Source: Candidatus Kaiserbacteria bacterium (GTDB lineage: Bacteria > Patescibacteriota > Minisyncoccia > Phycocordibacterales > UBA2100). Taken from it: DNA of 64,000 nt. Below, piece after piece: positions 1-64,000 of this stretch. The notes beneath the pieces are model-generated. The model did no database searches. It was not told the origin of the DNA and saw nothing but the letters and a program-made list of their open reading frames with translations. Numbering within the stretch: the stretch's first letter is position 1; each line of letters starts with the position of its first letter. The stretch is from NCBI GenBank assembly GCA_016432285.1, contig CP066682.1:288933-352932 (forward strand), given 5' to 3'. The translations under genes and the position numbers were made by a program.

Positions 1-65
1 ACGCATCCATCGCCGAGGGCAAACCGCACTCACTTTCCGGCATTTCAGATTAGTTTGACCACGAT

Positions 66-1028
66 ATGAGGGAATGGACGAGAGTCCTTTTTAGCGCGGG
101 CGCGCTCACGGCGGCCGGCGCGCTGCTTTTGATCGACACCGGGACCAAGGAGTACATGCGGCTCGGCGAGAGCGAGCCGCAAATCATCTCGGTACTTTTC
201 GGAGGGGACCTCATGTTTGATCGCTCGATCCGCGCGGTCGCCGAAAAAAGCGGCGAGGATTTTCTCTTTTCTTGTATCGACCCCACTCTTGCAGAAGCGG
301 ATGTCGTGGTGGCCAATCTCGAAGGCCCGATCACCTCGCTCCTATCAAAGAGTGTCGGATCCACGCCGGGAGATCTGCACAACACCACCTTTACCTTTGC
401 CACGACGACCGCCGCGCTTTTGGCGCGCCACAACATCAGGGTCGTCAATCTCGGCAACAACCACATCATGAATTTCGGCCGCGGGGGTCTTCTCGAGACG
501 AGAGCCTGGCTCGCGGGTGCTGGTGTGCGCTCATTCGGCGATCCGGATCTTCCGGAGGAAGATCGTGTGCTTCGCGCTGATCTTCGGGGCATTCCGTTCT
601 CGTTTGTAAATTGGAGCGACTGGACCCCAGTTGGAAAGCCGTTGGCTTCCAACGGGGCAGGCGAGCCGAATCCGACAGTTGAACAGATCATGAAAGAAAA
701 GGAAGCGGGGAGGGTAGTGGTCGTGTACACGCATTGGGGCGAAGAATATGTGGCGCCGCTTCCACGCGTACGCACGCTTGCGCGCTCGTTCGTGGACGCG
801 GGTGCCGCGATCGTGGTCGGCTCGCATCCGCATATCGTACAGGAGAAGGAAATCTACAAGGGGAAATATATTTACTATTCGCTCGGCAACTTTATCTTTG
901 ATCAGTATTTTTCCGAGGAGGTGCGCAACGGTCTTCTGCTTGCCGCCACGTTCGACCGGGGCGGCCTCCGCTCGCTCATTGAGATTCCGATCCGGCTTGA
1001 GCAGGATCGGCGTACCTGCCTGCGTTAG
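66..1028 (+). CDS. CapA-family metallophosphoesterase (poly-gamma-glutamate synthesis CapA-like)
   Basis: 320-aa ORF with an N-terminal TM. Motifs GNNH, HWGxEY and GSHPH are typical of CapA/calcineurin-like phosphoesterases. Confidence 0.7.
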   Translation: MREWTRVLFSAGALTAAGALLLIDTGTKEYMRLGESEPQIISVLFGGDLMFDRSIRAVAEKSGEDFLFSCIDPTLAEADVVVANLEGPITSLLSKSVGSTPGDLHNTTFTFATTTAALLARHNIRVVNLGNNHIMNFGRGGLLETRAWLAGAGVRSFGDPDLPEEDRVLRADLRGIPFSFVNWSDWTPVGKPLASNGAGEPNPTVEQIMKEKEAGRVVVVYTHWGEEYVAPLPRVRTLARSFVDAGAAIVVGSHPHIVQEKEIYKGKYIYYSLGNFIFDQYFSEEVRNGLLLAATFDRGGLRSLIEIPIRLEQDRRTCLR

Positions 1029-1546
1029 TCGCGCTCCCACTCCTCCGAGGGCGTGATGTGATCACGAAGGAGATCGAGGAAATACTCGCGCTCGTGCGTC
1101 TGGCCTTTCTGCCGCAGGTGGCGCAAGGGGTAGCACTCCGGGGTAAATTCGTAATGCGCGCGTACCTCGCCGTCTTCAAAAATGCGGATGTGGTACTGGT
1201 ACACGAAGTCCTGGAGGAGCCGGAGATTCACGATCTCGCCTTCGTCTTTCCATGCGACCTCTTGCTGCCGGTAGCCGTTTGCCACGAGATGTTCCACGAG
1301 CGCACCGACATGCGAAGAAGGAGCGATGTGCCCGAGGAGGTACCGTTGTCGCTGACCTACGCGATTGGCCTTGATCTTGCGCACGGTCTTCAGGGAATAG
1401 AGCGCGTCGCGGCAGTAGGCGTGGTAGGGCGTATAGACACGCCACACGAGATACTTGAGGCGGTGGGAAAGCGCGGACGGGTAGACCATTTCGGAGGCAG
1501 GGAGGTCTTCCTCAAAGCGATGACGCCCCGTGTTGTCCACAGACAT
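1025..1546 (-). CDS. hypothetical protein
   Basis: 173-aa ORF with balanced W/Y/K-rich composition. The overlapping + ORF 1058..1567 looks like GC-rich antisense. Confidence 0.4.
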   Translation of the reverse strand: MSVDNTGRHRFEEDLPASEMVYPSALSHRLKYLVWRVYTPYHAYCRDALYSLKTVRKIKANRVGQRQRYLLGHIAPSSHVGALVEHLVANGYRQQEVAWKDEGEIVNLRLLQDFVYQYHIRIFEDGEVRAHYEFTPECYPLRHLRQKGQTHEREYFLDLLRDHITPSEEWERD

Positions 1547-1629
1547 AGGTCTTTTTCGTCATGCTAGCAGAGAGGTGTATGCTGTACAAACTCACGGCGC
1601 TTTCATGCTGTGGGCGGATTATTTTCTCT

Positions 1630-2091
1630 ATGCCACGATCATCAAACAGAACTATCTTGATTCTCATCGCTGCCGCTCTCCTCGTGCTCGGCGTGGGAGC
1701 GTACATTGTCTTCGGTATCCCCGCGCAGGAGCGCGGTGCCGCCCAAAACCTCGTCGAGGATTTCGGTGCGCAGCTTCAGAAAGTCTCTCTCCTCGATCCG
1801 AATGCCTCAAGCACCATGGCCGAGGCCTACAGTCCGTACGTGCAGGAGGCGCTCCTCGCACAGTGGCAGCGTGATCCCGAGAGCGCTCCCGGGAGACTCA
1901 CTTCGAGCCCATGGCCTGCCGCGATCGTGGTGGATTCGATGAGCAAACAGGGATCCGGCTATGTAGTAAGCGGGCGCGTGGCGCTCGAAACATCGACCGG
2001 CTCCGCAGGCCAGAGCCCCGTGGTGATTCTCGTCGTGAAAGAAGACGGGCGGTGGAAAATTGCCGCCTATCAGGAGCCCCGCAGCGAATAG
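1630..2091 (+). CDS. membrane-anchored hypothetical protein
   Basis: ORF 1561..2091. Start moved to the Met at 1630, just before a single N-terminal TM helix. Confidence 0.45.
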   Translation: MPRSSNRTILILIAAALLVLGVGAYIVFGIPAQERGAAQNLVEDFGAQLQKVSLLDPNASSTMAEAYSPYVQEALLAQWQRDPESAPGRLTSSPWPAAIVVDSMSKQGSGYVVSGRVALETSTGSAGQSPVVILVVKEDGRWKIAAYQEPRSE

Positions 2092-2109
2092 AGGTGATAG
2101 AATGAGCCG

Positions 2110-2535
2110 ATGAAAAATCGCAGAGTAGCGGCGCTCGCCGTACTTTCGGTGGCAGGCGTTGTGTTCTCCGGCTGCCTGAGCGGGGTGAAATTCTTTTCGG
2201 AGACGTGCGCTTTCAATGAATCGTGTCCTTACTTTTTCGGGTATCCGGCATGCTATTTTGGCTTCGCACTTTTTCTCTCGATGGCGATTATGCTGATCGC
2301 GTATCGTTTCAGTGTGGTCGGACTTGCAGGAGCGCTTCGCGCGCTCGTCGCGGTCTCCGGAGTGGGAGTGCTTTTTGCGGGCTACTTCACGCTCCTCGAA
2401 ACACCTGTGCTTTTCAAAGAGGGAATCTATGCCTACGTGCTCGGACTTCCGACGTGCGCATATGGTCTCCTCGTGTTTGCCGCGATCTTCGTGATCGCGC
2501 TTCTTGCGCTTCGCTCCGCGCCGGCGGCCGAGTAA
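2110..2535 (+). CDS. polytopic membrane protein with loop cysteines (uncharacterised)
   Basis: 141 aa with 4-5 hydrophobic helices. Cys cluster C-x5-C...C in the first loop, but no CxxC. Confidence 0.5.
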   Translation: MKNRRVAALAVLSVAGVVFSGCLSGVKFFSETCAFNESCPYFFGYPACYFGFALFLSMAIMLIAYRFSVVGLAGALRALVAVSGVGVLFAGYFTLLETPVLFKEGIYAYVLGLPTCAYGLLVFAAIFVIALLALRSAPAAE

Positions 2536-2642
2536 GGTCAGTTTTGCAGCCGCTCGGCACTCCAACTAGAAAAACGGGCGCGGCGTGCTAGAATCGCCCC
2601 AACTCGCCCGTAGGTCAGAGACTACAGGCTGCGGCCGGGCAT

Positions 2643-2714
2643 TGCGGGATCGTCTAATGGTAGGACTACTGCCTCTGGAGCAGTGTATCTTGGTTCGAAT
2701 CCAAGTCCCGCAGC
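2643..2714 (+). tRNA. tRNA-Gln (anticodon CUG)
   Basis: Cloverleaf read by hand. Acceptor stem TGCGGGA/TCCCGCA with a U1:A72 pair and G73 discriminator, typical of Gln. Anticodon stem ACTGC/GCAGT with loop CTCTGGA. T-arm CTTGG-TTCGAAT-CCAAG. Confidence 0.8.
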
Positions 2715-2796
2715 ACTTCGACTCGCTTCGCTCGCTCAGTGCAAGCTAACGACTGGGCGGGCGGGACGAAGTGCCCTGAGCTTGTCGAAGGGCTAT

Positions 2797-3045
2797 ATGT
2801 ATTTGGTATACCTTTTGCAATGTAACGACGGATCAATTTACACAGGTATTACCAACGATTTAGAGCGCCGTTTCAATCAGCACAGGACAGGAGCGGGAGG
2901 TCACTACACCAAATCCAAGGGTGTGGTGAGGATTCTATATAGTGAGAAACTCCCAGATCGCAATACTGCACTCAGGCGCGAAGCACAGATCAAAGGCTGG
3001 ACACGAAAGAAAAAGCTAAACCTCATTCAATTCGGAAAGCCGTAA
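2797..3045 (+). CDS. GIY-YIG nuclease superfamily protein (YhbQ-like)
   Basis: YLVYLLQCNDGSIYTGITNDLERRFNQH ... IKGW motif, immediately 3' of the tRNA. Start taken at the internal Met, since the ORF 5' end overlaps the tRNA. Confidence 0.75.
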   Translation: MYLVYLLQCNDGSIYTGITNDLERRFNQHRTGAGGHYTKSKGVVRILYSEKLPDRNTALRREAQIKGWTRKKKLNLIQFGKP

Positions 3046-3146
3046 CCGCATCGACGGCGAGCAAACGAGTCGAGGGGAGACAAGTCCCGCAGCAAGCTTA
3101 GATACTCGGAATTTTTGGAAACGACGGACGGCGGTATACTTACATC

Positions 3147-3941
3147 GTGAGGAAAAAGCTAAGTCCGTGGCTAGAGACGAGTATTGAATACGCTAGTCAG
3201 CGTAGTTATTTGGACGACCTATTCCACGTGTACCCCACTATTCCCGAGGGAATACGCGATATTGACAGTGGCCTCTGGAAAGATGTCGAAAAAGCGTTCG
3301 AGAAACGTGATAATGTCGAGCTGCTTGAAAATCTCCTCAAGCTGGAACTGTTTCCGATAAAGGATTCATACGTCGCCTATCTCAAGCGCGATAAAGGTGC
3401 ATTAAAGCGGAACCCCGCCACGGCCGATCGGCTCGCGGGCCGCTTGTACGAGATGGGCCTCGATGAGATTTTCTCACGTTCATCCGAGCCGAAAGAGACC
3501 AACAGACAGATTGGGCCGTTATTCAAGCGGTGGTTGAGAAATAAGTCTCTGGGCGTCGAGCCTTTACGACTCGAAGCTTTCTTGAGCGCGAAAGGAAACG
3601 CGGTCTTGGACGGTAGCGATGCCGAGATGATGACTTTCGCACGGGAGCATCTCAACTACAAGCACAATAAAGGACTCGACTTCATCGGCCGCTTCAATGG
3701 AAAGTACGTCATCGGCGAAGCAAAGTTTTTAACCGATTTCGGCGGACATCAAAACGCGCAATTCAACGACGCTGTTGCGACGGTAAAGGCGCGCGGAGTG
3801 AAGGCCATTACTGTTGCAATTCTCGACGGGGTTCTCTACATCCGGGGAAAGAATAAAATGTTCAAGGACGTCACCGGTCGTCTGAGAGACGAAAACATCA
3901 TGAGCGCCTTGGTGCTACGAGAGTTTCTTTATCAAATCTAG
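3147..3941 (+). CDS. putative type II restriction endonuclease (PD-(D/E)xK)
   Basis: 264 aa, 4 nt upstream of the methyltransferase. LDF...IGEAKF reads as a D...ExK motif. Lower GC than the flanks. Confidence 0.5.
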   Translation: MRKKLSPWLETSIEYASQRSYLDDLFHVYPTIPEGIRDIDSGLWKDVEKAFEKRDNVELLENLLKLELFPIKDSYVAYLKRDKGALKRNPATADRLAGRLYEMGLDEIFSRSSEPKETNRQIGPLFKRWLRNKSLGVEPLRLEAFLSAKGNAVLDGSDAEMMTFAREHLNYKHNKGLDFIGRFNGKYVIGEAKFLTDFGGHQNAQFNDAVATVKARGVKAITVAILDGVLYIRGKNKMFKDVTGRLRDENIMSALVLREFLYQI

Positions 3942-3945
3942 TGCC

Positions 3946-5112
3946 ATGAAAATCACTTACGACAACAAAAAGTCTGAGCGAGACATCCTCGAAAATGCTC
4001 CGAGAGCAGAATTGTGCGTCGTCGCAGGGGAGGGTGCAGAAAACAAGCTCATTCACTCTGATAACCTCGCCGCACTCAAAGCTCTACTAGACGACTATGC
4101 TGGGAAGGTCGATTTAATTTATATCGACCCCCCGTTTGCCACCAACGGACACTTCAAAATCAGCGACGGCAGGGCAAACACCGTAAGCAGTAGTAATGAC
4201 GATGCTATAGCGTACAGCGACACTATTGTTGGCGAGGAGTTTTTGGAATTTCTTCGCGAACGGTTGATTTTCCTCCGCGAGCTTCTGTCGGAGCGTGGCT
4301 CAATTTACCTTCATATCGATTACAAAATCGGCCACTATGTAAAACTCGTCATGGACGAAGTGTTCGGGCGCGGAATGTTCCGAAACGACATCTCACGAAT
4401 CAAATGCAACCCCAAAAACTTCAATCGCAAGGCATACGGTAACATCAAAGACTTGATACTTTTTTACTCAAAATCCACGGCGCCGACATGGAATGATCCG
4501 CGCGTCTCTTTTTCAGAAGAAGATGAGCGACGTCTGTTTAAAAAATTGGACAGCAGCGGGCGGCGGTACACCACTATTCCGCTCCATGCGCCTGGAGAAA
4601 CCGTAAACGGAAATACGAACAAAGTGTGGAAAGGTATGAAGCCGCCAAAAGGGCGACATTGGAGGACTGACCCTGCGATTCTGGCGGAATGGGACAAACA
4701 GGGATTGATTGAATGGTCGGCAAATGGTGTTCCGCGGAAGAAGATCTTTTTCGACGAAAGAGGTGGGAAGAAGGTGCAGGATATTTGGGAGTTCAAAGAT
4801 CCACAATATCCGAAATATCCTACCGAAAAGAATTTGGATTTGCTGAAGTTCATTATTGAAGCGTCGTCGAATGAAGGGGATCTGGTTCTGGATTGTTTTG
4901 CTGGCTCCGGAACTACGCTTGTTGCGGCGCATTCCCTCGGTCGTCGCTGGATCGGGATTGATAAATCGGAGCCCGCGATAAAGGTCGTCCAAAAGCGACT
5001 CGCGGACATATCGACGGATCTGTTCTCAAAAGTTGAGTACGAGTTCCTCAAAGAAGGGTACGCTGCACCTGCGGCAACAAGTTCGAACAAATCGACACTT
5101 GTTCAAAAATAA
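3946..5112 (+). CDS. DNA methyltransferase, beta-class N4-C/N6-A (N6_N4_Mtase family)
   Basis: Motif IV IYIDPPF precedes motif I FAGSGTT. 388 aa. Confidence 0.85.
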   Translation: MKITYDNKKSERDILENAPRAELCVVAGEGAENKLIHSDNLAALKALLDDYAGKVDLIYIDPPFATNGHFKISDGRANTVSSSNDDAIAYSDTIVGEEFLEFLRERLIFLRELLSERGSIYLHIDYKIGHYVKLVMDEVFGRGMFRNDISRIKCNPKNFNRKAYGNIKDLILFYSKSTAPTWNDPRVSFSEEDERRLFKKLDSSGRRYTTIPLHAPGETVNGNTNKVWKGMKPPKGRHWRTDPAILAEWDKQGLIEWSANGVPRKKIFFDERGGKKVQDIWEFKDPQYPKYPTEKNLDLLKFIIEASSNEGDLVLDCFAGSGTTLVAAHSLGRRWIGIDKSEPAIKVVQKRLADISTDLFSKVEYEFLKEGYAAPAATSSNKSTLVQK

Positions 5113-5117
5113 ATTTG

Positions 5118-5132
5118 GGCAATTGGGGTCTG
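5118..5132. repeat. 15-bp direct repeat GGCAATTGGGGTCTG (copy 1)
   Basis: Exact copy again at 5414..5428. The two bracket a 296-bp segment. Confidence 0.7.
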
Positions 5133-5188
5133 ACCCCACCCCGTGACCTCACCCCGTGACAATAAGAGGAACGGCGCTTTCTAGTCGA

Positions 5189-5392
5189 TTAGTGAGCAGT
5201 GCACGTGCACTTTGTCTCGGCCTCGTTGCATCCTTTGCATTTGGCGACGCAATGATCGCCACCGCACTTGTGTTGCTCGTCGTGTTTTTCTGCTTCCGCA
5301 CCGCACATGTCACATTTGTAGCCAGTCGTCTCATCCCCGCATTTTTTGCATGCCATATCGAAATCTTGATAGTCTGCCGATAATACCCTCAT
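5189..5392 (-). CDS. Cys-rich small protein (14 Cys in 67 aa; zinc-ribbon or metallothionein-like)
   Basis: Contains CKKCG-x8-CDMCG and HKCGGDHCVAKCKGCNEAETKCTC. No clear SD sequence. The + strand ORF here is purely hydrophobic. Confidence 0.35.
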   Translation of the reverse strand: MRVLSADYQDFDMACKKCGDETTGYKCDMCGAEAEKHDEQHKCGGDHCVAKCKGCNEAETKCTCTAH

Positions 5393-5413
5393 TATAGGGA
5401 CTGTATGCGTTGC

Positions 5414-5428
5414 GGCAATTGGGGTCTG
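5414..5428. repeat. 15-bp direct repeat GGCAATTGGGGTCTG (copy 2)
   Basis: Exact match to 5118..5132. Confidence 0.7.
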
Positions 5429-5531
5429 GCCTCCTCACCGGACGAGTTTCGGGTCTCGGAGATTCCGCAAAGAAGTGGCATAGTGCGGACCGGCTAAGCC
5501 GGAACATTCACACAAACCAGAGGAGGTGGCG

Positions 5532-6002
5532 ATGAAAGGCCACGTCATCGTAGAGCGCGAGTCGAAGGAAGGCTGGATTTTCGTGCCCGACGCGCACCTC
5601 CGCTTCAACATTATCGTGTTGCAGAAGGAGGCCGTCATCAGCGCTGTCGCAACATACCCGGATGGCACGAAGGGTATGTGGTCCTCCAACTTGGAGGAAA
5701 AGATTCGGCGGGACTGCAACTTCGTGACCGAATTGGAAGTTCCGCCCGAGATTGTGCGGTGGGCGCAGTACGCCATCGAGCGCAATCGCAGATGGAACGA
5801 CGAAATACGCAAGGCGGGCGACAGGATGCGTGCCGACGGATACAGCGAGGAGTTTCCAAGCTCCGACGTGACGGACAAGTACTTTGGGCAGGTCGCCAAT
5901 GAACCGAAATGCCCGCCCGAGCTTGGGCTCGACGCGGACGCGCGATTCGCCGTCTATCACGAAGTCCAGGGATGGATTCTCGAAGCGGGAGGGCTCGTCT
6001 GA
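5532..6002 (+). CDS. hypothetical protein, paralog A of a tandem pair
   Basis: AGGAGG lies 5 nt before the ATG at 5532. Starts MKGHVIVERESKEGWIFVP and ends QGWILEAGGLV. Confidence 0.6.
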   Translation: MKGHVIVERESKEGWIFVPDAHLRFNIIVLQKEAVISAVATYPDGTKGMWSSNLEEKIRRDCNFVTELEVPPEIVRWAQYAIERNRRWNDEIRKAGDRMRADGYSEEFPSSDVTDKYFGQVANEPKCPPELGLDADARFAVYHEVQGWILEAGGLV

Positions 6003-6520
6003 TGCGCGGATATATCATCGTCGATCGGCGCAATAAAGAAGGGTCGATCTTCGTCCCCGAAGTCGACCTGCAATTCAAGGCGTGTCCTGGCGGCAAGCGC
6101 GGCTGGCTCGATGTGTATTTCACTGACGGAATGCACTACGAACACAAAGGCGCTCTCGCCACGAAACACGCGGGAGAGCCAAAGACCAAGCAGACGGTCG
6201 TGCAGTGGCTCAAAGCGAACTTCGATTTCGCGAAAGAGATCGACGTCCCGCCTCTGATGATCCGCTTTGCGATCGAAGTAGAAGAAAAGAAACGGAAGCA
6301 AGTGGTAGCGTTCGGCGATCTCTTTGAAAGTATGGTCAAAGGGAAGCCGACGTCTCTCGATCGTGGCGGCGAGCAAGGCTTCAAGGCCATGGAGCGCGCC
6401 GTACACCGGGCGAGGGATATCATGGCCTCGAAAGAAGTCGGCGAGCTTTCGGACGCCAAGAAGCACGCCATGGCTCTCCAGATCCAGCGTTGGATCCATG
6501 AAGCAGGTGGCCTCTGCTAG
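6002..6520 (+). CDS. hypothetical protein, paralog B of a tandem pair
   Basis: Start overlaps the upstream stop as TGATG. Starts MRGYIIVDRRNKEGSIFVP, has an EIDVPP block, and ends QRWIHEAGGLC, all paralleling paralog A. Confidence 0.6.
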   Translation: MRGYIIVDRRNKEGSIFVPEVDLQFKACPGGKRGWLDVYFTDGMHYEHKGALATKHAGEPKTKQTVVQWLKANFDFAKEIDVPPLMIRFAIEVEEKKRKQVVAFGDLFESMVKGKPTSLDRGGEQGFKAMERAVHRARDIMASKEVGELSDAKKHAMALQIQRWIHEAGGLC

Positions 6521-6596
6521 CAACAACGGCACGACCTCCCAAGGTCGTGCCCTTTCTTTTTGCGGCGAAGCTTGGGTCTTTTGGTAAAATACAAAA

Positions 6597-6848
6597 ATGG
6601 CCACGAAGTCTGTTGCGACGGGTACTGTGCATAAACTGCCGGACGATTTGCGAAAGGCGGTCGCCTCCGACAAGAAAGTGCTTGCGCTCTGGGAGGACAT
6701 CACGCCCTTGGCGCGCAACGAGTGGATCTGCTGGGTGACATCCGGCAAAAAGGCAGAGACAAGGGGCATCCGCATCGAAAAAGCCCTCTCGAAAATGCGG
6801 GGCGGCATGCGAAGGCCCTGCTGCTGGGCCGGCTGCGTGCATCGCTAG
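6597..6848 (+). CDS. YdeI/OmpD-associated (bacteriocin-protection) family protein
   Basis: LPDDLRKAV...LARNEWICWVTSGKKAETRGIRIEKAL signature. Confidence 0.65.
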   Translation: MATKSVATGTVHKLPDDLRKAVASDKKVLALWEDITPLARNEWICWVTSGKKAETRGIRIEKALSKMRGGMRRPCCWAGCVHR

Positions 6849-6942
6849 GAAGGTGATCTTTATCCATCGTGGATTGAAAGCGGGGGCTTTTCGCCGCAAA
6901 GCGGGGCTATACTTTCGGTATAACAATTGTCCGCGTAAAGAT

Positions 6943-7050
6943 ATGAACAACGCGAAAAAGATCGAGTGGGTGTTGCGATTCGCCGTCTCGATGGAGTTCA
7001 TCGGACACGGTGTCTTCTCCCTCCTAGGCAAAAAGGAGTGGCTCCGGTAG
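6943..7050 (+). pseudogene. possible N-terminal fragment of a DoxX-like membrane protein
   Basis: KIEWVLRFAVSMEFIGHGVFSLLGKKEWL resembles a DoxX N-terminus, but the ORF stops after 35 aa. Confidence 0.25.
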
Positions 7051-7059
7051 CATTCGCTT

Positions 7060-7659
7060 ATGCTTCTCATGCGTGATTCAAGGCGGAAGGTGCTACTGAC
7101 GATCATTTTCGGTGTCGCACTCCTGCTCGGCGGACTCTCTCTTTTCAATTCGTACATCTACAACGAAAAACAGGCAGTCGCCGCAGCGGATTACAAAGAC
7201 GGTGAGTACCTGATCGAAGGACAACGCGTGAAGCTCGAAGACGGGTTTGCGGAAGTGGAGGCGGCGCCCGGTTCGGCGTCCAAAATCACGACTCGCTATT
7301 TCGGCAACGATCTCAAGACTGATCTCGATGGCGACGGCAGGCAAGATGTCGCATTCATTCTCACAGAAGAGAGGGGCGGCTCCGGCACATTCTTTTATGC
7401 CGTCGCCGCGCTTGCCACCGATCGCGGATACCTCGGCTCCGACGGCTACCTGCTTGGCGATCGGATCGCGCCGCAGTCGACCGAGGTCAGCCAAAATCCG
7501 CGGCACAAATATGTCGTAGTCTTCAATTACGCCGACCGCGCTCCGGGCGAGCCAATGACGGCGCAGCCTTCTGTCGGCAAAAGCGCATACCTGAAACTCG
7601 ACCCAGTCAGCAGGCAGTGGGGAATCGTCGTGCCTGATTTTGAGGGAGAGTCTCGCTAG
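7060..7659 (+). CDS. membrane-anchored secreted hypothetical protein
   Basis: 199 aa with an N-terminal TM and an Asp/Gly-rich extracytoplasmic domain. Confidence 0.55.
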   Translation: MLLMRDSRRKVLLTIIFGVALLLGGLSLFNSYIYNEKQAVAAADYKDGEYLIEGQRVKLEDGFAEVEAAPGSASKITTRYFGNDLKTDLDGDGRQDVAFILTEERGGSGTFFYAVAALATDRGYLGSDGYLLGDRIAPQSTEVSQNPRHKYVVVFNYADRAPGEPMTAQPSVGKSAYLKLDPVSRQWGIVVPDFEGESR

Positions 7660-7662
7660 CGC

Positions 7663-8382
7663 ATGGAGATCGTTCTCTTGGCGATCCTCACCTTCGTCGC
7701 CGCGACGATTGGCACGATCACGGGCTTCGGCACGTCGACTCTCATGATCCCGGTACTCGTGGTTTTTCTTCCCGCTGTTGAGGCGATTTTCTTGGTGGCA
7801 ATCATCCACTGGTTTGGCGATCTGTGGAAAGTCACCCTCTTTCGCGCGGGATTCAGTTGGCGACTGCTTCTCCTTTTCGGCGGGGTCGGACTTGCCGCCA
7901 GCTACCTCGGCGCGTTCGTTTCGCTCGGCACAGGCGAGGACCTTTTGATGCGCGTTCTCGGCGCATTTCTCGCCCTCTACGCTCTCTTCTTGATATTCCA
8001 ATCGCAATTCAAAGCGCCTGCGGGCAACGTCGCGGCGCTTTTTGGCGGCGCGCTCTCGGGGTTTTTCGCTGGGATGTTTGGGATCGGCGGCGCGATCCGG
8101 AGCGCCTTTCTTTCGGCATTCGACCTTCCGAAGGCCGTCTACATCGCGACTGCGGGCGCGATCGGCCTTCTCGTCGATTCGACTCGCATCGTTACCTACG
8201 CGTGGGGCGGAGCGACGCTGCCGGAGGATTTATGGTACGGGCTTCTTGTCTTTATTCCCGTCTCGTTTGTCGGAGCGCAGCTCGCAAAGCGAATCGTCGA
8301 CCGCGTCCCGCAACGCTCTTTCAGGGTGGTCGTGGCCGTTTTTCTTTTTCTCATCGGCGGCAAGCTGCTCCTGTGGCCGTAG
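7663..8382 (+). CDS. TauE/SafE family sulfite/anion exporter (DUF81)
   Basis: About 8 TM helices with Gly-rich GFGTSTLMIPVL / FGIGGAIRSAF repeats. Confidence 0.8.
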   Translation: MEIVLLAILTFVAATIGTITGFGTSTLMIPVLVVFLPAVEAIFLVAIIHWFGDLWKVTLFRAGFSWRLLLLFGGVGLAASYLGAFVSLGTGEDLLMRVLGAFLALYALFLIFQSQFKAPAGNVAALFGGALSGFFAGMFGIGGAIRSAFLSAFDLPKAVYIATAGAIGLLVDSTRIVTYAWGGATLPEDLWYGLLVFIPVSFVGAQLAKRIVDRVPQRSFRVVVAVFLFLIGGKLLLWP

Positions 8383-8409
8383 TCTTGCACCGAGGCACGC
8401 CGGTTTCTC

Positions 8410-9129
8410 TTGCTTCCAGACAAGGATGACTTTCGCGCTGCGGCGATGTATACAGTCTCCATGGCGACGCAGTTCAACGACTGGTTCCGCACGCGCACGA
8501 CGCTCTTCTTGTACTGGGCTGTTTTCGCGCTCGTGCTTCTCGCCGCAGCGCTCTTCGCGCTTCGGGGCGATCTCGCCTCTGCCTTCGGGACGCTGCTGAT
8601 CCTCCTTCTCATGCTGGGGCCCACGATCCTGAAGCAGCGATATCGCCTCCATATTCCGTTTGCGCTCGATCTCGGAATCGTCGTCTTTATATTTCTCACG
8701 CTCTTTCTTGGCGGTATCGCCGAGTTTTACGACCGCATTCCGTTCTGGGACAAATTTTTGCACTTCCAGTCGGGGCTCCTTCTCGGCGCCGCGGGATACC
8801 TCCTCGTCTACATTCTCAACGAGCACGAGAAAATTCACCTGAATCTCTCGCCGGGGTTCGTCTCTTTTTTTGCGATCACCTTCTCGCTCGCGATCGGCGC
8901 GGTGTGGGAAATCTTCGAATTTGCGGGCGACCAGCTCTTCGCGATCACCTTCTGGCAAGGAGTCGGCGTGGCGGACACCATGTGGGATCTCATCGCCGAT
9001 GGGGCGGGGGCGCTCATCGTGAGCGTGAGCGGCTACTTCTGGATGTACCGGCACAAACGGCTGCCGTTCACCCCGTGGCTCTTCCGTTTTTTCTCCGAGA
9101 GGCTCAAAGGTGTCAGAGACGAGCGCTGA
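8410..9129 (+). CDS. polytopic membrane protein (uncharacterised)
   Basis: 239-aa ORF, about 6 TM. The start could be one of the downstream Met codons at 8446 or 8461. Confidence 0.55.
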   Translation: MLPDKDDFRAAAMYTVSMATQFNDWFRTRTTLFLYWAVFALVLLAAALFALRGDLASAFGTLLILLLMLGPTILKQRYRLHIPFALDLGIVVFIFLTLFLGGIAEFYDRIPFWDKFLHFQSGLLLGAAGYLLVYILNEHEKIHLNLSPGFVSFFAITFSLAIGAVWEIFEFAGDQLFAITFWQGVGVADTMWDLIADGAGALIVSVSGYFWMYRHKRLPFTPWLFRFFSERLKGVRDER

Positions 9130-9170
9130 TTCTCGGAACGACTTTTCCACAGGCTACGCACCATGCATGC

Positions 9171-9200
9171 TTGACGCCTGATACCCCCCGGGGGTATTAT
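9171..9200 (+). promoter_or_regulatory. promoter (TTGACG-18-TATTAT) overlapped by the 17-bp palindrome ATACCCCCCGGGGGTAT (CsoR-type operator)
   Basis: GC-rich perfect inverted repeat at 9181..9197 between -35 and -10. The csoR ATG at 9209 makes the transcript leaderless or nearly so. Confidence 0.6.
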
Positions 9201-9208
9201 GCGGGCAT

Positions 9209-9478
9209 ATGAGATCACCGATCAAGCAAAAGGCGCTGCGGCGCCTCAAGATTATCGAGGGGCAGGTGCGCGGGCTCCGGAGCATGGTGGAGGAGGAGAA
9301 GTACTGCGTGGACATCATTACCCAGTCCAACGCGGTCAAAGAGGCGCTCTCCGGCGTCGAGGATTTGGTGCTCGAAAATCACCTCTCGACCCACGTGCGG
9401 CACCAGATGAAGAGCGGGAAGGACGCGAAGGCGATCGAGGAGGTCATGAAGATCTACAAGCTCGCGCAGAAGAAATAA
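9209..9478 (+). CDS. csoR: CsoR/RcnR-family metal-sensing transcriptional repressor
   Basis: 89 aa. LRRLKIIEGQVRGLRSMVEEEKYCVDIITQ...HLSTHV matches the DUF156 metalloregulator pattern. Confidence 0.8.
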   Translation: MRSPIKQKALRRLKIIEGQVRGLRSMVEEEKYCVDIITQSNAVKEALSGVEDLVLENHLSTHVRHQMKSGKDAKAIEEVMKIYKLAQKK

Positions 9479-9587
9479 GTCTATGAAGACGCAACGGATT
9501 TTCTCTACGGTGCGTGTGGCGGGAGGGAGGTCGATCCCGGCGCAGTAACCGGATTCGTGAGGATTATCAAGTAACGAACAAAAAGGT

Positions 9588-9935
9588 ATGGATACGAAAT
9601 TGATTACAGGCATCGTCGGCGGACTGATCGTAGGCGCTCTCGCGGGCTTCTACCTCTCTCCCGGCTCGAGCTCGCAGAGCGCGAGCGGCATGACGAGTGA
9701 GATGAACAACGCAGGCATGATGATGCAGCAGGGCGGCTCGTCGATGATGCAGATGGGGCAGATGATGATGTCGGCTGGGCAGATGATGCAGCAGAAAGGC
9801 ACGCAGTACGAAGATTCGGAGATGATGCAGAGCGGCAAGGAGCTTGAGACGAGCGGCAACACCATGATGCAGCAAGGCAAGGAACTCTCGGACGAGAGCG
9901 GACCACTGATGCAGGGCATGCAAATGGGTCAGTAA
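9588..9935 (+). CDS. Met-rich membrane-anchored protein (putative Cu(I)-binding)
   Basis: N-terminal TM, then MMMQQGGSSMMQMGQMMMSAGQMMQQ-type repeats. About 25% Met. Confidence 0.55.
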   Translation: MDTKLITGIVGGLIVGALAGFYLSPGSSSQSASGMTSEMNNAGMMMQQGGSSMMQMGQMMMSAGQMMQQKGTQYEDSEMMQSGKELETSGNTMMQQGKELSDESGPLMQGMQMGQ

Positions 9936-9968
9936 GCGAAGATTACCAACTTCTTATAGAAAGCACGT

Positions 9969-10214
9969 ATGAACAGGACACTGAAAATTGGCGCGGCATG
10001 GACAAGTATCGCGTGGACTGTGTGTTACGTAGGTGTGGGACTCATTCCGCAGCTCCGCGACACGGTCCTCAACAATCTCGTCCACACAAATGTGCCCGTG
10101 GGAGCCAACATCTTTTCGCTCGGCGGTTTCCTCGCGGGCCTCGTTCTGTGGAATGTGATCGTGGCGGCGGGAATCTGGCTCTGGTTCTTCCTCGCGGCGC
10201 GGATCAAAAGCTAG
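9969..10214 (+). CDS. small membrane protein
   Basis: 81 aa with 2-3 TM. Inside the copper island. Confidence 0.4.
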   Translation: MNRTLKIGAAWTSIAWTVCYVGVGLIPQLRDTVLNNLVHTNVPVGANIFSLGGFLAGLVLWNVIVAAGIWLWFFLAARIKS

Positions 10215-10239
10215 CGAATCAGAAACTATCATCGAACGT

Positions 10240-10680
10240 ATGAGCACCACCCCAAAACCAGCACTCTTCGGGCTTCTTGCGAGTACATCGCTTCTTGCGG
10301 TGTACTTCGCGGTGCTCACGCTGGTTTCGGGGTGGAGCTTCGCGCAGAATCAGTTCGCAACCTACTGGTACTTCATCGTGAGCCTTGCGCTCGGTTTTGG
10401 AGTACAGATCGGACTCTACACGTATCTCCGCAGATTGCTTGCCGGCATGCACGGCGAAGGAAGGGTCGTGGGGGTAACGGGCACGACCTCGGCACTCGCG
10501 ATGATCTCGTGCTGCGCTCACTACCTCGCCAACCTGCTTCCGATCCTCGGCGCGGTGGGGCTCGTCACCTTCGTCGCGTCCTACCAGACGCAGCTTTTCT
10601 GGATCGGCCTCCTCTTCAATCTCGGCGGGACCCTCTTCATGGCAAACCGCATCCGCTCGTTCAAGAAAATGCACGTATGA
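10240..10680 (+). CDS. membrane protein with CC motif (uncharacterised)
   Basis: 146 aa, 4 TM, ISCCAHY in a helix. Confidence 0.5.
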   Translation: MSTTPKPALFGLLASTSLLAVYFAVLTLVSGWSFAQNQFATYWYFIVSLALGFGVQIGLYTYLRRLLAGMHGEGRVVGVTGTTSALAMISCCAHYLANLLPILGAVGLVTFVASYQTQLFWIGLLFNLGGTLFMANRIRSFKKMHV

Positions 10681-11138
10681 AAAACGCGTTGCTCTACATA
10701 AGCGTCGCACTCCTCGTCGGGCTCGGGATCTATGCGTTTGCAATACGCGGGCAGGAGAGCGCGGCGCCTGCCAGTGTGCAATCGAATGTGCTGGCGGAAG
10801 GCACGTGGGAGACGAAGACCAATAACGAGGCGTCGGTCACGGTGGCCGTAACGCCGCTCTCGCTGGGTGGGAGCGCTTCCGAGTGGCGGTTCAAGGTGGT
10901 CTTAGACACGCACACGGGCAGCCTCGACCGGGATCTTCTTGAAACGACCACGCTGTCAGACGGCTCAGGCGCGACCTACCGCGCTTCGCGCTGGGAAGGC
11001 GATCCACCCGGCGGGCATCACCGCGAAGGGGAGCTGACCTTCGAGCGAATCGACCCGACTCCTTCACGCATTACCATTCGTATAAACGATCTTGGCGGCG
11101 TCCCGGAAAGGACCTTGAGCTGGGACATCCAAAAATAA
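10677..11138 (+). CDS. secreted hypothetical protein
   Basis: ATGA start/stop overlap with the upstream gene. N-terminal TM or signal, beta-rich domain with GGHH. Confidence 0.55.
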
Positions 11139-11139
11139 T

Positions 11140-11355
11140 ATGAATCACGATTGTTGCGGCGGCCACGAGAAGCACGAACACAAAGCTTCGACCGCAAGCG
11201 CAGAAACGTACACGTGCCCCATGCACCCCGAGGTGCAGAAGGACGAGCCCGGCTCGTGCCCGGATTGCGGCATGTACTTGGTCCCGAAGTCGGCCGAGGC
11301 AACCGGGGGGCACCACAAAAACGAAGGCGCGCACAAAGGCGGGTGTTGCTCGTAA
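11140..11355 (+). CDS. heavy-metal-binding-domain (HMBD, YxCPMHP...CPxCGM) mini-protein
   Basis: YTCPMHPEV...[11 protein letters not shown] core flanked by [11 protein letters not shown] and [16 protein letters not shown]. Confidence 0.7.
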
Positions 11356-11436
11356 ATCACACGGCTTCCACATTGTATGAACACGAAAATTCTATTGATA
11401 AGTACTCTGGGGATCGCGGTCGTCGCAGGCGCGGGC

Positions 11437-11543
11437 AGAAGATCGTCATGGTGACGCACGAGCTGGACGATCGGCAGTATGTCGACCGCACGATCTGGCT
11501 TGAGGACGGGCGTCTGGAAAAAGTCGAGGAGGGCGTGAAGTAG
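11437..11543 (+). pseudogene. C-terminal remnant of an ABC transporter ATP-binding protein
   Basis: Frame encodes ...GQKIVMVTHELDDRQYVDRTIWLEDGRLEKVEEGVK (H-loop/C-terminus) with no Walker A/B upstream. Confidence 0.45.
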
Positions 11544-11547
11544 GTCT

Positions 11548-12408
11548 ATGGATATTCTCACCAACGTATCGATCGTCGCGGCGTTCATCGCCGGAGTTGC
11601 GGCGCTCTTCGCGCCGTGCTGTATCACGGTGCTGCTTCCGTCGTACCTCGGCTCGGTCTTTCAGGAGCGCTACAAGGTCCTGCTCATGACGTTTGTCTTT
11701 TTCCTCGGCATCCTCGCGGTCTTTCTTCCCATCGGCCTCGGGGCCGCCGCGCTCGCGCGCTTTTTCAACACCTACCACAATTTCATCTTCACGCTCGGGG
11801 GACTCATGCTCTCCGGACTTGGTATCGCGCTCATCCTCGGCAAAACGTTCTCGATTCCTTCGCCGGTCTCTGCGCGCTTTGCTGGCACGGGCGCGCTCTC
11901 GATCTTTCTGCTCGGCGTCTTTTCGGCCGTGGCAACGACGTGCTGCGCACCCGTGCTCGCGGGCGTCCTCGCGCTCTCTGCGGCGAGCGGCAGTATCTTC
12001 TGGGGCGGCATCTACACCTTGAGCTACGTGCTCGGCATGGTTGCGCCACTCTTTCTCATCGCCGTCTTCCTCGACAAAGTGGATTTCACGGAGCGGTTCG
12101 CGACGCTGCATAAAACACGCACAGCTAAGATCGGGCGCTTCGAGTGGACGTTCAAACCCGCGGAGCTTGTTGCCGGACTCGTGTTCCTCGGGATGGGGAT
12201 CTACATCATCTACCTCGCGCTTGCGAATCAGCTCACCATGGAAGGGGGCTACCAGCTCGAGATCAATCTCTTCTTTGCCAACCTCGTACACTCCGTACAC
12301 CGCTACACGCAGACTATCCCAGAGATCGCGTGGGCCCTCTTCGTACTGGCTGCGCTTGTTCTCATCGCGTGGTTTTCCATTTATCAGTTTATTCGCATTA
12401 AAAAGTAA
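11548..12408 (+). CDS. CcdA/DsbD-family thiol:disulfide transmembrane electron carrier
   Basis: 286 aa. Cys pairs inside TM helices: FAPCCITVLLP and ATTCCAPVLAG. Confidence 0.7.
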   Translation: MDILTNVSIVAAFIAGVAALFAPCCITVLLPSYLGSVFQERYKVLLMTFVFFLGILAVFLPIGLGAAALARFFNTYHNFIFTLGGLMLSGLGIALILGKTFSIPSPVSARFAGTGALSIFLLGVFSAVATTCCAPVLAGVLALSAASGSIFWGGIYTLSYVLGMVAPLFLIAVFLDKVDFTERFATLHKTRTAKIGRFEWTFKPAELVAGLVFLGMGIYIIYLALANQLTMEGGYQLEINLFFANLVHSVHRYTQTIPEIAWALFVLAALVLIAWFSIYQFIRIKK

Positions 12409-12413
12409 TCGCT

Positions 12414-13001
12414 ATGGAAAATAGCTCAAAAACGTTCGTCGTCGTTGGTCTTATCGTACTTGCGGTCGTCATCGCGCTTGTCGCGCTCTTTAATACCAAT
12501 CCGTCCGGCGCGGCGCGTGAAGCAGGAGGAGTGGGCGCCGATCTCATCGGCGCGCCGCTTCCCTCGGTCACGCTCTACGACAAAGACGGAAAGGCGTACC
12601 CCATGGAAAGCCTCGCGGGCAAAAACGTGGTGCTCTTTTTTAACGAGGGCCTCATGTGCTACCCGGCGTGCTGGGACCAGATGACCGCATTCGGCGCGGA
12701 TCCGCGTTTCAACAGCGACGAGACCGTCGCCCTCTCGGTCGTCGTGGATTCCCCCGCAGACTGGCAGCAGGCTATCGCCAAGATGCCGGAGCTTTCGAAG
12801 GCTGCGACTCTCTTCGACCAGGGCGCCGCCGTTTCCCGGCAGCTCGGTGTTCTCTCGTACGGCTCGTCGATGCATGCTGGGCAGCTTCCGGGACACACCT
12901 ACGTCCTCCTCGACAAAGCGGGGATCGTGCGCGAGGTGTTCGACGATCCGAACATGGGCGTGAACAACGACGCGATCATGCAAAAGATCTCGGCCTTCTA
13001 G
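12414..13001 (+). CDS. Sco1/SenC-like thioredoxin-fold protein (CxxxC copper chaperone-like)
   Basis: N-terminal TM. VVLFFNEGLMCYPAC reads as CxxxC, with a downstream His (SMHAGQLPGHTYVLLDKAG) as in Sco proteins. Confidence 0.6.
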   Translation: MENSSKTFVVVGLIVLAVVIALVALFNTNPSGAAREAGGVGADLIGAPLPSVTLYDKDGKAYPMESLAGKNVVLFFNEGLMCYPACWDQMTAFGADPRFNSDETVALSVVVDSPADWQQAIAKMPELSKAATLFDQGAAVSRQLGVLSYGSSMHAGQLPGHTYVLLDKAGIVREVFDDPNMGVNNDAIMQKISAF

Positions 13002-13004
13002 TCT

Positions 13005-13400
13005 ATGAAAAAACTATTGAGCGTGCCGCCGATGACGCTGATTCGGATCGGCCTCGCGCTCGTGTTCCTCGCGAACTCGATCACGGCGTTCGTCTACCCA
13101 TCGGAATTTATCGAGCTCATCGAAGCGTCATTCGTCGCCGGTATTCTCGGTCTCGTTGGCGTCAGCCCCGCGCTCTTTGTCGTCGGGATAGGCTTCAACG
13201 ATGCGATCGTCGCCGCGCTGCTCTTCCTCAATAGAGGGAGAGTAATTGCTTCGGTGTGGGCTTCGCTCTGGCTCGTCGCAGTGCTTCTAGTGCGCGGCGA
13301 GCCTCTGGAGATCCTAGAGGAATCGGGCTTCCTCCTCATGGCGCTCGCGCTCGCGCAGGAGAGCTGCCGCGTGGTGCTCACCAGTGCTCGGAAACGCTAA
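13005..13400 (+). CDS. DoxX family membrane protein
   Basis: 131 aa, 4 TM. Begins LIRIGLALVFLANSITAF. Confidence 0.65.
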   Translation: MKKLLSVPPMTLIRIGLALVFLANSITAFVYPSEFIELIEASFVAGILGLVGVSPALFVVGIGFNDAIVAALLFLNRGRVIASVWASLWLVAVLLVRGEPLEILEESGFLLMALALAQESCRVVLTSARKR

Positions 13401-13428
13401 CGACGAGATATCCACATCCGCGAAGCGC

Positions 13429-13456
13429 TTGACATCATACCCCCCGGGGGTATCAT
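13429..13456 (+). promoter_or_regulatory. promoter (TTGACA-16-TATCAT) overlapped by a second copy of the palindrome ATACCCCCCGGGGGTAT
   Basis: Identical 17-mer at 13437..13453, 10 nt before the ATPase start codon. Confidence 0.6.
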
Positions 13457-13462
13457 AGCACC

Positions 13463-15700
13463 ATGACCAACAAACACGCACAACACGAAACGCATCAGAA
13501 AGGGAAGTCGAGCGCCGAAGAGAGCGCGATCTACACGTGCCCGATGCATTCGGAGGTGCGGCAGAAAGGTCCTGGCAAGTGCCCGGGCTGCGGCATGGAT
13601 CTGATCCCCGCCAGAACCCCTGCGGTCACCTCCGCGAAAGAGGGGACAAGCGAACATGCGGGCCACGATATGCAGGAGGTGAGTCACATGGATCACGAGG
13701 CCGCGATGACGAACCCGCAGATGGCAAAGCAGATGGAAGCCGACATGCGCCGCCGCTTTGTGATCTCGTTCCTGCTTTCGATCCCGATTTTCCTCTATTC
13801 GCCGGTGATGACGAGCTTTTTTGATATCACGCTCCCATCTCCGATTCCGGTCAACTGGCTGCTCTTTCTACTCACGACCCCGATCGTCTTCTGGACCGGC
13901 TCGATTTTCATCACCGGCACGTACTATTCGCTGAAAGCGCGGACCCTCAACATGGCGGTTCTCATCGCGACCGGCGTCCTCGCCGCCTACCTTTTCAGCG
14001 TGCTCCTTACCGTGGTGCAGCCCGAGGCGGAGACGTTCTACGAGGCGGCCGCGCTCCTCGTCACTTTCGTGCTCTTCGGCCACTGGATGGAAATGAAATC
14101 GCGCCGCGGCACATCTGACGCCTTGCGGGCTCTCTTTGATCTCGTCCCGCCGAAAGCACTCGTTGTTCGTGGTGGCAAAGAGATCAGCATCCCGAGCGCC
14201 GAAATCGTGCACGGCGATATCGTGGTCCTACGACCGGGCGATAAGGTGCCGGTCGACGGGGAGATCGTTGAGGGCGAGTCCTCCATCGACGAATCGCTCG
14301 TGACGGGAGAATCAATCCCTGTCGCGAAGAGCATCGGTGGCAAAGTGGTTGGCGGCTCGGTGAACCAGACGGGCACGCTGAAATTTAAAGCCACCGAGGT
14401 CGGCTCTGAAACCGTGCTCGCGCAGATCATCAAGCTGGTCGAGACCGCGCAAAACTCCAAAGCGCCCGGGCAGCGCATCGCGGATCGGGCGGCGGGCTGG
14501 CTCGTGGTGCTCGCGATCGGCTCCGGCCTCGCTGCCTTTTTCGGGTGGTACTTCGGGGCGAATGCGGGGCTTCTCACGGCGCTCACTTTTGCGATCTCGA
14601 CGGTGGTGATCGCATGTCCCGACGCGCTGGGGCTCGCGACGCCGACGGCTGTCGCCGTCGGCACAGGCATCGGCGCGAAGCACAACATTCTCATCAAGGA
14701 TGCCGCGACTTTGGAAAACACCTCGCGCCTCACCGCGATCGTGCTCGATAAAACGGGGACGCTGACGGAAGGCAAGCCGAAGGTAACGGAGATCGTCGCC
14801 GCTCCCGGCTACCAGAAAGACGATGTGCTTGCGCTCGAAGCGGCGGCGGAAAAGGGATCAAATCATCCGATCAGCGCCGCGATCCTCGAGGAAGCGCAGA
14901 GGCGGGGAGTTGCAACCGCGAGGCGAATCGAGAAGTTTGAGGCCATCGGCGGGCACGGCGTGCGCGCGACGGCAGACGGAAAAGTACTGCTCGCGGGCAC
15001 CGAGCGCCTCATGGAGACCAACAACGTCGATCTCTCTCCGATCAAGAAAGACATCGACCGCCTCCTTCAAAGCGGTAATACGATCAGCATTCTCTCGGTC
15101 GACGGCAAGGCGGCGGGCGCGATTGGCGTTGCTGACACGATCCGGCCTTCCGCTCGAAAAGCCATCGCCGCGATGAAGCGTTTGGGGCTCGAGGTAGCAA
15201 TGATTACCGGCGACCATACGGAAGTCGCGAAGGCCGTCTCGAGCGATCTTGGCATCGATCGCTACTTCGCGCAGGTCTTGCCGGAAGATAAAGCGAAGTA
15301 CGTCAAAAAGCTCCAAGACGAAGGCAAGTTCGTTGCGATGGTGGGCGATGGGATCAACGATGCGCCGGCCCTGGCCCAATCCGACATCGGGATCGCGATC
15401 GGCGCTGGCACAGATGTCGCAATCGAGACGGGCAATATCGTCCTCATGAAATCTGACCCGTACGACATCGTCGCGGCACTGAGGCTCAGTAAAGCGACCG
15501 TCGTCAAAATGAAGCAGAATCTTTTCTGGGCAGCGATCTACAACGTGCTGGCGATTCCCGTCGCGGCCGGCGTCTTCTACACCTGGCTCGGCTGGTCGCT
15601 GCGGCCCGAGATCTCAGCGCTTCTCATGTCGGCTTCTTCAATCATCGTCGCCACCAATGCAGTCTTACTGAAGCGCGTCGAGTCGAAGCTGAAGCTCTAA
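13463..15700 (+). CDS. P1B-type heavy-metal (copper) translocating ATPase, atypical CPD transmembrane motif
   Basis: 745 aa. N-terminal His-rich stretch plus HMBD (YTCPMHSEV...CPGCGMDL). Contains DKTGTLT and GDGINDAP. TM6 reads IACPDALGLATP (CPD, not CPC). TM7 has YN and TM8 has MSASS. Confidence 0.9.
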   Translation: MTNKHAQHETHQKGKSSAEESAIYTCPMHSEVRQKGPGKCPGCGMDLIPARTPAVTSAKEGTSEHAGHDMQEVSHMDHEAAMTNPQMAKQMEADMRRRFVISFLLSIPIFLYSPVMTSFFDITLPSPIPVNWLLFLLTTPIVFWTGSIFITGTYYSLKARTLNMAVLIATGVLAAYLFSVLLTVVQPEAETFYEAAALLVTFVLFGHWMEMKSRRGTSDALRALFDLVPPKALVVRGGKEISIPSAEIVHGDIVVLRPGDKVPVDGEIVEGESSIDESLVTGESIPVAKSIGGKVVGGSVNQTGTLKFKATEVGSETVLAQIIKLVETAQNSKAPGQRIADRAAGWLVVLAIGSGLAAFFGWYFGANAGLLTALTFAISTVVIACPDALGLATPTAVAVGTGIGAKHNILIKDAATLENTSRLTAIVLDKTGTLTEGKPKVTEIVAAPGYQKDDVLALEAAAEKGSNHPISAAILEEAQRRGVATARRIEKFEAIGGHGVRATADGKVLLAGTERLMETNNVDLSPIKKDIDRLLQSGNTISILSVDGKAAGAIGVADTIRPSARKAIAAMKRLGLEVAMITGDHTEVAKAVSSDLGIDRYFAQVLPEDKAKYVKKLQDEGKFVAMVGDGINDAPALAQSDIGIAIGAGTDVAIETGNIVLMKSDPYDIVAALRLSKATVVKMKQNLFWAAIYNVLAIPVAAGVFYTWLGWSLRPEISALLMSASSIIVATNAVLLKRVESKLKL

Positions 15701-15707
15701 CATTCAT

Positions 15708-16202
15708 ATGAACGAGATAGGTACGTTTGTACGGAACCCGCTCGCGCTCGCTGGCTTCCTCGTGCTCCTCGGCGCGTTCGCTTTCATTTTGCTACGCAAG
15801 CCCGCTCCGCCCTTTTCTGCGACGATCGGCTCGTGTCGCGTGGGAGAGGCGTGCCCGGGGGGCGCGCAATTGAGCAGCGTTCCAACCATCGAAAGCAACG
15901 AGCTCGTGGCTGCGCTTGAGGTGAAAGATTTTTTCTTCGTAAACGTTCACACGCCATACCAAGGAGAGATCGGTAAGACTGACGCATTCATTCGGTACGA
16001 CGAAATAGGAGACAATCTCGACAAGCTGCCGCAAGACAAAAGCGTGAAGATCGTTCTCTACTGTCAGAGTGGCCGCATGAGCGAGATTGCCGCAAAAAAG
16101 CTCGCGTCGCTCGGATACACCAACGTCTCCCACCTTAAAGGCGGCATGGTCGAGTGGGAGAAGGAAGGGTACGAACTCATCCGGGAGGGAAGCGCACGGT
16201 AG
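15708..16202 (+). CDS. membrane-anchored rhodanese-domain sulfurtransferase
   Basis: N-terminal TM. Active-site loop IVLYCQSGRMS. Confidence 0.75.
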   Translation: MNEIGTFVRNPLALAGFLVLLGAFAFILLRKPAPPFSATIGSCRVGEACPGGAQLSSVPTIESNELVAALEVKDFFFVNVHTPYQGEIGKTDAFIRYDEIGDNLDKLPQDKSVKIVLYCQSGRMSEIAAKKLASLGYTNVSHLKGGMVEWEKEGYELIREGSAR

Positions 16203-16212
16203 GAGTCAACGT

Positions 16213-16659
16213 ATGAACGTACGCATACACGCAGGACACATCGCGCGCACACCGGCCATACAGGAGCGCATCGGTTGGATCTGCACGCTGCTCGAGCGAG
16301 CGGCGGATCCGCGGGACCTCTTGCGGCTCTCGTGCGACATCACGCTCACGAAGATCTCCCGCGGCGCAGCGCGTGGACGCTTCCGAGCGACCATCTATTT
16401 TGCGGGGGCGGGAGAACCTTTGACCGCAACGGGTGTGGGCGAGACACCTGAGACCGCGCTCGACGGCGCGCATGATACGATCGAACGGCACTTCTCTCTT
16501 GTGCGCAGAGGGGAACTCGGCACCCGGAGGATTACGGATTTTGCGCGCCGCCAGAATATCGCCCGAAGAGCGGTGGAGCGCGCGAAAGAGCTTGCGAGAA
16601 AGAAGGCGCCATCGTGGAGGGTGACGAAGCGCCGCCGTTTCGGCGACGAAGAGCAATAA
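16213..16659 (+). CDS. ribosome hibernation factor (HPF/RaiA/YfiA family)-like
   Basis: AGGAG lies 8 nt upstream of the ATG. MNVRIHAGHIARTPAIQERI...ALDGAHDTIERHF follows the HPF pattern. Basic C-tail. Confidence 0.55.
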   Translation: MNVRIHAGHIARTPAIQERIGWICTLLERAADPRDLLRLSCDITLTKISRGAARGRFRATIYFAGAGEPLTATGVGETPETALDGAHDTIERHFSLVRRGELGTRRITDFARRQNIARRAVERAKELARKKAPSWRVTKRRRFGDEEQ

Positions 16660-16668
16660 TTTAAAAAT

Positions 16669-18186
16669 ATGAGCAAGCAATACTTTTATATCGCGGTCGC
16701 AGTAGCGCTTCTTGGCGGGGGATTTGCCGCGTTTAGTTATCTGCCCTCGCTCTCGACACCTCGCTCCGAAGTTTCGCAAATCGTGGAACTTCAAGACGGC
16801 GATTCGTATGATCTCACGGCGGGATTCGTGCAAAAGGAGATCGACGGCAAGACGTATCGCTTGCTCGCATACAACGGCTCGATCCCGGGGCCCCTTCTCA
16901 AGATCCCGCAGGGCGCAGAGGTAACGATCAATTTCAAAAATGGCACCGACATGAAAACGCTCCTGCACTCGCATGGCGTCCGCATGGAAAATGCCTTCGA
17001 CGGCTCTCAAACCACGCAGGAGGAAATGGAGCCGGGAGAAAGTTTCGCGTACACACTGAAATTCCCCGACGCCGGTTTCTTTTGGTATCACCCACACGTG
17101 CGTGAGGATTATCAGCAGGAGCTGGGGCTCTACGGCGGCTACCTTGTCGTGCCGAGCGAGGAAGGGTACTGGTCGCCGGTGAATCGGGAGATCCCGATCT
17201 TTCTCGACGACATTCTGATCGAGAACGGGAAGATCAATCTCAATAAAGAAGGCGCCGACAAAACGCTCATGGGCCGCTTCGGCAACGTGATGCTCGTCAA
17301 TGGGGAAACGGATTACAGTCTCAACGTGAAAAAGGGAGAGGTGATCCGCTTGTATGTAACCAATTCGGCGAACACCCGCACCTTCAATTTCGCGATCGAG
17401 GGCGCGCGCATGAAACTCGTCGGTGCCGACAGTGGAGCCTACGAGAAGGATACGTGGATCGATTCGGTGATCCTCGGGCCTTCTGAGCGCGGGATCGTGG
17501 AGGTCCAGTTTCAGGGCGCCGGCACGTACGTCGTCCAGAACAAAACGCCGGAGCGCACCTACGCCCTCGGCAGCGTGCGCGTTGCCGAGGAGGCGGTGGA
17601 GGAATCGTACGCGGCCAGTTTCGCAAACCTCGCGACGCACGCGCAAACGATCGCGAGTATCGATCCGTTTCGCGCGTACTTCGACGACCCGCCTCAAAAA
17701 CGCCTCGCGCTCACCGTCGACATGAACATGGGCAGCATGAACATGCAGGGTATGTCGATGATGGATGGTTCGACTTCGCTCACCACAAACGGAATCGAGT
17801 GGGAGGAAGGGGAGAGCGCCATGATGAACGCGATGTCAGGCGGCTCGGTCAGGTGGAACATCGTGGACCAAGAGAGCGGCAAAAAGAACATGGATATCGA
17901 CTGGGCTTTCGCGCGAGGGGAGCCGGTCAAAATCCGTATCTTCAATGACCCGACGCAGGCTCACCCCATGCAGCACCCCATCCACTTCCACGGCCAGCGC
18001 TTTCTTATTGTGAACAAAAACGGACAGCCGAATGACAATCTCGTGTGGAAAGACACCGTTTTAATCCCTGCGGGGCAATACGTTGACATCCTCCTCGATA
18101 CTTCGAATCCGGGCACCTGGATGGCGCACTGCCACATCGCCGAGCACCTCGAGGCTGGTATGATGATGAAGTTCACTGTCGAGTAA
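16669..18186 (+). CDS. multicopper oxidase (CueO/CopA-like)
   Basis: Cu-site motifs HSHG, HPHV, HFHG and HCHIAEHLEAGMM. Met-rich insert MNMGSMNMQGMSMMDG. N-terminal TM. Confidence 0.85.
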   Translation: MSKQYFYIAVAVALLGGGFAAFSYLPSLSTPRSEVSQIVELQDGDSYDLTAGFVQKEIDGKTYRLLAYNGSIPGPLLKIPQGAEVTINFKNGTDMKTLLHSHGVRMENAFDGSQTTQEEMEPGESFAYTLKFPDAGFFWYHPHVREDYQQELGLYGGYLVVPSEEGYWSPVNREIPIFLDDILIENGKINLNKEGADKTLMGRFGNVMLVNGETDYSLNVKKGEVIRLYVTNSANTRTFNFAIEGARMKLVGADSGAYEKDTWIDSVILGPSERGIVEVQFQGAGTYVVQNKTPERTYALGSVRVAEEAVEESYAASFANLATHAQTIASIDPFRAYFDDPPQKRLALTVDMNMGSMNMQGMSMMDGSTSLTTNGIEWEEGESAMMNAMSGGSVRWNIVDQESGKKNMDIDWAFARGEPVKIRIFNDPTQAHPMQHPIHFHGQRFLIVNKNGQPNDNLVWKDTVLIPAGQYVDILLDTSNPGTWMAHCHIAEHLEAGMMMKFTVE

Positions 18187-18227
18187 CGCTCTGTAATATG
18201 TCACTTCCTCGCGCGTCGAAATAGGGT

Positions 18228-18710
18228 ATGTCAAAGACTGTACTCGCTTTGGGAGGAGCACTCGTCGTGCTCGCTGCGCTCTGGTATCTCTATGCGGCCA
18301 CTCCGGGTCCTGAAAATACGAATACATCCGGCACCAGCTCCGGCCTTCTTGCGGAAGAGAACGCGATCGTCATCGGTGAGCAGCGCCCCGGCACGAGCGT
18401 GCGCGGCTCGATTGTCTACCTTGCGGCCCCTGGCTTTTTCGTCATCCATGAGGATCAGAGTGGGCAGGTGGGAGCGATGCTTGGTGCGAGCGCACTTCTT
18501 CCCGCCGGCGAGAATCGCGATGTTGCCGTGAATCTTTCACGCACTTCGCGCGACGGCGAGACGCTGCGCGCCGTGCTCCACTCCGATACCAACGGCAATG
18601 GGCTCTTCGACGAGGCCGATCAGCCCGTGGAGAGCCGCCTCGGCGGCCCGATCAACGGCTGGTTTGAGATCTCCTCCGAGGCGAGCACTGATACGCCCGT
18701 GAGCATCTAA
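18228..18710 (+). CDS. secreted hypothetical protein
   Basis: 160 aa with an N-terminal TM. Confidence 0.5.
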   Translation: MSKTVLALGGALVVLAALWYLYAATPGPENTNTSGTSSGLLAEENAIVIGEQRPGTSVRGSIVYLAAPGFFVIHEDQSGQVGAMLGASALLPAGENRDVAVNLSRTSRDGETLRAVLHSDTNGNGLFDEADQPVESRLGGPINGWFEISSEASTDTPVSI

Positions 18711-18763
18711 ATGCTGCATCGATCGCGCTTGTGAAAAGAGCCGCGTAGTAGTACGATTTTTAT

Positions 18764-19147
18764 ATGAGATACGTCGCGATAGCGATCGTCATCGCCTTCC
18801 TCTCCATCGGCACCTTTGGGTTTGCAATCCTCGAGCACGAGGTGGGAGTCCACGAATCAGGCTGCGTCGCCGCGTCAATCAGCGAGGCACCATGCCCGAG
18901 CGAGCTCTTCGCGTCGGCTCTGTACCACATTTCCACGCTCACCGCCTTTAGCACCGTACCGCTCTCCCTCCCGCTTTTGCTTTTCATCGCCCTCGCGCTT
19001 ATCGCGCTTGTGCACACGAAGGGAATCGAACTCCCGCGTCTCCGCCCGCTTTTTTCAAGACGCACAGTTACTGACGACCAACCGCGACCATCGAGAAGCG
19101 CACTGCGCTCGCTCGCGCTTTTGGAGCACAGCCCTACTTTCGCGTAA
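18764..19147 (+). CDS. small membrane protein
   Basis: 127 aa, 2 TM, Cys pair in the loop. Confidence 0.4.
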   Translation: MRYVAIAIVIAFLSIGTFGFAILEHEVGVHESGCVAASISEAPCPSELFASALYHISTLTAFSTVPLSLPLLLFIALALIALVHTKGIELPRLRPLFSRRTVTDDQPRPSRSALRSLALLEHSPTFA

Positions 19148-19256
19148 GCCGCACGCCCTTTGACTCGGGATGCGGCAGGACGCCCGCGCGAAGCGGAGCG
19201 TTTTTGTGCAGCAGAGAATTACTTCCACTCACTATTCGCATCTACTTCACATCTCT

Positions 19257-19754
19257 ATGGATCTCAAAACTATCGCAATCAGTGCCGCGCTCATCGCAGG
19301 GATAGGCGCGCTCCTCTTTTGGGGTCGCGCAAGCGGCACGTCGGCGGCCCCCCAGGGAGGCGCGCAAAGCCCGCTCACGGCTTCGGAATTACAGTACGAC
19401 TTCGGAACGATCTCGATGAAAGACGGCCTCGTGAGCCGCACGTTCACGATTAGGAACGGGAGCGATGCCGAGGTTGTGCTCTCCGACATCTCCACCTCCT
19501 GCATGTGCACAAACGCGTATCTTCTCGCAGGTGACGGCGTAAAGAAGGGGCCGTTTGGCATGCCGGGGCACGGCGCCCCCTCGTCGAAGGTCGGCGAGCG
19601 CATTCCCTCGGGTGAGAGCCGCAGCCTCGAAGTGGTGTACGACCCCAACGCGCACGGACCCGCGGGCGTTGGATCAATCGACCGCTTTATCTATCTCGCT
19701 GACGAAACGGGCGGGCAGCTCACGCTTGAGATTAAGGCCAACGTAACGCCGTAG
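19257..19754 (+). CDS. DUF1573-domain membrane-anchored protein
   Basis: Start moved to MDLKT. The CMCT motif and beta-sandwich pattern match DUF1573. Confidence 0.55.
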   Translation: MDLKTIAISAALIAGIGALLFWGRASGTSAAPQGGAQSPLTASELQYDFGTISMKDGLVSRTFTIRNGSDAEVVLSDISTSCMCTNAYLLAGDGVKKGPFGMPGHGAPSSKVGERIPSGESRSLEVVYDPNAHGPAGVGSIDRFIYLADETGGQLTLEIKANVTP

Positions 19755-19755
19755 T

Positions 19756-20538
19756 ATGCGGCGACTCTTTATCGGCGGGAGCTCTCTTGTCCTCGCGCTT
19801 GCCGCGATCATCGCCCTGAAGTTCGCACCCGGCACGTCGAACATGCTCTGGGAGATCTCCGGTGGCGGGACATGGCTTTTGCCGCTCGTCGGCGTGTCGG
19901 CGGTACTCGATAGCGTGCACCCGTGCTCGTTCTCGATACTCCTCATCACGATCGCGCTCCTCTTCGGACTTCAGCTGTCACGCGGGAGGATTCTTGCGGT
20001 CGGCGGCGTGTACATCTTCGGTATCTTCCTGGCGTACCTCGCGATCGGCGTCGGCGCGCTCCAGGTGTTCCACCTCTTCAACGTGCCGCACTTCATGGGC
20101 AAGCTCGGCGCGATCGTACTCATCCTCTTCGGTATCGTGAATCTTCTGGGGGCAATCTTCCCGTCGTTTCCGCTGAGGTTGAAGTTGCCATCCGCTTCCC
20201 ACGCGGCGATGAGTACCCTCTTAGAAAAGGCGACGATTCCGGCAGCCTTTGTCTTGGGGCTCCTCGTCGGCGTGTGCCAGCTCCCGTGCCTCGGCGGCCC
20301 GTACCTCATGGTGATCGGGCTCTTGCATGACCAGGTAACCTACCTTCGGGGCCTTCTCTATCTTCTGCTCTACAACGTCATCCTCATTCTGCCGCTTGCG
20401 GCAGTGCTGTGGTTTGCCGCCGACAAGACGATCGTCGACCGGGCGCAGCAGTGGAAAAAGACGAATCTTCGTGCGGTGCGGCTCTGGGCCGGGATTGCAA
20501 TGGTAGCGCTTGGTATTATTGTTCTCGTTAGTCTCTAA
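19756..20538 (+). CDS. CcdA/DsbD_2-like transmembrane protein (second copy)
   Basis: HPCSFSIL in TM1 and CQLPCLGGP later. 6-7 TM. Confidence 0.6.
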   Translation: MRRLFIGGSSLVLALAAIIALKFAPGTSNMLWEISGGGTWLLPLVGVSAVLDSVHPCSFSILLITIALLFGLQLSRGRILAVGGVYIFGIFLAYLAIGVGALQVFHLFNVPHFMGKLGAIVLILFGIVNLLGAIFPSFPLRLKLPSASHAAMSTLLEKATIPAAFVLGLLVGVCQLPCLGGPYLMVIGLLHDQVTYLRGLLYLLLYNVILILPLAAVLWFAADKTIVDRAQQWKKTNLRAVRLWAGIAMVALGIIVLVSL

Positions 20539-20545
20539 CTATCGT

Positions 20546-20710
20546 ATGATCGGGAAACAGTTCAAATGGGGGGATCTGATCGCACGGATTGCGCGCTTCT
20601 TGCGGATTCCGCACTGCGACGAGTGCGAGCGGCGTCGGGTGATTCTCAACGACCTACAGGCGGCGGGCGTGAAAGAAACATTGAGAAAATTAAAAGATTG
20701 TTGCAACTAA
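20546..20710 (+). CDS. small Cys-containing protein (HCDEC...DCCN)
   Basis: 54 aa. Ends 2 nt before the next gene. Confidence 0.3.
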   Translation: MIGKQFKWGDLIARIARFLRIPHCDECERRRVILNDLQAAGVKETLRKLKDCCN

Positions 20711-20711
20711 C

Positions 20712-21593
20712 ATGATTACACAGACACTCGATACGCTTACATCGCGATTCGCCGTGCCTATCCTGATTACCTTTCTCGGCCTTGGTGCGCTCACGCTCCA
20801 AGGGGCGAGCGCCGGTATACAGGCTGCCTCGGTCCAACCGGATTACACGGCGCTCGCGGACGAGGTATCTCCAGCAAACGGCGTGGAACTGCCCGTCGTG
20901 TGGGGCGATCTTGGAAAAAAACTCGTCGAACGGGGCGTGATCGATCGGGAGAAGTGGACCGAGATCTACCGTTCGCTTTCGGCGGAAGAAGCGCGCCTCA
21001 TCGACGGCAATAGTCCGGAGAAGCTGCGGATCACGCGCGAGAATGCAGCGTACCTCCTCAATCTCTTCTGGGCCCTCGGGCTTGGCAACCAAAATCCGAT
21101 CCTCCAGGACGAGGCGGGGATGGAAAATCCGGAGTACGGCGGCGCGGGCTACTTCGCGTCGACGGGCGGCTGGAGCCTCGCCAAGGGCGAAGCCATGGAG
21201 CACTACGGCAAGTACGCGCTCGCGCCTCTCACGGGGGAACAGCAAGCGCTCGTGAAGAAAATCTCAGACGGCATCTATCGCCCATGCTGCGACAATCCGA
21301 CGAGCTTCCCAGACTGCAATCACGGTATGGCGATGCTCGGGCTCTTGGAGCTCCTTGCCTATCAGGGTGCGAACGAGGAGGAGATGTGGGACGCGGCGCT
21401 CGCTGCCAATTCGTACTGGTTCCCCGATACATATCAGATCATCGCACTCTCCATGAAGCAGCGGGGCGTCGCGTGGAGCGATGTCTCGCCGCAGGAGGTG
21501 CTCGGCAAAGAGTACTCAAGCTACACGGGTTTCAGCCGCATCGCGGCCGCTGTCGCGCCGAGCGCTGGGAGCGGTGCTTCCTGCAGCGTCTAG
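20712..21593 (+). CDS. exported hypothetical protein with PCCDN...PDCNHG motif
   Basis: 293 aa with an N-terminal TM or signal. Confidence 0.55.
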   Translation: MITQTLDTLTSRFAVPILITFLGLGALTLQGASAGIQAASVQPDYTALADEVSPANGVELPVVWGDLGKKLVERGVIDREKWTEIYRSLSAEEARLIDGNSPEKLRITRENAAYLLNLFWALGLGNQNPILQDEAGMENPEYGGAGYFASTGGWSLAKGEAMEHYGKYALAPLTGEQQALVKKISDGIYRPCCDNPTSFPDCNHGMAMLGLLELLAYQGANEEEMWDAALAANSYWFPDTYQIIALSMKQRGVAWSDVSPQEVLGKEYSSYTGFSRIAAAVAPSAGSGASCSV

Positions 21594-21629
21594 AAACAGG
21601 TACACTAACAACCAATCAAACATCCATCC

Positions 21630-22058
21630 ATGAAACTATTCTTTGTCGGCGTTCTCGCGTTTATCGCCCTCGCGGTGGCGAGCATCTTCCTCTTGCCGAA
21701 GCCGGACGGAAGCAACCTTTCGCAGGATCCAGATATTCTGGCGACCAACGGTATGCACTGGCATCCGCAGCTTTCGATCTTCGTAAAGGGCGAGCAGATC
21801 GAAATACCGCAAAACATCGGCATCGGCAGCGTGCACCAGACGATGCACACGCACGACGACCTACCGCTGCTGCATCTCGAATTTCCGGCACTCGTACGGC
21901 AGGCCGACGCGACGCTCGGCCGCTTCTTCTCGATCTGGGGCAAGGACATGAGAAGCCTCGGAGCGAACATGCGCATGACCGTGAACGGGCAGGTGAGCAC
22001 CGAGTACGAAAACTACGTGATGCACGACGGCGATAAGATTGAGCTGCATTACGATTAG
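21630..22058 (+). CDS. exported hypothetical protein (His-rich HWHP...HTHDD)
   Basis: 142 aa with a signal/TM. Confidence 0.5.
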   Translation: MKLFFVGVLAFIALAVASIFLLPKPDGSNLSQDPDILATNGMHWHPQLSIFVKGEQIEIPQNIGIGSVHQTMHTHDDLPLLHLEFPALVRQADATLGRFFSIWGKDMRSLGANMRMTVNGQVSTEYENYVMHDGDKIELHYD

Positions 22059-22164
22059 CGCTTGGGGACAAGCCCGCGAAAACATGAGCGAGTGCGCTAC
22101 ACTTATCGGTACATAATTGCGCAATTATGAAATTATCCATGTCCATTCTGTGCCCATCTCCCGT

Positions 22165-23406
22165 ATGAACTGGATTACCGACGTCTGGTCGCTCCTCTAT
22201 TACCTCATCGTGCAGGGCTTCGGGCTCGTGCTTGCGGGCGCGGCTGCGGTGGTCTTTCTCTTCATCGTGTTGCGGCGCCACCATTCCCTCAAAGTCACGC
22301 TCCTCCTCGGCGCCTTCTTCGTAGGATCGATGCTCTTCTTTTGGTTTCCGGTGGGCGTGCCGCAAAACCTCCAGTATCCCTTCGGGCTCACGACCTACGG
22401 CCCCGCGGAGGGCCCCGCGCTTCCCTTAAAGAACATCTTTCGCTTCTTCGCGAACCTCGGCAATTTCGAGCGTGTCGCGGATATTTCGCGCGATCCGCAA
22501 GATGTGCCGAAGGAAATCGTCAGGAACGAAAAAGGAGAAGTAGAAATCAATATCCTCGCCAAAGAAGTACTCTCCGAGATCGCGCCCGGAGTCGTGGTCA
22601 ACTATTGGACCTTCGACGGCACCGTGCCGGGACCTTTCTTGCGAGTGCGGGAAGGGGACACCGTCGTGTTGACGCTGCGGAACGACCCCTCGAGTCTCCA
22701 CATGCACTCGATTGATTTGCATGCGGTGACGGGCCCCGGCGGCGGCGCGGTGGCGACCGACGTGGAGCCAGGTGAGGAGAAGACACTCCGCTTCAAGGCC
22801 TTGAATCCCGGACTCTACGTGTACCACTGCGCGCACCCCAATGTCGCCAACCACATGGCGCACGGCATGTACGGCCTCATTCTCGTGGAGCCAAAAGGAG
22901 GCTTGCCGCCGGTGGATCGAGAGCTCTACGTCATGCAGGGAGAGATGTACACGGCCGCGCCGCGCGGCACGAAGGGCTTGCAAGTGATCGACGCCACCAA
23001 GATGCTTTCGGGCAATCCCGAGTACATCTTCTTCAACGGCCGCGTCGGCGCGATCTCGAAGGACGAGCTCTCGGTGCAGCAAGGGGAGAAGGTGCGCATG
23101 TACGTCGGCAACGGCGGCGTAAATCTCATCTCGAGCTTCCACCTCATCGGCGAGATATTCGACACCGTCTATCCGGAGGCGCAGATGGGTGGCGCCACCT
23201 TCAAGAACGTACAGACGACACTCGTACCCGCAGGCGGAGCGGCGATCACCGAGTTTACCGCCGACGTGCCGGGAGGTTACGTCCTTGTCGATCACGCGCT
23301 TGCGCGGATCGATAAGGGTGCGTGGGGCACGCTGAAAGTGGAAGGCGAAGCGCGACCGGATCTCTTCGACGGCGACCTTTCGGGGGCCGAGCACAGCGGC
23401 CACTAA
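22165..23406 (+). CDS. copper-containing nitrite reductase-like (NirK family), membrane-anchored
   Basis: HMHSIDLHAVTGPGGGA and YVYHCAHPNVANHMAHGMYGLILVEP match type 1 / type 2 Cu ligands. N-terminal TM helices. The ORF could begin at 22117. Confidence 0.7.
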   Translation: MNWITDVWSLLYYLIVQGFGLVLAGAAAVVFLFIVLRRHHSLKVTLLLGAFFVGSMLFFWFPVGVPQNLQYPFGLTTYGPAEGPALPLKNIFRFFANLGNFERVADISRDPQDVPKEIVRNEKGEVEINILAKEVLSEIAPGVVVNYWTFDGTVPGPFLRVREGDTVVLTLRNDPSSLHMHSIDLHAVTGPGGGAVATDVEPGEEKTLRFKALNPGLYVYHCAHPNVANHMAHGMYGLILVEPKGGLPPVDRELYVMQGEMYTAAPRGTKGLQVIDATKMLSGNPEYIFFNGRVGAISKDELSVQQGEKVRMYVGNGGVNLISSFHLIGEIFDTVYPEAQMGGATFKNVQTTLVPAGGAAITEFTADVPGGYVLVDHALARIDKGAWGTLKVEGEARPDLFDGDLSGAEHSGH

Positions 23407-23411
23407 AGAAT

Positions 23412-23436
23412 CAAAAAGCGGCGCGCCGCTTTCTCG
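23412..23436 (+). terminator. rho-independent terminator
   Basis: AAAAAGCGGCGCGCCGCTTTCTC hairpin followed by a T-run, directly after the NirK stop. Confidence 0.6.
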
Positions 23437-23528
23437 ATTGGAAACGCTGAGCTGATGGATCGCGGTCCGAGGTATCATCGGCGATCTCGACTAATGAAAT
23501 TTAAAAAGATCCTGCTATACTTCTCCAA

Positions 23529-25082
23529 ATGCCATCGCCAGCCTCCATCATCGCAACGATCCGACAGCGGCCTTTTTTTTATGGGGCGATAGCCGTGGCA
23601 GTACTTGCCGTGGCCTTCTTTCTCTCGGGCGGCAAAAAAGAAGATCCGGAGGTGCTCACCGCCACGCGCGGGAACTTCGTGCAGGAAGTGAGCGTCTCGG
23701 GCACCGTGATAGCCGCTGAAGACGTCGAGCTCGGCTTTACGCAGGGTGGTCGCGTCGCGGCCGTGCGCGCAAAGGTGGGCGATCAAGTAGGGGCGGGTGC
23801 CACCCTCGCATACCTTGAAAACGGCGACCTTGCTGCCGCCGTCGCGCAGCGGAATGCGGCACTCGAAAAGGAGCGCGCCAAGCTCGCGCAGCTCCAGTCC
23901 GGCACGCGACCCGAAGAGGTCGCGATCAAACAGGCGGCAGTCACCGAGGCGCGCGTCTCGCTCGATCGGGCCAACGAGGCGCTGATCGACTCGATCCTCG
24001 ACGCGTACACGACCGCGGACGACGCCGTGAGCAACACGGTCGACCAGTTCATCAACAATCCGCGCTCCAACCCGCAGCTCGAGTTTTCCGTAGCCGACAC
24101 GAAGTGGGAGAGCGCGCTCGAAACAAAGCGACCCTCCGTCGAGACCATGCTGGTAAGCTGGCAGAGCGAAGTGAACGCGCTGAGCCCGACTGCCGATCTC
24201 ACCGCGGCCGTCTCGAAGGCGCGCGCCAATCTCTCGACCATTTCAGATTTCCTTATTGAAGCCAACGGAGCTTTGAATTCCGGCATCACAACGCTCACCT
24301 TTACCGAAAGCGTGCGCGACGGCTACATCGCCGACGTCGGCGGAGCGCGCTCCAGCGTCAACGCCGCATCTTCGGCGCTCACCTCTGCCGTGACCGTGCA
24401 GAAAAACGCCCAGGCGTCGCTCGATACTGCCAACAGGAACCTCACGCTCTCGGAGGCCGGTTCCGAAAACGCTGACATACAAGCACAAGCAGCCGTCGTG
24501 AAGGCAGCCGAGGCCGACGTGCAGAGCGCACAGGCCCAGCTGCAAAAAACGATCATTGTCGCTCCTTTTAGCGGCATCGTAACGCGCGTCGACATCAAGC
24601 GCGGCGAGATCGCGTCGGCAAACGCCTCTCCCATCGCCATGATCGGCAACGGCGCGTACCAGATCGAGAGCTTCATCCCCGAGGTCAATATCGCGCGCAT
24701 CGAACTACGGGATTCGGCGATGGTAACGCTCGACGCATACGGCGATGAGGAGGAGTTTGTCGCTACGGTAGTGTCGATCGATCCGGCGGAAACGGTACGC
24801 GACGGCGTCTCTACCTACCGCGCGCTCCTCCAGTTCGATGCGACCGACACGCGCATCCGCACCGGCATGACCGCCAACGTGCGAATCACGACCGAAGAGA
24901 AGAGCGATGTCGTGAGCGTTCCGCAGGGAGTCGTGATCGCTCGGGAAGGCAAAAAATACGTCAAAGTACAATCGGGCAAGGATGTCGTCGAACGGGAAGT
25001 GACGACCGGCTCCACCGCGAGCTCCGGCAACATCGAAATACTGACGGGCCTTCAGGGAGGAGAGATCCTCGTGCTTCCGTAG
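23529..25082 (+). CDS. periplasmic adaptor (HlyD/MacA-like membrane fusion protein)
   Basis: N-terminal TM, long coiled-coil, C-terminal beta domains. Directly upstream of the FtsX/ABC pair. Confidence 0.75.
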   Translation: MPSPASIIATIRQRPFFYGAIAVAVLAVAFFLSGGKKEDPEVLTATRGNFVQEVSVSGTVIAAEDVELGFTQGGRVAAVRAKVGDQVGAGATLAYLENGDLAAAVAQRNAALEKERAKLAQLQSGTRPEEVAIKQAAVTEARVSLDRANEALIDSILDAYTTADDAVSNTVDQFINNPRSNPQLEFSVADTKWESALETKRPSVETMLVSWQSEVNALSPTADLTAAVSKARANLSTISDFLIEANGALNSGITTLTFTESVRDGYIADVGGARSSVNAASSALTSAVTVQKNAQASLDTANRNLTLSEAGSENADIQAQAAVVKAAEADVQSAQAQLQKTIIVAPFSGIVTRVDIKRGEIASANASPIAMIGNGAYQIESFIPEVNIARIELRDSAMVTLDAYGDEEEFVATVVSIDPAETVRDGVSTYRALLQFDATDTRIRTGMTANVRITTEEKSDVVSVPQGVVIAREGKKYVKVQSGKDVVEREVTTGSTASSGNIEILTGLQGGEILVLP

Positions 25083-25085
25083 GGC

Positions 25086-26339
25086 ATGTTTTCACCCCTC
25101 AATATCCGGATCGGCTTCTACCTCGCCTTGCGGGCGCTGCGGCGTGCCTCGCTCTGGACCACCGGTCTCATTGTCTTCGTGATGGTGCTCACGTTTTTGA
25201 ACCTCGTGGTGATCTCCGGCATTCTCGTGGGCCTTTTGCAGGGAGCCGTCGATGCCGTGCGCACGCGCTACACGAGCGACGTGATCATCTCCACGCTGAG
25301 CGATAAGAAATATATCGAAAACAGCCCCAACCTCATCGAGCTCGCCCGCAACCTCGAGGGCGTCGAGGCGCTGACCCCGCGTTATCGCGAGTCGGCCTCG
25401 CTCGAAGCCAACTACCGCACTCGCAAAGAATCCGACAAGGCCAACATCGCGCCGGCGCAGATCATCGGTATCGATCCCGCAAGTGAAGACGAAGTCACGG
25501 GGCTCTCGGAAGATCTGATCGAGGGGGAATTTCTCGTGCCGGGTGATTACGACAAGATCGTGCTCGGCAACTACCTCCTCAAGCAGTACATGGTGATCGA
25601 AACCCCCGGCCTCGCGACTCTGGAGAACGTCGGGATCGGCACGAAGATCCGCATCCACGTGGGGGACGTCACGCGCGAGGTGGAGGTGAAAGGGATTCTC
25701 AAGAGCAAGGTCGACGAGATCGCGCTCCGTGCCTTCATGGTGGACTCGCAGTTCCGGAGCATGATCGGTCGCAACGACGGCAACGTCGACGAAATCTCGA
25801 TCAAGGTGGAGGAAGATGTTGACCCGGCAGAAGTGCGCGACGCGCTTTTGCTGCGGGGAGCCGGCAACGACGCGCGCGTCCAGACGTACGAGGATGCGCA
25901 GCCGCAGGCGTTCAAGGACATCATCGCGACCTTCAGTATGCTCGGGACTATGTTCTCGTCGATCGGCCTCGTGGTCGCCTCGGTTACGATCTTCATCGTG
26001 ATTTTCATCAACGCGATCACGCGGCGCAAGTACATCGGCATCTTGAAAGGCATCGGCATTCACGGAAAGGTGATCGAGCTCTCGTACGTCTTCCAGTCGA
26101 TCTTCTATGCGGTGCTCGGCTCAGCGGTCGGGCTTGCGCTCGTGTACGGCTTCCTCGTTCCGTATTTCGCCAATAATCCGATCGACTTTCCCTTCAGCGA
26201 CGGCATCCTTGTGGCGCCCATCAACCAGACTTTCTTCCGGGTAGGCCTTCTCATCGTCTCCACGGTCATCGCCGGTTACATTCCCGCGTGGATGATCGTG
26301 CGGCGCAACACGCTCGACTCGATACTCGGTCGCAACTAG
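25086..26339 (+). CDS. ABC transporter permease, FtsX/MacB-like
   Basis: 417 aa with N-terminal TM, a large extracytoplasmic domain and 3 C-terminal TM. Confidence 0.8.
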   Translation: MFSPLNIRIGFYLALRALRRASLWTTGLIVFVMVLTFLNLVVISGILVGLLQGAVDAVRTRYTSDVIISTLSDKKYIENSPNLIELARNLEGVEALTPRYRESASLEANYRTRKESDKANIAPAQIIGIDPASEDEVTGLSEDLIEGEFLVPGDYDKIVLGNYLLKQYMVIETPGLATLENVGIGTKIRIHVGDVTREVEVKGILKSKVDEIALRAFMVDSQFRSMIGRNDGNVDEISIKVEEDVDPAEVRDALLLRGAGNDARVQTYEDAQPQAFKDIIATFSMLGTMFSSIGLVVASVTIFIVIFINAITRRKYIGILKGIGIHGKVIELSYVFQSIFYAVLGSAVGLALVYGFLVPYFANNPIDFPFSDGILVAPINQTFFRVGLLIVSTVIAGYIPAWMIVRRNTLDSILGRN

Positions 26340-26341
26340 CT

Positions 26342-27022
26342 ATGATCAGGACAAAAAATCTCACGAAGACATTTAAGAACGGCGACGTGGAAACGCGCGT
26401 CTTGAAGGGCATTGATTTTGCCGCCGGGCAGGGAGAGTTTATCGCGATCATGGGCAGAAGCGGCGCCGGGAAGAGCACCTTTTTGTATCAGATTAGCCTC
26501 CTCGACGATCCGACGGGCGGCGAGATCGTGATCGACGGGCATGACACGCACACGATGAGCGCCGAGGAGAAGATGCTCTTCCGGCTCTCGCGCTTCGGAT
26601 TCGTCTTTCAGGACTACGCGCTCCTTCCGGAGCTCACGGCGCTCGAAAACGTAGCGGTGCCGCTTTTGATGCAAGGCAAGACGAAGAAAGACGCGTATGC
26701 TTCCTCCTCGGCAGCGCTCGATCGCGCTGGCCTGGGGCATCGCCTCAACAATCTCCCGAGTCAGCTCTCCGGGGGAGAACAACAGCGCGTGTCGATCGTG
26801 CGCGCCGTCGCGCACAATCCGAAAATCTTGTACGCCGACGAGCCGACCGCCAACCTCGACAACGATTCCTCCGCGAAGATCATGGAGATCTTTAAGGAGC
26901 TGCACGCCAAAGGTCAGACCATCATCATGGTGACGCACGAGGAGCAGTACGCGAAAATGGCGCAGCGCATCGTGCGTCTCGACGACGGAAAAATCGTCTC
27001 CGAGACGAAGGCACTTTCATGA
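26342..27022 (+). CDS. ABC transporter ATP-binding protein (MacB/LolD type)
   Basis: Walker A GRSGAGKST, signature LSGGEQQR, H-loop. Confidence 0.85.
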   Translation: MIRTKNLTKTFKNGDVETRVLKGIDFAAGQGEFIAIMGRSGAGKSTFLYQISLLDDPTGGEIVIDGHDTHTMSAEEKMLFRLSRFGFVFQDYALLPELTALENVAVPLLMQGKTKKDAYASSSAALDRAGLGHRLNNLPSQLSGGEQQRVSIVRAVAHNPKILYADEPTANLDNDSSAKIMEIFKELHAKGQTIIMVTHEEQYAKMAQRIVRLDDGKIVSETKALS

Positions 27023-28308
27023 CGATGGAGGTAGTGCGGCAGTTCGCGGGGGAGACTTTCAGCTCGCTCGCGATTCGCAACTATCGCCTTTACTTTATCG
27101 GCCGCGGCTTCTCGCACGTCGGCGACTGGATGCAGGTGGTGGGCGTGGGGTGGCTCGTACTGGATTTGACCGGCTCCGGCGTGAAGCTCGGAACCGTGCT
27201 CGCTATCTTTTTCCTCCCGCTCCTTCTTGGCGGCCCCTTTCTCGGGATCATCCCGGATCGGTTCGACAAGCGGCGGGTGATGTTTCTCACGCAGTCGATC
27301 ATGGCGGCGCTCGCGCTCCTGCTCTCGGTGCTGGTGTTTTTTGAGCTTGTCCAACTATGGATGCTTTATGCGTTCGCCCTCCTCTACGGGACCGTCAATG
27401 CGATCGACACGCCGACGCGGCAGACCTTTTTACATGAGATGGTGGGGAAGGATCACCTTCGCAATGCCGTCACGCTCATGTCGACCGAAGCGAATCTCGC
27501 GCGCGCCCTCGGCCCGCTCTTCGCGGGTGCCCTCATTGCGGGCTTCGGGATCGCGTTTTGCTTTTTCGTCAACGCGCTCTCGTTTGTGGCGGTGCTCGTC
27601 ATCCTTTCGATGATGCGCGAGGAGGAGATGCATCGCGAGACGCCCTCGAGCGAGCCCATAGACCTGCTTTCCGGTTTTCGGTATGTTCGCTCGGTCCCGC
27701 TCATCCGAGGCGTACTCATTTCCATGGCGGTGATCGGCACGCTCTCGTACGAATTCCAGGTGAGTCTGCCGCTCTTGGCAAAGGGAACGTTCGGCGGGGG
27801 TGCGGCGGATTACGCGGCGCTGCTTTCCGCCATGGGCGCCGGATCGGTGGCAGGCGGACTCTTTGCGGCGAGCCGCCAGCGAGTCGCGCTCCACGAGTTT
27901 TTCCTCTCGATGCTTCTCTTTGGCATCTCGATTCTCGTGACGGCCGTGATGCCGAGCGTGAGCTTGGCAACCGTCGGGATGATTTTCGTGGGTTTCTTTT
28001 CGATCAATCTCACGAGCGTGGGCAACACCATGATCCAGCTCGAAGCGGATAGTTCCCTGCGTGGGCGCGTCATGGCGCTCTGGTCGATGGCGATCTTCGG
28101 CTCCACGCTGATCGGCGCTCCGATCATCGGATTCCTGGGAGAATTTGCGAATCCCCGCATCGCGCTTGCCGTAAGTGGCGCGGCTGCCCTCTTGACCGCG
28201 CTCTTTGGCGGCTGGAGGCTTTTGAAACTCGACCGGCTGCTTCCCATTCCCGCTTTCATAAAGATTCGCCGCGAGGAAGAGGAGGCGATCGCGCAAACGA
28301 AGGTGTAG
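27019..28308 (+). CDS. MFS transporter
   Basis: 429 aa, 12 TM. Confidence 0.8.
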   Translation: MTMEVVRQFAGETFSSLAIRNYRLYFIGRGFSHVGDWMQVVGVGWLVLDLTGSGVKLGTVLAIFFLPLLLGGPFLGIIPDRFDKRRVMFLTQSIMAALALLLSVLVFFELVQLWMLYAFALLYGTVNAIDTPTRQTFLHEMVGKDHLRNAVTLMSTEANLARALGPLFAGALIAGFGIAFCFFVNALSFVAVLVILSMMREEEMHRETPSSEPIDLLSGFRYVRSVPLIRGVLISMAVIGTLSYEFQVSLPLLAKGTFGGGAADYAALLSAMGAGSVAGGLFAASRQRVALHEFFLSMLLFGISILVTAVMPSVSLATVGMIFVGFFSINLTSVGNTMIQLEADSSLRGRVMALWSMAIFGSTLIGAPIIGFLGEFANPRIALAVSGAAALLTALFGGWRLLKLDRLLPIPAFIKIRREEEEAIAQTKV

Positions 28309-28363
28309 CGGCGCATTTCGCAGAGGGGGCGACTGTAGTATGGTAGAGAAGCCCCGATTTCTC

Positions 28364-28388
28364 GTAACAAAATCCTTCTCGTAGCGTC
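28364..28388 (+). promoter_or_regulatory. ECF-type promoter GTAAC-N16-CGTC
   Basis: The -10 CGTC ends 5 nt before the sigma-factor ATG, which implies a leaderless, autoregulated transcript. Confidence 0.4.
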
Positions 28389-28392
28389 ATCT

Positions 28393-28917
28393 ATGGCAGA
28401 CCTCACAGAGACATTTCGTGAAGCCTTTGAGCGGCATGCGGACGAGCTTTTCAGGCACGCCAGCTTGCGGCTCTCCGATCGCGACCGGGCGCTCGAGCTC
28501 ACGCAGGAATGCTTCCTGCGCGCGTGGCAGTACGCCGGTCGGGGAGAGGAGATTCGCGAGATGCGGCCGTTTCTCTTTCGTACGCTGCGGCACCTCATCA
28601 TCGACGAGTACCGCAAGTCGAAGTCCTTCTCGCTCGATTCGATGATGGAGGATGACGACGGCGGTCAGATCGAGCGTATGCTCCCGCGCGACGACACGAA
28701 CACGCTCGAAGCGGCCATGGACCGGTTCGACGGCAAACACGCGATTGCGGCGATACAGGAGCTCCCAGATCTGTATCGCGAAGCGCTCACGATGCGATAC
28801 GTCGACAACCTCTCTCTGAAGGAGATTGCGGAGATCGTGCGCGAGAGCGAGAATGTCGTCTCCGTGAGGCTCCACCGAGGCCTGAAGAAGCTGCACGCTC
28901 TCTTGGAGGCCGAATAA
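28393..28917 (+). CDS. RNA polymerase ECF sigma factor (sigma-70 family)
   Basis: Region 2 (FLRAWQY) and region 4 (LSLKEIAEIV) motifs. Confidence 0.8.
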   Translation: MADLTETFREAFERHADELFRHASLRLSDRDRALELTQECFLRAWQYAGRGEEIREMRPFLFRTLRHLIIDEYRKSKSFSLDSMMEDDDGGQIERMLPRDDTNTLEAAMDRFDGKHAIAAIQELPDLYREALTMRYVDNLSLKEIAEIVRESENVVSVRLHRGLKKLHALLEAE

Positions 28918-28918
28918 T

Positions 28919-30010
28919 ATGAATACCTTTTTCCCACAACTAAAAAACGAAGCCAATAAAATCCGCCTTTCGGAGGGTGAGAAGAATTTTATGCGCTTCA
29001 AACTCGAAGAGGCGATGCGCGCTCCCGTACCGAGTCCGTACTTCTCGTTTGCCGCGCCGCGGACGCTCGTGCCCGCGCTCGTACTCGTACTCGTCGTGAT
29101 CGGCGGCGGCATGACCTATGCGGCCGAAGGTGCGCTCCCGGGGGATCTCCTCTACCCGGTAAAGATCGGTTTCAACGAATCGGTCCGCAGCGCTCTTGCC
29201 TTCTCGGACGAATCCAAGGTAGCGGTGCATAGCGTGTTTGCGGAGCGACGACTTGAGGAGGCGACCGCGCTGGCGGTTTCCGGCCGGCTCTCGGGGGCAG
29301 CCCAGAAGGCGCTTGAGGCGAATTTCGACGCGCACGCCGAGGTGATAACGACGATCGTCGCCGAAGTGGAAGCCACCGACCCCATCGCGGCTGCTGACCT
29401 CTCTGCGCGCTTCGACTCGAAGATCGCAGCCAAGGGCGCGGTCATCGCCTCGATCGGCGCTGGAAGCAAAGATACGACGACGAAAGAAACCTCCGGCGCG
29501 ATCGCCGCCAATATCTCACGGTTCACGGGCAGGATCGCCCGCGCTGATGCGCCGATCACGATGCAGATGAGCGCCGAAGGTGCGGCAGATTCCGCAGAAG
29601 TCTCGGCTCGCTCGTTTGCGAAAGCGACGCTCGCGCCGCTTCCCGTTGAAACGGATACGGACACCGCAATTGCCGCGAAGATCGGCGAAAACGTCCTCGA
29701 TCTCTTGGCAGAAGTCGACGTGCGCCTCAATGCGCTCTCGGAATCCCTCGGCGCGACGACGACCGCGCGCATACAAAAGCAAATCTTCTTCATCCGCGAA
29801 TTTATCGAGCGGACGCAAGAGCACGAAGGGGACTCGGCGACGGCGCGCCGCAATATCGAACAGGCGCTCCGCGACGTGGCGAAGCTCGAGGCTTTCCTCG
29901 AGGCGCAGGAGAAATTCCACACCAAGATCCTCCCGACCTCGCTCGAAACAGACGTGGAGGGGGCCGTTCTCATTGAAGGAGGCGCAGACACTCGCACTCT
30001 GCCGCTCTAA
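28919..30010 (+). CDS. putative anti-sigma factor / membrane-anchored Ala-rich protein
   Basis: 2-nt gap after the sigma gene. N-terminal cytoplasmic segment, TM, then an Ala-rich extracytoplasmic domain. Confidence 0.5.
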   Translation: MNTFFPQLKNEANKIRLSEGEKNFMRFKLEEAMRAPVPSPYFSFAAPRTLVPALVLVLVVIGGGMTYAAEGALPGDLLYPVKIGFNESVRSALAFSDESKVAVHSVFAERRLEEATALAVSGRLSGAAQKALEANFDAHAEVITTIVAEVEATDPIAAADLSARFDSKIAAKGAVIASIGAGSKDTTTKETSGAIAANISRFTGRIARADAPITMQMSAEGAADSAEVSARSFAKATLAPLPVETDTDTAIAAKIGENVLDLLAEVDVRLNALSESLGATTTARIQKQIFFIREFIERTQEHEGDSATARRNIEQALRDVAKLEAFLEAQEKFHTKILPTSLETDVEGAVLIEGGADTRTLPL

Positions 30011-30187
30011 AACCCGCACTTCCAGCAGGGCGAATGCTGTCCCAAGACGGCAAATTGGCGTCTTTTCGACGGGGAAGAATACTTGACAGAACCCCCCGCA
30101 ATAATGCATATTGCGGGCATTATTGATAGAAAAAAGGCGCAAAATACGGCTAAAATCCTTGTTTTGCGCCCCAAAATATCCATTACT

Positions 30188-31885
30188 ATGAAGAAAATCG
30201 CCTCCGCCTTGGCCCTCTCCGCACTCTTCGTCGCGGGTGCCGTCAGTGCACAGACCTACACCTATTCGTATCCCGCAGGCAGCTGCACAACGCTCTCATC
30301 CGACCTCTCGGACGGGTCGCGCGGCACCGAGGTGCGCTCGCTTCAGAGCTTCCTCGTCACACAGAATTATCCGGGCGGCGGTAGTTGGATGATGACGGGC
30401 TATTTCGGGCAGGCGACCGCGGCCGCGCTCCGGCTCTTCCAGCAGTCGGCGGGGTTGCCGCAAAGCGGCATGCTCGATGCGGCAACGCGTGCGTCTATCC
30501 AATCGCGTTCGTGCGGTTATGCTCCGACGAACACGAACACGAATTTTAATTTCAACTCCTACACCTACCCGAACACCTACACCGCACCCTCCTCGAACTA
30601 CAATTACAACTACACGTATCCCTACTCGACGCCGTACGCATACAACGTCGTCAATCTCACGTCGCTCTCTCAAAACACCGGCACTCCCGGATCCTCCGTC
30701 ACGATCTACGGCACCGGCTTCGACAGCGTGAGCAACACCGTGTATCTCGGATCGAGTGTGATCGGGAGCGTTGGTTCCAGCAACGGCACCTCGCTCACTG
30801 TTTCAATCCCGCCGTACTTCGGCCTCGGCTCGACGTACCTCAAGGTCTCAAACGCGCGCGGCACCTCGAATACGCTCAGCTTCTCGATCGTCGCTTCTCC
30901 GTACGCGTGCAATTCGATCTACGGCTACGGATCTTCCGGCTGCAACGCATCGTGCCCGATCGGCGTCGTGTGCGACGGCCACGCCGGCGCTCCCTACATC
31001 GCGTCGATGGTGCCGACTTCAGGCTCGACCAACAGCACGGTAACGCTCATGGGCTCGGGCTTCACGGCGAATGGCAACACCGTGCACTTTGGGAACGGTA
31101 TCATCACCAATCTCAACTCCGTCGACGGTCGCGGCCTCTCGTTCACGATTCCGACGACGCTCACCGGATACGGTTCGCAGCAGGTCAACCTCGGAAGCTA
31201 CCCGGTCTACGTAACCAACAGCCGCGGAGAAAACAGCAACACGGTTACCTACTCGATCACCTCCACGGCAGGCTCGACCGGCACGCCGATCCTCGGATCG
31301 GTACAGGGTCCTTCGACGCTCGGCCTCGGCGCGCAGGGCACGTGGACGCTCTCGGTGAATGCGCCGACCGGCTCCTTCCTCACAACGACGATCCGGTGGG
31401 GCGATGAGGGCACCTACGGCACGCAGGCGCAGCCGCAGACAATCGCGCTCTCCGGCGCACAGACGCTCTCGTTCTCGCACACCTACTACACGGCGGGCAC
31501 GTACACGATCACCTTCACCTTCAGCGGCGCGGGCGGCACCAACGCGACAACGGCGACGGTCACGGTGGGGAGCGGCACCAACGTCCTGACGCTCACTTCG
31601 CTCACGCCTTCTTCCGGCCCGGTCGGCACACCGGTTACTCTCACCGGCACCGGCTTTACCGGCGACAACACGATTCACTTCGGCACCGGCGGCGTGCAGC
31701 ACGTCACCTCGGCGAGCAACACGTACCTTTCGCTCACGATTCCGGCGTACATCTCGCCATGCGATCTTCTCAATCCGGGTTACGCGTGCGGGGCGCCGCT
31801 TCAGAGTGTGGTTCCGGGCACGTATCCGGTCTACGTGACGAACAGCAACGGAGCGACCAACATTCTCTACTTCAACGTCCAATAA
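30188..31885 (+). CDS. secreted protein with peptidoglycan-binding domain, Tyr/Asn-rich linker and repeated IPT/TIG-like domains
   Basis: Signal peptide, PG_binding_1-like region, low-complexity NYNYNYTYPY stretch, then at least 4 repeats of LTSL..G.PG..VT..G.GF. Confidence 0.65.
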   Translation: MKKIASALALSALFVAGAVSAQTYTYSYPAGSCTTLSSDLSDGSRGTEVRSLQSFLVTQNYPGGGSWMMTGYFGQATAAALRLFQQSAGLPQSGMLDAATRASIQSRSCGYAPTNTNTNFNFNSYTYPNTYTAPSSNYNYNYTYPYSTPYAYNVVNLTSLSQNTGTPGSSVTIYGTGFDSVSNTVYLGSSVIGSVGSSNGTSLTVSIPPYFGLGSTYLKVSNARGTSNTLSFSIVASPYACNSIYGYGSSGCNASCPIGVVCDGHAGAPYIASMVPTSGSTNSTVTLMGSGFTANGNTVHFGNGIITNLNSVDGRGLSFTIPTTLTGYGSQQVNLGSYPVYVTNSRGENSNTVTYSITSTAGSTGTPILGSVQGPSTLGLGAQGTWTLSVNAPTGSFLTTTIRWGDEGTYGTQAQPQTIALSGAQTLSFSHTYYTAGTYTITFTFSGAGGTNATTATVTVGSGTNVLTLTSLTPSSGPVGTPVTLTGTGFTGDNTIHFGTGGVQHVTSASNTYLSLTIPAYISPCDLLNPGYACGAPLQSVVPGTYPVYVTNSNGATNILYFNVQ

Positions 31886-31906
31886 AAACCGGACGTGGAA
31901 AGCACC

Positions 31907-31933
31907 AAAAGCGCCCGAAAGGGCGCTTTTGTC
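31907..31933 (+). terminator. bidirectional rho-independent terminator
   Basis: AAAAGCGCCC-GAAA-GGGCGCTTTTGTC. Confidence 0.7.
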
Positions 31934-32007
31934 TTGACGCGGGGCAACGCGCGGAAGCCACAGCCACGGTGAGCGTGTACTAAGGCACTCTTTGGTACTA
32001 TGCCGGG

Positions 32008-32646
32008 ATGCCAAGCCCCCGGTACGTTCTCTTTGATTTCGACGGTGTGATCGCCGATTCGTACGACGTTGCGCTCTCCACCGCGCGTATGATGTGTGAG
32101 CGCATCACGGATTCGCAGTACCGCTCAGCCTTCGAGGGCAACGTGTATGAGCGGATGATCGACGTCTTCGCCGACTCCCACGGACCGGAGTGCAAACACG
32201 ATCTCGATTGGTTTAGCGTTTTTGTGCCGGCCTTCGAGGAGAAGGCAACGCTCTTTTCCGGCATGCGGGAGGTGATCGAGGCGCTCCACACAGACTACCG
32301 TTTGATTATCGTCTCATCGACGCTCACGAGCCCGATCCAGGGATTCATGGAAAAACACGGGCTCGGACGATATTTCTCGGAAATGCTCGGCGCAGACGTG
32401 CACACGAGCAAGCACAAAAAGATCGAAATGGTTTTTGAAAAATACAAAACGACGGCGGACCGGTGCGTCTTCGTCACCGACACGCTCGGAGATATGAAAG
32501 AGGCGAAGCTCGCCGGAGTCGGTTCCGTCGGAGTCTCTTGGGGCTTCCACTCGAAAGAAACGCTCGAAAAGGGCAAGCCTTTTCGGATTGTCGAGGCGCC
32601 AGCCGAGATACCGACCGCGATCGGCGATTTTTATGCCCGTGCTTGA
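32008..32646 (+). CDS. HAD-superfamily hydrolase
   Basis: Motif I FDFDGV, motif IV near GDMKEAKLAG. Confidence 0.7.
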   Translation: MPSPRYVLFDFDGVIADSYDVALSTARMMCERITDSQYRSAFEGNVYERMIDVFADSHGPECKHDLDWFSVFVPAFEEKATLFSGMREVIEALHTDYRLIIVSSTLTSPIQGFMEKHGLGRYFSEMLGADVHTSKHKKIEMVFEKYKTTADRCVFVTDTLGDMKEAKLAGVGSVGVSWGFHSKETLEKGKPFRIVEAPAEIPTAIGDFYARA

Positions 32647-33370
32647 AATACGCAATTTGCGAAAAGCCTACCGCGACACGATTGCGGTCGATGATATTTC
32701 ATTCACCGTACAAAAAGGGGAGATCGTCGGCCTCCTTGGCCCCAACGGCGCCGGGAAGACGACCACCATCAACATGGTGCTCGGCGTTTTGGAGCCAAGC
32801 GGCGGGAGCGTCAAAATCGACGGGATCGACATCGCGGAAAGTCGGAGCGCGGCGATCACGCGGACCAACTTCTCGGCCGTGTATGCGCACCTCCCCGGTA
32901 ATCTCACCGTGCTCCAGAATCTCCGGATCTTTTCGCTTCTCTACGATGTGCCGCATCCGCAGGATCGGATTGAGGAGGTGATCGAAGAATACGATCTCGA
33001 AAAATTTCGGCACACGAAAGCAGGACTCCTCTCCTCCGGAGAGCAGACACGCCTCGGCCTCGCCAAGGCGATGCTCAACAATCCTGCGCTTTTGCTCCTC
33101 GACGAGCCCACCGCATCGCTCGATCCGTCGACCGCGCGGATCGTGCGCGAGCGCATACAAGCGCTTTCGGCAAAAAAAGAGAGCGGCGTCTTGTGGACCT
33201 CGCACAACATGCAGGAGGTCGAAGCTGTGTGCGACCGCGTACTCTTCCTCTCGCACGGCAAGATCCTGCTTTCGGGAGATCCGCGCGTGCTGCCGCAGCA
33301 GCACGGGAAGGCAAATCTCGAAGAGCTCTTCATCACCGTGGCGCGCGAGCCGCTCTCACTCGAACTATGA
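32633..33370 (+). CDS. ABC transporter ATP-binding protein (ABC-2 type)
   Basis: Walker A GPNGAGKTT, signature LSSGEQTR. Confidence 0.85.
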   Translation: MPVLEIRNLRKAYRDTIAVDDISFTVQKGEIVGLLGPNGAGKTTTINMVLGVLEPSGGSVKIDGIDIAESRSAAITRTNFSAVYAHLPGNLTVLQNLRIFSLLYDVPHPQDRIEEVIEEYDLEKFRHTKAGLLSSGEQTRLGLAKAMLNNPALLLLDEPTASLDPSTARIVRERIQALSAKKESGVLWTSHNMQEVEAVCDRVLFLSHGKILLSGDPRVLPQQHGKANLEELFITVAREPLSLEL

Positions 33371-34167
33371 ACCTTCGCCACTCATACGCCGTTTTCTTGC
33401 GGTACATGACGCTGCTCTTCGGGAGCCCGCAGCGGCTCTTCCAGATATTTATTTGGGGTGCGCTCGACGTCGTGCTTTGGGGCTTCCTCACGAAGTACCT
33501 CACCGAAATCGGCGGAGCGGGCTTCGGGATCGTGCCGACGCTCCTCGGCGCCGTGATTCTCCTTGATTTTGCCGCGCGTGCGCACCAGGGTACCTCCACG
33601 CCGGCCTTGGAAGACATCTGGTCCAACAACCTGCTCAACTACTTCGCCTCGCCGCTTTCGGTGGGCGAGTACGTGGTGGGGCTCGTCGGCTCCTCAATCG
33701 TTACGTCGACGTTCTCTGCCATCGTCATGGTGGCGATCGCGTATCTTGTATTCGGCTTTTCGTTCGCCGCTGTCGGTCCAAGCCTCCTCCTCTTCCTCAT
33801 CACGCTCTTCTTTTTCGGCATATCGCTCGGCGTCTTCGGCGCGTCGATCGTGCTTCGCTTTGGCCCGTCGGGAGAGTGGTGGGTGTGGCCCATGACGGCG
33901 CTCCTTTCGCCGCTCATGGGTGTGTTCTATCCGATCTCCGTGCTGCCGCAGTGGATGCAATTCTTCTCGGCTCTGCTGCCGCCCACGTACGTCTTCGAAG
34001 GATTGCGCGCGATCCTGCTCCAAGGTTCCACGGATTCGCGGGGACTCATCATCGGTCTTATCCTGAGTGTCGTGTACATCCTGGTGGCGCAGTTCGTCTT
34101 CGTGCGTGTCTACCGGGCGGTGGTTCGCAACGGCCTTTTGGCCCGCTACAGCGCGGAAAGTCTCTGA
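33367..34167 (+). CDS. ABC-2 family transporter permease
   Basis: ATGA overlap with the ATPase gene. 6 TM. Confidence 0.7.
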   Translation: MNLRHSYAVFLRYMTLLFGSPQRLFQIFIWGALDVVLWGFLTKYLTEIGGAGFGIVPTLLGAVILLDFAARAHQGTSTPALEDIWSNNLLNYFASPLSVGEYVVGLVGSSIVTSTFSAIVMVAIAYLVFGFSFAAVGPSLLLFLITLFFFGISLGVFGASIVLRFGPSGEWWVWPMTALLSPLMGVFYPISVLPQWMQFFSALLPPTYVFEGLRAILLQGSTDSRGLIIGLILSVVYILVAQFVFVRVYRAVVRNGLLARYSAESL

Positions 34168-34236
34168 TCCGTGTTCCTTCTTCATAGAATCTTTGCCGCG
34201 CGGAAAGAATTGTTATAGTGAAGCGTCTCAGTATCT

Positions 34237-35730
34237 ATGAAGCGACTGCCTTTTTTTGTAGTGGCGATTTTTTTGTGTATCCCTTTGGCGGCCTCTGCTG
34301 CGACACTTTCGAGGCCTTTTGAAGTTTCCGGATGGATTCCGTACTGGCGAACCGCGACGGGCACTGCGGACGTGCTCCCGCGCCTCAATCTCCTCACCGA
34401 GGTCAACCCCTTCGTCTATACGCTCAAATCCGACGGCACGCTGCTCGACAACGGCTCACTCGATCAAGAGCCATGGCTCACCCTGCGAGCGCAGGCAAAG
34501 GCGCAGGGCGTCCGGTTCGTTCCGACGGTCATGACAGGCAACGGCGACCTGCTCCATGATCTTTTGAGCAACCAGGCGAAGCGTATCGCGCTCGAAGACC
34601 GAATCGCGGCGCTTGTGAAAGAGCAGGGCTTCGACGGCATCGATATCGATTTCGAAGGAAAGAAGGCGGCCGACAAAGATTACTTCTCGACCTTCCTCAA
34701 GGGCCTCTACCAGCGGATGGGCGATAAGTGGGTGATGTGCACGATCGAGTCCCGCACGCCGCAGGCCGACCGGTACTACGGCACCACGCCGCCGGCGGAC
34801 GCGGGCCTCTTCGCCAACGACCTCCGGGAGGTCAATAAATACTGCGACCGCGTGCGCATCATGGCCTACGACCAGCAGGGGATCGATCTGAAACTCCTTG
34901 CCGACGCAGAAGCGAAGGGGCAGCTCTATGCGCCGGTGGGGGATCCGGCCTGGGTGGAGAAGGTGGTCAATCTCATGGCGCAGGACATCGCGCGCAACAA
35001 GATCATGATCGGCGTGCCGACGTACGGCTACGAGTACGACGTAACCGCGTACGCGAACAACGAGTACGTCTATGACATCCTCTGGACCTTCAATCCCGGC
35101 TACGCGGGGCCGATTGCGGCGCAGTACGGCATTACGCCCGAGCGTGCTTCGTGGGGCGAGATGTACTTTACGTACCTCAATGCGGCGACCTCGACGCCAC
35201 CCGTTTCGAGCATCGGTGCCTCGCAGGTGGCAGCCGCCGCAAGCGCGTTTTCGACCTCTGGCAACACAAATTCGCGCTTCCGCTTAATGGTCTGGCCCGA
35301 CGCGCAGTCTGTCGCCGATCGGATCGCGCTCGCGAAAAAGCTCGGCGTGCGCGGCGTTTCCGTTTTCAAGTTCGACGGCGGGCAAGACCCGAACATCTGG
35401 AACACTATCGCATCGAGCGCGCAGTCCGCGCCGCCGGCGAGCGCGGGAGCGCCAAGCGGTGCCGCACTTTCGCGCACCCTGACGCTCGGCTCCGTGGGGA
35501 GCGACGTGCGTACGCTCCAGCGCATACTCAATTCGGATTCGAGCACGCAAATCGTCGCGAGCGGCCCGGGCGCTCCCGGCAGCGAAACGGATCGCTTCGG
35601 CGCGATGACGCTGCGGGCCGTGCAGAAATTCCAAGTGAAGTACGGTATCGCGCGAGCGGGGAGCACCGGTTACGGTGTGGTGGGGCCCGCCACGCGCGCG
35701 AAACTCAATTCGCTGCTCGCATCCCTCTGA
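34237..35730 (+). CDS. glycoside hydrolase family 18 protein with C-terminal peptidoglycan-binding domain
   Basis: Signal peptide. DGIDIDFEG matches the DxxDxDxE catalytic motif. C-terminal PG_binding_1 (LQRILN...GPATRAKL). Confidence 0.75.
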   Translation: MKRLPFFVVAIFLCIPLAASAATLSRPFEVSGWIPYWRTATGTADVLPRLNLLTEVNPFVYTLKSDGTLLDNGSLDQEPWLTLRAQAKAQGVRFVPTVMTGNGDLLHDLLSNQAKRIALEDRIAALVKEQGFDGIDIDFEGKKAADKDYFSTFLKGLYQRMGDKWVMCTIESRTPQADRYYGTTPPADAGLFANDLREVNKYCDRVRIMAYDQQGIDLKLLADAEAKGQLYAPVGDPAWVEKVVNLMAQDIARNKIMIGVPTYGYEYDVTAYANNEYVYDILWTFNPGYAGPIAAQYGITPERASWGEMYFTYLNAATSTPPVSSIGASQVAAAASAFSTSGNTNSRFRLMVWPDAQSVADRIALAKKLGVRGVSVFKFDGGQDPNIWNTIASSAQSAPPASAGAPSGAALSRTLTLGSVGSDVRTLQRILNSDSSTQIVASGPGAPGSETDRFGAMTLRAVQKFQVKYGIARAGSTGYGVVGPATRAKLNSLLASL

Positions 35731-35761
35731 CGACCCTCGATATTCTTTTTTCATTTTCTCG

Positions 35762-35799
35762 TGATACTTAATTGGTCCGGTCGGACCAATTAAGTATCA
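35762..35799. promoter_or_regulatory. 17-bp perfect inverted repeat TGATACTTAATTGGTCC-ggtc-GGACCAATTAAGTATCA
   Basis: Lies between GH18 and typA. It is not followed by a T-run, so it looks like an operator rather than a terminator. Confidence 0.45.
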
Positions 35800-35871
35800 G
35801 TGGGGAGATGAGTGGCAAAAGCCCCGAAAGAAGGCTATAGTGCGCGGACAGCCTGCGGGCTTTTTTCATTT

Positions 35872-37656
35872 ATGGAGATACGAAACATAGCGATAATTGC
35901 ACACGTTGATCATGGCAAGACCACGCTCACCGACGCGATTTTGCGGCAGACCGGCGCGGCAGAAGAGGGCGTTTCTATGGACTCCAATGCCCTGGAGCGC
36001 GAGCGCGGCATCACGATCTACTCGAAGAACGCGTCGGTCAACTATAAGGGCACCAAGATCAACATCGTCGACACTCCGGGACACGCGGATTTCGGATCCG
36101 AAGTGGAGCGCGTACTTCGCTCGATTGACTCCGTCTTGCTCGTCGTCGACGCGCAGGAAGGCCCGATGCCGCAGACGCGCTTCGTGCTGAAAAAGTCGCT
36201 CGAGCTCGGCTTGAAGCCCATCGTCGTAATCAATAAGATCGACAAACCGGCCGCGAATCCCGCGAAAGCGGAGGAAGATGTGCTCGAACTCTTCCTGGAG
36301 CTCGGCGCCTCAAACGAGCAGGCGGATTTCCCGGTCGTGTATGCGATCGGCAAGCAGGGAATCGCGAAGCTCCAGCTTGCCGACGAATCGAGCGATCTGT
36401 CGCCGCTCCTCGACACCGTGCTCGCGAAGGTGCCGCCTGCGTCAGACAGCGCGGCGCTCGAGCGTCCCGCCAAACTCCAGCCCTTCAACCTCGCCTACGA
36501 CAGCTTCGTGGGGCGCCTTGCCATCTGTCGCGTCTACGAGGGAGTGCTCAAAATAGCCGATGCGGTGGTCGTGAAAACGCCGCAAAATCAGGCTCGAATC
36601 GGCAAAATTACAAAAATGTACACCTTCCGCGGCTTGCAACGCGTCGAGACGGAGACGGCGGAAGCGGGCGACATCGTGATCGTGGCCGGCTTGCCGGACA
36701 TCTACATCGGGGAGACGATCACGACCGATAAGGATGCCGAGCCGCTTCCCGCGATCGCCATCGACGAACCCACCATCACCCTCAACTTTCTCGTCAACAA
36801 CTCTCCCTTCGCTGGGCGCGAGGGGAAATTTGTCACTTCGCGCCAGATCCGCGAGCGCCTGGAGCGCGAGCTCGAAGTCAACGTGGGGCTCAAAGTGGAT
36901 TTCGAAAGCGACGTATTTAAAGTATCGGGCCGCGGCGAGCTGCATATCGCGATTCTGCTCGAAAACATGCGGCGCGAAGGCTACGAGATGCAGGTCTCGC
37001 AGCCGCAGGTAATCTTTCACGAAGAAGGAGGACACAAGCACGAGCCGTTTGAGGAGGTGATCGTCGACACGCCGCAGGAATACCAGGGTGCGATCATCGA
37101 GCGCCTCGGGACGAGGAAATTTGTGATGAAGGATCTGAAGGTTCACGAGAACCAGGTGCGCCTCATCTTTGAAGGACCCACGAGAGGGCTCCTCGGCTAT
37201 CGCAACCAGTTCGTGCTCGATACGAGAGGAGAAGGGATCCTTTCTTCGCGCGTCGTCGGTTTCCGCCCCTTTGCCGGAGAGATCAAAAAGCGTGCGGTCG
37301 GCTCCATGATTTCGATGGCGAGCGGCAAGGCGCTCGGCTTCTCGCTCTGGAATCTCCAGGAGCGCGGCGCCATCTACATCAATCCGGCCGTCGAGGTCTA
37401 CGAAGGGCAGGTGATCGGCAACACCTCGAAGGGCGAGGAGATGACCGTGAACCCGACGAAGGGCAAGCAGCTCACCAACGTGCGTGCCTCCGCTTCCGAC
37501 GAAGCGATCCAGCTCATTCCGCCGTACGAACTCACGATCGAACGCGGTCTCGAAGTGATGGCAGAAGACGAGTATCTTGAGATCACGCCGCAGTCGGTGC
37601 GCCTGCGGAAGCAGCAGCTTACCGAGGTGGATCGCTCCCGTGCGCGCCGCTCGTAG
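35872..37656 (+). CDS. typA: translational GTPase TypA/BipA
   Basis: [26 protein letters not shown] and C-terminal BipA domains. Confidence 0.9.
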
Positions 37657-37748
37657 CTCACGAGATCTTCACTTTTTCTCTCTAGGCTCTAGACTGGCTC
37701 GTACAGACGCGCTCGGGCAAGAAGCAAGAAGAAGACATGAGCGCGTCG

Positions 37749-37797
37749 GGCGCGCGGAGGCTCGCCACCACTCCACCTCCGCGCGCCTTTTTCTTTT
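37749..37797 (+). terminator. rho-independent terminator
   Basis: GGCGCGCGGAGG...CCTCCGCGCGCC stem followed by TTTTTCTTTT. Confidence 0.6.
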
Positions 37798-37811
37798 GCT
37801 ACACTACCCGT

Positions 37812-38207
37812 ATGAGTAAACGCCCGATGCCGACAAACGAAGATGAATGGAAGCAGGCGCTCTCGCCCGACGAGTATCGCGTGCTCCGGGAGAAGGGGAC
37901 CGAGATGGCCTTCACGGGGCAGTACGTGCACGAAAAAGCGGACGGCACGTACGAGTGTCGCGCATGCGGCAACCCACTCTTCGATTCGACAGCGAAGTTC
38001 GATTCCGGCACCGGCTGGCCCTCATTCGATTCGGCGCTTCCAGGAGCGGTGGAAACGCACAGCGACACTTCGCATGGAATGCAGCGCACCGAGATTACGT
38101 GCGCCCGCTGCGGCTCGCACCTGGGGCATGTCTTTGACGACGGCCCCACGAAAACCGGCAAGCGGTACTGTATCAACAGCGTCTGCCTCGACCTTGAGGA
38201 GAAGTGA
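37812..38207 (+). CDS. msrB: peptide-methionine (R)-S-oxide reductase MsrB
   Basis: CxxC...CxxC zinc site and catalytic RYCINS. Confidence 0.85.
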
Positions 38208-38267
38208 TTGCTCCGCCTCGAAAGTACGTCATACTGTTTCGCATACTAGATAGCAGGATTTTTCGAT

Positions 38268-38729
38268 ATGAATAAAGTGTTGGTCGCAGTCTTTGCGCTC
38301 CTCCTTGTGGGCGGGGCGTATTGGTTTTACACAGATTCGCAGCGGGAAGGTGCGGCACAGGTCCCCTCGCAGGAGAGCGCAAAGAGTACCGATGCAAATC
38401 AGTTTCAATCCTCGATGATGACGGGCACGTGGAGAAGTGACGAGGATGCGAAGTTTACCCGCACGTTTGAGGCGCAGGGCACCGTGACGGATCGCTACGA
38501 GGGCGACGCGTCGGCCACAGCCACCGGCTCGTGGAGCGTCGTCGACGCCGCAGCCGAAGCGCAATTTATCGACGTACCGCTTGCAAACCTTGAGGGACTC
38601 ACCGTCGTCAAAATCGCCTTCGAGGAAGGCAACTACTACTTCACGATCAATACGATCACGGAAACGCAGCTCGTCATGACCTACCTCGGCGGCCGCGGCG
38701 CAGTGCTCGCGTTCACCAAAGTGAAATAG
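38268..38729 (+). CDS. secreted hypothetical protein
   Basis: 153 aa with an N-terminal TM. Confidence 0.5.
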   Translation: MNKVLVAVFALLLVGGAYWFYTDSQREGAAQVPSQESAKSTDANQFQSSMMTGTWRSDEDAKFTRTFEAQGTVTDRYEGDASATATGSWSVVDAAAEAQFIDVPLANLEGLTVVKIAFEEGNYYFTINTITETQLVMTYLGGRGAVLAFTKVK

Positions 38730-38730
38730 T

Positions 38731-38913
38731 ATGCGGAAAATCATTGTCGTCGCGCTCGCACTTCTCGCGCTCCCCGTATTTCTCTTCGTCTACCAGCCGT
38801 CGTGGCAGCTCGGTGGTTTCGGACTCTTCTTGGGGCTGCTCGGGATCACCATCTCTCCCCTCATCGTGATCGGATTTATTCTCTACGTTGTCGTGCAGGA
38901 ATTGAGGAAGTAA
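38731..38913 (+). CDS. small membrane protein
   Basis: 60 aa, 2 TM. Confidence 0.4.
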   Translation: MRKIIVVALALLALPVFLFVYQPSWQLGGFGLFLGLLGITISPLIVIGFILYVVVQELRK

Positions 38914-38974
38914 ATTTACAGTCTATTCATCGTTCTCCTCGGGGCGTGTGAAAGTCTCACCGCTGAAACAAAAG

Positions 38975-39010
38975 AGAAAGCCCTCGCGCGCACGCGAGGG
39001 CTTTCGGTTT
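38975..39010. terminator. bidirectional rho-independent terminator
   Basis: AAAGCCCTCGCG-cgca-CGCGAGGGCTTT with an A-run before and a T-run after. Lies between convergent genes. Confidence 0.7.
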
Positions 39011-39032
39011 GAAGCGGGATCGAAGCGCATTG

Positions 39033-39686
39033 CTAGATCCCGCGTGCCGTTTCCCGCGGACCGCCCTTGCTCGACGGCTCTTCGGGGAGGTTCAGCGTTA
39101 CGTTCGGGCTTTCCCTTCCGTTTCCGAAAGTGAAGGTGAATCGGCCTCCGTACGACCCGTCCCCCTCAAAGGAGAAGAGCCTAAAGAGATCTTTCCGATA
39201 GACCTCCAGAACGCGTTCGAGTCGCTGACCCGACTCGCCGCTGCGAGAAATCCGACAGAGATGCGGGGCTGTTCCCCACAACTCACGAGATTCCACGAGC
39301 ATGAGAAGCCAACTGTCGCCGAAGGGGTTCGTCATGTCCTTCGGCTGCCCGACGGGGAACGAAAGAAGGGTGAACGGAATCGTCCCCTCGCCGTACTTAT
39401 CGCACCGGTCGTCAGGCTGGCCGTGGATGGCGAATCTGCCGACATCCACGATCATTAAGACAGCCGGGATCAAGAGAGCGACAACCGCCACGTCGCGCGT
39501 ACGAACGCTCTGACGCGCGTAGAGACTGGCGCTCAGGAAGAGCACGAAGATCACGCCGGCAGAGAGGAGCATGCGTCCCGTCTCCGGAGAGACGTAGGTC
39601 GTGTGTTCGACATACCGTGTGATCTCCGCGAAGACCCGAAAGATCGCGTCCACGATGGGCGCGAGCTCATCCAAGATGACTTTCAT
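39033..39686 (-). CDS. ExbD/TolR-like single-pass membrane protein with extended extracytoplasmic domain (second of two)
   Basis: Start overlaps the upstream stop. TM helix VLMIVDVG carries an Asp. Large C-terminal outside domain. Confidence 0.4.
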   Translation of the reverse strand: MKVILDELAPIVDAIFRVFAEITRYVEHTTYVSPETGRMLLSAGVIFVLFLSASLYARQSVRTRDVAVVALLIPAVLMIVDVGRFAIHGQPDDRCDKYGEGTIPFTLLSFPVGQPKDMTNPFGDSWLLMLVESRELWGTAPHLCRISRSGESGQRLERVLEVYRKDLFRLFSFEGDGSYGGRFTFTFGNGRESPNVTLNLPEEPSSKGGPRETARGI

Positions 39687-40396
39687 GATGCACACCCTTT
39701 CGTCGGTGTACACGTGGGCGGATTGTCGGCCGCCCCTACCGTCGCGATACGCTGCGTCGGCAGATTCGGATACGTCTCGACCGAGTCGAACAACACGTCG
39801 CTCTTCTCGTCCCAGACGATTTGCGCAAGCGAACACTCCTCGCCGACCTGGCCGATCGTAAACTCAAGGTTTACGATCGTCTTCTGGCGGGGAGAGTCTT
39901 TGTTGGCGATCGCGAGCACGGTGCCTTTCACGGGGAGAGGCCCCCCGTGCCTGCTCCAGATGTGCGTGTTGATGAGGCACACCGTATTTTTTGGCACTGT
40001 GCGCACGCTCGAGTTGACCCGCGCCTCCTCCACGTTCCGTTGTGAACGAGGATAGCCGGTAGCATCATGCAGCAGATTGAGCCACCGACTGCTCTTGCGG
40101 TTGTAGAACACGACCGTGGGGTCGGTCCGCTGCATGTTCACAAGCGAGTAGCAGGTGATGTAGAGATCGAGGTCGTGCGGCAATTGGTCCGCCCAACGCA
40201 TTTCGATGTAGAAAGGCGTTGGCTCGGTCGTTTGCCGCTTCTCAATCCCGTCGCGCGGAGGTGGATTCACCTGCGGGATCGCGATGGCGCCCGCAAAGAG
40301 AAACACCACCACAACCAGGATCATGTTCTCGACAAAGCCCATGATCGCCGACGGATCGCTGAAGCCGAACCGCCGCCTGTGAGTACGAGTTCTCAT
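39683..40396 (-). CDS. ExbD/TolR-like single-pass membrane protein with extended extracytoplasmic domain (first of two)
   Basis: AGGAGA lies 5 nt before the ATG. Basic N-terminus, then TM IMGFVENMILVVVVFLF with an acidic Glu, then a periplasm-like domain of about 180 aa. Confidence 0.45.
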   Translation of the reverse strand: MRTRTHRRRFGFSDPSAIMGFVENMILVVVVFLFAGAIAIPQVNPPPRDGIEKRQTTEPTPFYIEMRWADQLPHDLDLYITCYSLVNMQRTDPTVVFYNRKSSRWLNLLHDATGYPRSQRNVEEARVNSSVRTVPKNTVCLINTHIWSRHGGPLPVKGTVLAIANKDSPRQKTIVNLEFTIGQVGEECSLAQIVWDEKSDVLFDSVETYPNLPTQRIATVGAADNPPTCTPTKGCAS

Positions 40397-40404
40397 CTGA
40401 TCTC

Positions 40405-41199
40405 CTATGACGGTTCGGGTTGTGCCTTGAAGAAGGCGTCGCTTTGGATGACCGGCATGATGAACGACGCGGTCAACTTCCAAAAGTCGGCGCTCACTTC
40501 GTCAGCCTGACGTTGAAGGACCGCCTCGAAGAGGAAGAGCCAGATGGCCCCGCCCCACCCGAGAACGGCACTGATGTAGACGACGCCCATGCCGTGATAG
40601 AGGAGGAAGAGATACTGCTTCGTCTCCTCCGGTGTCACGGGCATGTCTCTTTGCGCCGTCATGGCCATGACGATGCCGACGATCGTGCCGAAGAGTCCGA
40701 GCGAGACAAGGAGCGTGCGCGCCCACGCGAGGCGGGCAAACAGCGCTTCGAGTCGCGTCCCGAATTCTTCGACGACTTCGGTCGTGCCGAGCAGTGGGCG
40801 CATGCCAAGTGTCTGGCATGTTTCCACGTGCTCTTTCAGCGCCAGGATGACTGACCCGGCGCGACTGTGATGCTCGCGCACCGCACGGCTGCCGAAGAGG
40901 TGTCGTACGAAGACGACCGGTTCCGCACCAGCACGCATCCGCTCAAAGCCGTCGATCACCGCGCGTTCCTCCGAGAGCAATCCTGCCGCCGGGAACGCGA
41001 GGAAAAAGACGACTCCGAGAATCACCCCCGTGAGGGCGCCCGCCGTCGCAAACGTCATACGATCGGGGAAGCTCGCGAGGAACCAGTCGAGAAACTGGTT
41101 CTCGTACGCAAGGATGACCGCCACGACGAGCGCGGCAATCGTCAGGTAACAGAATGAGAGTGATCCGAGCCGCAGGGCCCGCGTTGCTGTCGCTGCCAT
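40405..41199 (-). CDS. MotA/TolQ/ExbB-family proton-channel protein
   Basis: Signature LGLFGTIVGIVMAM followed by a helix with polar residues. 3-4 TM. Confidence 0.6.
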   Translation of the reverse strand: MAATATRALRLGSLSFCYLTIAALVVAVILAYENQFLDWFLASFPDRMTFATAGALTGVILGVVFFLAFPAAGLLSEERAVIDGFERMRAGAEPVVFVRHLFGSRAVREHHSRAGSVILALKEHVETCQTLGMRPLLGTTEVVEEFGTRLEALFARLAWARTLLVSLGLFGTIVGIVMAMTAQRDMPVTPEETKQYLFLLYHGMGVVYISAVLGWGGAIWLFLFEAVLQRQADEVSADFWKLTASFIMPVIQSDAFFKAQPEPS

Positions 41200-41304
41200 G
41201 AGCGCATCTCCATTGCTTGAAGTTTCATACACTATGGATTGCCTCAAAGGACAATCCGCTTTGACTGTACTGCGCCGCTTAGCTGGCCGCAAGGAAGCGC
41301 ACGA

Positions 41305-42966
41305 TCAGTACACGCCCGGCACGAATTTCCACGGCACGGCCTTCTGGTAGGGCGCGTAGTCGGGATTGGAGTACTGCATGAAGTTATCTTCGCGCTCGGA
41401 GCGGATCCAATAGAGGAAGAAGAACATGAGGATCGCAAGCCAGTGGACGCCGGCGCTAAGGCCCACGAGCTCCGTGACGAAAAACATGCCCGCTTCGAGC
41501 GCGTAGTTGGGATGCCGCACCGTGCGGTAGAAAAAAGAGCTCCGCACGCCTTTGTCTGTCATCAGGTCAAACATCGTCCAGAGATTCAGGATCGAAAGTG
41601 TGTAGAGCAGGTTGAAAAAAAGTCCGAGCACGAGCACGAGCCACAGCAAGGGCCCCGCCGTTACGATCGGATCGGCACCGGTGAACGAGGGCGTCATCTG
41701 CCAGATCACGACACCGAAGAGTGGGTAGTTGAAGCCATTGGTGAGCCAGCCCGTCACCGTAAAATCGAGGCTGCGGATGTAGCGTCCCCAGAGAATACTC
41801 ACCACCGAAAAGCCGTAGCCGATGAGACAGCCCGCCACCGTGATTGCCCAGAGCGCGTACTTCGCCTGCTCGAAAAAAGCCTCCAGCGAGGGCGGCGGCC
41901 ACCCGAACGAGCGCACCGCCGCGATGTCGCCCGCCAAGAATCCCACGAGCGTGAGCGCGAAAAAATAGACGATGACGAGGTGGAGCGCCCAGTTGGTAAA
42001 GCCGCGCGCGAATCCCACCTTCTTGATCACGCCCGTGCCTTTGTACGAGAGAAACTGCCAGAAGGCGAGTATGGGAGAGCGCCGCTTCCAGAAGAGGAAG
42101 GCGTAATATCCGATGCCAACAGCGGCGATCGAAAACGGCACGAGAGAATCGATCTGCGGCCGAAGCGAGATCACGTTGCTAAAGAGTAGGCGCGAGATTT
42201 CGACCGTGAGATATGAGAAAAGAAATACCGGCATCGTTCCGAGGAACCACGAAAAAGGAATGCCGCCCGCGATATTGACGACCCAAAGAATCGTTTTTTT
42301 GGGAACGCGGAGGGTGCGGATGTACTCTCCACAAGCGATGAGGGGAGAGCGTCGCCGCATGGCGCGGTAGCCGAAGTAGCCCACCGCGAGCGCCCCGATC
42401 ACGACCGCTTCCACGGTGGACAGCAGCGAATCGTCGTACTTCGCAACCTGTGTCGCCGTGCCGAATTCGCTCACGTGGAGATCCTCGAGCGGGCCGATGT
42501 CACGCGGCAAATCAATGCGTGATCGATTCGCTTCCACCTCGACGACGTGCGCCTGTCCCACGACGGATGTGCCGCGAAAGATGGTGAGGTACTGATCAGG
42601 AGAGACGCCGAAATCCGCGCCGAGCGAGGTGAAAAAATCCTCGCCGTCCTGCACAATCTTTCCGTGCATGCCGAGCGAGAAACGGCTCGGCTGTAGCGCG
42701 ACAATCGCGCGATCGTCCTCGACGCGCTCGACGACGATGGTGCCGATCGGTGTCTTCGTCGAGTAGTTGAAACGGTAGAGTGGCAACCGCTCTCCCGCCT
42801 GGAGACCGTTCGATTTTGCGAGGACGCCTCGCGATTCGTCGATCGTCTGCACGATCGGAAGGTGCGCGGTGGAGGCGGCGTGAAAGGGAGCGAAGACGAT
42901 GACAGTAAGGAGCAGCAAAAAGGCCAGCTCGTATGCCATTTTTACTGCGCCTGTGAGGAGCTGCAT
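41305..42966 (-). CDS. large polytopic membrane protein with C-terminal isoprenylcysteine carboxyl methyltransferase (ICMT/PEMT)-like domain
   Basis: C-terminal RTVRHPNYALEAG...EDNFMQYSNPDYAPYQKAVPWKFVP matches the ICMT signature. N-terminal extracytoplasmic domain plus about 9 TM. Confidence 0.6.
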   Translation of the reverse strand: MQLLTGAVKMAYELAFLLLLTVIVFAPFHAASTAHLPIVQTIDESRGVLAKSNGLQAGERLPLYRFNYSTKTPIGTIVVERVEDDRAIVALQPSRFSLGMHGKIVQDGEDFFTSLGADFGVSPDQYLTIFRGTSVVGQAHVVEVEANRSRIDLPRDIGPLEDLHVSEFGTATQVAKYDDSLLSTVEAVVIGALAVGYFGYRAMRRRSPLIACGEYIRTLRVPKKTILWVVNIAGGIPFSWFLGTMPVFLFSYLTVEISRLLFSNVISLRPQIDSLVPFSIAAVGIGYYAFLFWKRRSPILAFWQFLSYKGTGVIKKVGFARGFTNWALHLVIVYFFALTLVGFLAGDIAAVRSFGWPPPSLEAFFEQAKYALWAITVAGCLIGYGFSVVSILWGRYIRSLDFTVTGWLTNGFNYPLFGVVIWQMTPSFTGADPIVTAGPLLWLVLVLGLFFNLLYTLSILNLWTMFDLMTDKGVRSSFFYRTVRHPNYALEAGMFFVTELVGLSAGVHWLAILMFFFLYWIRSEREDNFMQYSNPDYAPYQKAVPWKFVPGVY

Positions 42967-43042
42967 CGCACCATTCTTGCCTCGAATGTGGCGTAATGCA
43001 AAGTGATGTTGACTGCGCCGCCTTCGGGGGTAACCTGTCGTT

Positions 43043-44362
43043 ATGAATCGGACGTACGTCCTCGGCGGTGCCGTCGCCCTCGTTCTCGTAATACTCTTTT
43101 TGTGGACACAGGCCGCGGGCGATTTCGTCGGGCAAGACGTCCGGCTCGCGCTCTTTAACACCGGTGAAACAAAGAAGGGACTTCTCTACATCCCGACGCG
43201 CCGCGACGCAGAGGGTGCAGCTGTGGAGTTTTTTGTCGATGTGAATGCGGATGGCACTTTCGCTCCCGAAGAAAAAGTGGGGGGCAGCGCAAGCATGCGC
43301 GGGCTGAAGGGCAAGAGTGTGGGCGTTCCCGTTTCGTTTACGTCAGCGCCCGAAGCGGGGAGCAGAGTGAAGATCGCTTTTGAGAACGATTCATACATTC
43401 GAACGATCGCGGAAGTGGCGGTCGAATCCGAAGATCTTCTCGAGCTTGAGAAAGTTACTGATCCCGAGAATGCGATGAAAGGTCTTTTCTACGGTGTCGC
43501 TTTCGCCAAAGAGCCGGCGACGGAAGCCGGCCGCATAACTCCGGATATTGGTCAGCGTATCGCAGAGTGCGCGCCCACTGCGGCAGCCAACAGCATCATT
43601 TCGCTTGCGGAGGATCACGGACAAAGCGACAAGCTCCCCGCCGATGCCGACCTCATCGATCAGCTGAAGGGCGACATGGACTGGACACCGGAGAACGGCG
43701 TTTTGCCGGATGATTTCGTGGAGGGAAAGAATCGCTGGGCGGCGACACACGGGCTGCCGATACAAACCACAAAAGTGGGCGACCAACACGGCCGTACCAC
43801 GATCGAGGCGCTGCTCGATGGTCTTGCCGAGGGAGGCGCGGCCGAAATGCGCATCAAATTTGCCGATGCCAGGGGCAAAGCGACCGGCGGACACATGGTG
43901 ACGGTAACCGGCGTGCGCGTCGTCGGCGACCAGACCTTCGTAGAAGTGGCAGACCCGCGTACGCCGGAGGGGTACGACACGTACGAAGTCGAGGGCAACA
44001 CGCTCAAGGACTACCCGTACGAGGGAATTGCCGTCATAAGCTGGGGCTTCGTGCAGCGCTGGGTGGAGCCTACCGGCACGCAGCTCGACCCGATGACCGA
44101 CGCGGAGGTGGAAGGCATTCGCGCTGCGGTCGGCGTGAAGGAGAAGATCAAGGTGATCGTCGTGCTCGGGAGGAAAATTCCACTCTCGCAGGTACACGTG
44201 GGTAAGGGATCCGACTGCACAGAAGGAGGCAAGGAGATGCCGCACTACCACGCCAACGACGGCTCCGCGACCGCACTTGATGGTACCGTTGTGCAGGATA
44301 ACGATGGCTGCGGCTATGGAATGGTCAAGAATATTCCGGTCGAGGACGCTGAAATTCCGTGA
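43043..44362 (+). CDS. secreted hypothetical protein
   Basis: 439 aa with an N-terminal TM. Transcribed divergently from the minus-strand operon. Confidence 0.6.
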   Translation: MNRTYVLGGAVALVLVILFLWTQAAGDFVGQDVRLALFNTGETKKGLLYIPTRRDAEGAAVEFFVDVNADGTFAPEEKVGGSASMRGLKGKSVGVPVSFTSAPEAGSRVKIAFENDSYIRTIAEVAVESEDLLELEKVTDPENAMKGLFYGVAFAKEPATEAGRITPDIGQRIAECAPTAAANSIISLAEDHGQSDKLPADADLIDQLKGDMDWTPENGVLPDDFVEGKNRWAATHGLPIQTTKVGDQHGRTTIEALLDGLAEGGAAEMRIKFADARGKATGGHMVTVTGVRVVGDQTFVEVADPRTPEGYDTYEVEGNTLKDYPYEGIAVISWGFVQRWVEPTGTQLDPMTDAEVEGIRAAVGVKEKIKVIVVLGRKIPLSQVHVGKGSDCTEGGKEMPHYHANDGSATALDGTVVQDNDGCGYGMVKNIPVEDAEIP

Positions 44363-44390
44363 TTTTATAATTCATGAGATAGTGAGAGTC

Positions 44391-45020
44391 ATGGATACAC
44401 AAAGCAACATAGGCAAATACATTATCTGGCTTCTCGTTGCCGTGATCGCTGCGGTGGGCGGCTACTACGCGTGGCAACTTCTCGGGCAAGCCGCCAGTCA
44501 GGCTCCGCAGAATGAGGAGCCGCTCGAGGTGGTGCCGCAGTTCTCCACGTATGCCACCTCCACCTTTTCGATCACGTATCCGCAAGGCTACACGGTCGAC
44601 GACGCGTACGCATACGAAGGCGTGCCCAAGAAACCGATCGCGGGCGTGAAGTTTACGATTCCGGGTGCGATGGCCACCGGCACGAATCTCTCGACCGACT
44701 CCGGCGTCTCGGTGGAATGGCTCCCGCGCGCCCAAAAGTGCGCCGGCGACATCTTTCTTTTTGACAACGTCCGCTCGCAGGAGCTGACCGTCGGATCGAC
44801 CACATGGTCGGTAGCCACCACCTCCGGCGCGGGCGCGGGCAATTTGTACGAAGAAATGGTGTATGCGGTCGTCGGCAGCAAGCCCTGCACCGCGGTGCGC
44901 TATCTTTTGCACTCGACCAATATCGGCAACTACGACCCGGGCGCGGTGCGCGAGTTCGACCGCCTCAAGCTGATCGCCGATTTCAACGCGATCCGCGACT
45001 CGCTCACGCTCAGTCAGTAG
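44391..45020 (+). CDS. membrane-anchored hypothetical protein
   Basis: Start at MDTQSNIGKYIIWLLVAV. Confidence 0.55.
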   Translation: MDTQSNIGKYIIWLLVAVIAAVGGYYAWQLLGQAASQAPQNEEPLEVVPQFSTYATSTFSITYPQGYTVDDAYAYEGVPKKPIAGVKFTIPGAMATGTNLSTDSGVSVEWLPRAQKCAGDIFLFDNVRSQELTVGSTTWSVATTSGAGAGNLYEEMVYAVVGSKPCTAVRYLLHSTNIGNYDPGAVREFDRLKLIADFNAIRDSLTLSQ

Positions 45021-45021
45021 T

Positions 45022-45315
45022 GTGATAGAGCGTATCCCACAGCGGGAGGAACCGAGTCCCTTTAAAAAAGGCGGGTATGCGGCGATACGCGAAGATATGC
45101 ACGAGGATTTTTTTGTCGGCGCGCGCTACTTTACGCCCGGCGGCGTGTACCGTGTCTTCCATGTCGACAAAAACGGTGTGTGGATCGGGCCCAAAAACGC
45201 GCCCGACCTCGACATCGAGGAATTCACCCCGGAAAAAGGACAAGAGGTCAACCGCGAGAAACGATACCGGACCGTGCTGTGGGTTGATCGAGACGTACTG
45301 GAGCCGCTGCACTAG
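45022..45315 (+). CDS. hypothetical protein
   Basis: 97 aa, balanced composition. Confidence 0.45.
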   Translation: MIERIPQREEPSPFKKGGYAAIREDMHEDFFVGARYFTPGGVYRVFHVDKNGVWIGPKNAPDLDIEEFTPEKGQEVNREKRYRTVLWVDRDVLEPLH

Positions 45316-45348
45316 CGGCGCCTGCGACGCATGGTCCTTTGGCAATAG

Positions 45349-45606
45349 TTACGGCCTGTTGTGGCGCATCGTGTCGATGGCCCACGTGTACTCGATGATG
45401 AGGAAGGGGATCCAGTGCCACTCTCCGATGTACGCGAGGTACATTCCCCCGAACACGACGGCGAGTGTGTTGATCACGAAAAATGCGATGTCCCACTGCG
45501 GTTCGTGCCGCGACTCGGGCTCGTTGTTGGTGATGTAGAGCAACAGATTCTTGAGTCCCACGGAGGAATTGTACCCGATGACTCGCCGAGGCACGGCACT
45601 CGACAA
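45349..45606 (-). CDS. small membrane protein
   Basis: 85 aa, 2 TM. Confidence 0.4.
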   Translation of the reverse strand: MSSAVPRRVIGYNSSVGLKNLLLYITNNEPESRHEPQWDIAFFVINTLAVVFGGMYLAYIGEWHWIPFLIIEYTWAIDTMRHNRP

Positions 45607-45662
45607 CTGTAGAAAATTTGATATAATGCGGTCTCATTTCGGCTCTCGCCTCTATTTCCACC

Positions 45663-46919
45663 ATGAATTCCAGCTTGGCGCCTGAAGGCGCTCCCACGTT
45701 TTATCACCTCGGCATCGCGCCGAACGTCTTGGCGGTACTCGAGCGTCTCCGGTTCACCACGCCGACGCCGATCCAGCACCAGGCGATCCCGCTCGCGATC
45801 GAAGGCAAGGACATCGTCGGCATCGCACAAACGGGCACCGGAAAAACGCTGGCCTTCGGCGTGCCGACCATCCAGCATATTCTCGCCACCGGCGGTACCG
45901 GCCTCGTGCTCCTGCCTACGCGTGAGCTCGCGCTCCAGGTAGAGGAGACCTTCCACAAGGTGGGGCAGCCACTCGGGATCAAGACTGCGCTCTTGATCGG
46001 CGGAGCCTCGATGGGCCCGCAGCTCGCTGCCTTGAAGCGCAATCCGGATGTCGTGATCGCCACACCCGGCCGTCTCATCGATCACCTGGATAGCGGCACG
46101 ATCCGGCTTGGAGGCGTCTCGATCCTGATTCTCGACGAGGCTGACCGCATGCTCGACATGGGCTTTCTGCCGCAAATCCGGCGCATCCTCGCGGCGCTGA
46201 CGCCAGAGCGGCAGACCATGCTCTTTTCGGCGACGCTCTCGCCGGAGATCATGACGATCGCCACGAAAACGATGCGCCTGCCGCTTCGCATCGAGGTGGC
46301 TCCCTCCGGTACCACCGCAGAGCGCGTTACGCAGGAATTTTTTATGGTGCGAAAAGACGAGAAGCCGCGGCTCCTTGAAAAGATCTTGAGCGAGTATCGC
46401 GGCTCGACACTCGTTTTTACCCGCACGAAGCATGGCGCCAAAAAGATCACGCGGGTCGTCCGCTCCCTGGGGCACGAGGCGGCGGAGATCCACGGCAACC
46501 GCTCGCTGAATCAGCGCAGGGAAGCCCTCGAAGGATTTAAAACAGGGAAGTATCGCGTGCTCGTAGCCACCGACATCGCCGCGCGCGGCATCGACGTGCG
46601 CGGGATTGAGCTCGTGATCAACTACGACCTTCCCATGCAGGCAGCCGATTACGTGCACCGCATCGGCCGCACCGGACGAGCGGGCGCCGAAGGGCATGCG
46701 ATCTCCTTTGCGCTGCCGGACGAGCGACGCGATATACGCGACATCGAAAGGCTGGTCCGCAAGAGCGTCCCGATCTCACACCTTCCGGAGCTACCGCCCG
46801 CACGACAGGTCGTGCAGGAGCGGGAGCACGCTCCCCGGCAGTTGGGCCGCCGAGGACCCTCGCGCCCTCGGCGCTCTTTCGGCCGCTCGCGCCCTTCCGG
46901 TCGGCGCCCGCAATGGTAG
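45663..46919 (+). CDS. DEAD-box ATP-dependent RNA helicase
   Basis: Q-motif, AQTGTGKT, DEAD, SAT, HRIGRTGR and an RG-rich C-tail. Confidence 0.9.
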   Translation: MNSSLAPEGAPTFYHLGIAPNVLAVLERLRFTTPTPIQHQAIPLAIEGKDIVGIAQTGTGKTLAFGVPTIQHILATGGTGLVLLPTRELALQVEETFHKVGQPLGIKTALLIGGASMGPQLAALKRNPDVVIATPGRLIDHLDSGTIRLGGVSILILDEADRMLDMGFLPQIRRILAALTPERQTMLFSATLSPEIMTIATKTMRLPLRIEVAPSGTTAERVTQEFFMVRKDEKPRLLEKILSEYRGSTLVFTRTKHGAKKITRVVRSLGHEAAEIHGNRSLNQRREALEGFKTGKYRVLVATDIAARGIDVRGIELVINYDLPMQAADYVHRIGRTGRAGAEGHAISFALPDERRDIRDIERLVRKSVPISHLPELPPARQVVQEREHAPRQLGRRGPSRPRRSFGRSRPSGRRPQW

Positions 46920-46928
46920 AATCCTCCT

Positions 46929-47039
46929 ATGGCAAAACGACAAGCGGATATTCAGCGTAATAAGTCGCGTTCCCGGAAGACCAAGAAGCGCCTCGAAGCG
47001 AAGCGCATCATGCTCGAGAAGAAGGGTTACAAGTGGTAG
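46929..47039 (+). CDS. possible small basic protein (36 aa, MAKRQADIQRNKSRSRKTKKRLEAKRIMLEKKGYKW)
   Basis: Below the ORF-track cutoff. Fills the gap between the helicase and DUF1905. No obvious SD. Confidence 0.2.
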   Translation: MAKRQADIQRNKSRSRKTKKRLEAKRIMLEKKGYKW

Positions 47040-47042
47040 CCT

Positions 47043-47339
47043 GTGGCGAAGACTTTCAGGGTGAAATCCAGAGTGTGGCTCTATCCGGGCGAAGCAGCCT
47101 GGTATTTCGTCAACGTCGATAAGAAACAGTCTGAGAGAATCCGCGAGATGCAGGCCGGAAAAATGCGGAGGGGATTCGGCTCCGTGCATGTGAAGGCAAC
47201 GATCGGCAAGACGACCTGGAGCACATCGATTTTTCCCGACAAACAATCCGGCACCTACCTCCTGCCGCTGAAGGCGGCAGTCCGCCGTGCCGAGGGCCTC
47301 GACACCGGCGACCCGATCGCCTTCATTCTTGAGATTTAG
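47043..47339 (+). CDS. DUF1905 domain protein
   Basis: GSVHVKATIGKTTWSTSIFPDKQSGTYLLPLKAAVR pattern. Confidence 0.7.
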   Translation: MAKTFRVKSRVWLYPGEAAWYFVNVDKKQSERIREMQAGKMRRGFGSVHVKATIGKTTWSTSIFPDKQSGTYLLPLKAAVRRAEGLDTGDPIAFILEI

Positions 47340-47378
47340 CCAACTCGAAAATCGAGTGTAGTATTTCTCTTGCAAAAT

Positions 47379-47420
47379 AAGCGAGACGGAGACTAAATCT
47401 CGCTTGGCATTTCTTTATTT
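47379..47420. terminator. bidirectional rho-independent terminator
   Basis: AAGCGAGA-loop-TCTCGCTT followed by TTTCTTTATTT. The reverse complement is also U-rich. Confidence 0.65.
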
Positions 47421-47479
47421 CGGGCGCTGACAATCGTGTATCGGAATTTCCGTACCTATGTCGCGGAGTAGTTGTTACT

Positions 47480-47764
47480 TCACCGGTTTGAATTGATCCA
47501 TTCCCATGTAGAAGCTTGCAGGTATCCGTAGTAATCGCCGCCCGACATTTTCATAACCATCAGCGAATCATTTGAATCCATGGCCTCTTTAATAAACTTG
47601 GCCAGTTGCTCTGAGGATTGGCTGCTTGAAATAAATCTGACGGAATCTAAACCAGGATCTTTTGTATTCGGGAACTGATCAATTTTCTTTAAAAGCCGAT
47701 CTCGCGCCGCGATGTAACCAGTCTTTTCCTTATTTAGGTCCCACGTCACGAAATACACGGCCAT
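47480..47764 (-). CDS. hypothetical protein (low-GC islet)
   Basis: 94 aa. Local GC about 45-50% against about 60% in the flanks. Confidence 0.5.
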   Translation of the reverse strand: MAVYFVTWDLNKEKTGYIAARDRLLKKIDQFPNTKDPGLDSVRFISSSQSSEQLAKFIKEAMDSNDSLMVMKMSGGDYYGYLQASTWEWINSNR

Positions 47765-47770
47765 AAGTAT

Positions 47771-48118
47771 CTAGATTATTTTGAAGAAGGCTTGGATTAA
47801 TATACCAATACCCGCAGTCACAATTAAACCCGCTATCCAAAAAATTGTCTTGACTCGCGAGCGATCTACGTACTCCCGAACTTCTTTGCCCGCAAGAGAT
47901 TTTACTTTCTCTATAAAGGACTCCTGACTCAGCAGATCTGCAAAGACCTCTTTTACGTCTTTCGCAAATTCCTTACTGTTGTGATGTTCGCTGCAAATTT
48001 CGAGCACTCTTTTTCGAAAATCCTCGTGTTTCCAAGCCTCTTTAGAAATGCTGTCGAATTTATCAAGATATTTGCTAGGTATGTCATCTTCTAGGCGTTT
48101 TTGATGCTCATCAGCCAT
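47771..48118 (-). CDS. tail-anchored hypothetical protein (low-GC islet)
   Basis: 115 aa, charged, with a single C-terminal TM. Confidence 0.5.
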   Translation of the reverse strand: MADEHQKRLEDDIPSKYLDKFDSISKEAWKHEDFRKRVLEICSEHHNSKEFAKDVKEVFADLLSQESFIEKVKSLAGKEVREYVDRSRVKTIFWIAGLIVTAGIGILIQAFFKII

Positions 48119-48129
48119 AGAGCCGAATG

Positions 48130-48360
48130 CTATTTTTGTTGGATTTTCGAAGGTCCAGGCTCATGTGCCTCGCCTTGTTTTTCCTTTGCTCTTTGTACAA
48201 ATGCAATTCCAACTTTTACTACTTCGAGTGGATCGTCGCTCCCAATAAATTTTTTCAACGATTCCAATTGTTCAAGTGCTCCATTTGTGAAAGAAACTGT
48301 GAGTGCATCTTTCTTCGCGCCTCCCTCAACGACCTCTTCTTTTTTACTTGTTATCGCCAT
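48130..48360 (-). CDS. small hypothetical protein (low-GC islet)
   Basis: Start moved to MAITSKK, giving 76 aa. Confidence 0.4.
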   Translation of the reverse strand: MAITSKKEEVVEGGAKKDALTVSFTNGALEQLESLKKFIGSDDPLEVVKVGIAFVQRAKEKQGEAHEPGPSKIQQK

Positions 48361-48496
48361 AGCAGTGCATCGTTGATGAATAATACTACAAAACTTGAAT
48401 ACAACTAGATCAAAGTAGAGCCACGACGGCATGAAGGGACCCTTAAGACGGCGGGACACGTCATGCATTATTTTCTGATCGCCAATCCGTCCTTGT

Positions 48497-48652
48497 TTAC
48501 TGCTCCGAAGCGCCGGTGAGGTTGATTTGGAGGCCGTTCTGTTCTTCCTTCGGAGCTCCCGGCCCGTAGGTGGTGTACCAGTACGCACCGGCTGCCACGA
48601 TGACGAGGAGGATAACGACGAGTAGGATCGTATTAACGCCGCTGTTGTTCAT
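48497..48652 (-). CDS. small membrane protein
   Basis: 51 aa from MNNSGVNTILLVVILLVIVAAGAYWY. Confidence 0.35.
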   Translation of the reverse strand: MNNSGVNTILLVVILLVIVAAGAYWYTTYGPGAPKEEQNGLQINLTGASEQ

Positions 48653-48795
48653 AGAAAAAAGCTTATTGCTATCGTTCAAGCATAGCATTCGTTCATTCCC
48701 TGCTTATCGGAAAGGGGGACAGTAAAGCGCTCGGCATCTCTCGCACCTAAGGCGTAGTTCGTCGGCCGAGTTTCGGAGACTGCTATGATGGGACG

Positions 48796-49284
48796 ATGAG
48801 ACTCGTTCCGGCGCACCTGCGGAATTTTGTGTTCGGCGTGGAAGATAGTCTCGTCTCCACCGTAGGACTCCTCTCGGGAATCGCGATCGCGGGCGTGGAG
48901 CGCGAGACGATTTTCCTCACTGGTGTCGTCCTCGTTTTCGTAGAAGCGGTCTCCATGGCGGCCGGCAGCTTCCTCTCCGAAGTGTCGGCGGAAGAGTACG
49001 AGGGCGGGAGGGGCGTCGGCCAGCGACAATCTCTTTTTTCCGGCCTCATCATGTTTGGTTCGTACCTGATCGCAGGCTTCATTCCCATTTTCCCGTACAC
49101 CTTCCTCGAAGGTACTCGCGCCTTCGCTTCCTCGATCATGCTGTCGGTTGCCGCACTTTTCGTACTCGGCGCTTGGAGCGGCGTGCTCTCCCGAAGCGGG
49201 TTGATACGCGGCGCGCTGCGCATGGCGGTCGTGGGCGGAGTCGCAATCGCGGTCGGCGTTGGAGTCGGCACTTTCATAAGCTGA
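48796..49284 (+). CDS. VIT1/CCC1-family (DUF125) membrane protein
   Basis: VSTVGLLSGIAIAG...GGVAIAVGVGVGTFIS pattern. Lacks the usual cytosolic N-domain. Confidence 0.6.
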   Translation: MRLVPAHLRNFVFGVEDSLVSTVGLLSGIAIAGVERETIFLTGVVLVFVEAVSMAAGSFLSEVSAEEYEGGRGVGQRQSLFSGLIMFGSYLIAGFIPIFPYTFLEGTRAFASSIMLSVAALFVLGAWSGVLSRSGLIRGALRMAVVGGVAIAVGVGVGTFIS

Positions 49285-49838
49285 TGACGAGACGAACCCT
49301 TCTTTTCGTCGGAATACCTCTTGCCGTACAGGCGGCCGTACTCTTTTCTTTGGGGCAGCCATGGATATGCGAATGCGGATTCGTGAGGGTGTGGGAGGGG
49401 GCAGTTCTCGGCGCCGGCAACTCGCAGCACCTCACTGATTGGTACACCTTCAGCCACATCATCCACGGTTTCGTTTTCTACAGCATTCTCTGGTATTTCT
49501 TCCCGCGCCTTTCCGTGCGGCAGCGGCTTCTCATCGCGACGGCGGTCGAAGCGAGTTGGGAGATCCTCGAAAATACGCCTGCGGTGATCGAGTACTATCG
49601 GCAACAAGCGCTCGCGCAGGGCTACGTGGGCGACAGCATCCTGAATTCCATCACGGACACACTTGCCATGATCGCCGGTTTCCTTGCAGCGTGGCGACTC
49701 CCTGTATGGAGTGTCGTCGCGCTTTCGCTCGCAATGGAAATATTTGTCGGCTGGTCGATACGAGACAATCTCACACTCAATATTCTCGGCTTTTTCTGGC
49801 AGCCGGAATTCATCAGCACGTGGCAGTCGGGAGGGTGA
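49284..49838 (+). CDS. DUF2585-like membrane protein
   Basis: 1-nt overlap with the upstream gene. CxCG motif and about 5 TM. Confidence 0.5.
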   Translation: MTRRTLLFVGIPLAVQAAVLFSLGQPWICECGFVRVWEGAVLGAGNSQHLTDWYTFSHIIHGFVFYSILWYFFPRLSVRQRLLIATAVEASWEILENTPAVIEYYRQQALAQGYVGDSILNSITDTLAMIAGFLAAWRLPVWSVVALSLAMEIFVGWSIRDNLTLNILGFFWQPEFISTWQSGG

Positions 49839-49889
49839 GAGCTGTGCATAACTGGCTCGCCGCCTCTTTTTAGTGCGTACACTATTTGT

Positions 49890-50060
49890 ATGGCAAAGAA
49901 TGGTCGGAAGGGGCGCGGAAGGAAGGGCACGGTAAAAAGCCGTTCGCAGGTCTTGAGTTCCCGCAACAAACGCTGGACCAAGGTGAGCGGCAAGACCGGA
50001 CGCTTTATCGATCAGATGGCGCGCAAGGGCAAGGCCTTCAAGGGCGTCCGCATGAAGTAG
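49890..50060 (+). CDS. possible small basic protein (56 aa, MAKNGRKGRGRKGTVKSRSQVLSSRNKRWTKVSGKTGRFIDQMARKGKAFKGVRMK)
   Basis: Not in the ORF track. Sits in an otherwise empty 260-nt gap. Confidence 0.25.
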   Translation: MAKNGRKGRGRKGTVKSRSQVLSSRNKRWTKVSGKTGRFIDQMARKGKAFKGVRMK

Positions 50061-50102
50061 GCTTCACGCCTCCTTCAAGCGGCGCACTATCACAATAACT
50101 GT

Positions 50103-50678
50103 ATGTCGACCGAGAAGCTTTTCGCCGCTCTTTTCGCGGTCGTCGTTGTTGTCGGCGCGATCTATTTTCTCTCTCCCGCTTCGCAAGACGGCAGCGGCGT
50201 GAGCGCGACCAGTACGCCGCGGATGGTGAACTACACGTCGGAGGCAATGGGCGTTTCTTTCAGCTACCCGGATACCTATATCGTCGACGAAAAAGACGTC
50301 AGCACGCCGGAGCGTTCTCGGCATTCGATTGTGTTGATCCGCACAGACGACTTGCCGCTTCCGCAAAACGGCGAGGGACCGACGGCGATCACGATCGACG
50401 CGTTCCAGAACGACCTTGAGAGCTTGGACTCACGCACCTGGATCACGGGTACCAACGACTCGAATTACAAACTCTCTCCCGATGGAACGATTTCGACCGG
50501 TACACTCGCGGGGCTCTCTGCTCTCAGTTTCCGCTGGTCGGGGCTCTACGAGGGGCGCACGACGGTGGTGGCAGAGCCAGCTTTTGTGTACGCACTCAGC
50601 GTTACGTACCTCACACCGGAAGATGAGATACTCGACGACTTCGACGCGCTCCTTAAAACCGTCCGTTTTACGCAGTAG
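50103..50678 (+). CDS. membrane-anchored secreted hypothetical protein
   Basis: 191 aa with an N-terminal TM. Architecture similar to 52668..53204. Confidence 0.55.
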   Translation: MSTEKLFAALFAVVVVVGAIYFLSPASQDGSGVSATSTPRMVNYTSEAMGVSFSYPDTYIVDEKDVSTPERSRHSIVLIRTDDLPLPQNGEGPTAITIDAFQNDLESLDSRTWITGTNDSNYKLSPDGTISTGTLAGLSALSFRWSGLYEGRTTVVAEPAFVYALSVTYLTPEDEILDDFDALLKTVRFTQ

Positions 50679-50701
50679 CAAATTCGCGCTACGCTGGGGC
50701 T

Positions 50702-50935
50702 ATGGACGACTTCCTCAAGATGGACATCTTTTTTGTGGTGACGACGCTCGTCGTGCTCGCCTTTGGAGTCGTGTTTGGATTCATACTGGTGCGCATCTAC
50801 CGGATTCTTGGGTATCTCGAAGAGATCTCGAAGGAGCTCTCGGCAGAAGCAAAAGATATTCGCTCCGACGTGCAGGAAGTGCGCGCTTCGGTGCGCACGT
50901 TTCTTCAGCGTATATTCAGACGGCGCGCCAAATAA
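50702..50935 (+). CDS. small membrane protein (DUF948-like)
   Basis: N-terminal TM followed by an amphipathic helix. Confidence 0.45.
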   Translation: MDDFLKMDIFFVVTTLVVLAFGVVFGFILVRIYRILGYLEEISKELSAEAKDIRSDVQEVRASVRTFLQRIFRRRAK

Positions 50936-51031
50936 TCCGCGTATGGCAGATCGGCGAAAGATTGCACTCGGCGTGGGGGCGGGCGTACTGGCGGCCGCTG
51001 GCGCGGCCGCGGGCCACTATTAAAGAGCTCT

Positions 51032-51964
51032 ATGTTCCGGATCGCTCGCGCCCTCGTCCTTTTGATACTTCTTGCCGGTGGCGCATTCTACTTCCGCGCG
51101 GAGCTCACCACGGTGGCTGCCCAGCTCGCTGCAAGGTACGCTCCTTGCGCGAGTCCGATTCGCTACTCTATCGAAACGTTTGACGAGCGCTTCGATATTT
51201 CACGCGAGGATTTCGAGGCGGCGATCGCCGATGCGGAAGCGATTTGGGAGAAAAGCTCCGGCCGGGACCTTTTTGCCAACGATCCCTCGGGTACCCTGAA
51301 GATCAATCTTTTGTACGATTCGCGGCAGGCCACCACCGAGCGCCTCCAGGATCTGGGCCTCGAAGTGGACGACACGCGCTCCTCGTACGACCAGCTGAAG
51401 GATCGATACGACACGCTCCGAGCCGGGTACGAGGCGAGAGTGCGTGCCTTCGAAAGCGCGTATGCGCAGTTTCAGAAAGACCAGGCCGCATACAACAGGG
51501 AGGTGGCGTACTGGAACGGCCGCGGCGGCGCGCCGGAAAGCGAATATCAAAAATTGCAGAAGGAAAAACTGGAGCTGGCCAACCGCTCTGCCGCGCTCCA
51601 AACACAGCAAGCCTTGGTGAGTGCCGATGTCGATGACATCAACGCGCTTGCGGACGCACTCAATCATGCCGCGCGGGCACTGAATCTCGACATTGCAGAG
51701 TACAACTCGGTGAGCCGGACCACGGGCGACGAGTTTGAGGAAGCGGTGTACATAAGTTCGCCCGGCTCGCACCGGATCGACGTATACGAGTTTGGCAGCT
51801 ACTCAAAGCTCGTGCGTGTTTTGGCGCACGAGCTCGGGCACGCGCTCGGGCTTGACCACATCGACGACGAGAGCGCGATCATGTACCGCGTGAATCAGAG
51901 TACCAACGAGCGTGCCACTGCCGCCGACCTTGCCGAGCTGGATCGCGTGTGCGTCGCGAAGTAA
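51032..51964 (+). CDS. membrane-anchored zinc metalloprotease (metzincin/matrixin-like)
   Basis: HELGHALGLDH matches HExxHxxGxxH. Coiled-coil spacer. Confidence 0.7.
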   Translation: MFRIARALVLLILLAGGAFYFRAELTTVAAQLAARYAPCASPIRYSIETFDERFDISREDFEAAIADAEAIWEKSSGRDLFANDPSGTLKINLLYDSRQATTERLQDLGLEVDDTRSSYDQLKDRYDTLRAGYEARVRAFESAYAQFQKDQAAYNREVAYWNGRGGAPESEYQKLQKEKLELANRSAALQTQQALVSADVDDINALADALNHAARALNLDIAEYNSVSRTTGDEFEEAVYISSPGSHRIDVYEFGSYSKLVRVLAHELGHALGLDHIDDESAIMYRVNQSTNERATAADLAELDRVCVAK

Positions 51965-52058
51965 TTTGACTTCCACGCTCCGGAGGCGCTTACTGTATCG
52001 GGATCTGCACACTGGTACGTGCAGGGTACCGCACACACATTTCGTGGAGGATACGAAG

Positions 52059-52301
52059 ATGACAGGCAAGTGCGAGGCGCAACGCGAAACGGGAGTGATC
52101 GTTCGCTCGAACGGTCGCGCCTACGTGAAGAACGACGCCGGGACGTTCCCAGTCGACGACGGCGACCAACGCTTCAAGGATTTGAATCCGGGTGACGGCG
52201 AGAATGTTTCGTTCTTGTTCAACCGCTTCCGCGAGGCGTGGGACATCCGCGCGATGCACGCGGCACCGCTCGCAAGTTCAAGGTTGACCGCGCATTCGTG
52301 A
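52059..52301 (+). CDS. hypothetical protein
   Basis: GGAGGA lies 8 nt before the ATG. 80 aa. Confidence 0.4.
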   Translation: MTGKCEAQRETGVIVRSNGRAYVKNDAGTFPVDDGDQRFKDLNPGDGENVSFLFNRFREAWDIRAMHAAPLASSRLTAHS

Positions 52302-52667
52302 ACAGTTTCTTCGGCCGCAACTGATCACAGGCGTGAGGCGCACTGCGCGCGGGTCGTACGTACGACCTGCGCGTTTCTATTTTCAGAAATTCTTCACCAA
52401 GGAGGCGCGACAATGGCCCGACAGGTCGAGTTTTAATCGACTTATTTTTTTATCGCACTATGAACAAGGATCACGATCACGACAAATCGCAGCAGCAGCG
52501 CGACGCAGAAGAGATGCAGAGCGATATGCGAGGCGAGCAGCGACAGGAGGACACGAGCGCCCGCAAAGAGGAAGACGACCAAAAGGAGGGCATGTAGTAA
52601 GATGCGGGAACGATACGCAGGAGCGTATCGTTCCCGCTGCGGCGGGTCTTTACGCAAACTTTTGTAT

Positions 52668-53204
52668 ATGAACCTGACCCAACGAATTGTTGCCGGAGTC
52701 GCCGTCCTTGCGGTTGTGGCGGCAGTGGCCTATCTGGCCTTCTTCCGCAACGGCACCTCGCACGAGACGGCGCGATACACCAACGATACCTACGGATACA
52801 CGTTCGAACACCCGGTGGAAGACGAGGTACGAGCCGAGAGTCCCGAGCACCTCATCGTGAGCGAGCCGGGCGATGGGAGCGAGACGTATGTCCATGTCGC
52901 CGAAGGATCCGATTCCGATTTTGAAAGCTTCGCTGGGCAAGCGGCCCGCGGTACGTGCGGTGAGTGTGGAGAGGTGGCGGCGCTTCAGCCGTTTACCTCC
53001 ACGAGAGGACTCGGAGGAGTCATCTTTTATCTCTTGATTACGGGGAGCGACGGCGAGTATCGCGGCCCGTTTTTTGCGTACGACATTTCTTCGCCCGGTA
53101 CCACTCGCGCACTGCTCGTGTACGGCACCAGCGGCTCGGAAGAGGATCCGCTTTCGGTCGGGCTCATCGCTGATTCGATCGAAATTCAGGAAGCGGAAGG
53201 TTGA
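52668..53204 (+). CDS. membrane-anchored secreted hypothetical protein
   Basis: Start at MNLTQRIVAG, N-terminal TM. Confidence 0.55.
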   Translation: MNLTQRIVAGVAVLAVVAAVAYLAFFRNGTSHETARYTNDTYGYTFEHPVEDEVRAESPEHLIVSEPGDGSETYVHVAEGSDSDFESFAGQAARGTCGECGEVAALQPFTSTRGLGGVIFYLLITGSDGEYRGPFFAYDISSPGTTRALLVYGTSGSEEDPLSVGLIADSIEIQEAEG

Positions 53205-53321
53205 AATAGCGGGCCGGCGCATCCGTCATCACGCGTAAGCGGCGATTCACTCCCGCTTCACTCCGGCGGCGTTTAAATTGCTACGGTCGGTGATTAGACG
53301 CTAATCATCCAGTAAACCGTT

Positions 53322-53534
53322 ATGACACCACGAAAGTTGATAAGCGCTGCGGCGCTTTCGCTTCTTTTTGCGGCAGGTGCGGTGAGCGCGCAGACCACGA
53401 GTACGACCACGCCCGGTACTCCAAATACCGGCCTTGGCGGTGACTTCGCTCAAAATGCAATCGTGCTTGCGACGACAGGAGCCGTCGCGATCGCAGGCAT
53501 CGCGTACCTCGCACGCCGGACAAGAAGCGTATAG
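53322..53534 (+). CDS. minimal sortase substrate (signal peptide + about 25-aa mature part + LATTG sorting signal)
   Basis: C-terminal LATTG, then a hydrophobic stretch, then RRTRSV, which is a classic tripartite cell-wall sorting signal. The sortase gene is 49 nt downstream. Confidence 0.55.
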   Translation: MTPRKLISAAALSLLFAAGAVSAQTTSTTTPGTPNTGLGGDFAQNAIVLATTGAVAIAGIAYLARRTRSV

Positions 53535-53582
53535 GATTTCAGGCAGCGAGCCCTGTGGGCTCGCTGCCTCCTCCGCATTCGT

Positions 53583-54185
53583 ATGCAGCAATCACGCACA
53601 ACTACCGTCGTCATCGGCATTATCACGATAGCGGCTATCGTTACCTTCGGCGCGACGCTCGCGAGGGCGCTTTGGTATTCGCCCGATACCGAAGTGGACA
53701 TTCCCTCCACCGGACAGGCGATCACGCCCGCATCTCCCGAAGCATATCCCGCGCGGCTTGAAATTCCGTCGCTTGATATTGATGCGGCGGTGCAGTACGT
53801 GGGTATCAACGCAAAGGGCAACATGGCCAACCCATCGAATTTCACCGACGTCGGCTGGTACAAGGGCGGGACGGTGCCCGGCAGCGTGGGGAGCGCTGTC
53901 ATGGCGGGGCATCTCGACAACGCACTCGCGCTCGATGGCGTATTCAAACGTCTCAAGGAACTCAAGGCGGGCGATTCCATGTATGTAACGACCGTCGGCG
54001 GGGAGAAGCTCCGTTTCGTGGTGCAGGAAGCGAGCGTCTACAACTACCTCCAGGCTCCGGTCGAGCGCATTTTCAAACGGGCCGACCGGGCGCGCCTCAA
54101 CCTCATTACGTGCGAGGGGGAGTGGATCAAAAGTGACAAAACGTACGACGAGCGGCGAGTCGTGTATGCGGTACTCGCATCGTAG
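53583..54185 (+). CDS. sortase (class E/F-like)
   Basis: N-terminal TM, catalytic AGHLDN ... LNLITCEG ... R. Confidence 0.8.
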   Translation: MQQSRTTTVVIGIITIAAIVTFGATLARALWYSPDTEVDIPSTGQAITPASPEAYPARLEIPSLDIDAAVQYVGINAKGNMANPSNFTDVGWYKGGTVPGSVGSAVMAGHLDNALALDGVFKRLKELKAGDSMYVTTVGGEKLRFVVQEASVYNYLQAPVERIFKRADRARLNLITCEGEWIKSDKTYDERRVVYAVLAS

Positions 54186-54188
54186 CCC

Positions 54189-54809
54189 GTGCCGGCCAAA
54201 ACGGCTATACTGCCCGCAATGGCGAAGGGCCGCGACATCGAATTTCTCTACGAGATTGGCTCCCTGCGCAACATCCCGCGCGCGTGGATCCAGCACCTTG
54301 CGACCGACTGCGCCTCGACGCTGGAGCACACGATCCGCGTCGTTTTCCTTGCGCTCCTCATCGCCCGCAAAGAAGGGGTGAAGAGTGAGGAGAAGATCAT
54401 CAAAATGGCGCTGCTCCACGATCTCGCGGAGACGCGCACCGCCGATCTCGCATACGTGCACAAGGTCTACACAAAAGCTGACGACGCGCGCGCCGCGCGC
54501 GATCTCTTGGCAGGCACTTCACTCGATGATTTTGAGGCCATCGTCGTAGAGTACGAGAAACGCTCCTCGATCGAGGCGAAAATTGTGAAAGATGCCGACA
54601 ACCTCGACATCGATCTGGAGCTCCGCGAGCTCGAAGAGCGGGGAAATAGGGTGGCGGCCAAAAAGCAGCCGCTGCGGAAATTTGTGCGCGACAAAAAGCT
54701 CTACACGAAAACGGCGAAGAGCATGTGGGATGAGATCCAAAAGTCCGATCCCTCAAGCTGGCACCTTGCGACCAACAAGTGGCTGAAGATTCCCAGCGCA
54801 GGAAAATAG
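54189..54809 (+). CDS. HD-domain phosphohydrolase (YfbR-like)
   Basis: H...HDLAE...D motif. Confidence 0.75.
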   Translation: MPAKTAILPAMAKGRDIEFLYEIGSLRNIPRAWIQHLATDCASTLEHTIRVVFLALLIARKEGVKSEEKIIKMALLHDLAETRTADLAYVHKVYTKADDARAARDLLAGTSLDDFEAIVVEYEKRSSIEAKIVKDADNLDIDLELRELEERGNRVAAKKQPLRKFVRDKKLYTKTAKSMWDEIQKSDPSSWHLATNKWLKIPSAGK

Positions 54810-54886
54810 GCGGCAGTGCGGTATTTTTCAGCGAGCACCTGTTTGAGCGCAGCGAGTTGCGGAGCGAAAAATACCGCGCTGCCGCC
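54809..54886 (+). promoter_or_regulatory. long inverted repeat (21-nt arms, 1 mismatch, 36-nt loop)
   Basis: GGCGGCAGTGCGGTATTTTTC ... GAAAAATACCGCGCTGCCGCC, lying between the HD and PyrD-like genes. Confidence 0.4.
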
Positions 54887-54962
54887 GCAGACACGGCTCC
54901 GGCATGTCCTCGCTCGAATATGTGCCGCTATTTCAAGGAGACTCAAGTGGTATAGTGGGCGC

Positions 54963-56039
54963 ATGATTCGCGTGCCGTTCTACGACCCCACCAAAAGCTA
55001 CGACGAAAATTATGCATCCGGCCCCTTCGGCGCTTTTGCCGACGGCAAAGTGTACGAGCAAAAGGGGGAGCCGCAGCACGAATTCTTGGGCCACAAGGTT
55101 TACCTGCCGCTCGGGATTCCTGCTGGACCTTTGCTCAACAGCAACTTTTGCAAGGCAGCCTTTGAGAAAGGATTCGATATCTGCGTGTACAAGACGGTCC
55201 GCAGCGATGTGTTTCCCTGCCACCCGTTCCCCAACGTGCTCGCGATCCATCCCGACGGCGATCTCACGCTCGAAAAATTAAAAAAGCCGCTCGTCGCCGA
55301 CGCCTCATACACCGACCCGCTTTCGATCACCAATTCCTTCGGCGTGCCCTCGAAGGCCCCGGCCGTGTGGCAGGAAGATGTAAAAAGAGCGATTGCCTCC
55401 GCAGGGAAAGGGCAGGTGCTCGTGTTGAGCTTCATGGGCACGGTGCGCCCGAATCAAACGCAGCAGGAGTTCGTCGACGATTACGTGCTCGCGGGGAAGC
55501 TCGCGGCCGAGACGGGCGCGAAGGTTCTTGAAGCGAATCTCTCGTGCCCCAACATCGGCAATGAGGGGCTCGTGTGTTACAACCTCGACGTTACTGAAAG
55601 GGTCGCGAGAGGCATTCGTGGGGTCATCGGCACGACGCCGCTGATTCTGAAAGTCGGGTACTACCAAAGCGATGAGGATATGGAGCGTCTTGCCGAAATT
55701 GCCGAAGAATACGCGGATAGCGTTTCCGGCATCAACACGCTCCAGGCGGAAGTGCGCGATCAGGCAGGCAACCAAGCACTTCCCGGCCCTCCCTCGCGCC
55801 TCCGCTCCGGAGTGTGCGGCGCGGGCATCAAGTGGGCGGGATTGGATTTCGTGCGCCGCCTCACGGCCATACGAAAGAAGCGCGGCTTCACGTTTTCGAT
55901 CGAAGGCGTCGGCGGCGTGCTGCATGCGGCAGATTATGCTGAGTACCTCGATGCAGGAGCGAATGCGGTGATGAGCGCGACGGGTGCCATGTGGAATCCC
56001 TATCTCGCGCAGGAGATAAAGGCAGTTCGCAATGCCTGA
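54963..56039 (+). CDS. dihydroorotate dehydrogenase family protein (PyrD-like TIM barrel)
   Basis: ANLSCPN and GGV...AGA motifs. Confidence 0.65.
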   Translation: MIRVPFYDPTKSYDENYASGPFGAFADGKVYEQKGEPQHEFLGHKVYLPLGIPAGPLLNSNFCKAAFEKGFDICVYKTVRSDVFPCHPFPNVLAIHPDGDLTLEKLKKPLVADASYTDPLSITNSFGVPSKAPAVWQEDVKRAIASAGKGQVLVLSFMGTVRPNQTQQEFVDDYVLAGKLAAETGAKVLEANLSCPNIGNEGLVCYNLDVTERVARGIRGVIGTTPLILKVGYYQSDEDMERLAEIAEEYADSVSGINTLQAEVRDQAGNQALPGPPSRLRSGVCGAGIKWAGLDFVRRLTAIRKKRGFTFSIEGVGGVLHAADYAEYLDAGANAVMSATGAMWNPYLAQEIKAVRNA

Positions 56040-57000
56040 AGGAATTGCGGATCGGGTAGCGCGTGCCATCGAGAGCCACGTCTTTCCCGGCTGCGTGATC
56101 GGCGTTGTTCGTGGAGGTGAGCGTAGCGTCACTCCCTTCGGCACTATCAGATATGATCGTGCCGAACGCGTGCGCGAGAATACGATCTACGATCTCGCGT
56201 CCGTCACGAAATCCATTCCACTGGCATCGCTTGCCAGCATACTGGTGGGCGAAGGGAAATTTTCGCTCTCCGATGGAGTGAAAAAATATCTACCGGAACT
56301 TCACAACGATTACGATGCGACGGTCGAAGATCTCTTGCGCTATCGCGTGCACGGCACGCGGCTTTCGTCCCTGCTCTTCGAGACGTCGGGGGAGTTGCAA
56401 GCAGCGATTTTTGAGAGGGGATTTTCCGCGCCGCCCGGGGAGCCACGCTACAGCAACCTGCCTGCATACCTCTTGGGGCTGATCGTCGAGCGGGCGACAG
56501 CAACGACTCTTCCGGCACTTGCGCAAACGTACTTCTTCGATCCGCTCGAGATGCGAGACACAACTTTCTTTCCAGGAGAGTCGTCCCGTGTCGCGCCCAC
56601 GGAAGTTGTCGGTGGTGAGGAAATTCGCGGCGTCGTTCACGACGAGAGCGCCCGCGTGTTCGCGAAAGAAAAACGCGCAGTCGGACACGCCGGGCTCTTT
56701 TCGACCGCACCCGACGTGTTGAGATTTCTCGCCGCGCTTTTACATGGGAACGATCCGCAGGTCGTCTCGGCGGCGGAGAGCAGTCTCGGATGGCAGGTAA
56801 GCGATCCGCATTTTATGGGTCGGTTTGTAGGCCCGAAGACGTTTGGCAAAACCGGATTTACGGGCACGAGTGTTGTAGTAGATACCAAGCGTAGCATCGG
56901 CTTCGTGATCCTCTCAAATCGCACCTACCCGAAGCGTCCGCAGGGGGATTCGATGATATTCGAATTTCGGCGCGACATCGCTGATATACTGCTCGAATGA
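56032..57000 (+). CDS. serine hydrolase, beta-lactamase/PBP fold
   Basis: ASVTK (SxxK), YSN-like and KTG-like elements. Confidence 0.75.
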   Translation: MPEGIADRVARAIESHVFPGCVIGVVRGGERSVTPFGTIRYDRAERVRENTIYDLASVTKSIPLASLASILVGEGKFSLSDGVKKYLPELHNDYDATVEDLLRYRVHGTRLSSLLFETSGELQAAIFERGFSAPPGEPRYSNLPAYLLGLIVERATATTLPALAQTYFFDPLEMRDTTFFPGESSRVAPTEVVGGEEIRGVVHDESARVFAKEKRAVGHAGLFSTAPDVLRFLAALLHGNDPQVVSAAESSLGWQVSDPHFMGRFVGPKTFGKTGFTGTSVVVDTKRSIGFVILSNRTYPKRPQGDSMIFEFRRDIADILLE

Positions 57001-57680
57001 AAATTCTGGTGCTCCAGCATGTGGCGCACGAGCATCCGGGCTACATCGCGGAGTATGCGAAGGAGCGGGGACACGACCTTGATGTCGTACGGTTGTGGGA
57101 GCGGCACGCCGTGGGCGTGCTCGAAAACTATGGCGCAGTGATCGTGCTCGGCGGCCCCATGGGCGTCTACGACGAATTTGCGTGGAAAGCGGAGGAGGTC
57201 AGCATGATCCGCGACGTGCTCGGCAGAAAGCCCTTGCTCGGCATTTGCCTCGGGAGTCAGCTCATCGCCTCCGTGCTTGGCGCGAAGGTGTACCCAAACC
57301 CTGCGGGTAAAGAGGTCGGGTACTACGAAATCGAACTCACCGACGAGGGAAAGAGTACCTCTATTTTGCAAGGATTCTCAAGTCCGCTCACTGCTCTCCA
57401 GTGGCACGGGGACGCGTTCGACCTCCCGAGGGGAGCGACGCTCCTCGCGCGCACGGCCGCTTGCGAAAATCAGGCGTTCTCCTTCGGTACCAGCACCTAC
57501 GGATTTCTCTTCCACCTTGAATTTACGACGCAGATGGTGCTCGACGAAATCGAGATCGATCGAGAATGGACATGCAAAAACTTTGCTCTCGATGAAGATC
57601 GACTGCGGACCGAGGCGCAGCAACTTGCGCCTTCGATGCGGGAGCAGTGCTTCCGGCTCCTCGATAATTTCCTGCGCTGA
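56997..57680 (+). CDS. class I glutamine amidotransferase-like protein
   Basis: GICLGSQL places the catalytic Cys in the GATase1 context. Confidence 0.7.
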   Translation: MKILVLQHVAHEHPGYIAEYAKERGHDLDVVRLWERHAVGVLENYGAVIVLGGPMGVYDEFAWKAEEVSMIRDVLGRKPLLGICLGSQLIASVLGAKVYPNPAGKEVGYYEIELTDEGKSTSILQGFSSPLTALQWHGDAFDLPRGATLLARTAACENQAFSFGTSTYGFLFHLEFTTQMVLDEIEIDREWTCKNFALDEDRLRTEAQQLAPSMREQCFRLLDNFLR

Positions 57681-57716
57681 TTTTTGTGCCCCATATGCTA
57701 CACTTGCATCTCTCTT

Positions 57717-59540
57717 ATGTGCGGCATATTCGCATATACCGGCAGCAAGGGTTCGGAGGCGCCCGACATACTCCTCAAGGGGCTCATCAGCCTCGAGTAT
57801 CGCGGATATGACTCGGCGGGCATCTTCACACCCGAGAGCGGTGCGGTAAAGACGCCGGGCGCGGTCGCCGAACTCAAGAAGAAAATTCCGAAAGGGTTTG
57901 GAGGCAAAAGCGGCATCGCGCACTTGCGGTGGGCTACTCATGGGGAACCGACCGAGGTCAACGCGCATCCGCACTCCGATTCGACGGGCGAGATTTGGGT
58001 CGTGCACAACGGTATCATCGAAAATTTTAAGGAGCTCAAGAAAAAGCTTGAGGCCAGCGGACACCGGTTTGTCTCGGACACGGATACCGAGATCCTCGCG
58101 CATCTCGTCGAGGAGCATTTGAAAGCGGAGCAAAATTTTGAAAAAGCCGCCATCGCTGCGCTGAATGACGTGCGCGGCACGTACGGGATTGCGCTCCAAT
58201 ACAAGGGCGAACCAGACAAACTGATCGCCGCGCGCATGGGCTCCCCGATCGTGATCGGGCTTGGGGACGGCGAGCATTTCATCGCATCGGACCCGTCGCC
58301 GATTTTGCCGCACACCAAAAGCGTCGTCTTTCTCGAGGACGGCGACGTAGCCGTGCTCACGCCCGAAAAGCACACCATCTACAAGCTCGACGCCACAAAG
58401 GTGAAGCGCGATCCGACCGAGATCGACTGGAGCGCCGAAGAAGCCCAAAAGAGCGGATACGAGCACTTCATGCTGAAGGAGATTATGGAGGGGCCGGAGG
58501 TCGTGGAAAATACGCTGCGCGGCCGGCTCCGAGCCGACGGTGGCGCGAAACTGGGCGGTCTTGAGTTTGTCGCTAAGGAGCTGGGGCAGATCGAGCGGAT
58601 TCTGATTACCGCCTGCGGCACCGCATACTACGGCGGGCTCGTAGGCGAATACATGCTCGAGGAGTTTGCAGGGATCCCGGTGGAGGTGGAGCTCGCGAGC
58701 GAGTTTCGCTACCGGTCGCCGGTGTTGAACCAGAAGACGGCGCTCATCGCCATCTCGCAATCGGGGGAGACCGCCGACACGCTGGAGGCGATCCGCGAAG
58801 GCAAGCGTAAGGGCGCGCTCACGCTCGGCATCGTCAATGCCGTCGGCTCCACGATCGCGCGAGAAACGGATGCGGGCGTCTACAATCATGCCGGGCCCGA
58901 AGTGAGCGTGGCTTCCACCAAGGCGCTGGTTTCGCAGCTGACGGCACTCGCACTCTTCACGCTCTTTCTCGGGCGGCAGCGTGCGCTTTCGCCGCAGAAG
59001 GCCGCAGAAATCGCGGCGGAGCTGCGGGCGCTGCCTGCCAAAATCCAGAAAGTGCTGGACGATCGCGAAAAAATCGCCGTGGTCGCGAAGAAATACGCGC
59101 AGGCGCGCGATTTCCTCTTTATCGGACGCAAATACAATTTCCCGATCGCGCTCGAAGGGGCGCTGAAACTCAAAGAGGTCTCCTACATCCACGCCGAAGG
59201 GTACGGAGCGGGCGAAATGAAGCACGGCCCCATTGCCATGATTGATGAGAACTTTCCATCGGTAGCCATCGCCACCAAAAACAGCGTGTATGACAAAATG
59301 CTCTCAAATATCGAGCAGCTGAAGGCACGGAAGGGCCCGGTAATAGCGATTGCGACGGAAGGAGATGCGGAGATCGCCAAGACGGCCGACGACTGCATCT
59401 ATGTGCCGCCGACGATCGAGATGCTCGAGCCGATCCTCAATGTCGTGCCGCTCCAGCTTTTTGCCTACTACTTCGCGAAGGAAAAGGGATACAACGTGGA
59501 TCGTCCGCGCAATCTCGCGAAGTCGGTAACAGTGGAGTAG
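57717..59540 (+). CDS. glmS: glutamine--fructose-6-phosphate aminotransferase
   Basis: N-terminal MCGIFAY catalytic Cys and two SIS domains. Confidence 0.9.
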   Translation: MCGIFAYTGSKGSEAPDILLKGLISLEYRGYDSAGIFTPESGAVKTPGAVAELKKKIPKGFGGKSGIAHLRWATHGEPTEVNAHPHSDSTGEIWVVHNGIIENFKELKKKLEASGHRFVSDTDTEILAHLVEEHLKAEQNFEKAAIAALNDVRGTYGIALQYKGEPDKLIAARMGSPIVIGLGDGEHFIASDPSPILPHTKSVVFLEDGDVAVLTPEKHTIYKLDATKVKRDPTEIDWSAEEAQKSGYEHFMLKEIMEGPEVVENTLRGRLRADGGAKLGGLEFVAKELGQIERILITACGTAYYGGLVGEYMLEEFAGIPVEVELASEFRYRSPVLNQKTALIAISQSGETADTLEAIREGKRKGALTLGIVNAVGSTIARETDAGVYNHAGPEVSVASTKALVSQLTALALFTLFLGRQRALSPQKAAEIAAELRALPAKIQKVLDDREKIAVVAKKYAQARDFLFIGRKYNFPIALEGALKLKEVSYIHAEGYGAGEMKHGPIAMIDENFPSVAIATKNSVYDKMLSNIEQLKARKGPVIAIATEGDAEIAKTADDCIYVPPTIEMLEPILNVVPLQLFAYYFAKEKGYNVDRPRNLAKSVTVE

Positions 59541-59575
59541 CCGCGCTCCGCCAGCCGGCGGACATGCGAAATCCG

Positions 59576-60223
59576 TTACGGTCGAGTGGCGACTATTCTT
59601 CCCACCTCCTCCATGGTGTCGGCGTACTCGTCGGCGCCCGTCTGCTCGTACCCGTCGACGAGATTTCCCCGGTAGCCGATCGTAAAAGCGCCCGCAGCTT
59701 TCGCGGCCATGATTCCGAAATTGGAATCTTCGAGCACGATCGAGCGCTCGGCGCTTGCTCCGAGCAGCCGCAATGCCTCCTGATAGCCATCGGGCGCCGG
59801 TTTCTCACGCAGGTCTTTCCTGTCGTTGAGCGAAATTATGGCCTCAAGAGATTCCTTGAAGGGAAGGCGCGGCACCACCTGATCGATCCACGTTTGCGGA
59901 GACTGCGTGACGAGACCCAGCTTGAAACCGAGTGAAAGCAATTTCTGCGCCAGTGCTTCGACTCCCGAGGTAATGGGTGATTGTGCGTAGACATCAACGG
60001 CGGTATCTTCGTACCCTTGTATGAGCGCATCCTTGTCAAAGTTCGGGTCGTACTGCGCGGCGCGTTTGATGACGCCGATGAGTCCGATGCCAATCGTGTT
60101 GCCGAATTTCTCCGCAATCTCTGCGCCGAGCACGCGCCTCAGCATGGGCTCCTCGAGCGTAGTCCACGCGTGTTCGCTGTTGACGAGCACGCCGTCCATG
60201 TCGAAAATGAATGCTCTATTCAT
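59576..60223 (-). CDS. HAD-family hydrolase (beta-phosphoglucomutase-like)
   Basis: FDMDGVL, TQSP and EDS..G motifs. Confidence 0.75.
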   Translation of the reverse strand: MNRAFIFDMDGVLVNSEHAWTTLEEPMLRRVLGAEIAEKFGNTIGIGLIGVIKRAAQYDPNFDKDALIQGYEDTAVDVYAQSPITSGVEALAQKLLSLGFKLGLVTQSPQTWIDQVVPRLPFKESLEAIISLNDRKDLREKPAPDGYQEALRLLGASAERSIVLEDSNFGIMAAKAAGAFTIGYRGNLVDGYEQTGADEYADTMEEVGRIVATRP

Positions 60224-60268
60224 GCGTTGTTTCCCCGATTTTCTGGTACGAGGTCGAACCTTGTAAAG

Positions 60269-61324
60269 CTACTGGAGCTTCACGATTTCCTCCCAGGGGC
60301 GTCCCTCCACGCCGAAGTGTCCGTAGGCGGCCGTCTCGCGATAGATCGGACGATTGAGGCCGAGGCGCTCGATGATCGCGCGCGGCCGGAAATCGAAATT
60401 TTTCGAGACGACATCGGTGAGGTTTTTACCTTCCTCGTTGAAAGCCTCGACCATGACGGGCTCAGCGCGGCCGATCGCGTAGGCGACCGTCACGAGCGTC
60501 TTCTTGCCGTAACCGCCCGCCACAAGGCTTTTCGCGACGAAGCGGCACATGTACGCCGCCGATCGATCGACCTTGGTCGCGTCTTTACCGGAGAATGCGC
60601 CGCCGCCGTGGGGCGCGATGCCGCCGTACGTGTCAACTTGGATTTTGCGTCCGGTGAGACCCGCGTCGGCCGCAAAGCCACCGAGGACGAACTTTCCCGT
60701 CGGGTTGACGAGTATTTCAATGCCCTCGATGGATTTGAGCACTGGCGTGAAGAGGTGTTCGATCAGACTGGCCCTGATTTCCTCCTGCGACGTTTCCTCG
60801 GCATGCTGCGTCGATGTGAGCGCAGTCAAAATATCGCCGTTCGAGATCGTTATCTGAGTCTTGCCGTCGGGCCGCAGCCACGAAAGCGTGCCGTCGCGGC
60901 GTAGTTTTTCGAGGCGACGCGCGAGCGCATGCGCGAGCACGACTCCTCGCGGAAGCATTTCGGGCGTCTCGTCGGTCGCGTAGCCGTACATGATGCCCTG
61001 GTCTCCCGCGCCTCCCGTATCGACGCCCTGCGCGATGTCGGGCGATTGGCGCGCGATCGTTACGAGCACCTTGAGGTCATCGGCGTACCCGATATCGGTG
61101 TACACCTGCCGTGCGATTTTCTCGGCATCAATATCCGCGGACGTCTTCACCTCTCCGCCGATCATGAGCGTGCCGTGGCTGCCGAAGGTTTCCACCGCGA
61201 CGCGTGCCGTCGGGTCCTGCCGCAAGCACTCGTCGAGAATTGCATCCGATATCTGGTCGCACACCTTATCCGGGTGGCCGGAGGTAACGCTCTCTGTCGT
61301 ATAACGTTGTAAAAGATGGAACAT
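60269..61324 (-). CDS. metK: S-adenosylmethionine synthetase
   Basis: TSESVTSGHPDKVCDQISD and GGGAFSGKD motifs. Start at MFHLLQ. Confidence 0.9.
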   Translation of the reverse strand: MFHLLQRYTTESVTSGHPDKVCDQISDAILDECLRQDPTARVAVETFGSHGTLMIGGEVKTSADIDAEKIARQVYTDIGYADDLKVLVTIARQSPDIAQGVDTGGAGDQGIMYGYATDETPEMLPRGVVLAHALARRLEKLRRDGTLSWLRPDGKTQITISNGDILTALTSTQHAEETSQEEIRASLIEHLFTPVLKSIEGIEILVNPTGKFVLGGFAADAGLTGRKIQVDTYGGIAPHGGGAFSGKDATKVDRSAAYMCRFVAKSLVAGGYGKKTLVTVAYAIGRAEPVMVEAFNEEGKNLTDVVSKNFDFRPRAIIERLGLNRPIYRETAAYGHFGVEGRPWEEIVKLQ

Positions 61325-61325
61325 G

Positions 61326-61490
61326 TCTAAAACCGAATAATCTCCCCTGCGGGAGATTATTGATAAAGGTATCTTCCCGTAGGGCCGGATGGAGCACCTT
61401 GTCGAGATCTCGATAGGTTGCTGGCGGGTCGGCAAGCCGGAACTTTCACCGCACTCTCGATACGATATTCAGTTGTGCTGGCATTATATG
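61326..61490 (-). ncRNA. probable SAM-I (S-box) riboswitch with terminator-type expression platform
   Basis: Leader read 5'->3' on the minus strand: UAUCGAGAG...GCAACC...GGUGCUCCAUCCGGC...GAAGAUA, then the hairpin AAUAAUCUCCC-gcag-GGGAGAUUAUU plus CGGUUUU immediately before the metK ATG. Candidate -10 TATAAT on the minus strand (+ strand ATTATA at 61494..61499). Confidence 0.5.
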
Positions 61491-61692
61491 CGGTGTGAAC
61501 CCGTACACAAAGCAGTTTTTTCGCGACAGGGCACGGATTGCCAGCCACTGTCAATACTGAGTTATGCACAGTTTGACAATAAACCTTGTTCATGGCGCCT
61601 GGGGTAGGCATATCATGCCCCCTGTAAGGTGGCGTACTGCCACGGTCGTGTTTCCTTATTATTAGTTCTTTATTTCTAAACGTATCAAATGT

Positions 61693-62292
61693 ATGGGCAA
61701 AATTTTCCGGAAAGACAGTGTCATCTCTGTAACAGCAGCAGTTGTCGTGGCCGTTTTTCTCGTTGTAGCGACGGTACAAGCGGCGACGACGATTTCCACG
61801 AGCATCTCGACGGACGGTAATCTCACGGTGAGTGGCACGGCTTCGACCACGCTCTTCTCCTCGAATGGGACGGCGTACTTTGGCGCCACTGCTACCACTA
61901 CCATTAGCAGCGCGGGCGTCATTGCCGCAGTGGGCGACGTCACCGTCGGTGATGACCTTACGGTTACCGGCACGGCAAGCTCGACTGATCTGATTGTCGG
62001 TAACGACCAGGTGAGCACGATATCGGGAATGATCTTCGGGGCATGCAATATTGCAAGCGTGGCGGTGACCGCGTCCTCGACCGCGTACGTAAACTGCACA
62101 GGGGCCACGGGAGTCACTTCGTCATATAAGGTATTCGTTCAGGCAACCAGTTCCTTCCCGACTCAGCTGACGATTCGGGCCGCCTCTTCGACGGCCACAA
62201 CCGGAACGATCAATCTTCTCTTGGTCAACGATGGGATCACCGGTGGTAACTCGAGTGGCGCGGCGTCGATCAACTTCTGGGCAGTTCGCTAA
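61693..62292 (+). CDS. secreted Thr/Ser/Ala-rich surface protein
   Basis: Signal/TM followed by a beta-rich T/S/G repeat composition. Confidence 0.55.
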   Translation: MGKIFRKDSVISVTAAVVVAVFLVVATVQAATTISTSISTDGNLTVSGTASTTLFSSNGTAYFGATATTTISSAGVIAAVGDVTVGDDLTVTGTASSTDLIVGNDQVSTISGMIFGACNIASVAVTASSTAYVNCTGATGVTSSYKVFVQATSSFPTQLTIRAASSTATTGTINLLLVNDGITGGNSSGAASINFWAVR

Positions 62293-62326
62293 GGCGAGCC
62301 GATTATCAGCCTCATAGCGAATACCC

Positions 62327-63205
62327 ATGAAGAAACTTCTTGTTTCAGGGTCAGTGGCGATCGCGCTCCTGCCGATGCTCGCGTTGGCGGCGTATGACGA
62401 CGTTACGCTCACAACTGACGTCTCGATACCGCTCACCAACGCCACACTGACAATCAATAGTACGAGCGCGGTGATTCAGTCCATCACGGTGATCGCGGGC
62501 AGTATGACATTCGATCTACAGCCGGGCTCTTCTGTCGACGTCATCAACTCCGTTGGTAAGGCACTCATCATCGATCAGGGTGGTGAATACCTGGTCGCCG
62601 ACAGCTGTTCCGGTGGATCGCGCCTGAAGTTCGTGAACAATTCAGCTTCCGCGTCTGTAAGTATTACCATTACGCCATCTTCCAGCGCGTGTTCCGGCGA
62701 AAGCGCGCGCAGCGCGGCGTCGAGCGGCGGTGGCAGCAGTGGCGGCGGAGGTGGCCCGCCCTCGATCATCGGTGGAGGCGGTGGCGGAGGAGGGGGTGGA
62801 TCGGTTACACCTGCCACGACTCCCGCAACGACTCCCGCATCTACACCTGCTACGGCAGAAAACGCAGCGGTGATCGCGCAACTTCAAGTGCAGATTCAGC
62901 AGCTGATCGCACAGCTGAACGCGCTCCTTGCGGCAAAAGGTCTTCCGCTCTACGCATCGTCTTCGTTCACACGCGACTTGGAGGTGGGATTGACAGGTGC
63001 AGACGTCAAAGCTCTGCAAGTGTATCTCAATACCAAGGGGTATGTCGTCGCCGCAAGCGGCCCCGGCTCTCCGGGCAACGAGACGACTCGCTTCGGCAAC
63101 GCGACAAAGGCTGCTCTCATCAAACTACAGAAAGCGGCCGGGATCTCGCCTGCTTCTGGCTTCTTCGGTCCGAAGACGCGTGCGTACGTCAACGCCAATC
63201 CGTAG
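62327..63205 (+). CDS. secreted protein with poly-Gly/TPA linker and C-terminal peptidoglycan-binding domain
   Basis: Signal peptide. Linker GGGGPPSIIGGGGGGGGGG and TPATTPATTPASTPAT. C-terminal PG_binding_1. Confidence 0.6.
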   Translation: MKKLLVSGSVAIALLPMLALAAYDDVTLTTDVSIPLTNATLTINSTSAVIQSITVIAGSMTFDLQPGSSVDVINSVGKALIIDQGGEYLVADSCSGGSRLKFVNNSASASVSITITPSSSACSGESARSAASSGGGSSGGGGGPPSIIGGGGGGGGGGSVTPATTPATTPASTPATAENAAVIAQLQVQIQQLIAQLNALLAAKGLPLYASSSFTRDLEVGLTGADVKALQVYLNTKGYVVAASGPGSPGNETTRFGNATKAALIKLQKAAGISPASGFFGPKTRAYVNANP

Positions 63206-63308
63206 TTAGTCCGTATCGCAGCAACACGGCCGCCCTGCGGGGCGGCCGTGTTTGTTGCAAGAGCATGCGATTGCCAACGTCATAGGGTCAATATAGAGTT
63301 ATTCGATT

Positions 63309-64000
63309 ATGAAGCGAGTCGTAACCATCGGAGGCGGGACGGGAAGCTACGTCGTACTGCGCGGCCTCAAGGAGTATCCGCTTGCGATCACGGCGGTCAT
63401 CTCGATGTTCGATTCGGGCGGATCCTCTGGAGTGCTCCGCGACGAGTTCGGCATTTTGCCGCCGGGCGATATCAGGCGGGCACTCGTGGCCCTCTCCGAG
63501 GGGAAGCGCGCCGAGATTTTACGCGAGCTCTTCAACTACCGCTTCGAGAACGGCGGCACGCTGAAGGGCCACAACTTCGGCAACCTCTTCCTCGCGGCGC
63601 TCTCCTCGATTTACGGCAGCGACATCGAGGCGATCCGCAAAGCCTCGCAGCTTCTCGACATCAAGGGTCGGGCACTCCCGGTCTCACTCGACAACGCGAA
63701 CCTCCATGCGATTCTCGAAGACGGCACGGAGATCGTGGGAGAGACCAACATCGACATCCCGAAGCACGACGGCAACAAATCCATCAAAAAGGTTTTCCTC
63801 GATCCTGCCGCGACGCTCTTTGCCGAGACTGAAAGCGCGATCCGCGAAGCCAATACGATCGTGATCGGACCGGGTGATCCGTACACCTCCGTGATTCCGA
63901 ATCTTCTCGTGAAAGGCATGCGGGAGGCGCTTGCGGCGAGTCCAGCCAAAAAGGTTTTCGTGTGCAATCTCCTCACGAAGTGGGGAGAGACCAACGACTG
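63309..64000 (+). CDS. YvcK/CofD-family protein (gluconeogenesis factor-like), 3' end truncated by the window edge
   Basis: VTIGGGTGSYVVLRGL...SMFDSGGSSGVLR motif. The ORF runs off the window end. Confidence 0.75.
   Translation, partial: MKRVVTIGGGTGSYVVLRGLKEYPLAITAVISMFDSGGSSGVLRDEFGILPPGDIRRALVALSEGKRAEILRELFNYRFENGGTLKGHNFGNLFLAALSSIYGSDIEAIRKASQLLDIKGRALPVSLDNANLHAILEDGTEIVGETNIDIPKHDGNKSIKKVFLDPAATLFAETESAIREANTIVIGPGDPYTSVIPNLLVKGMREALAASPAKKVFVCNLLTKWGETND

Follow-up and report, generated by a model that had tools for sequence, protein, structure and literature searches.

The locus examined here raises the question of whether two small, overlapping genes that lie beside an RM module belong to its cargo or constitute a resident operon with a role of its own. 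The genes, ORF A and ORF B, occupy positions 5532-6520 of the window, by which we mean the whole stretch of 64,000 nucleotides of Candidatus Kaiserbacteria DNA that was analysed. A preliminary description placed them in a tRNA-Gln-adjacent variable islet and took that setting as typical of defence or toxin-related cargo. We consider it very probable that the two genes are instead a real, conserved and translationally coupled operon of paralogs from an unclassified family restricted to CPR bacteria, and not cargo of the RM system. The composite reading, to which we would give a probability of roughly 0.55, goes further: this bicistronic operon arose by one ancient duplication, and from the tandem arrangement and its known analogues we infer that its products would form a non-enzymatic A:B hetero-oligomer.

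Both genes are on the plus strand. ORF A (5532-6002, 156 aa) starts with the ATG at 5532 and ends with the TGA at 6000-6002, and ORF B (6002-6520, 172 aa) runs from the ATG at 6002-6004 to the TAG at 6518-6520. The stop and start codons overlap as TGATG (6000-6004, plus strand, within the string CTGATGC), base 6002 being common to the two; coordinates and overlap are as first described. A Shine-Dalgarno (SD) sequence, GGAGG, can be read from the sequence at 5522-5526 on the plus strand, 5 nt 5′ of the ATG of A. A second, internal GGAGG for B (5988-5992, plus strand) is formed by codons Gly153-Gly154 of A and lies 9 nt before the ATG of B. On the 3′ side of B, at 6528-6561 of the same strand, there is an intrinsic-terminator-like hairpin (10 bp stem with seven GC pairs) followed by the T-run CTTTCTTTTT. 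With its own SD before A and a terminator-like hairpin after B, the A-B pair is thus a self-contained bicistronic unit. The two proteins align over their full length with 26% identity (BLASTP, E 4e-12). They share an N-terminal block (MKGHVIVERESKEGWIFVP in A, MRGYIIVDRRNKEGSIFVP in B), a central block (ELEVPP in A, EIDVPP in B) and a C-terminal block (QGWILEAGGLV in A, QRWIHEAGGLC in B). These are the blocks picked out in the preliminary description, and all three are invariant or nearly so among 20 A and B orthologs; tandem paralogy, and the retention of the blocks in related genomes, are both well supported.

The genes are also conserved as a pair. A search of 5.8 billion proteins returned 11 proteins of the A type (A itself and ten orthologs at 48-79% identity) and nine of the B type (B itself and eight orthologs at 50-70% identity). 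The window proteins themselves match HYS26_01725/01730, and all named matches come from Candidatus Kaiserbacteria or Paceibacterota MAGs. The order A then B is kept in five further independent Parcubacteria/Paceibacterota contigs (L001, L002 with L003, L004, L005 with L006, and L007), which makes six pair loci including the window. A one-base stop/start overlap of the form T(G/A)ATG is present in all six, with neighbours that differ between loci. Pairwise dN/dS ratios of 0.08-0.26 for A and 0.09-0.29 for B indicate purifying selection on both genes, and synonymous sites are near or at saturation between the pair loci. The combination of low dN/dS and near-saturated synonymous sites identifies A and B as old, constrained orthologs.

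The translational coupling suspected from the window alone is borne out by these comparisons, in the overlap kept at six of six loci and in an internal GGAGG fixed at synonymous sites. The Gly-Gly codons of A are GGA GG(G/A) in all six loci and the spacing from GGAGG to the ATG of B is constant, whereas at the homologous Gly-Gly of B, behind which no further gene is encoded, GGT, GGC and GGA alternate freely. This difference is a synonymous-site constraint for an internal ribosome-binding site and, at the level of sequence, the codons of A are direct evidence that coupling is under selection. The string GGAGGTGGC(A/G)ATG before A recurs in the window, L001 and L002; in L004, L005 and L007 the site before A is purine-rich and of the GGAGA type. 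GC-rich hairpins with T-runs, read by eye, also follow B in L001, L002, L004 and L005. The A/B junction has no conserved or unusually stable RNA structure that would sequester the SD (z-scores of -1.3 to +1.4), so the coupling would seem to proceed by simple termination-reinitiation, with the SD accessible from the outset and not unmasked.

The family to which the pair belongs is small. HMMER, run exhaustively over 1.84 billion cluster representatives (clusters at 50% identity), gave 32 proteins at E<=1e-3; a word-indexed search with a profile of the 20 A-type and B-type sequences added nothing, and neither did metagenome scans for further loci. Besides the A and B types there are diverged relatives of about 135-162 aa (typically about 145 aa), with the consensus MxGQIIVExxxGxRWIYVPEAHIQF...AFRTDGY...WL...QFTxEVEVPxxIVxFAVESERxRQ...AGGLQ. 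The sole diverged relative given a taxon by its source is from a Parcubacteria MAG, and the family has so far been seen only in Parcubacteria/Paceibacterota (CPR). In each of the eight singleton loci obtained (L008, L009, L013, L015, L017, L019, L020 and L021) the relative is one monocistronic copy. These eight, the window and the five other pairs are the 14 loci compared below. A profile scan of all ORFs counted exactly two copies in every pair locus and a single one in every singleton locus, with no extra copies in the 64-kb window or the other loci. In a neighbour-joining tree the A clade and the B clade are monophyletic sisters against the diverse singletons, which implies that one duplication gave the pair; a B-like orphan fragment, P0022, falls with the A and B clades. 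Since B consistently outscores A against the singletons, A is the more derived copy and B the closer to the single-copy relatives.

Two proteins at the margin of the family are of a different kind. P0041 (1719 aa), a surface protein with PKD/Ig-like repeats, aligns weakly seven times with the N-terminal beta-meander of the profile (positions 5-50). Its repeats are PKD domains and its score sums a beta-hairpin pattern over them, unlike the family, and it was rejected as spurious. In P0044, a metagenomic protein of 117 aa, the C-terminal 52 residues are an A-type tail (…YRQVQGWILEAGGLV) and the N-terminus is unrelated and signal-peptide-like; a frameshift or a chimeric gene call, on a contig that is short, is the probable origin.

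The original impression that the family is an unrecognised one has survived a wide range of searches. Pfam, NCBIfam, PHROGs and PADLOC, queried with A, B and the neighbouring Cys-rich ORF, yielded nothing significant for A or B, and all 34 family members run singly against Pfam, PHROGs and PADLOC gave sub-threshold, scattered matches only. The sole Pfam model listed for A, DUF5999 (PF19462), aligns weakly to 32 C-terminal residues (E 0.2, 12.1 bits against a cutoff of 27.5 bits) and matches one of the 34 members, a chance-level result on which DUF5999 was rejected as the family of A. In PADLOC-DB v2 there is no match for A or B at E<=1, and the 34 members give three scattered single matches (E>=0.01); PHROGs gave none for A or B and scattered ones among the 34 (E>=0.03). 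No family member was found on viral contigs (IMG/VR). Foldseek searches found no PDB structure at E<=0.001 for A (best E 0.32, TM 0.24) or for B (best E 1.8), and none in BFVD at E<=0.001 for A (best E 0.28, TM<=0.26). A literature search on the family returned only general papers on CPR protein families.

Sequence profiles of the PDB, searched with A and B together and with a singleton profile, gave nothing beyond a 15-residue motif like that of RII-alpha (E 0.034). The likeness is between PPDLVEFAVEY of the PKA RII-alpha dimerisation/docking helix (in the PDB 5h78_A fusion) and the P-D-x-V-E-F-A-V-E with which the long helix of the singletons begins. The PDB entry is a designed-repeat fusion chain with about 15 residues aligned, the architecture around the motif differs from that of the family, and there is no Pfam RIIa match; we rejected the likeness as chance. 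The N-terminal V-I-V-x-R...G-G-I-x-V-P motif resembles that of GroES/Cpn10. None of the 34 members matches Cpn10 at E<=1, the predicted fold is a five-strand sheet with three long helices as opposed to the GroES beta-barrel, and no chaperonin appears among the Foldseek matches. The C-terminal Gly-Gly might likewise call to mind ubiquitin-like or Pup-like modifiers, which are beta-grasp or disordered proteins whose C-terminal GG (or GGQ/GGE) is exposed and whose genes accompany those for E1, ligase or JAB/Dop-type proteins. The GG of A and B precedes L-x, the tail is beta-bridged to the sheet in the model, the topology is not beta-grasp, and ThiF, JAB, Dop and PafA families are absent among the neighbours at the other loci examined. 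Formally, then, the A-B family lies outside every known kind. Novelty here means that it matches nothing known, as opposed to a demonstrated new mechanism, and there are many such orphan families in CPR.

What kind of proteins are these? ORF A is acidic (pI 5.05) and ORF B, in this genome, is basic (pI 9.2); most family members are acidic (pI 4.4-5.5), apart from the B-type copies. Net charge is -4 to -11 in most A orthologs (about +1 in P0011) and -2 to +5 in B. Overall hydropathy is negative (GRAVY about -0.5 for both), and no signal peptide or membrane segment is obvious in A or B on reading the sequences. AlphaFold2 models were built from the 20-sequence alignment. The model of A (pLDDT 89.8, pTM 0.83) has strands at 2-8, 13-18, 23-29, 34-40 and 62-69 and helices at 54-61, 72-101 (30 residues), 111-118 and 135-151, with the C-terminal tail forming a beta-bridge to the sheet. 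The model of B (pLDDT 79.9, pTM 0.71) has the same topology with an additional hairpin within the 41-65 insert. The columns conserved in all three groups, A, B and singletons alike, are occupied mostly by Met1, glycines, prolines and hydrophobic residues, with a few acidic or basic ones, and the alignment contains no catalytic-looking constellation common to all three groups. Polar conservation is found within subfamilies: A has invariant His4, His22, Glu55, Cys62 and Arg138, and the singletons conserve the motifs FRTDG and ESER. Two sets of singleton motifs are divided between the paralogs, A having kept the His of PEAH and lost TDG and WL, and B having kept TDG and WL and lost the His.

The course of events that we favour can be set out as follows. 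The ancestor, a small (about 150 aa), soluble alpha+beta protein, would have acted as a homo-oligomer. A single ancient duplication gave rise to A and B, each of which lost different ancestral residues, and the two would have become an obligate hetero-oligomer whose subunits translational coupling keeps in matched amounts. The complex would more probably serve as a binding, scaffold or adaptor module than as an enzyme, given that catalytic-looking residues common to the family are lacking. The operon is a long-term resident of its host, flanking only by chance an RM islet that inserted at tRNA-Gln. The heteromeric step, which the preliminary description also raised, is modelled on how duplicated homomers, and co-translated paralogs in tandem, generally behave. 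EsxB/EsxA (WXG100), CpcB/CpcA (phycocyanin) and LuxA/LuxB are tandem co-translated paralog pairs that form obligate heterodimers. Like them, A and B are diverged paralogs that are adjacent, in fixed order, co-transcribed, tightly co-translated and under purifying selection; unlike them, the A-B pair has its heterodimer suggested by this parallel, and it has no sequence or fold similarity to EsxBA, CpcBA or LuxAB. The same predicted topology in A and B, the meeting of an acidic A with a neutral-to-basic B in most pairs, and the complementary loss of motifs can plausibly be counted in favour of an A:B heteromer. A still more specific proposal, that the heteromer has a new alpha+beta fold, is specific to Parcubacteria and fills a lineage-specific cellular role, can be put forward only tentatively. 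If it were true, the complex could be an adaptor or scaffold that serves life as an episymbiont with a reduced genome, or else a mimic or inhibitor, moderately acidic, of host or phage proteins.

The alternative that fares best is that A and B are subfunctionalised paralogs acting separately, each as its own homo-oligomer or with its own partner, so that the overlap serves co-expression only. The single-copy relatives evidently function alone, and at 26% identity A and B differ in charge and in the motifs they have retained, all of which would suit independent roles. However, the genes are never separated in the six pair loci and the coupling signals are selected at synonymous sites, and by analogy with cpcBA, luxAB and esxBA such coupling would be more typical of stoichiometric partners. 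We therefore regard separate action as a possible reading, yet one that is clearly less probable than the A:B hetero-oligomer.

It is unlikely that the proteins are orphan immunity or antitoxin-like factors that neutralise a toxin from competitors or from a host organism, with the tandem duplication comparable to a polyimmunity array. Such proteins would be expected to look much like these in being small, acidic, without catalytic motifs and arranged as tandem paralogs, and the patchy, lineage-restricted distribution (32 clusters among 1.84 billion) and varying genomic positions also fit. Yet a toxin-domain gene is adjacent in none of the 14 loci, dN/dS is low, and a pair that is coupled strictly 1:1, keeps one order and falls into two old sister clades is unlike arrays of fast turnover and variable copy number. 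Polymorphic-toxin immunity arrays lie downstream of a toxin-domain gene and vary in copy number; with no such neighbour in the 14 loci and a copy number fixed at two or one, that class was rejected. Type II toxin-antitoxin systems consist of two unrelated small proteins, a toxin fold and a DNA-binding antitoxin, that are always paired. This class was rejected as well, A and B being each other's paralogs, without a toxin or antitoxin Pfam match, and their relatives being single genes.

The reading that the preliminary description favoured, in which the pair is defence or toxin-related cargo of the tRNA-Gln islet (an RM accessory, an anti-restriction/DNA-mimic pair or an abortive-infection pair), can be weighed against the make-up of the islet. 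ARAGORN places tRNA-Gln at 2643-2714. The last 14 nt of the gene (CAAGTCCCGCAGCA, 2702-2715) are repeated exactly at 3081-3094, bracketing an ORF with a GIY-YIG Pfam match (about 2797-3045, GC 0.45), and this repeat resembles the att-type duplication that a very small element would leave on inserting into the 3′ end of the tRNA. A Tsp45I-type REase (3147-3941, Pfam E 1e-116) and an N6/N4 MTase (3946-5112, Pfam DNA methylase) follow, 4 nt apart and with GC of about 0.49 against a background of 0.58; together they constitute a type II RM module that this CPR genome gained recently. The minus strand between the module and ORF A carries a Cys-rich ORF (5189-5392, 67 codons, about 14 Cys, with CxxC pairs), which lacks homologs in the other loci and whose only family match is a weak zinc-finger one (E 0.05). 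The ORF is bracketed by copies of an 18-nt direct repeat, GGCAATTGGGGTCTG(A/G)CC, at 5118-5135 and 5414-5431, which suggests that the Cys-rich micro-cassette is a separate small insertion. An OmdA/YdeI-like gene, assigned by Pfam, lies at 6597-6848, just 3′ of B. The neighbours are thus those originally named, namely the RM pair, the Cys-rich ORF, the YdeI-like gene and tRNA-Gln; the pair itself, however, is not inside the islet but just outside its low-GC tract.

Several observations might still tie the pair to defence. It is about 420 bp from the RM genes and adjoins the repeat-bracketed islet, most family members are acidic, as DNA mimics are, and mobile or TA genes lie a few kb from the family elsewhere (an integrase in L001, SocA_Panacea in L013, RelB/YafQ in L020). 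Against this, the pair has the composition of its host and not of the islet. GC is 0.48-0.51 across about 2750-5250, where the window mean is 0.583. GC3 is 0.49 for the GIY-YIG ORF, 0.54 for the MTase, 0.56 for the Cys-rich ORF and 0.61 for the REase, compared with 0.76 for A, 0.70 for B, 0.77 for OmdA and 0.67-0.73 for other host genes. Across the family, GC follows each host, from 0.47 to 0.60. The right-most copy of the islet repeats (5414-5431) lies upstream of A, which marks the pair as native flank, and no att-like repeats surround the pair itself in the window, L001, L002 or L007. An RM gene is adjacent in only one of the 14 loci, there is no RM or defence gene adjacent in the other 13 and no neighbour is conserved, and hence the expectation that homologs would travel with RM or defence genes is not borne out. 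PADLOC has no match for A, B or any consistent subset of the 34 members, the family is on no viral contigs, and a pI of 4.4-5.5 is only moderately acidic. Taken together these results make the defence-cargo reading improbable. Least plausible of the alternatives is an enzyme or small-ligand-binding protein of a fold absent from the PDB so far, for which the subfamily-invariant polar residues of A, the FRTDG and ESER motifs of the singletons and the compact, well-ordered predicted domain might speak, but not one of those residues is conserved in all three groups at once, the sequences lack any motif for binding a cofactor or nucleotide, and no metabolic gene neighbourhood is conserved.

The diversity of neighbours can be seen by listing them. 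The other pair loci adjoin Thr synthase and MFS, SmpB and tmRNA, DUF5652 and TPM, NUDIX and DUF2784, or L19 and tRNA-Leu. Singletons are found near LeuRS and YchF, S7 and S12, DUF218 and UDG, ParB_N and lactate permease, methyltransferases, or pyruvate kinase. All-vs-all BLAST of the ORFs within 6 kb, in the six pair loci and five singleton loci, found no common neighbour except one OmdA pair. The second OmdA/YdeI-like protein is encoded at L013 1795-2046, 2.4 kb upstream of the singleton family member on an unrelated contig, and is 64% identical to the protein of window 6597-6848; as the sole neighbour common to any two loci it is probably a coincidence. Translation-related and tRNA neighbours (tmRNA/SmpB, L19/tRNA-Leu, S7/S12, LeuRS, YchF) were considered as a possible link and set aside, their frequency being, by a rough estimate, no higher than small CPR genomes would lead one to expect. 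Four of the six pair loci have a tRNA or tmRNA gene within about 3 kb (p about 0.05, a rough estimate), and this statistically marginal proximity could hint at past mobility. In L002 (7560-8000) the pair begins 65 nt after the tmRNA gene, beside smpB; in L007 (4561-4968) it begins about 330 nt after tRNA-Leu; and in L001 an integrase and tRNA-Thr lie about 2-3 kb downstream of B.

Returning to the coupled paralog operon with its putative heteromeric product, the practical upshot is negative: A and B do not belong in a tally of RM-island or defence cargo. This rare family shows no tie to defence, mobility or a specific pathway. A large part of bacterial diversity consists of CPR, and much of their proteome lacks annotation; within it this family is clean and well delimited. 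The confident models, the absence of a solved-structure match and the natural contrast between singleton and pair make it tractable for structural genomics and for the study of how a homomer becomes an obligate heteromer. If the more specific proposal of a Parcubacteria-specific heteromer with a new fold is true, the transition from singleton to pair would be a clean natural example of that change.

Two minor observations concern other genes on the same sequences. In L002, between 8982 and 9756, a 34-nt terminator-like element (AAAAGCCCCGCTTTCGCGGAGCTTTTTTATTTTT) is present in three copies, of which two are identical and the third is 65% identical; each of the three small genes that come in succession after B is followed by one copy. 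In the window, 9209-12408 holds a probable metal (copper) homeostasis cluster, comprising a CsoR/RcnR-type repressor (9209-9478), a Met/Gln-rich protein of 115 aa with no Pfam match (9588-9935), a protein of 71 aa (11140-11355) that has a heavy-metal-binding domain and CC and CCS ends, and a membrane protein of DsbD_TM-like type (11548-12408).

Follow-up and report, generated by a model that had tools for sequence, protein, structure and literature searches.

The closest described systems are the CsoR repressors of C. glutamicum and S. lividans. These proteins bind type-2 operators (ATACCCCnnnGGGGTAT and ATATACCCCTNAGGGGTATAT), where invariant TAC and GTA dyads lie beside C/G tracts in a 17 bp geometry. 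For S. lividans, the TAC-X9-GTA rule was shown by mutagenesis and ITC. The operators are 5' of both csoR, which is autoregulated, and the copper ATPase operon. At the csoR-cueA divergon of Bradyrhizobium liaoningense, one shared CsoR box (TATACCCCTACCGGGTATA) lies over the -10 element of a bidirectional promoter. RACE placed the csoR transcription start on the A of the ATG, making this mRNA leaderless, and the cueA leader is 42 nt. Note that CsoR proteins with x-C-H-H ligands are classed as Cu(I) sensors. CsoR of Thermus thermophilus HB8 (TTHA1719, PDB 3AAI) typifies this subgroup; it is also linked to a copper ATPase. Escherichia coli RcnR, an H-C-H-H sensor of Ni/Co, shares the PF02583 fold family.

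Here, we describe a csoR locus from an uncultivated member of the Patescibacteria, where regulation is almost uncharacterised, and assign a testable regulator, operators and promoters. We analysed a stretch of 64 kb (the window) from the ~859 kb genome. The sequence ATACCCCCCGGGGGTAT occurs exactly twice in the window, both times on the + strand and in the same orientation (Table 1). Scanning the 64 kb identified no third copy or near-copy, and only ~0.03 matches are expected by chance if up to 3 mismatches are allowed. The pattern is ATAC-C5-C-G5-GTAT, which fits both the C. glutamicum box and the S. lividans TAC-N9-GTA arrangement. The original prediction described a perfect palindrome. This is true of the two 8 bp arms, ATACCCCC and GGGGGTAT; these flank a single central C, so the reverse complement of the 17-mer is one base different. 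We consider it very likely that the CsoR-family repressor encoded alongside uses both 17-mers as operators, that Cu(I) releases this protein, and that two leaderless, co-directional operons are controlled.

Table 1. Features of the csoR and ATPase operons (positions are those of the window)
Feature	Position	Strand	Basis
csoR promoter -35, TTGACG	9171..9176	+	promoter scan; TTGAC-type hexamers at orthologous loci
Operator 1, ATACCCCCCGGGGGTAT; type-2 CsoR box, TAC-N9-GTA geometry	9181..9197	.	exact match; orthologue conservation; published boxes
csoR promoter -10, TATTAT; its initial TAT is also the operator's final TAT	9195..9200	+	promoter scan
Predicted csoR transcription start, A9207 (+7 from -10, AUAUG) or A9209 (A of ATG)	9207..9209	+	spacing
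csoR, 89-aa CsoR/RcnR-family repressor; x-C33-H58-H62, second shell Y32/E78	9209..9478	+	PF02583, 3e-26; solved relatives
Met/Gln-rich 115-aa protein, N-terminal TM segment; first gene past csoR	9588..9935	+	translation
DUF5676 2-TM protein	9969-10214	+	Pfam; recurrence beside csoR
Membrane protein	10240-10680	+	recurrence beside csoR
Secreted protein	10677-11138	+	recurrence beside csoR
71-aa Cys/His-rich protein, heavy-metal-binding domain (HMBD, PF19335)	11140..11355	+	4e-14
DsbD/CcdA-like membrane protein	11548-12408	+	domain search
Redoxin	12414-13001	+	domain search
Small membrane protein, predicted end of csoR-promoter operon	13005-13400	+	same-strand gap
ATPase promoter -35, TTGACA	13429..13434	+	promoter scan
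Operator 2, identical to operator 1, also in orientation	13437..13453	.	exact match
ATPase promoter -10, TATCAT	13451..13456	+	promoter scan
P1B copper ATPase, 745 aa; N-terminal HMBD, His/Met-rich stretch	13463..15700	+	TIGR01511
Rhodanese	15708-16202	+	domain search
Weak HPF/S30AE-like protein	16213-16659	+	weak match
Multicopper oxidase	16669-18186	+	domain search

As originally proposed, the same 17-mer is embedded in the promoters of csoR and the P1B ATPase gene. Indeed, a sigma-70-like promoter scan of positions 8800-16800 returned these as the best two matches: TTGACG-18-TATTAT for csoR (9171-9200, 10/12 consensus matches) and TTGACA-16-TATCAT for the ATPase (13429-13456, 11/12 matches). 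Each 17-mer fills the spacer and extends three bases into the -10 element, so that its final TAT is the first half of the hexamer. Similarity between the two promoter regions is limited to GCTTGAC, the 17-mer and the -10 element. C/G tracts framed by TAC-N9-GTA overlap both the csoR and the copper gene promoters, as for type-2 operators elsewhere. The arrangement differs from that in B. liaoningense; here, two co-directional promoters have one box apiece, and leaderless mRNAs are predicted from both.

The csoR ATG begins 8 nt past the -10 element, as noted originally. No in-frame start exists upstream of it, and there is a TGA stop at 9179-9181. A gap of 8 nt is long for initiation exactly at the ATG. 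From the spacing, the csoR transcript may be leaderless or, equally, have a 2-nt leader starting at A9207. The ATPase ATG is only 6 nt past its -10 element, so this second transcript is probably leaderless too, a point beyond the original prediction; an in-frame stop falls within its -35 element. Related loci have the same layout. Among 71 non-redundant orthologous loci, most have TTGAC-type -35 hexamers 15-18 nt 5' of the -10 element. The latter is TAT followed by three variable bases (TATTAT, TATCAT, TATAAT and similar), with T at the sixth position contributing 1.75 bits. The start codon follows after 6 nt in 37 loci and after 8 nt in 24 (61/71 together), and after 6-9 nt in 69/71. In the 8-nt class, 22/24 loci have A at +7. 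Given start codons 6 or 8 nt past the -10 element, these transcripts should also be leaderless or have a 2-nt leader.

Alternatively, transcription might start further upstream, with the 17-mers acting as RNA hairpins or roadblocks in a 5' leader or, for the ATPase, a read-through transcript, in which case leaderless mRNAs would not be made. The 17-mer can fold into a 7-9 bp hairpin, read-through from the csoR promoter would transcribe the ATPase site, and Shine-Dalgarno use is weak throughout the window, so a missing Shine-Dalgarno sequence is not diagnostic by itself. However, the hairpins are not unusually stable (z -1.2 and -1.6), no U-tract follows, and no Rfam match was found. Moreover, the promoter hexamers are conserved at fixed spacing in the 71 loci, the ATG is too near the -10 element in 61 of them for this promoter to give a leader, and RACE provides the B. 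liaoningense precedent for leaderless csoR. We regard upstream starts as quite improbable.

The box itself is widely conserved. At 79/80 csoR orthologue loci from Patescibacteria (80/81 csoR upstream regions), ATAC-N9-GTAT is found in the same promoter position. The arms ATACCCC and GGGGTAT are retained and the flanks vary. In the 71 non-redundant sequences, box positions 1-4, 6 and 12-17 are invariant, positions 5, 7 and 11 nearly so, and the flanks contain ~0.1-0.5 bits. A P1B ATPase gene is downstream of csoR, on the same strand, in ~64/80 orthologous loci. Conversely, the second operator, before the ATPase gene, has no counterpart among the 80 related loci. We also sampled metagenomes starting from the pattern alone. 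Of 122 boxes, 55 are directly 5' of a CsoR-family ORF and 12 more precede P1B, CopZ or HMBD genes; 56 of the 122 have no recognised adjoining copper gene, though gene labelling was limited.

These data bear on whether the 17-mers are regulatory at all. A 4.3-kb insert (9198-13436) could have left them as direct repeats at its ends or as recombination scars; or another DNA-binding protein, or a restriction-modification system, could recognise them. Identical copies in the same orientation bracket csoR and nine genes, the segment between is a mosaic that includes an ABC-ATPase relic, the ATPase-side copy is without counterpart, and the CCCGGG in each 17-mer would suit restriction-modification. 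Even so, this explanation is highly improbable. The csoR-side copy is ancestral and single, and its constant promoter position in 79/80 loci would not be explained by the end of a mobile element. Furthermore, both copies are inside complete promoters, the motif tracks csoR, copA and copZ genes across unrelated taxa, and neither transposase nor integrase genes were found in the segment. Published operator consensus and strong comparative evidence support the original view that the 17-mers are CsoR-type operators over the spacer and -10 element, that csoR is autoregulated, and that its transcript is leaderless.

We turn now to the repressor. Residues 6-83 of 89 match PF02583 (CsoR/RcnR, DUF156) at 3.3e-26. 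Solved relatives match at E 1e-13 to 1e-4, and the nearest are copper sensors of G. thermodenitrificans, S. lividans, T. thermophilus and M. tuberculosis. The ligand spacing is C-x24-H-x3-H (C33, H58 and H62). Together with Y32 and E78, these residues are invariant in 30 homologues. In Cu(I)-sensing CsoRs, Cu(I) binding is linked to release from DNA by two second-shell residues, a Tyr before the Cys and a Glu in helix 3; in the M. tuberculosis protein, the residues aligned with Y32 and E78 are Y35 and E81. The first shell is not the Cys-His-Cys of that protein (C36/H61/C65), or of C. glutamicum and S. lividans CsoR, as His62, and not Cys, occupies the Z position. It does fit the x-C-H-H variant, given the Cys-His-His shell, the CsoR second shell and the surrounding cop genes, and the His columns agree in an alignment to 3AAI. 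T. thermophilus CsoR shares both shells and also has RRL, not RLXR, in helix 1. Conversely, its operator (CCCCACCCCACCTGGGGTGGGG) is different, it has an extra N-terminal His5, a ligand to some authors, that the window protein lacks, and in overall sequence the window protein resembles it no more closely than it does C-H-C CsoRs (47 vs 54.5 bits). Among DNA contacts in S. lividans CsoR, R54 and Q81 are kept as R12 and Q39, while R57 is replaced by Ile15 and RLXR by RRLK (R11-R12-L13-K14, also seen in the family). Unlike the C. glutamicum and S. lividans proteins, this 89 aa repressor is without tails, and is encoded by an ultra-small genome.

The repressor was originally thought to be nearer RcnR than a canonical CsoR. 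This does not hold. The N-terminus reads MRSPIK, with no His in residues 1-57 and hence none at the W position; in the profile alignment, Met1 equates to RcnR position 3, and relative to RcnR His3 the protein is two residues short at its start. The RicR model scores 63.8 bits and the RcnR model 43.2 (RcnR cutoff 138), the best solved relatives are CsoRs, and the Tyr/Glu second shell is invariant. The associated caution about the effector metal remains fair, since x-C-H-H proteins are reported to be more promiscuous.

Because the neighbouring genes are copper genes, Cu(I) is likely the effector, possibly with relaxed selectivity. Since the Z ligand is His, we also considered the same operator and repressor responding to another metal, either Ni(II)/Co(II), like RcnR and InrS, or a wide range of thiophilic and divalent metals such as Zn, Cd and Ag. 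RcnR likewise has His at Y and Z, T. thermophilus CsoR reportedly binds Cu(II), Zn and Cd besides Cu(I) and responds to several metals in vitro, and the literature suggests that His at Z may raise promiscuity. The regulated ATPase is also atypical; its TM motifs are CPD, YN (YNVLAIP) and MSASS, with CPD where P1B-1 and P1B-3 enzymes have CPC and CPH in TM4, respectively, alongside YN(x)4P and MxxSS/MSxST. Against this, besides the missing N-terminal His, the RcnR model score and the second shell, the operator is a type-2 CsoR box and not the type-1 TACT-G6-N-AGTA of RcnR. The surroundings encode a copper-type P1B ATPase and a multicopper oxidase as well as HMBD proteins, and exporters of the RcnA or Nre type were not found (RcnA-like genes were sought in 7-20.5 kb). 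Orthologous csoR loci pair with copper ATPases having CPC (29) or CPH (27). A different effector is therefore improbable.

With Cu(I) as effector, this is an ordinary copper-inducible switch, the promoter layout of which recurs across Patescibacteria, and the known working of CsoR repressors is unchanged. Metal-free CsoR would cover the spacer and the 5' half of the -10 element at each TAC-N9-GTA box, by analogy as two tetramers per site, shutting RNA polymerase out of both promoters. On binding between subunits at C33/H58'/H62', with coupling through Y32 and E78, Cu(I) would cause CsoR to leave the DNA. This would switch on operon 1 (9209-13400), comprising csoR and nine envelope, thiol-redox and metal-binding genes. 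Since csoR is in this operon, it would be autoregulated. Operon 2 (13463 onward), with the P1B ATPase, rhodanese and probably multicopper oxidase genes, would be induced simultaneously. Both mRNAs would begin at, or no more than 2 nt from, the start codon and undergo leaderless translation. The His at Z and Ile15 in the place of R57 count against this scheme, as do the 8-nt gap before the csoR ATG, the lack of a counterpart to operator 2 at related loci and the 56 metagenome boxes without an adjoining copper gene.

The findings identify an x-C-H-H sensor lineage that uses a canonical CsoR box. They also reveal a leaderless or near-leaderless promoter design fixed in many CPR lineages, which aids annotation of promoters and start codons. 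More speculatively, and with a low probability, Patescibacteria may share a compact, horizontally exchanged copper cassette: a -35 element, a 17-bp CsoR box fused to the -10 element, an AUG without a leader and an x-C-H-H CsoR of 89-90 aa, with sensor selectivity relaxed or shifted (His at Z, RRLK not RLXR) and the module copied before the CPD ATPase gene in Kaiserbacteria. If true, this would be a rare case in which a regulator and its operator can be predicted with confidence throughout the candidate phyla radiation, and nature's own experiment on how replacing Cys by His tunes CsoR selectivity.

Finally, we examined the genes of each operon. The window contains no HMA-type CopZ gene, unlike the C. 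glutamicum and S. lividans systems, and HMBD proteins are present instead. The 115-aa protein encoded next to csoR has no Pfam match; its composition suggests a role in copper binding. An ABC-ATPase C-terminal relic occurs at ~11430-11543, and the segment is mosaic. Genes in the interval 11548-13400 are on the same strand, with gaps of 3-5 nt, and are predicted to be co-transcribed from the csoR promoter. The genes from DUF5676 to the secreted protein are again next to csoR in six other Patescibacteria. The ATPase scores 571 bits against TIGR01511 (cutoff 397), its nearest solved relatives are CopA, and CPD has been described in an atypical P1B subtype of Rhizobiales. The rhodanese, HPF/S30AE-like and multicopper oxidase genes follow on the same strand, with gaps of 7-10 nt, and are probably co-transcribed from the ATPase promoter. 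Pairing of ATPase and multicopper oxidase genes was also seen at three other loci.

The original prediction was that csoR and a P1B ATPase gene share one palindrome, located in both promoters, which acts as a CsoR-type operator. Both copies of this 17-mer were recovered, exactly and in identical orientation, at the places listed in the table below. Allowing up to three mismatches, the sequence occurs at these two places only in the 64-kb window; shuffled sequence yields 0.03 matches. Nothing beyond the two copies was found in 64 kb with the skeleton ATACC-N7-GGTAT, at up to one mismatch. Similarly, neither TACCCC-N5-GGGGTA, with up to two mismatches, nor a direct-repeat search of the window identified a further or degenerate operator. 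Note that "perfect palindrome", the term first applied, describes only the two 8-bp arms. These are perfect but flank one central C, and the 17-mer is not strictly self-complementary.

Features of the copper region, in coordinates of the window
Feature	Position	Strand	Details
csoR promoter	9171-9200		TTGACG-18-TATTAT, 10/12
In-frame TGA	9179-9181		bars an upstream csoR start
Operator 1, ATACCCCCCGGGGGTAT	9181-9197	+	exact sequence match
csoR	9209-9478	+	89 aa
Met-rich protein	9588-9935		115 aa, directly 3' of csoR
Between csoR and ATPase		+	short gaps; Met-rich protein, DUF5676 protein, two envelope proteins, small HMBD protein, DsbD/CcdA-like protein, redoxin, small membrane protein
ABC-ATPase relic	~11430-11543		HMBD gene before, DsbD-like gene after
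ATPase promoter	13429-13456		TTGACA-16-TATCAT, 11/12
Operator 2, ATACCCCCCGGGGGTAT	13437-13453	+	exact sequence match
P1B ATPase	13463-15700	+	
CPD motif	14615-14623		residues 385-387 of the ATPase
3' of ATPase			gaps of 1-53 nt; rhodanese, weak HPF-like ORF, multicopper oxidase, DUF7282, DUF1573, CcdA-like genes
HPF-like ORF	16213-16659		PF02482, 21.9 bits, under cutoff
Intact ABC ATPase	26288-27022		

A consensus scan for promoters, covering positions 8800-16800, returned four promoter-like sites. The top two are those of csoR and the ATPase gene. At both, the 17-mer occupies most of the spacer, and its final TAT doubles as the first three bases of the -10 hexamer. Alternatively, the 17-mers could be terminators or RNA elements. 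However, the hairpins are no stabler than those of shuffled sequences (z -1.2 and -1.6) and lack a 3' U-tract, and there was no Rfam match at E <= 1.

To place these sites among relatives, a profile made from 30 homologues was used to collect 266 related proteins from a species-representative genome collection, and 80 loci were kept. Nearly all are from Patescibacteria (Saccharibacteria, Peribacteria, Paceibacterota, Kaiserbacteria, Nomurabacteria and others), with a GC content of 38-55%. TAC-N9-GTA is found directly 5' of csoR in 79 of the 80 loci, or 80/81 counting the window; in the exception, locus L052, one base of the motif is altered. Across 71 non-redundant upstream sequences, the 17-mer is invariant at positions 1-4, 6 and 12-17, near-invariant at 5, 7 and 11, and freely variable at its three central bases. 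Conservation of the flanks is ~0.1-0.5 bits per position, except in the -35 region and at position 6 of the -10 element (1.75 bits). The -10 hexamer always begins TAT (TATTAT in 21 cases, TATCAT in 14, TATAAT in 9, plus others) and, in most loci, a TTGAC-type -35 element is 15-18 nt upstream. A single ancestral copy, fixed in promoter position in 79/80 related loci, argues against the 17-mers being the ends of mobile elements or recombination sites. Binding of the box by a regulator other than CsoR is also unlikely, because box and csoR co-occur near-perfectly. The csoR product itself (88-90 aa) is 66-83% identical to that of the window across Saccharibacteria, Peribacteria, Paceibacterota and Kaiserbacteria (loci L003-L082), and this range extends to MAGs binned as Gammaproteobacteria and Bdellovibrionales. 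Such identity between classes suggests horizontal spread of a cassette, very strong constraint, or mis-binning.

The otherwise variable centre of the box is CCG in both window copies, and in 2/71 of the family. This exact identity suggests that the module was copied, or that both sites are tuned to the same protein. A recent block duplication of the promoter region was rejected, since the likeness between the two promoters is limited to GCTTGAC, the 17-mer and the -10 element.

Operators of this kind have been described elsewhere. In S. lividans, the CsoR site is ATATACCCCTNAGGGGTATAT; two tetramers bind each site, and any base change in the TAC/GTA dyad (TAC-X9-GTA) results in loss of binding (PMC3902906). 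The CsoR box of C. glutamicum has been quoted as ATACCCCnnnGGGGTAT (PMC5057107). The window 17-mer (ATACCCC-CCG-GGGGTAT) conforms exactly to this pattern, with TAC-N9-GTA geometry. Hence, given this fit and the conservation upstream of csoR, interpretation of the 17-mers as CsoR-type operators was essentially right. We conclude that csoR and the 17-mer form, by sequence, a canonical CsoR-type copper switch.

As a control, metagenome contigs were scanned for ATACCCCNNNGGGGTAT, blind to genes. This produced 122 sites, on 120 contigs with a GC content of 34-74%. A CsoR-family ORF is directly downstream of 55/122 sites, and the commonest box-to-start spacing is again 9 nt. Further sites precede P1B ATPases (7), CopZ-like genes (4) and an HMBD gene (1). 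The other 56/122, which received no label from a limited reference set, include contig edges, probable chance matches and genes that could not be assigned. The CsoR proteins beside boxes are mostly Y-C/H/C/E (37), with Y-C/H/H/E in four. Therefore, one box serves both ligand variants.

The arrangement of promoter and start codon is also conserved. The start lies 6 nt past the -10 element in 37 loci and 8 nt past it in 24; spacings of 7 and 9 nt occur in 4 loci each. Of the 24 loci in the 8-nt class, 22 have an A at +7 and 21 have ATATG. Given this spacing and sequence, transcripts would start at the A of AUG or two bases earlier. The window csoR belongs to the 8-nt class (A9207, ATATG), confirming the spacing of about 8 nt first noted. 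In the ATPase promoter, which is of the 6-nt class, a stop in frame with the ATPase ORF falls inside the -35 element; a leaderless transcript is predicted here too. There is a precedent in Bradyrhizobium liaoningense, where csoR is leaderless by 5'-RACE and a CsoR box overlies the -10 element. In a crude survey of the whole window, Shine-Dalgarno motifs were recognisable at a minority of likely starts; because usage is weak throughout, their absence is not evidence by itself. Two more start codons, at 23529 and 43043, follow a promoter-like -10 element by 6-7 nt, a hint that leaderlessness may not be rare in the genome. No specific account of leaderless translation in Patescibacteria turned up in a literature search. 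Transcripts that do carry a leader are an unlikely alternative.

Related loci normally contain one box per 10 kb, in front of csoR. In ~64/80, a P1B ATPase gene is downstream on the same strand, usually within 250-1500 nt. The usual design appears to be one csoR-ATPase operon under autoregulation. In the window, by contrast, ~3.9 kb of extra genes part csoR from the ATPase gene, which has its own promoter-operator. No second operator was found near the ATPases of the 80 related loci, with only weak extra regex matches in L034 and L038. Metagenome contig L179 has two boxes (1310-1326 and 6889-6905) and two csoR paralogues, each with a box and leaderless spacing; an HMBD protein follows one and a P1B ATPase the other. 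In contig L101, tandem boxes, 37 nt apart, are 5' of one csoR.

The csoR product is a PF02583 member (3e-26). Among solved structures, it is closest to the copper sensors of G. thermodenitrificans, S. lividans, T. thermophilus and M. tuberculosis, with lower scores for InrS and FrmR. The metal-ligand fingerprint is x-C33-H58-H62. At the aligned position of the last ligand, G. thermodenitrificans, S. lividans and M. tuberculosis have Cys, and T. thermophilus CsoR has His. In the literature, the latter type (x-C-H-H) is classed as a Cu(I)-sensor cluster, on the grounds of a conserved Tyr/Glu second shell and a copA/copZ neighbourhood, although the His may relax selectivity. The equivalent Y32 and E78 are invariant in homologues of the window protein. 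Two points set it apart from the best-studied CsoRs. Where S. lividans has R57, in an RLXR motif, the window protein has Ile15, with RRLK, as T. thermophilus has RRRLL. The T. thermophilus operator itself is different. The sensor had been thought closer to RcnR than to a canonical CsoR. This was not borne out; RcnR is marked by an N-terminal His (H-C-H-H), which the window protein lacks, the RcnR model scores 43 bits versus 64 for RicR, and the operator is not of RcnR type.

The ATPase gene product, predicted to be a copper-type P1B ATPase, scores 571 bits against TIGR01511 (cutoff 397), and its best solved relatives are CopA. It carries an N-terminal HMBD domain and a His/Met-rich stretch. 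The transmembrane metal motif is CPD, in place of CPC or CPH. Pumps linked to csoR in orthologous loci have CPC (29), CPH (27) or CPD (2), the last being the two closest ATPases (L006, 79% identity; L076, 57%). The CPD subtype reportedly occurs in a few Rhizobiales ATPases. Because the gene neighbourhood is copper-specific, and orthologous loci encode such CPC, CPH and CPD pumps, Cu(I) is most likely the effector signal. Of some value, as additions, are the predicted leaderless ATPase transcript, an x-C-H-H sensor that nevertheless has a classical box, a promoter-operator-leaderless layout kept across Patescibacteria, and the unusual CPD motif in a regulated pump.

Gene order in the region is identical in two independent assemblies; the contigs occur in runs SRR12113420 and SRR12113383. 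The 115-aa protein encoded next to csoR has an N-terminal membrane anchor, repeated MMQQ/MMMQ, and no match in Pfam; a role outside the cytoplasm as a Met-rich copper binder is plausible. The relic between csoR and the ATPase gene is an ABC-transporter ATPase C-terminus (GQKIVMVTHELDDRQYVDRTIWLEDGRL...), which resembles the intact ABC ATPase further downstream. It shows that this block is a mosaic, and suggests assembly by recombination. The ribosome-hibernation-factor-like ORF, inside the copper gene row between rhodanese and multicopper oxidase, has a GGAG Shine-Dalgarno motif. Finally, a few kb 5' of the copper cluster, positions 1-1904 of L001, a locus from the same organism (~3.2-5.1 kb of the window), encode a Tsp45I-like restriction endonuclease and an N6/N4 DNA methyltransferase.

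Follow-up and report, generated by a model that had tools for sequence, protein, structure and literature searches.

A heavy-metal P-type ATPase from a Candidatus Kaiserbacteria genome carries the motif Cys-Pro-Asp (CPD) at the transmembrane metal site where CopA-type pumps have CPC and CopB-type pumps have CPH. The motif has already been noted once in the literature; we show its strict conservation and wide spread. By its sequence the pump is a member of the CopB lineage (CPH, former P1B-3) and not a mutated CopA, and we consider it likely that it acts as a copper exporter that is derepressed via CsoR and uses aspartate as the third residue of the CPx motif. The CPx motif of TM4 is a hallmark by which heavy-metal pumps are sorted and their substrates predicted, and whether CopB-type (CPH) pumps transport Cu+ or Cu2+ was disputed for 15 years. 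Because the pump belongs to the CopB/CPH lineage, the relevant exchange is that between histidine and aspartate, one nucleotide apart, and not that of cysteine for aspartate. Aspartate represents a third natural state of the CPx residue, at the position of the gating carboxylate of P2-type pumps. All coordinates refer to the window, i.e. the whole 64-kb stretch of DNA that was analysed (Table 1).

Table 1. Features of the CPD pump locus, numbered from the first nucleotide of the window
Feature	Position	Strand	Remarks
Second, identical putative CsoR box	9181..9197	.	11 nt before the csoR start
CsoR-family repressor, 89 aa	9209..9478	+	Pfam Trns_repr_metal PF02583, E=3.3e-26; fingerprint x-C33-H58-H62 (C-H-H)
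Stand-alone HMBD protein, 71 aa, candidate metallochaperone	11140..11355	+	Pfam HMBD, E=4.2e-14; Cys/His-rich tails
CcdA/DsbD-type membrane thiol-reductant transporter	11548..12408	+	Pfam DsbD_TM; in 17/80 related loci
Secreted thioredoxin-like protein	12414..13001	+	Pfam AhpC-TSA/Redoxin; in 16/80 related loci
Sigma-70-like promoter TTGACA-16-TATCAT	13429..13456	+	11/12 consensus matches
Putative CsoR box ATACCCCCCGGGGGTAT	13437..13453	.	inverted repeat between -35 and -10, overlapping -10
P1B-type (heavy-metal) P-type ATPase, CPD variant, CopB lineage by sequence	13463..15700	+	ORF of 745 aa, ATG start
HMBD (PF19335), aa 24-50, YTCPMHSEV...GKCPGCGM	13532..13612	+	candidate ligands C26, H29, C40, C43
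His/Met-rich juxtamembrane segment, aa 64-99	13652..13759	+	ends in DMRRRF just before helix MA
TM3 face L347/A351/G355 (i, i+4, i+8)	14501..14527	+	co-varies with the third CPx residue
TM4 metal-site motif C385-P386-D387	14615..14623	+	tgt ccc gac, within IACPDALGLATP
DKTGTLT phosphorylation motif, D429	14747..14767	+	motif scan; D387 lies 42 residues before D429
TM5 Y693-N694, YN(x)4P copper signature	15539..15544	+	invariant among homologues
TM6 M722-S-A-S725-S726, MxxSS copper signature	15626..15640	+	followed by IIVATNA as in CPH pumps
Membrane-anchored rhodanese-domain protein	15708..16202	+	Pfam Rhodanese, E=5e-11; 8 nt after the ATPase stop
Multicopper oxidase, 505 aa, Met-rich insert	16669..18186	+	Pfam Cu-oxidase, Cu-oxidase_2, Cu-oxidase_3

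The pump matches the Pfam domains E1-E2_ATPase, Hydrolase and HMBD and exceeds the cut-offs of TIGR01525 (596 bits, cut-off 346) and of the copper subfamily model TIGR01511 (571 bits, curated cut-off 397). Together with the copper gene context, the latter score bears out the original prediction of a Cu-type P1B pump, and the motifs DKTGTLT, GDGINDAP, YN and MxxSS are present where they had been placed. The class 1B catalytic set is complete, with TGES at 281, DKTGTLT at 429-435, SNHP at 466-469 and GDGINDAP at 628-635. Among solved structures, the pump best matches, with E ~1e-168, the CopA proteins of A. fulgidus (7R0G, 564 bits) and L. pneumophila (3RFU, 549 bits). An AF2 run with 46 close homologues yielded low-confidence helices at residues 85-111, 130-158, 164-185, 191-225, 335-365, 370-392, 666-701 and 715-738; with a mean pLDDT of 66, a pTM of 0.53 and values of 43-53 in the TM4 region, the model is too poor for conclusions on site geometry. 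The predicted eight-helix topology (MA, MB, M1-M6) agrees with the hydropathy segments and places the CPD motif within M4. The M2 glutamate E194, which we equate with the exit Glu of LpCopA, is invariant in the 46 homologues. With the exception of the second Cys, all residues named as entry, high-affinity and M5/M6 ligands of AfCopA (PMC9433437) are kept and invariant. The pump thus resembles CopA (7R0G, 3RFU) in topology, in the Met/Glu/Asp entry residues, in the M2 Glu, in YN and MxxSS and in passing TIGR01511, but differs from it by Asp where CPC has its second Cys, by the absence of an HMA/CxxC domain and by L/A/G instead of F/V/A on TM3.

CPD falls exactly on CPC when the pump is aligned by HMMER with CopA of A. 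fulgidus (7R0G). The interval that had been proposed for re-checking it, 14629..14637, lies 14 nt too far downstream and covers G-L-A. At least 565 related species-level loci were found; CPD occurs in all 120 closest database homologues (74-100% identity) and in each of the 80 species-representative loci that were fetched. In these 80 loci, aspartate is encoded by GAT (50) or GAC (30) and cysteine by TGT (51) or TGC (29), in all synonymous combinations, and across the relatives' assemblies all three codons of the motif vary synonymously. A sequencing or assembly error at the Asp codon is therefore excluded. That the gene is an inactive relic was also ruled out, since the ORF is uninterrupted and retains every catalytic motif and 331 alignment columns are invariant among 46 homologues. 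No point in favour of an artefact or a decaying gene was found, and we give these explanations practically no chance. A cysteine at the third position or CPC throughout the orthologues, the two outcomes named beforehand as speaking against the CPD site, thus did not occur, because the motif is both genuine and conserved.

The site had originally been described as an altered CPC motif, which is misleading. In NJ trees, CPD and CPH pumps were separated together from the 45-46 CPC representatives with bootstrap values of 98-100%, which unites the Kaiserbacteria pump in one clade with the CopB proteins of E. hirae, A. fulgidus and S. aureus. CPH pumps were monophyletic (92-96%) and the CPD lineages formed an unresolved grade around them. 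A monophyletic CPD family was not supported, as CPD monophyly was obtained in only 0.5% of the bootstraps. Residues 347/351/355 of TM3 are L/A/G in 13/13 CPD and 7/7 CPH sequences, whereas 46 CPC sequences have F (100%), V (93%) and A (91%) at these positions; judged by helical periodicity, this face may pack against residue 387. A further class-specific column, M683, is common to CPD and CPH pumps. Phylogeny, the TM3 and M683 columns and the segment preceding MA all contradict a CopA with a point change. CopB-type pumps moreover share the end motif [DE][MF][RK]x[RK]F of their His/Met-rich segment before MA and the continuation of TM6 as S[ST]xIVAxNA, and the essential difference between CPD and CPH pumps is position 387.

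M4 of the pump contains CPD instead of the CPC of P1B-1, and the protein does not group with CPC pumps in the NJ phylogeny, but M5 reads Y693-N694-VLAI-P699 and M6 M722-SA-S725-S726, in agreement with the YN(x)4P and MxxSS signatures of P1B-1. CPD likewise replaces the CPH that defines P1B-3, a former group that has since been merged with the Cu+ pumps, and IYN(x)4P and MSASS are found instead of the GYN(x)4P and MSxST of this class (PMC5552934); common ancestry with CPH pumps is nevertheless evident from the bipartition and the class-specific columns. Other CPD subclades have GYN (Rhodococcus, Nitrobacter) or MSAST (Deinococcus, Meiothermus, Aquicultor).

As had been predicted, the metal-binding module at the N-terminus is an HMBD (PF19335; E=8.6e-11, 42 bits, cut-off 23.6) and not an HMA fold: Pfam detected no HMA domain in the pump, and the HMBD occupies the place of the HMA domain of CopA. 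AF2 modelled short beta strands in this region with pLDDT 72-78 but did not give a ferredoxin-like fold. Across 46 homologues, the module shows no variation at C26, M28, H29, C40, P41, C43, G44 and M45. The NCBI gene model (P0001) begins at M28 and thereby cuts the HMBD. The module is not special to CPD pumps; we rejected it as their defining partner since CPC and CPH representatives carry it as well and 29 of the 80 CPD loci lack it according to a motif test. The His/Met-rich segment, on the other hand, is present in all CPD subclades and in CPH (CopB-type) pumps and absent from CPC pumps. Its residues H78, M82, M91, D94, M95, R98 and F99 are invariant in the 46 homologues. The definition of P1B-3 includes a His-rich metal-binding region of 30-100 aa at the N-terminus (PMC5552934). 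The description of the N-terminus as His-rich holds to a moderate degree, with 8 His and 9 Met in the first 100 residues and 5 of the His within aa 64-78, but these numbers are far below those of classic CopB proteins (P0202, P0210, P0257) with 18-20 His in ~45-90 residues. The segment shares its position and end motif with the homologous one of CopB but contains much less His, and the HMBD is an additional module in comparison with CopB.

We infer from sequence that the pump is under the control of CsoR. Both features expected of a CsoR regulon, a nearby repressor gene and a GC-rich palindromic box in the promoter, are present. The 17-mer box occurs twice in the window, with 0.03 copies expected, and fits the published CsoR box ATACCCCnnnGGGGTAT of C. 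glutamicum (PMC5057107). Only 6 nt separate the end of the -10 hexamer from the ATG, pointing to a leaderless pump mRNA. CsoR genes of related loci were identified by phmmer and their upstream boxes by a locus-wide search, in which the architecture TTGAC / box / -10 / ATG recurred in 11 related loci. Likeness of the repressor to the CsoR family extends to the Pfam Trns_repr_metal match, C33/H58/H62 and the fit of the box. The x-C-H-H cluster has been described as comprising Cu sensors of the type of T. thermophilus CsoR (PMC8643695); the Kaiserbacteria repressor lacks a counterpart of the N-terminal His5 found in the Thermus protein.

The pump gene sits in a copper island of the genome, which also encodes a Met-rich protein. 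The window contains neither a further P-type ATPase nor an HMA/CopZ gene. The gene of the rhodanese-domain protein is probably co-transcribed with that of the pump; as it was found in only 2 of the 80 related loci, we rejected it as a conserved partner. None of these 80 loci contains a small ORF equivalent to the 71-aa HMBD protein. The order of CsoR box, pump and multicopper oxidase matches that of the CsoR-controlled copB-mco operon of S. aureus, an experimentally studied analogue (PMC6191537).

Homology and gene context point to copper as the substrate, and we infer the direction of transport and the role of each residue as follows. At low copper, the x-C-H-H repressor would occupy the 17-bp box overlapping the -10 element in the probably leaderless promoter. 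Upon binding of copper the repressor would leave the box and the pump would be made, probably along with the rhodanese-domain protein. Cytosolic copper could be caught by the HMBD and/or the His/Met-rich juxtamembrane segment, handed to the conserved entry residues M164, E210 and D341 and passed on to a membrane site of C385, D387 and M722 with Y693, N694, S725 and S726, from which it would be expelled past E194 in the E1P-to-E2P step. Outside the cell, the multicopper oxidase and the thiol-redox module may deal with the exported copper. Asp387 would provide an anionic oxygen ligand that is not oxidisable, where CopA has the thiolate of its second Cys and CopB an imidazole, and it is reasonable to assume, as originally proposed, that this changes the coordination chemistry of the site.

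A carboxylate is a poor ligand of Cu+ compared with a thiolate or thioether, which counts against a copper exporter. Asp387 could instead render the site harder and suit it to Cu2+ or another divalent ion (Zn2+, Co2+, Ni2+, Cd2+, Pb2+) or to proton coupling rather than to plain Cu+, an explanation that we regard as unlikely. It would agree with the position of Asp387, which comes directly after the conserved TM4 Pro and, in a gapless alignment, coincides with the carboxylate in TM4 of P2-type pumps (PD versus PE of the SERCA PEGL segment); the distance of 42 residues to the phosphorylated Asp equals that from Glu309 to Asp351 in SERCA. SERCA, however, belongs to a different subfamily and the other site residues of the Kaiserbacteria pump are the copper set, making this a positional analogy only. 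The ligands that remain (YN, MxxSS, entry Met) argue against altered selectivity, as they differ from the Zn-type set (K and DxG) and the Co-type set (SPC and HEGxT) of the Arguello classification. A harder ligand replaces Cys in both pump and sensor: of the 23 classifiable CsoR proteins from CPD-only loci, 22 are of the C-H-H type (one further CsoR could not be assigned), and loci that also hold a CPC pump have the C-H-C type in 4/4 cases, an association (Fisher p=2.8e-4) that is uncorrected for shared ancestry. For the C-H-H CsoR of T. thermophilus, binding of Cu2+, Zn2+ and Cd2+ besides Cu+ has been reported (PMC5057107). Altered selectivity would also fit the co-occurrence of CPD and CPC pumps and the first description of CopB as a Cu2+ pump (cited in PMC5552934), but this assignment has been revised and the CopB type now counts among the Cu+ exporters (PMC10654040). 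Moreover, the informative gene contexts of CPD pumps are copper-specific (MCO, CueP, CopZ, four-helix copper protein). A broader reading, tentative and rather improbable, is that CPD pumps and x-C-H-H CsoR proteins constitute a widespread 'thiol-sparing' copper system with an O/N ligand for one Cys in both components and with a selectivity or coupling that differs from CopA and CopB. If true, transport of Cu2+ or mixed Cu/Zn transport, proton counter-transport via the PEGL-like carboxylate or an oxidation-resistant site would be conceivable, a P1B subclass of its own would be justified, and CPD pumps would represent a natural experiment on the role of the third CPx residue.

Even if copper is the substrate, the pump might not serve detoxification but the loading of cuproproteins, working as a low-rate, high-affinity exporter like CopA2/CcoI/FixI that feeds the secreted multicopper oxidase or other cuproproteins. 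The multicopper oxidase gene 1 kb downstream, the presence of such a gene within 6 kb of the pump in 13/80 related loci and a canonical CopA beside the CPD pump in some genomes would be compatible with this function. A repressor that is released by copper, however, implies induction at high copper and hence a logic of detoxification, the pump is the only P1B pump seen in the window, and it stands apart from the CPC pumps, to which the CopA2/FixI types belong. We thus hold a loading function to be very improbable and favour the CsoR-derepressed exporter of the CopB lineage. Such a pump may be the main copper defence in Patescibacteria with their small genomes.

At least four well-supported lineages are fixed for CPD, among them the candidate phyla radiation as well as cultured Actinobacteria, Deinococcota and Proteobacteria. 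Cultured hosts include Rhodococcus, Streptomyces, Mycolicibacterium, Deinococcus, Meiothermus, Nitrobacter, Acidovorax and Phenylobacterium, with orthologues such as Rhodococcus WP_058228111, Deinococcus WP_104992624 and Meiothermus WP_187388628, and the best plasmid matches examined were CPD pumps in 8/8 cases, from cultured bacteria of several phyla. In Rhodococcus, CPC and CPD pumps are adjacent in the order MCO-CopZ-CopA-CPD-DUF305; the Deinococcus context comprises a four-helix copper protein, DUF305 and CueP, and that of Meiothermus MCO, CopZ and a C-H-H CsoR. The proximity of a CPC pump, which lies within 6 kb in 8/80 loci, and its adjacency in Rhodococcus argue for a non-redundant role of the CPD pump, not that of a simple substitute for CopA.

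The motif had been placed outside the commonly described P1B subgroups, but it is not undescribed. In the open-access literature searched, a single paper mentions CPD in P1B pumps: Cubillas et al. 2017 described three Rhizobiales pumps with a 'novel CPD motif', which form cluster VIc (Xanthobacter autotrophicus, Nitrobacter hamburgensis, Bradyrhizobium sp.) and resemble the Kaiserbacteria pump in the CPD of TM4, YN(x)4P, MSxSS and the placement next to CPH pumps (PMC5552934). We confirmed CPD in the plasmid protein WP_011505191 of N. hamburgensis. In NJ trees, cluster VIc falls into a separate subclade of Proteobacteria and Actinobacteria (94%), distinct from the clade of the Kaiserbacteria pump (100%). 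Its members have GYN and MSGSS, and their N-terminus is not an HMBD but a degenerate HMA fold without CxxC, together with a CG[YF]HC motif. An MFS transporter gene and genes of metabolism frequently lie next to cluster VIc pumps; in the proteobacterial/actinobacterial subclade, MFS transporter, phosphoketolase and ppk2 genes were found, which are not obviously copper genes. We found no biochemistry of a CPD pump in the open literature. Several hosts are culturable, and a characterised member would reveal the share of the third ligand in the selectivity for metal or redox state and would allow a correct substrate prediction for at least 565 related species-level loci. CPD pumps are annotated as 'copper-translocating' or 'heavy metal translocating P-type ATPase', labels that hide the variant.

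The pump exceeds the NCBIfam cut-offs for heavy-metal P-type ATPases (TIGR01525) and for the copper subfamily (TIGR01511) and carries the motifs TGES (281), DKTGTLT (429), SNHP (466), GDGINDAP (628), YN (693-694) and MSASS (722-726). The CPD motif of the original observation was confirmed and lies in TM4: C385-P386-D387 of IACPDALGLATP is read from tgt ccc gac and falls exactly on the CPC of CopA in the HMMER alignment. The nearest solved structures are the CopA proteins of A. fulgidus (7R0G, 3J08/9) and L. pneumophila (3RFU). The re-check interval suggested earlier (14629..14637) is displaced from the actual codons by 14 nt in the downstream direction. A database protein from a Candidatus Kaiserbacteria MAG (P0001) is 100% identical to the pump. 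CPD is uniform among the orthologues and not replaced by CPC, occurring without exception in the 120 top-ranking homologues (identity 74-100%; from Kaiser-, Adler-, Wildermuth- and Magasanikbacteria, Paceibacterota and others) and in the matched gene of 80/80 loci, the best of at least 565 related loci found with one genome per species. Nearly all of these 80 come from numerous classes of Patescibacteria, joined by one MAG each of Woesearchaeota and Acidimicrobiia. They contain every synonymous codon combination (Asp GAT 50, GAC 30; Cys TGT 51, TGC 29), a variation that shows Asp387 to be under purifying selection. Homologues, loci and synonymous codons together rule out a sequencing error. 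The pumps of the Woesearchaeota (DPANN archaeon) MAG and the Acidimicrobiia assembly (L050, L056) are 66-68% identical to that of the window and could stem from horizontal transfer between ultra-small organisms of groundwater or from misbinning.

We searched 1.84 billion cluster representatives exhaustively; sorted by CPx motif, the best 150 matches included 130 CPC, 7 CPH, 9 CPD and 1 SPD pumps. The CPD set contains P0124 and includes proteins from Roseiflexaceae and Candidatus Aquicultor. By raw identity the classes cannot be told apart, as the pump is 44-47% identical to CPC and CPH pumps alike. In neighbour-joining trees of 647-671 well-aligned columns, 98-100% of bootstraps set CPD and CPH pumps apart from every CPC sequence; CPH pumps form a single clade (92-96%), and CPD pumps as a whole do so in just 0.5%. 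Few columns are near-fixed in CPC but different in CPD, and those in the pump core match CPH, except at position 387 (D, H or C). Shared by CPD and CPH pumps are L347, A351 and G355 in TM3 and M683, where CPC pumps have F, V, A and I, respectively. Common to CPD and CPH pumps and absent from CPC pumps are also a His/Met-rich stretch ending in [DE][MF][RK]x[RK]F directly before helix MA and the MA motif (S/T)(I/V/L)P...SP, and the TM6 continuation S(S/T)xIVAxNA is of the CPH type. Based on the tree split, the signature columns and the shared N-terminal features, we assign the pump to the CopB lineage, with Asp in place of His or the reverse change; the codons for His (CAY) and Asp (GAY) are one base apart. 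The earlier interpretation was right in substance, but trees, TM3 and M683 columns and the pre-MA segment speak against an altered CopA, a reading that we reject in favor of a CopB-lineage variant. The spacing of L347, A351 and G355 (i, i+4, i+8) places them on one helical face of TM3, which we infer gives space to a non-Cys residue at 387. One relative of the CPD group, P0191, reads SPD (IIVASPDALALATP), so that both Cys of the classic CPC are gone; no DKTGT was detected in it, and it is possibly a fragment or decayed gene.

CPD is not an undescribed P1B site. The motif is widespread and was noted before by Cubillas et al., who classed three Rhizobiales pumps with CPD as a novel subtype of P1B-3 but did no experiments on them (PMC5552934), the one mention of CPD in P1B pumps that we found in the open-access literature. 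CPD pumps ranked top in a tblastn search of 72,556 plasmids and all eight matches opened were CPD (Nitrobacter hamburgensis X14, Rhodococcus sp. 008, Deinococcus sp. NW-56, Acidovorax sp. T1, Streptomyces sp. FR1, Mycolicibacterium gilvum Spyr1, Meiothermus taiwanensis and Phenylobacterium zucineum). When these were added to the earlier sequences, the tree contained four CPD lineages: A, the window's Patescibacteria clade and Roseiflexaceae (bootstrap 100%); B, Proteobacteria and Actinobacteria including the published Nitrobacter protein (94%); C, Deinococcus/Meiothermus (100%); and D, Aquicultor. The main value of CPD pumps is that they offer a natural variation, clean and testable, through which to study what the third CPx residue does, and that they occur in culturable hosts.

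As predicted, the N-terminus holds an HMBD in place of an HMA domain: besides E1-E2_ATPase and Hydrolase, the Pfam search detected PF19335 at aa 24-50 (E=8.6e-11) but gave no match to an HMA domain. In the public gene model P0001 (718 aa), the protein begins at Met28, which truncates the HMBD after its first Cys (window 13463..13543). Because of the promoter position and the conserved Y24/T25/C26, we favor the ATG at 13463 as the likely start. In lineage A, an HMBD was found in 51/80 loci by motif test; in lineages B and C, a degenerate HMA fold that lacks CxxC precedes CG[YF]HC or a Cys cluster, and CPC and CPH pumps also carry HMBDs. This distribution characterizes the HMBD as a common, swappable accessory outside the CPD signature. 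In the CPD pumps of cultured hosts (plasmid loci L001-L004, L085-L088) the HMA-like domain has lost CxxC. Behind it come the conserved motif CG[YF]HC(A/S)G, in whose place Deinococcota have a cluster of Cys residues, and a linker rich in His and Met. We know of no description of an HMA-like domain without CxxC joined to CG[YF]HC(A/S)G.

The entry or high-affinity/M5-M6 ligands of AfCopA (M158, E205, D336, C380, Y682, N683, M711, S714, S715; PMC9433437) all have invariant counterparts in the pump (M164, E210, D341, C385, Y693, N694, M722, S725, S726), and the sole site change is C382 to D387. Given this ligand set and the current view of CopB-type pumps as Cu+ exporters (PMC10654040), we regard the pump as a probable copper exporter in which Asp387 would contribute a charged oxygen as ligand where others use thiolate or imidazole. 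The M2 glutamate E194, presumably equivalent to the exit Glu of LpCopA, is invariant. Still, a carboxylate is a poor fit to Cu+, and the position of Asp387 is analogous to that of the gating Glu that follows the TM4 Pro (PEGL) in P2-type pumps. It aligns without gaps on the residue after this Pro in SERCA (PD versus PE) and lies 42 residues before the phosphorylated Asp, the distance also found in SERCA. The analogy and the poor fit of carboxylate to Cu+ make a different selectivity or coupling conceivable, despite the retained copper ligands.

Features surrounding the CPD pump gene and their coordinates in the window
Feature	Position	Remarks
Promoter-operator site of repressor gene	9170..9211	layout shared with related loci
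CsoR box, second copy	9181..9197	same 17-mer as in pump promoter
CsoR-family repressor	9209..9478	89 aa
Met-rich small protein	9588..9935	115 aa; one predicted N-terminal helix; very Met/Gln-rich body MMMQQGGSSMMQMGQMMM
Membrane protein	10240..10680	146 aa; SCCAHY motif; no Pfam match
Signal-anchored protein	about 10701..11138	~145 aa; no Pfam match
Stand-alone HMBD protein	11140..11355	71 aa; Cys/His-rich ends, C-terminal ...HKGGCCS
CcdA/DsbD-type membrane protein and secreted thioredoxin/peroxiredoxin-like protein	11548..13001	
Promoter-operator site of pump gene	13429..13465	layout shared with related loci
Pump promoter	13429..13456	TTGACA-16-TATCAT; 11/12 consensus matches
Palindrome (CsoR box)	13437..13453	ATACCCCCCGGGGGTAT; inside pump promoter
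CPD pump	13463..15700 (+)	745 aa
CPD codons	14615..14623	
Rhodanese-domain protein		begins 8 nt after pump
Multicopper oxidase	16669..18186	Met-rich insert MNMGSMNMQGMSMMDGS

The palindrome in the pump promoter recurs once in the window (0.03 expected by chance), 11 nt before the repressor gene (PF02583, E=3.3e-26), and fits the published CsoR box ATACCCCnnnGGGGTAT of C. glutamicum (PMC5057107). Eleven related loci (L005, L006, L010, L015, L019, L022, L026, L048, L051, L057, L074) share the layout of TTGAC, 4-5 nt and the box, with the -10 hexamer overlapped by its right arm; an ATG follows 6-11 nt further on in most of them (9/12 sites shown). This arrangement suggests leaderless, CsoR-repressed transcripts across Patescibacteria. 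Copper binding by CsoR would derepress the pump and enable copper export. The fingerprint C33-H58-H62 places the repressor in the x-C-H-H class, whose type member is T. thermophilus CsoR and which is assigned a copper-sensing function (PMC8643695). A CsoR gene is present in 28 of the 80 loci. Where only a CPD pump is found, a classifiable CsoR is C-H-H in 22/23 cases (one further CsoR was unclassifiable), whereas C-H-C occurs in all 4 of the 28 that also hold a CPC pump and in L036 (loci range L005-L083; Fisher p=2.8e-4, not a corrected probability as the loci are related). As a lead, sensor and pump may jointly have traded a Cys for a harder ligand. In 8/80 loci the CPD pump has a CPC pump within 6 kb, and it has one as immediate neighbor in Rhodococcus; this co-occurrence and the CsoR split speak for a non-redundant role of CPD pumps.

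No other P-type ATPase or HMA protein is encoded in the 64-kb window. The 71-aa HMBD protein, for which a search over 6 kb in each of the 80 related loci gave no small-ORF equivalent, is possibly a metallochaperone standing in for the absent CopZ. The Met-rich protein (5/80 loci), without a Pfam match, is a possible extracytoplasmic copper-binding candidate. The CcdA/DsbD-type and thioredoxin-like genes within this copper island (17/80 and 16/80) suggest repair of copper-damaged extracytoplasmic thiols. The 146-aa membrane protein and its signal-anchored neighbor accompany the pump in 25/80 and 24/80 loci, more often than the multicopper oxidase, whose Met-rich insert recalls a comparable region in E. 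coli CueO. Among arrangements studied experimentally, the CsoR-controlled copB-mco operon of S. aureus comes closest (PMC6191537). CPD pumps of other hosts have copper genes around them as well: multicopper oxidase, CopZ, CPC CopA, CPD pump and DUF305 follow in this order in Rhodococcus; the neighborhood comprises a four-helix copper protein, DUF305 and CueP in Deinococcus, and multicopper oxidase, CopZ and a C-H-H CsoR in Meiothermus. In the proteobacterial/actinobacterial subclade (L001, L004, L086, L088) an MFS transporter repeatedly adjoins the pump, with phosphoketolase, ppk2, thymidine phosphorylase-family or PRPP synthase genes nearby. This context is not obviously related to copper and may indicate a different role for that subclade. 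The window also encodes a type II restriction-modification pair (3147..5112), consisting of an endonuclease of the Tsp45I family (E=1e-116) and an N6/N4 DNA methylase.
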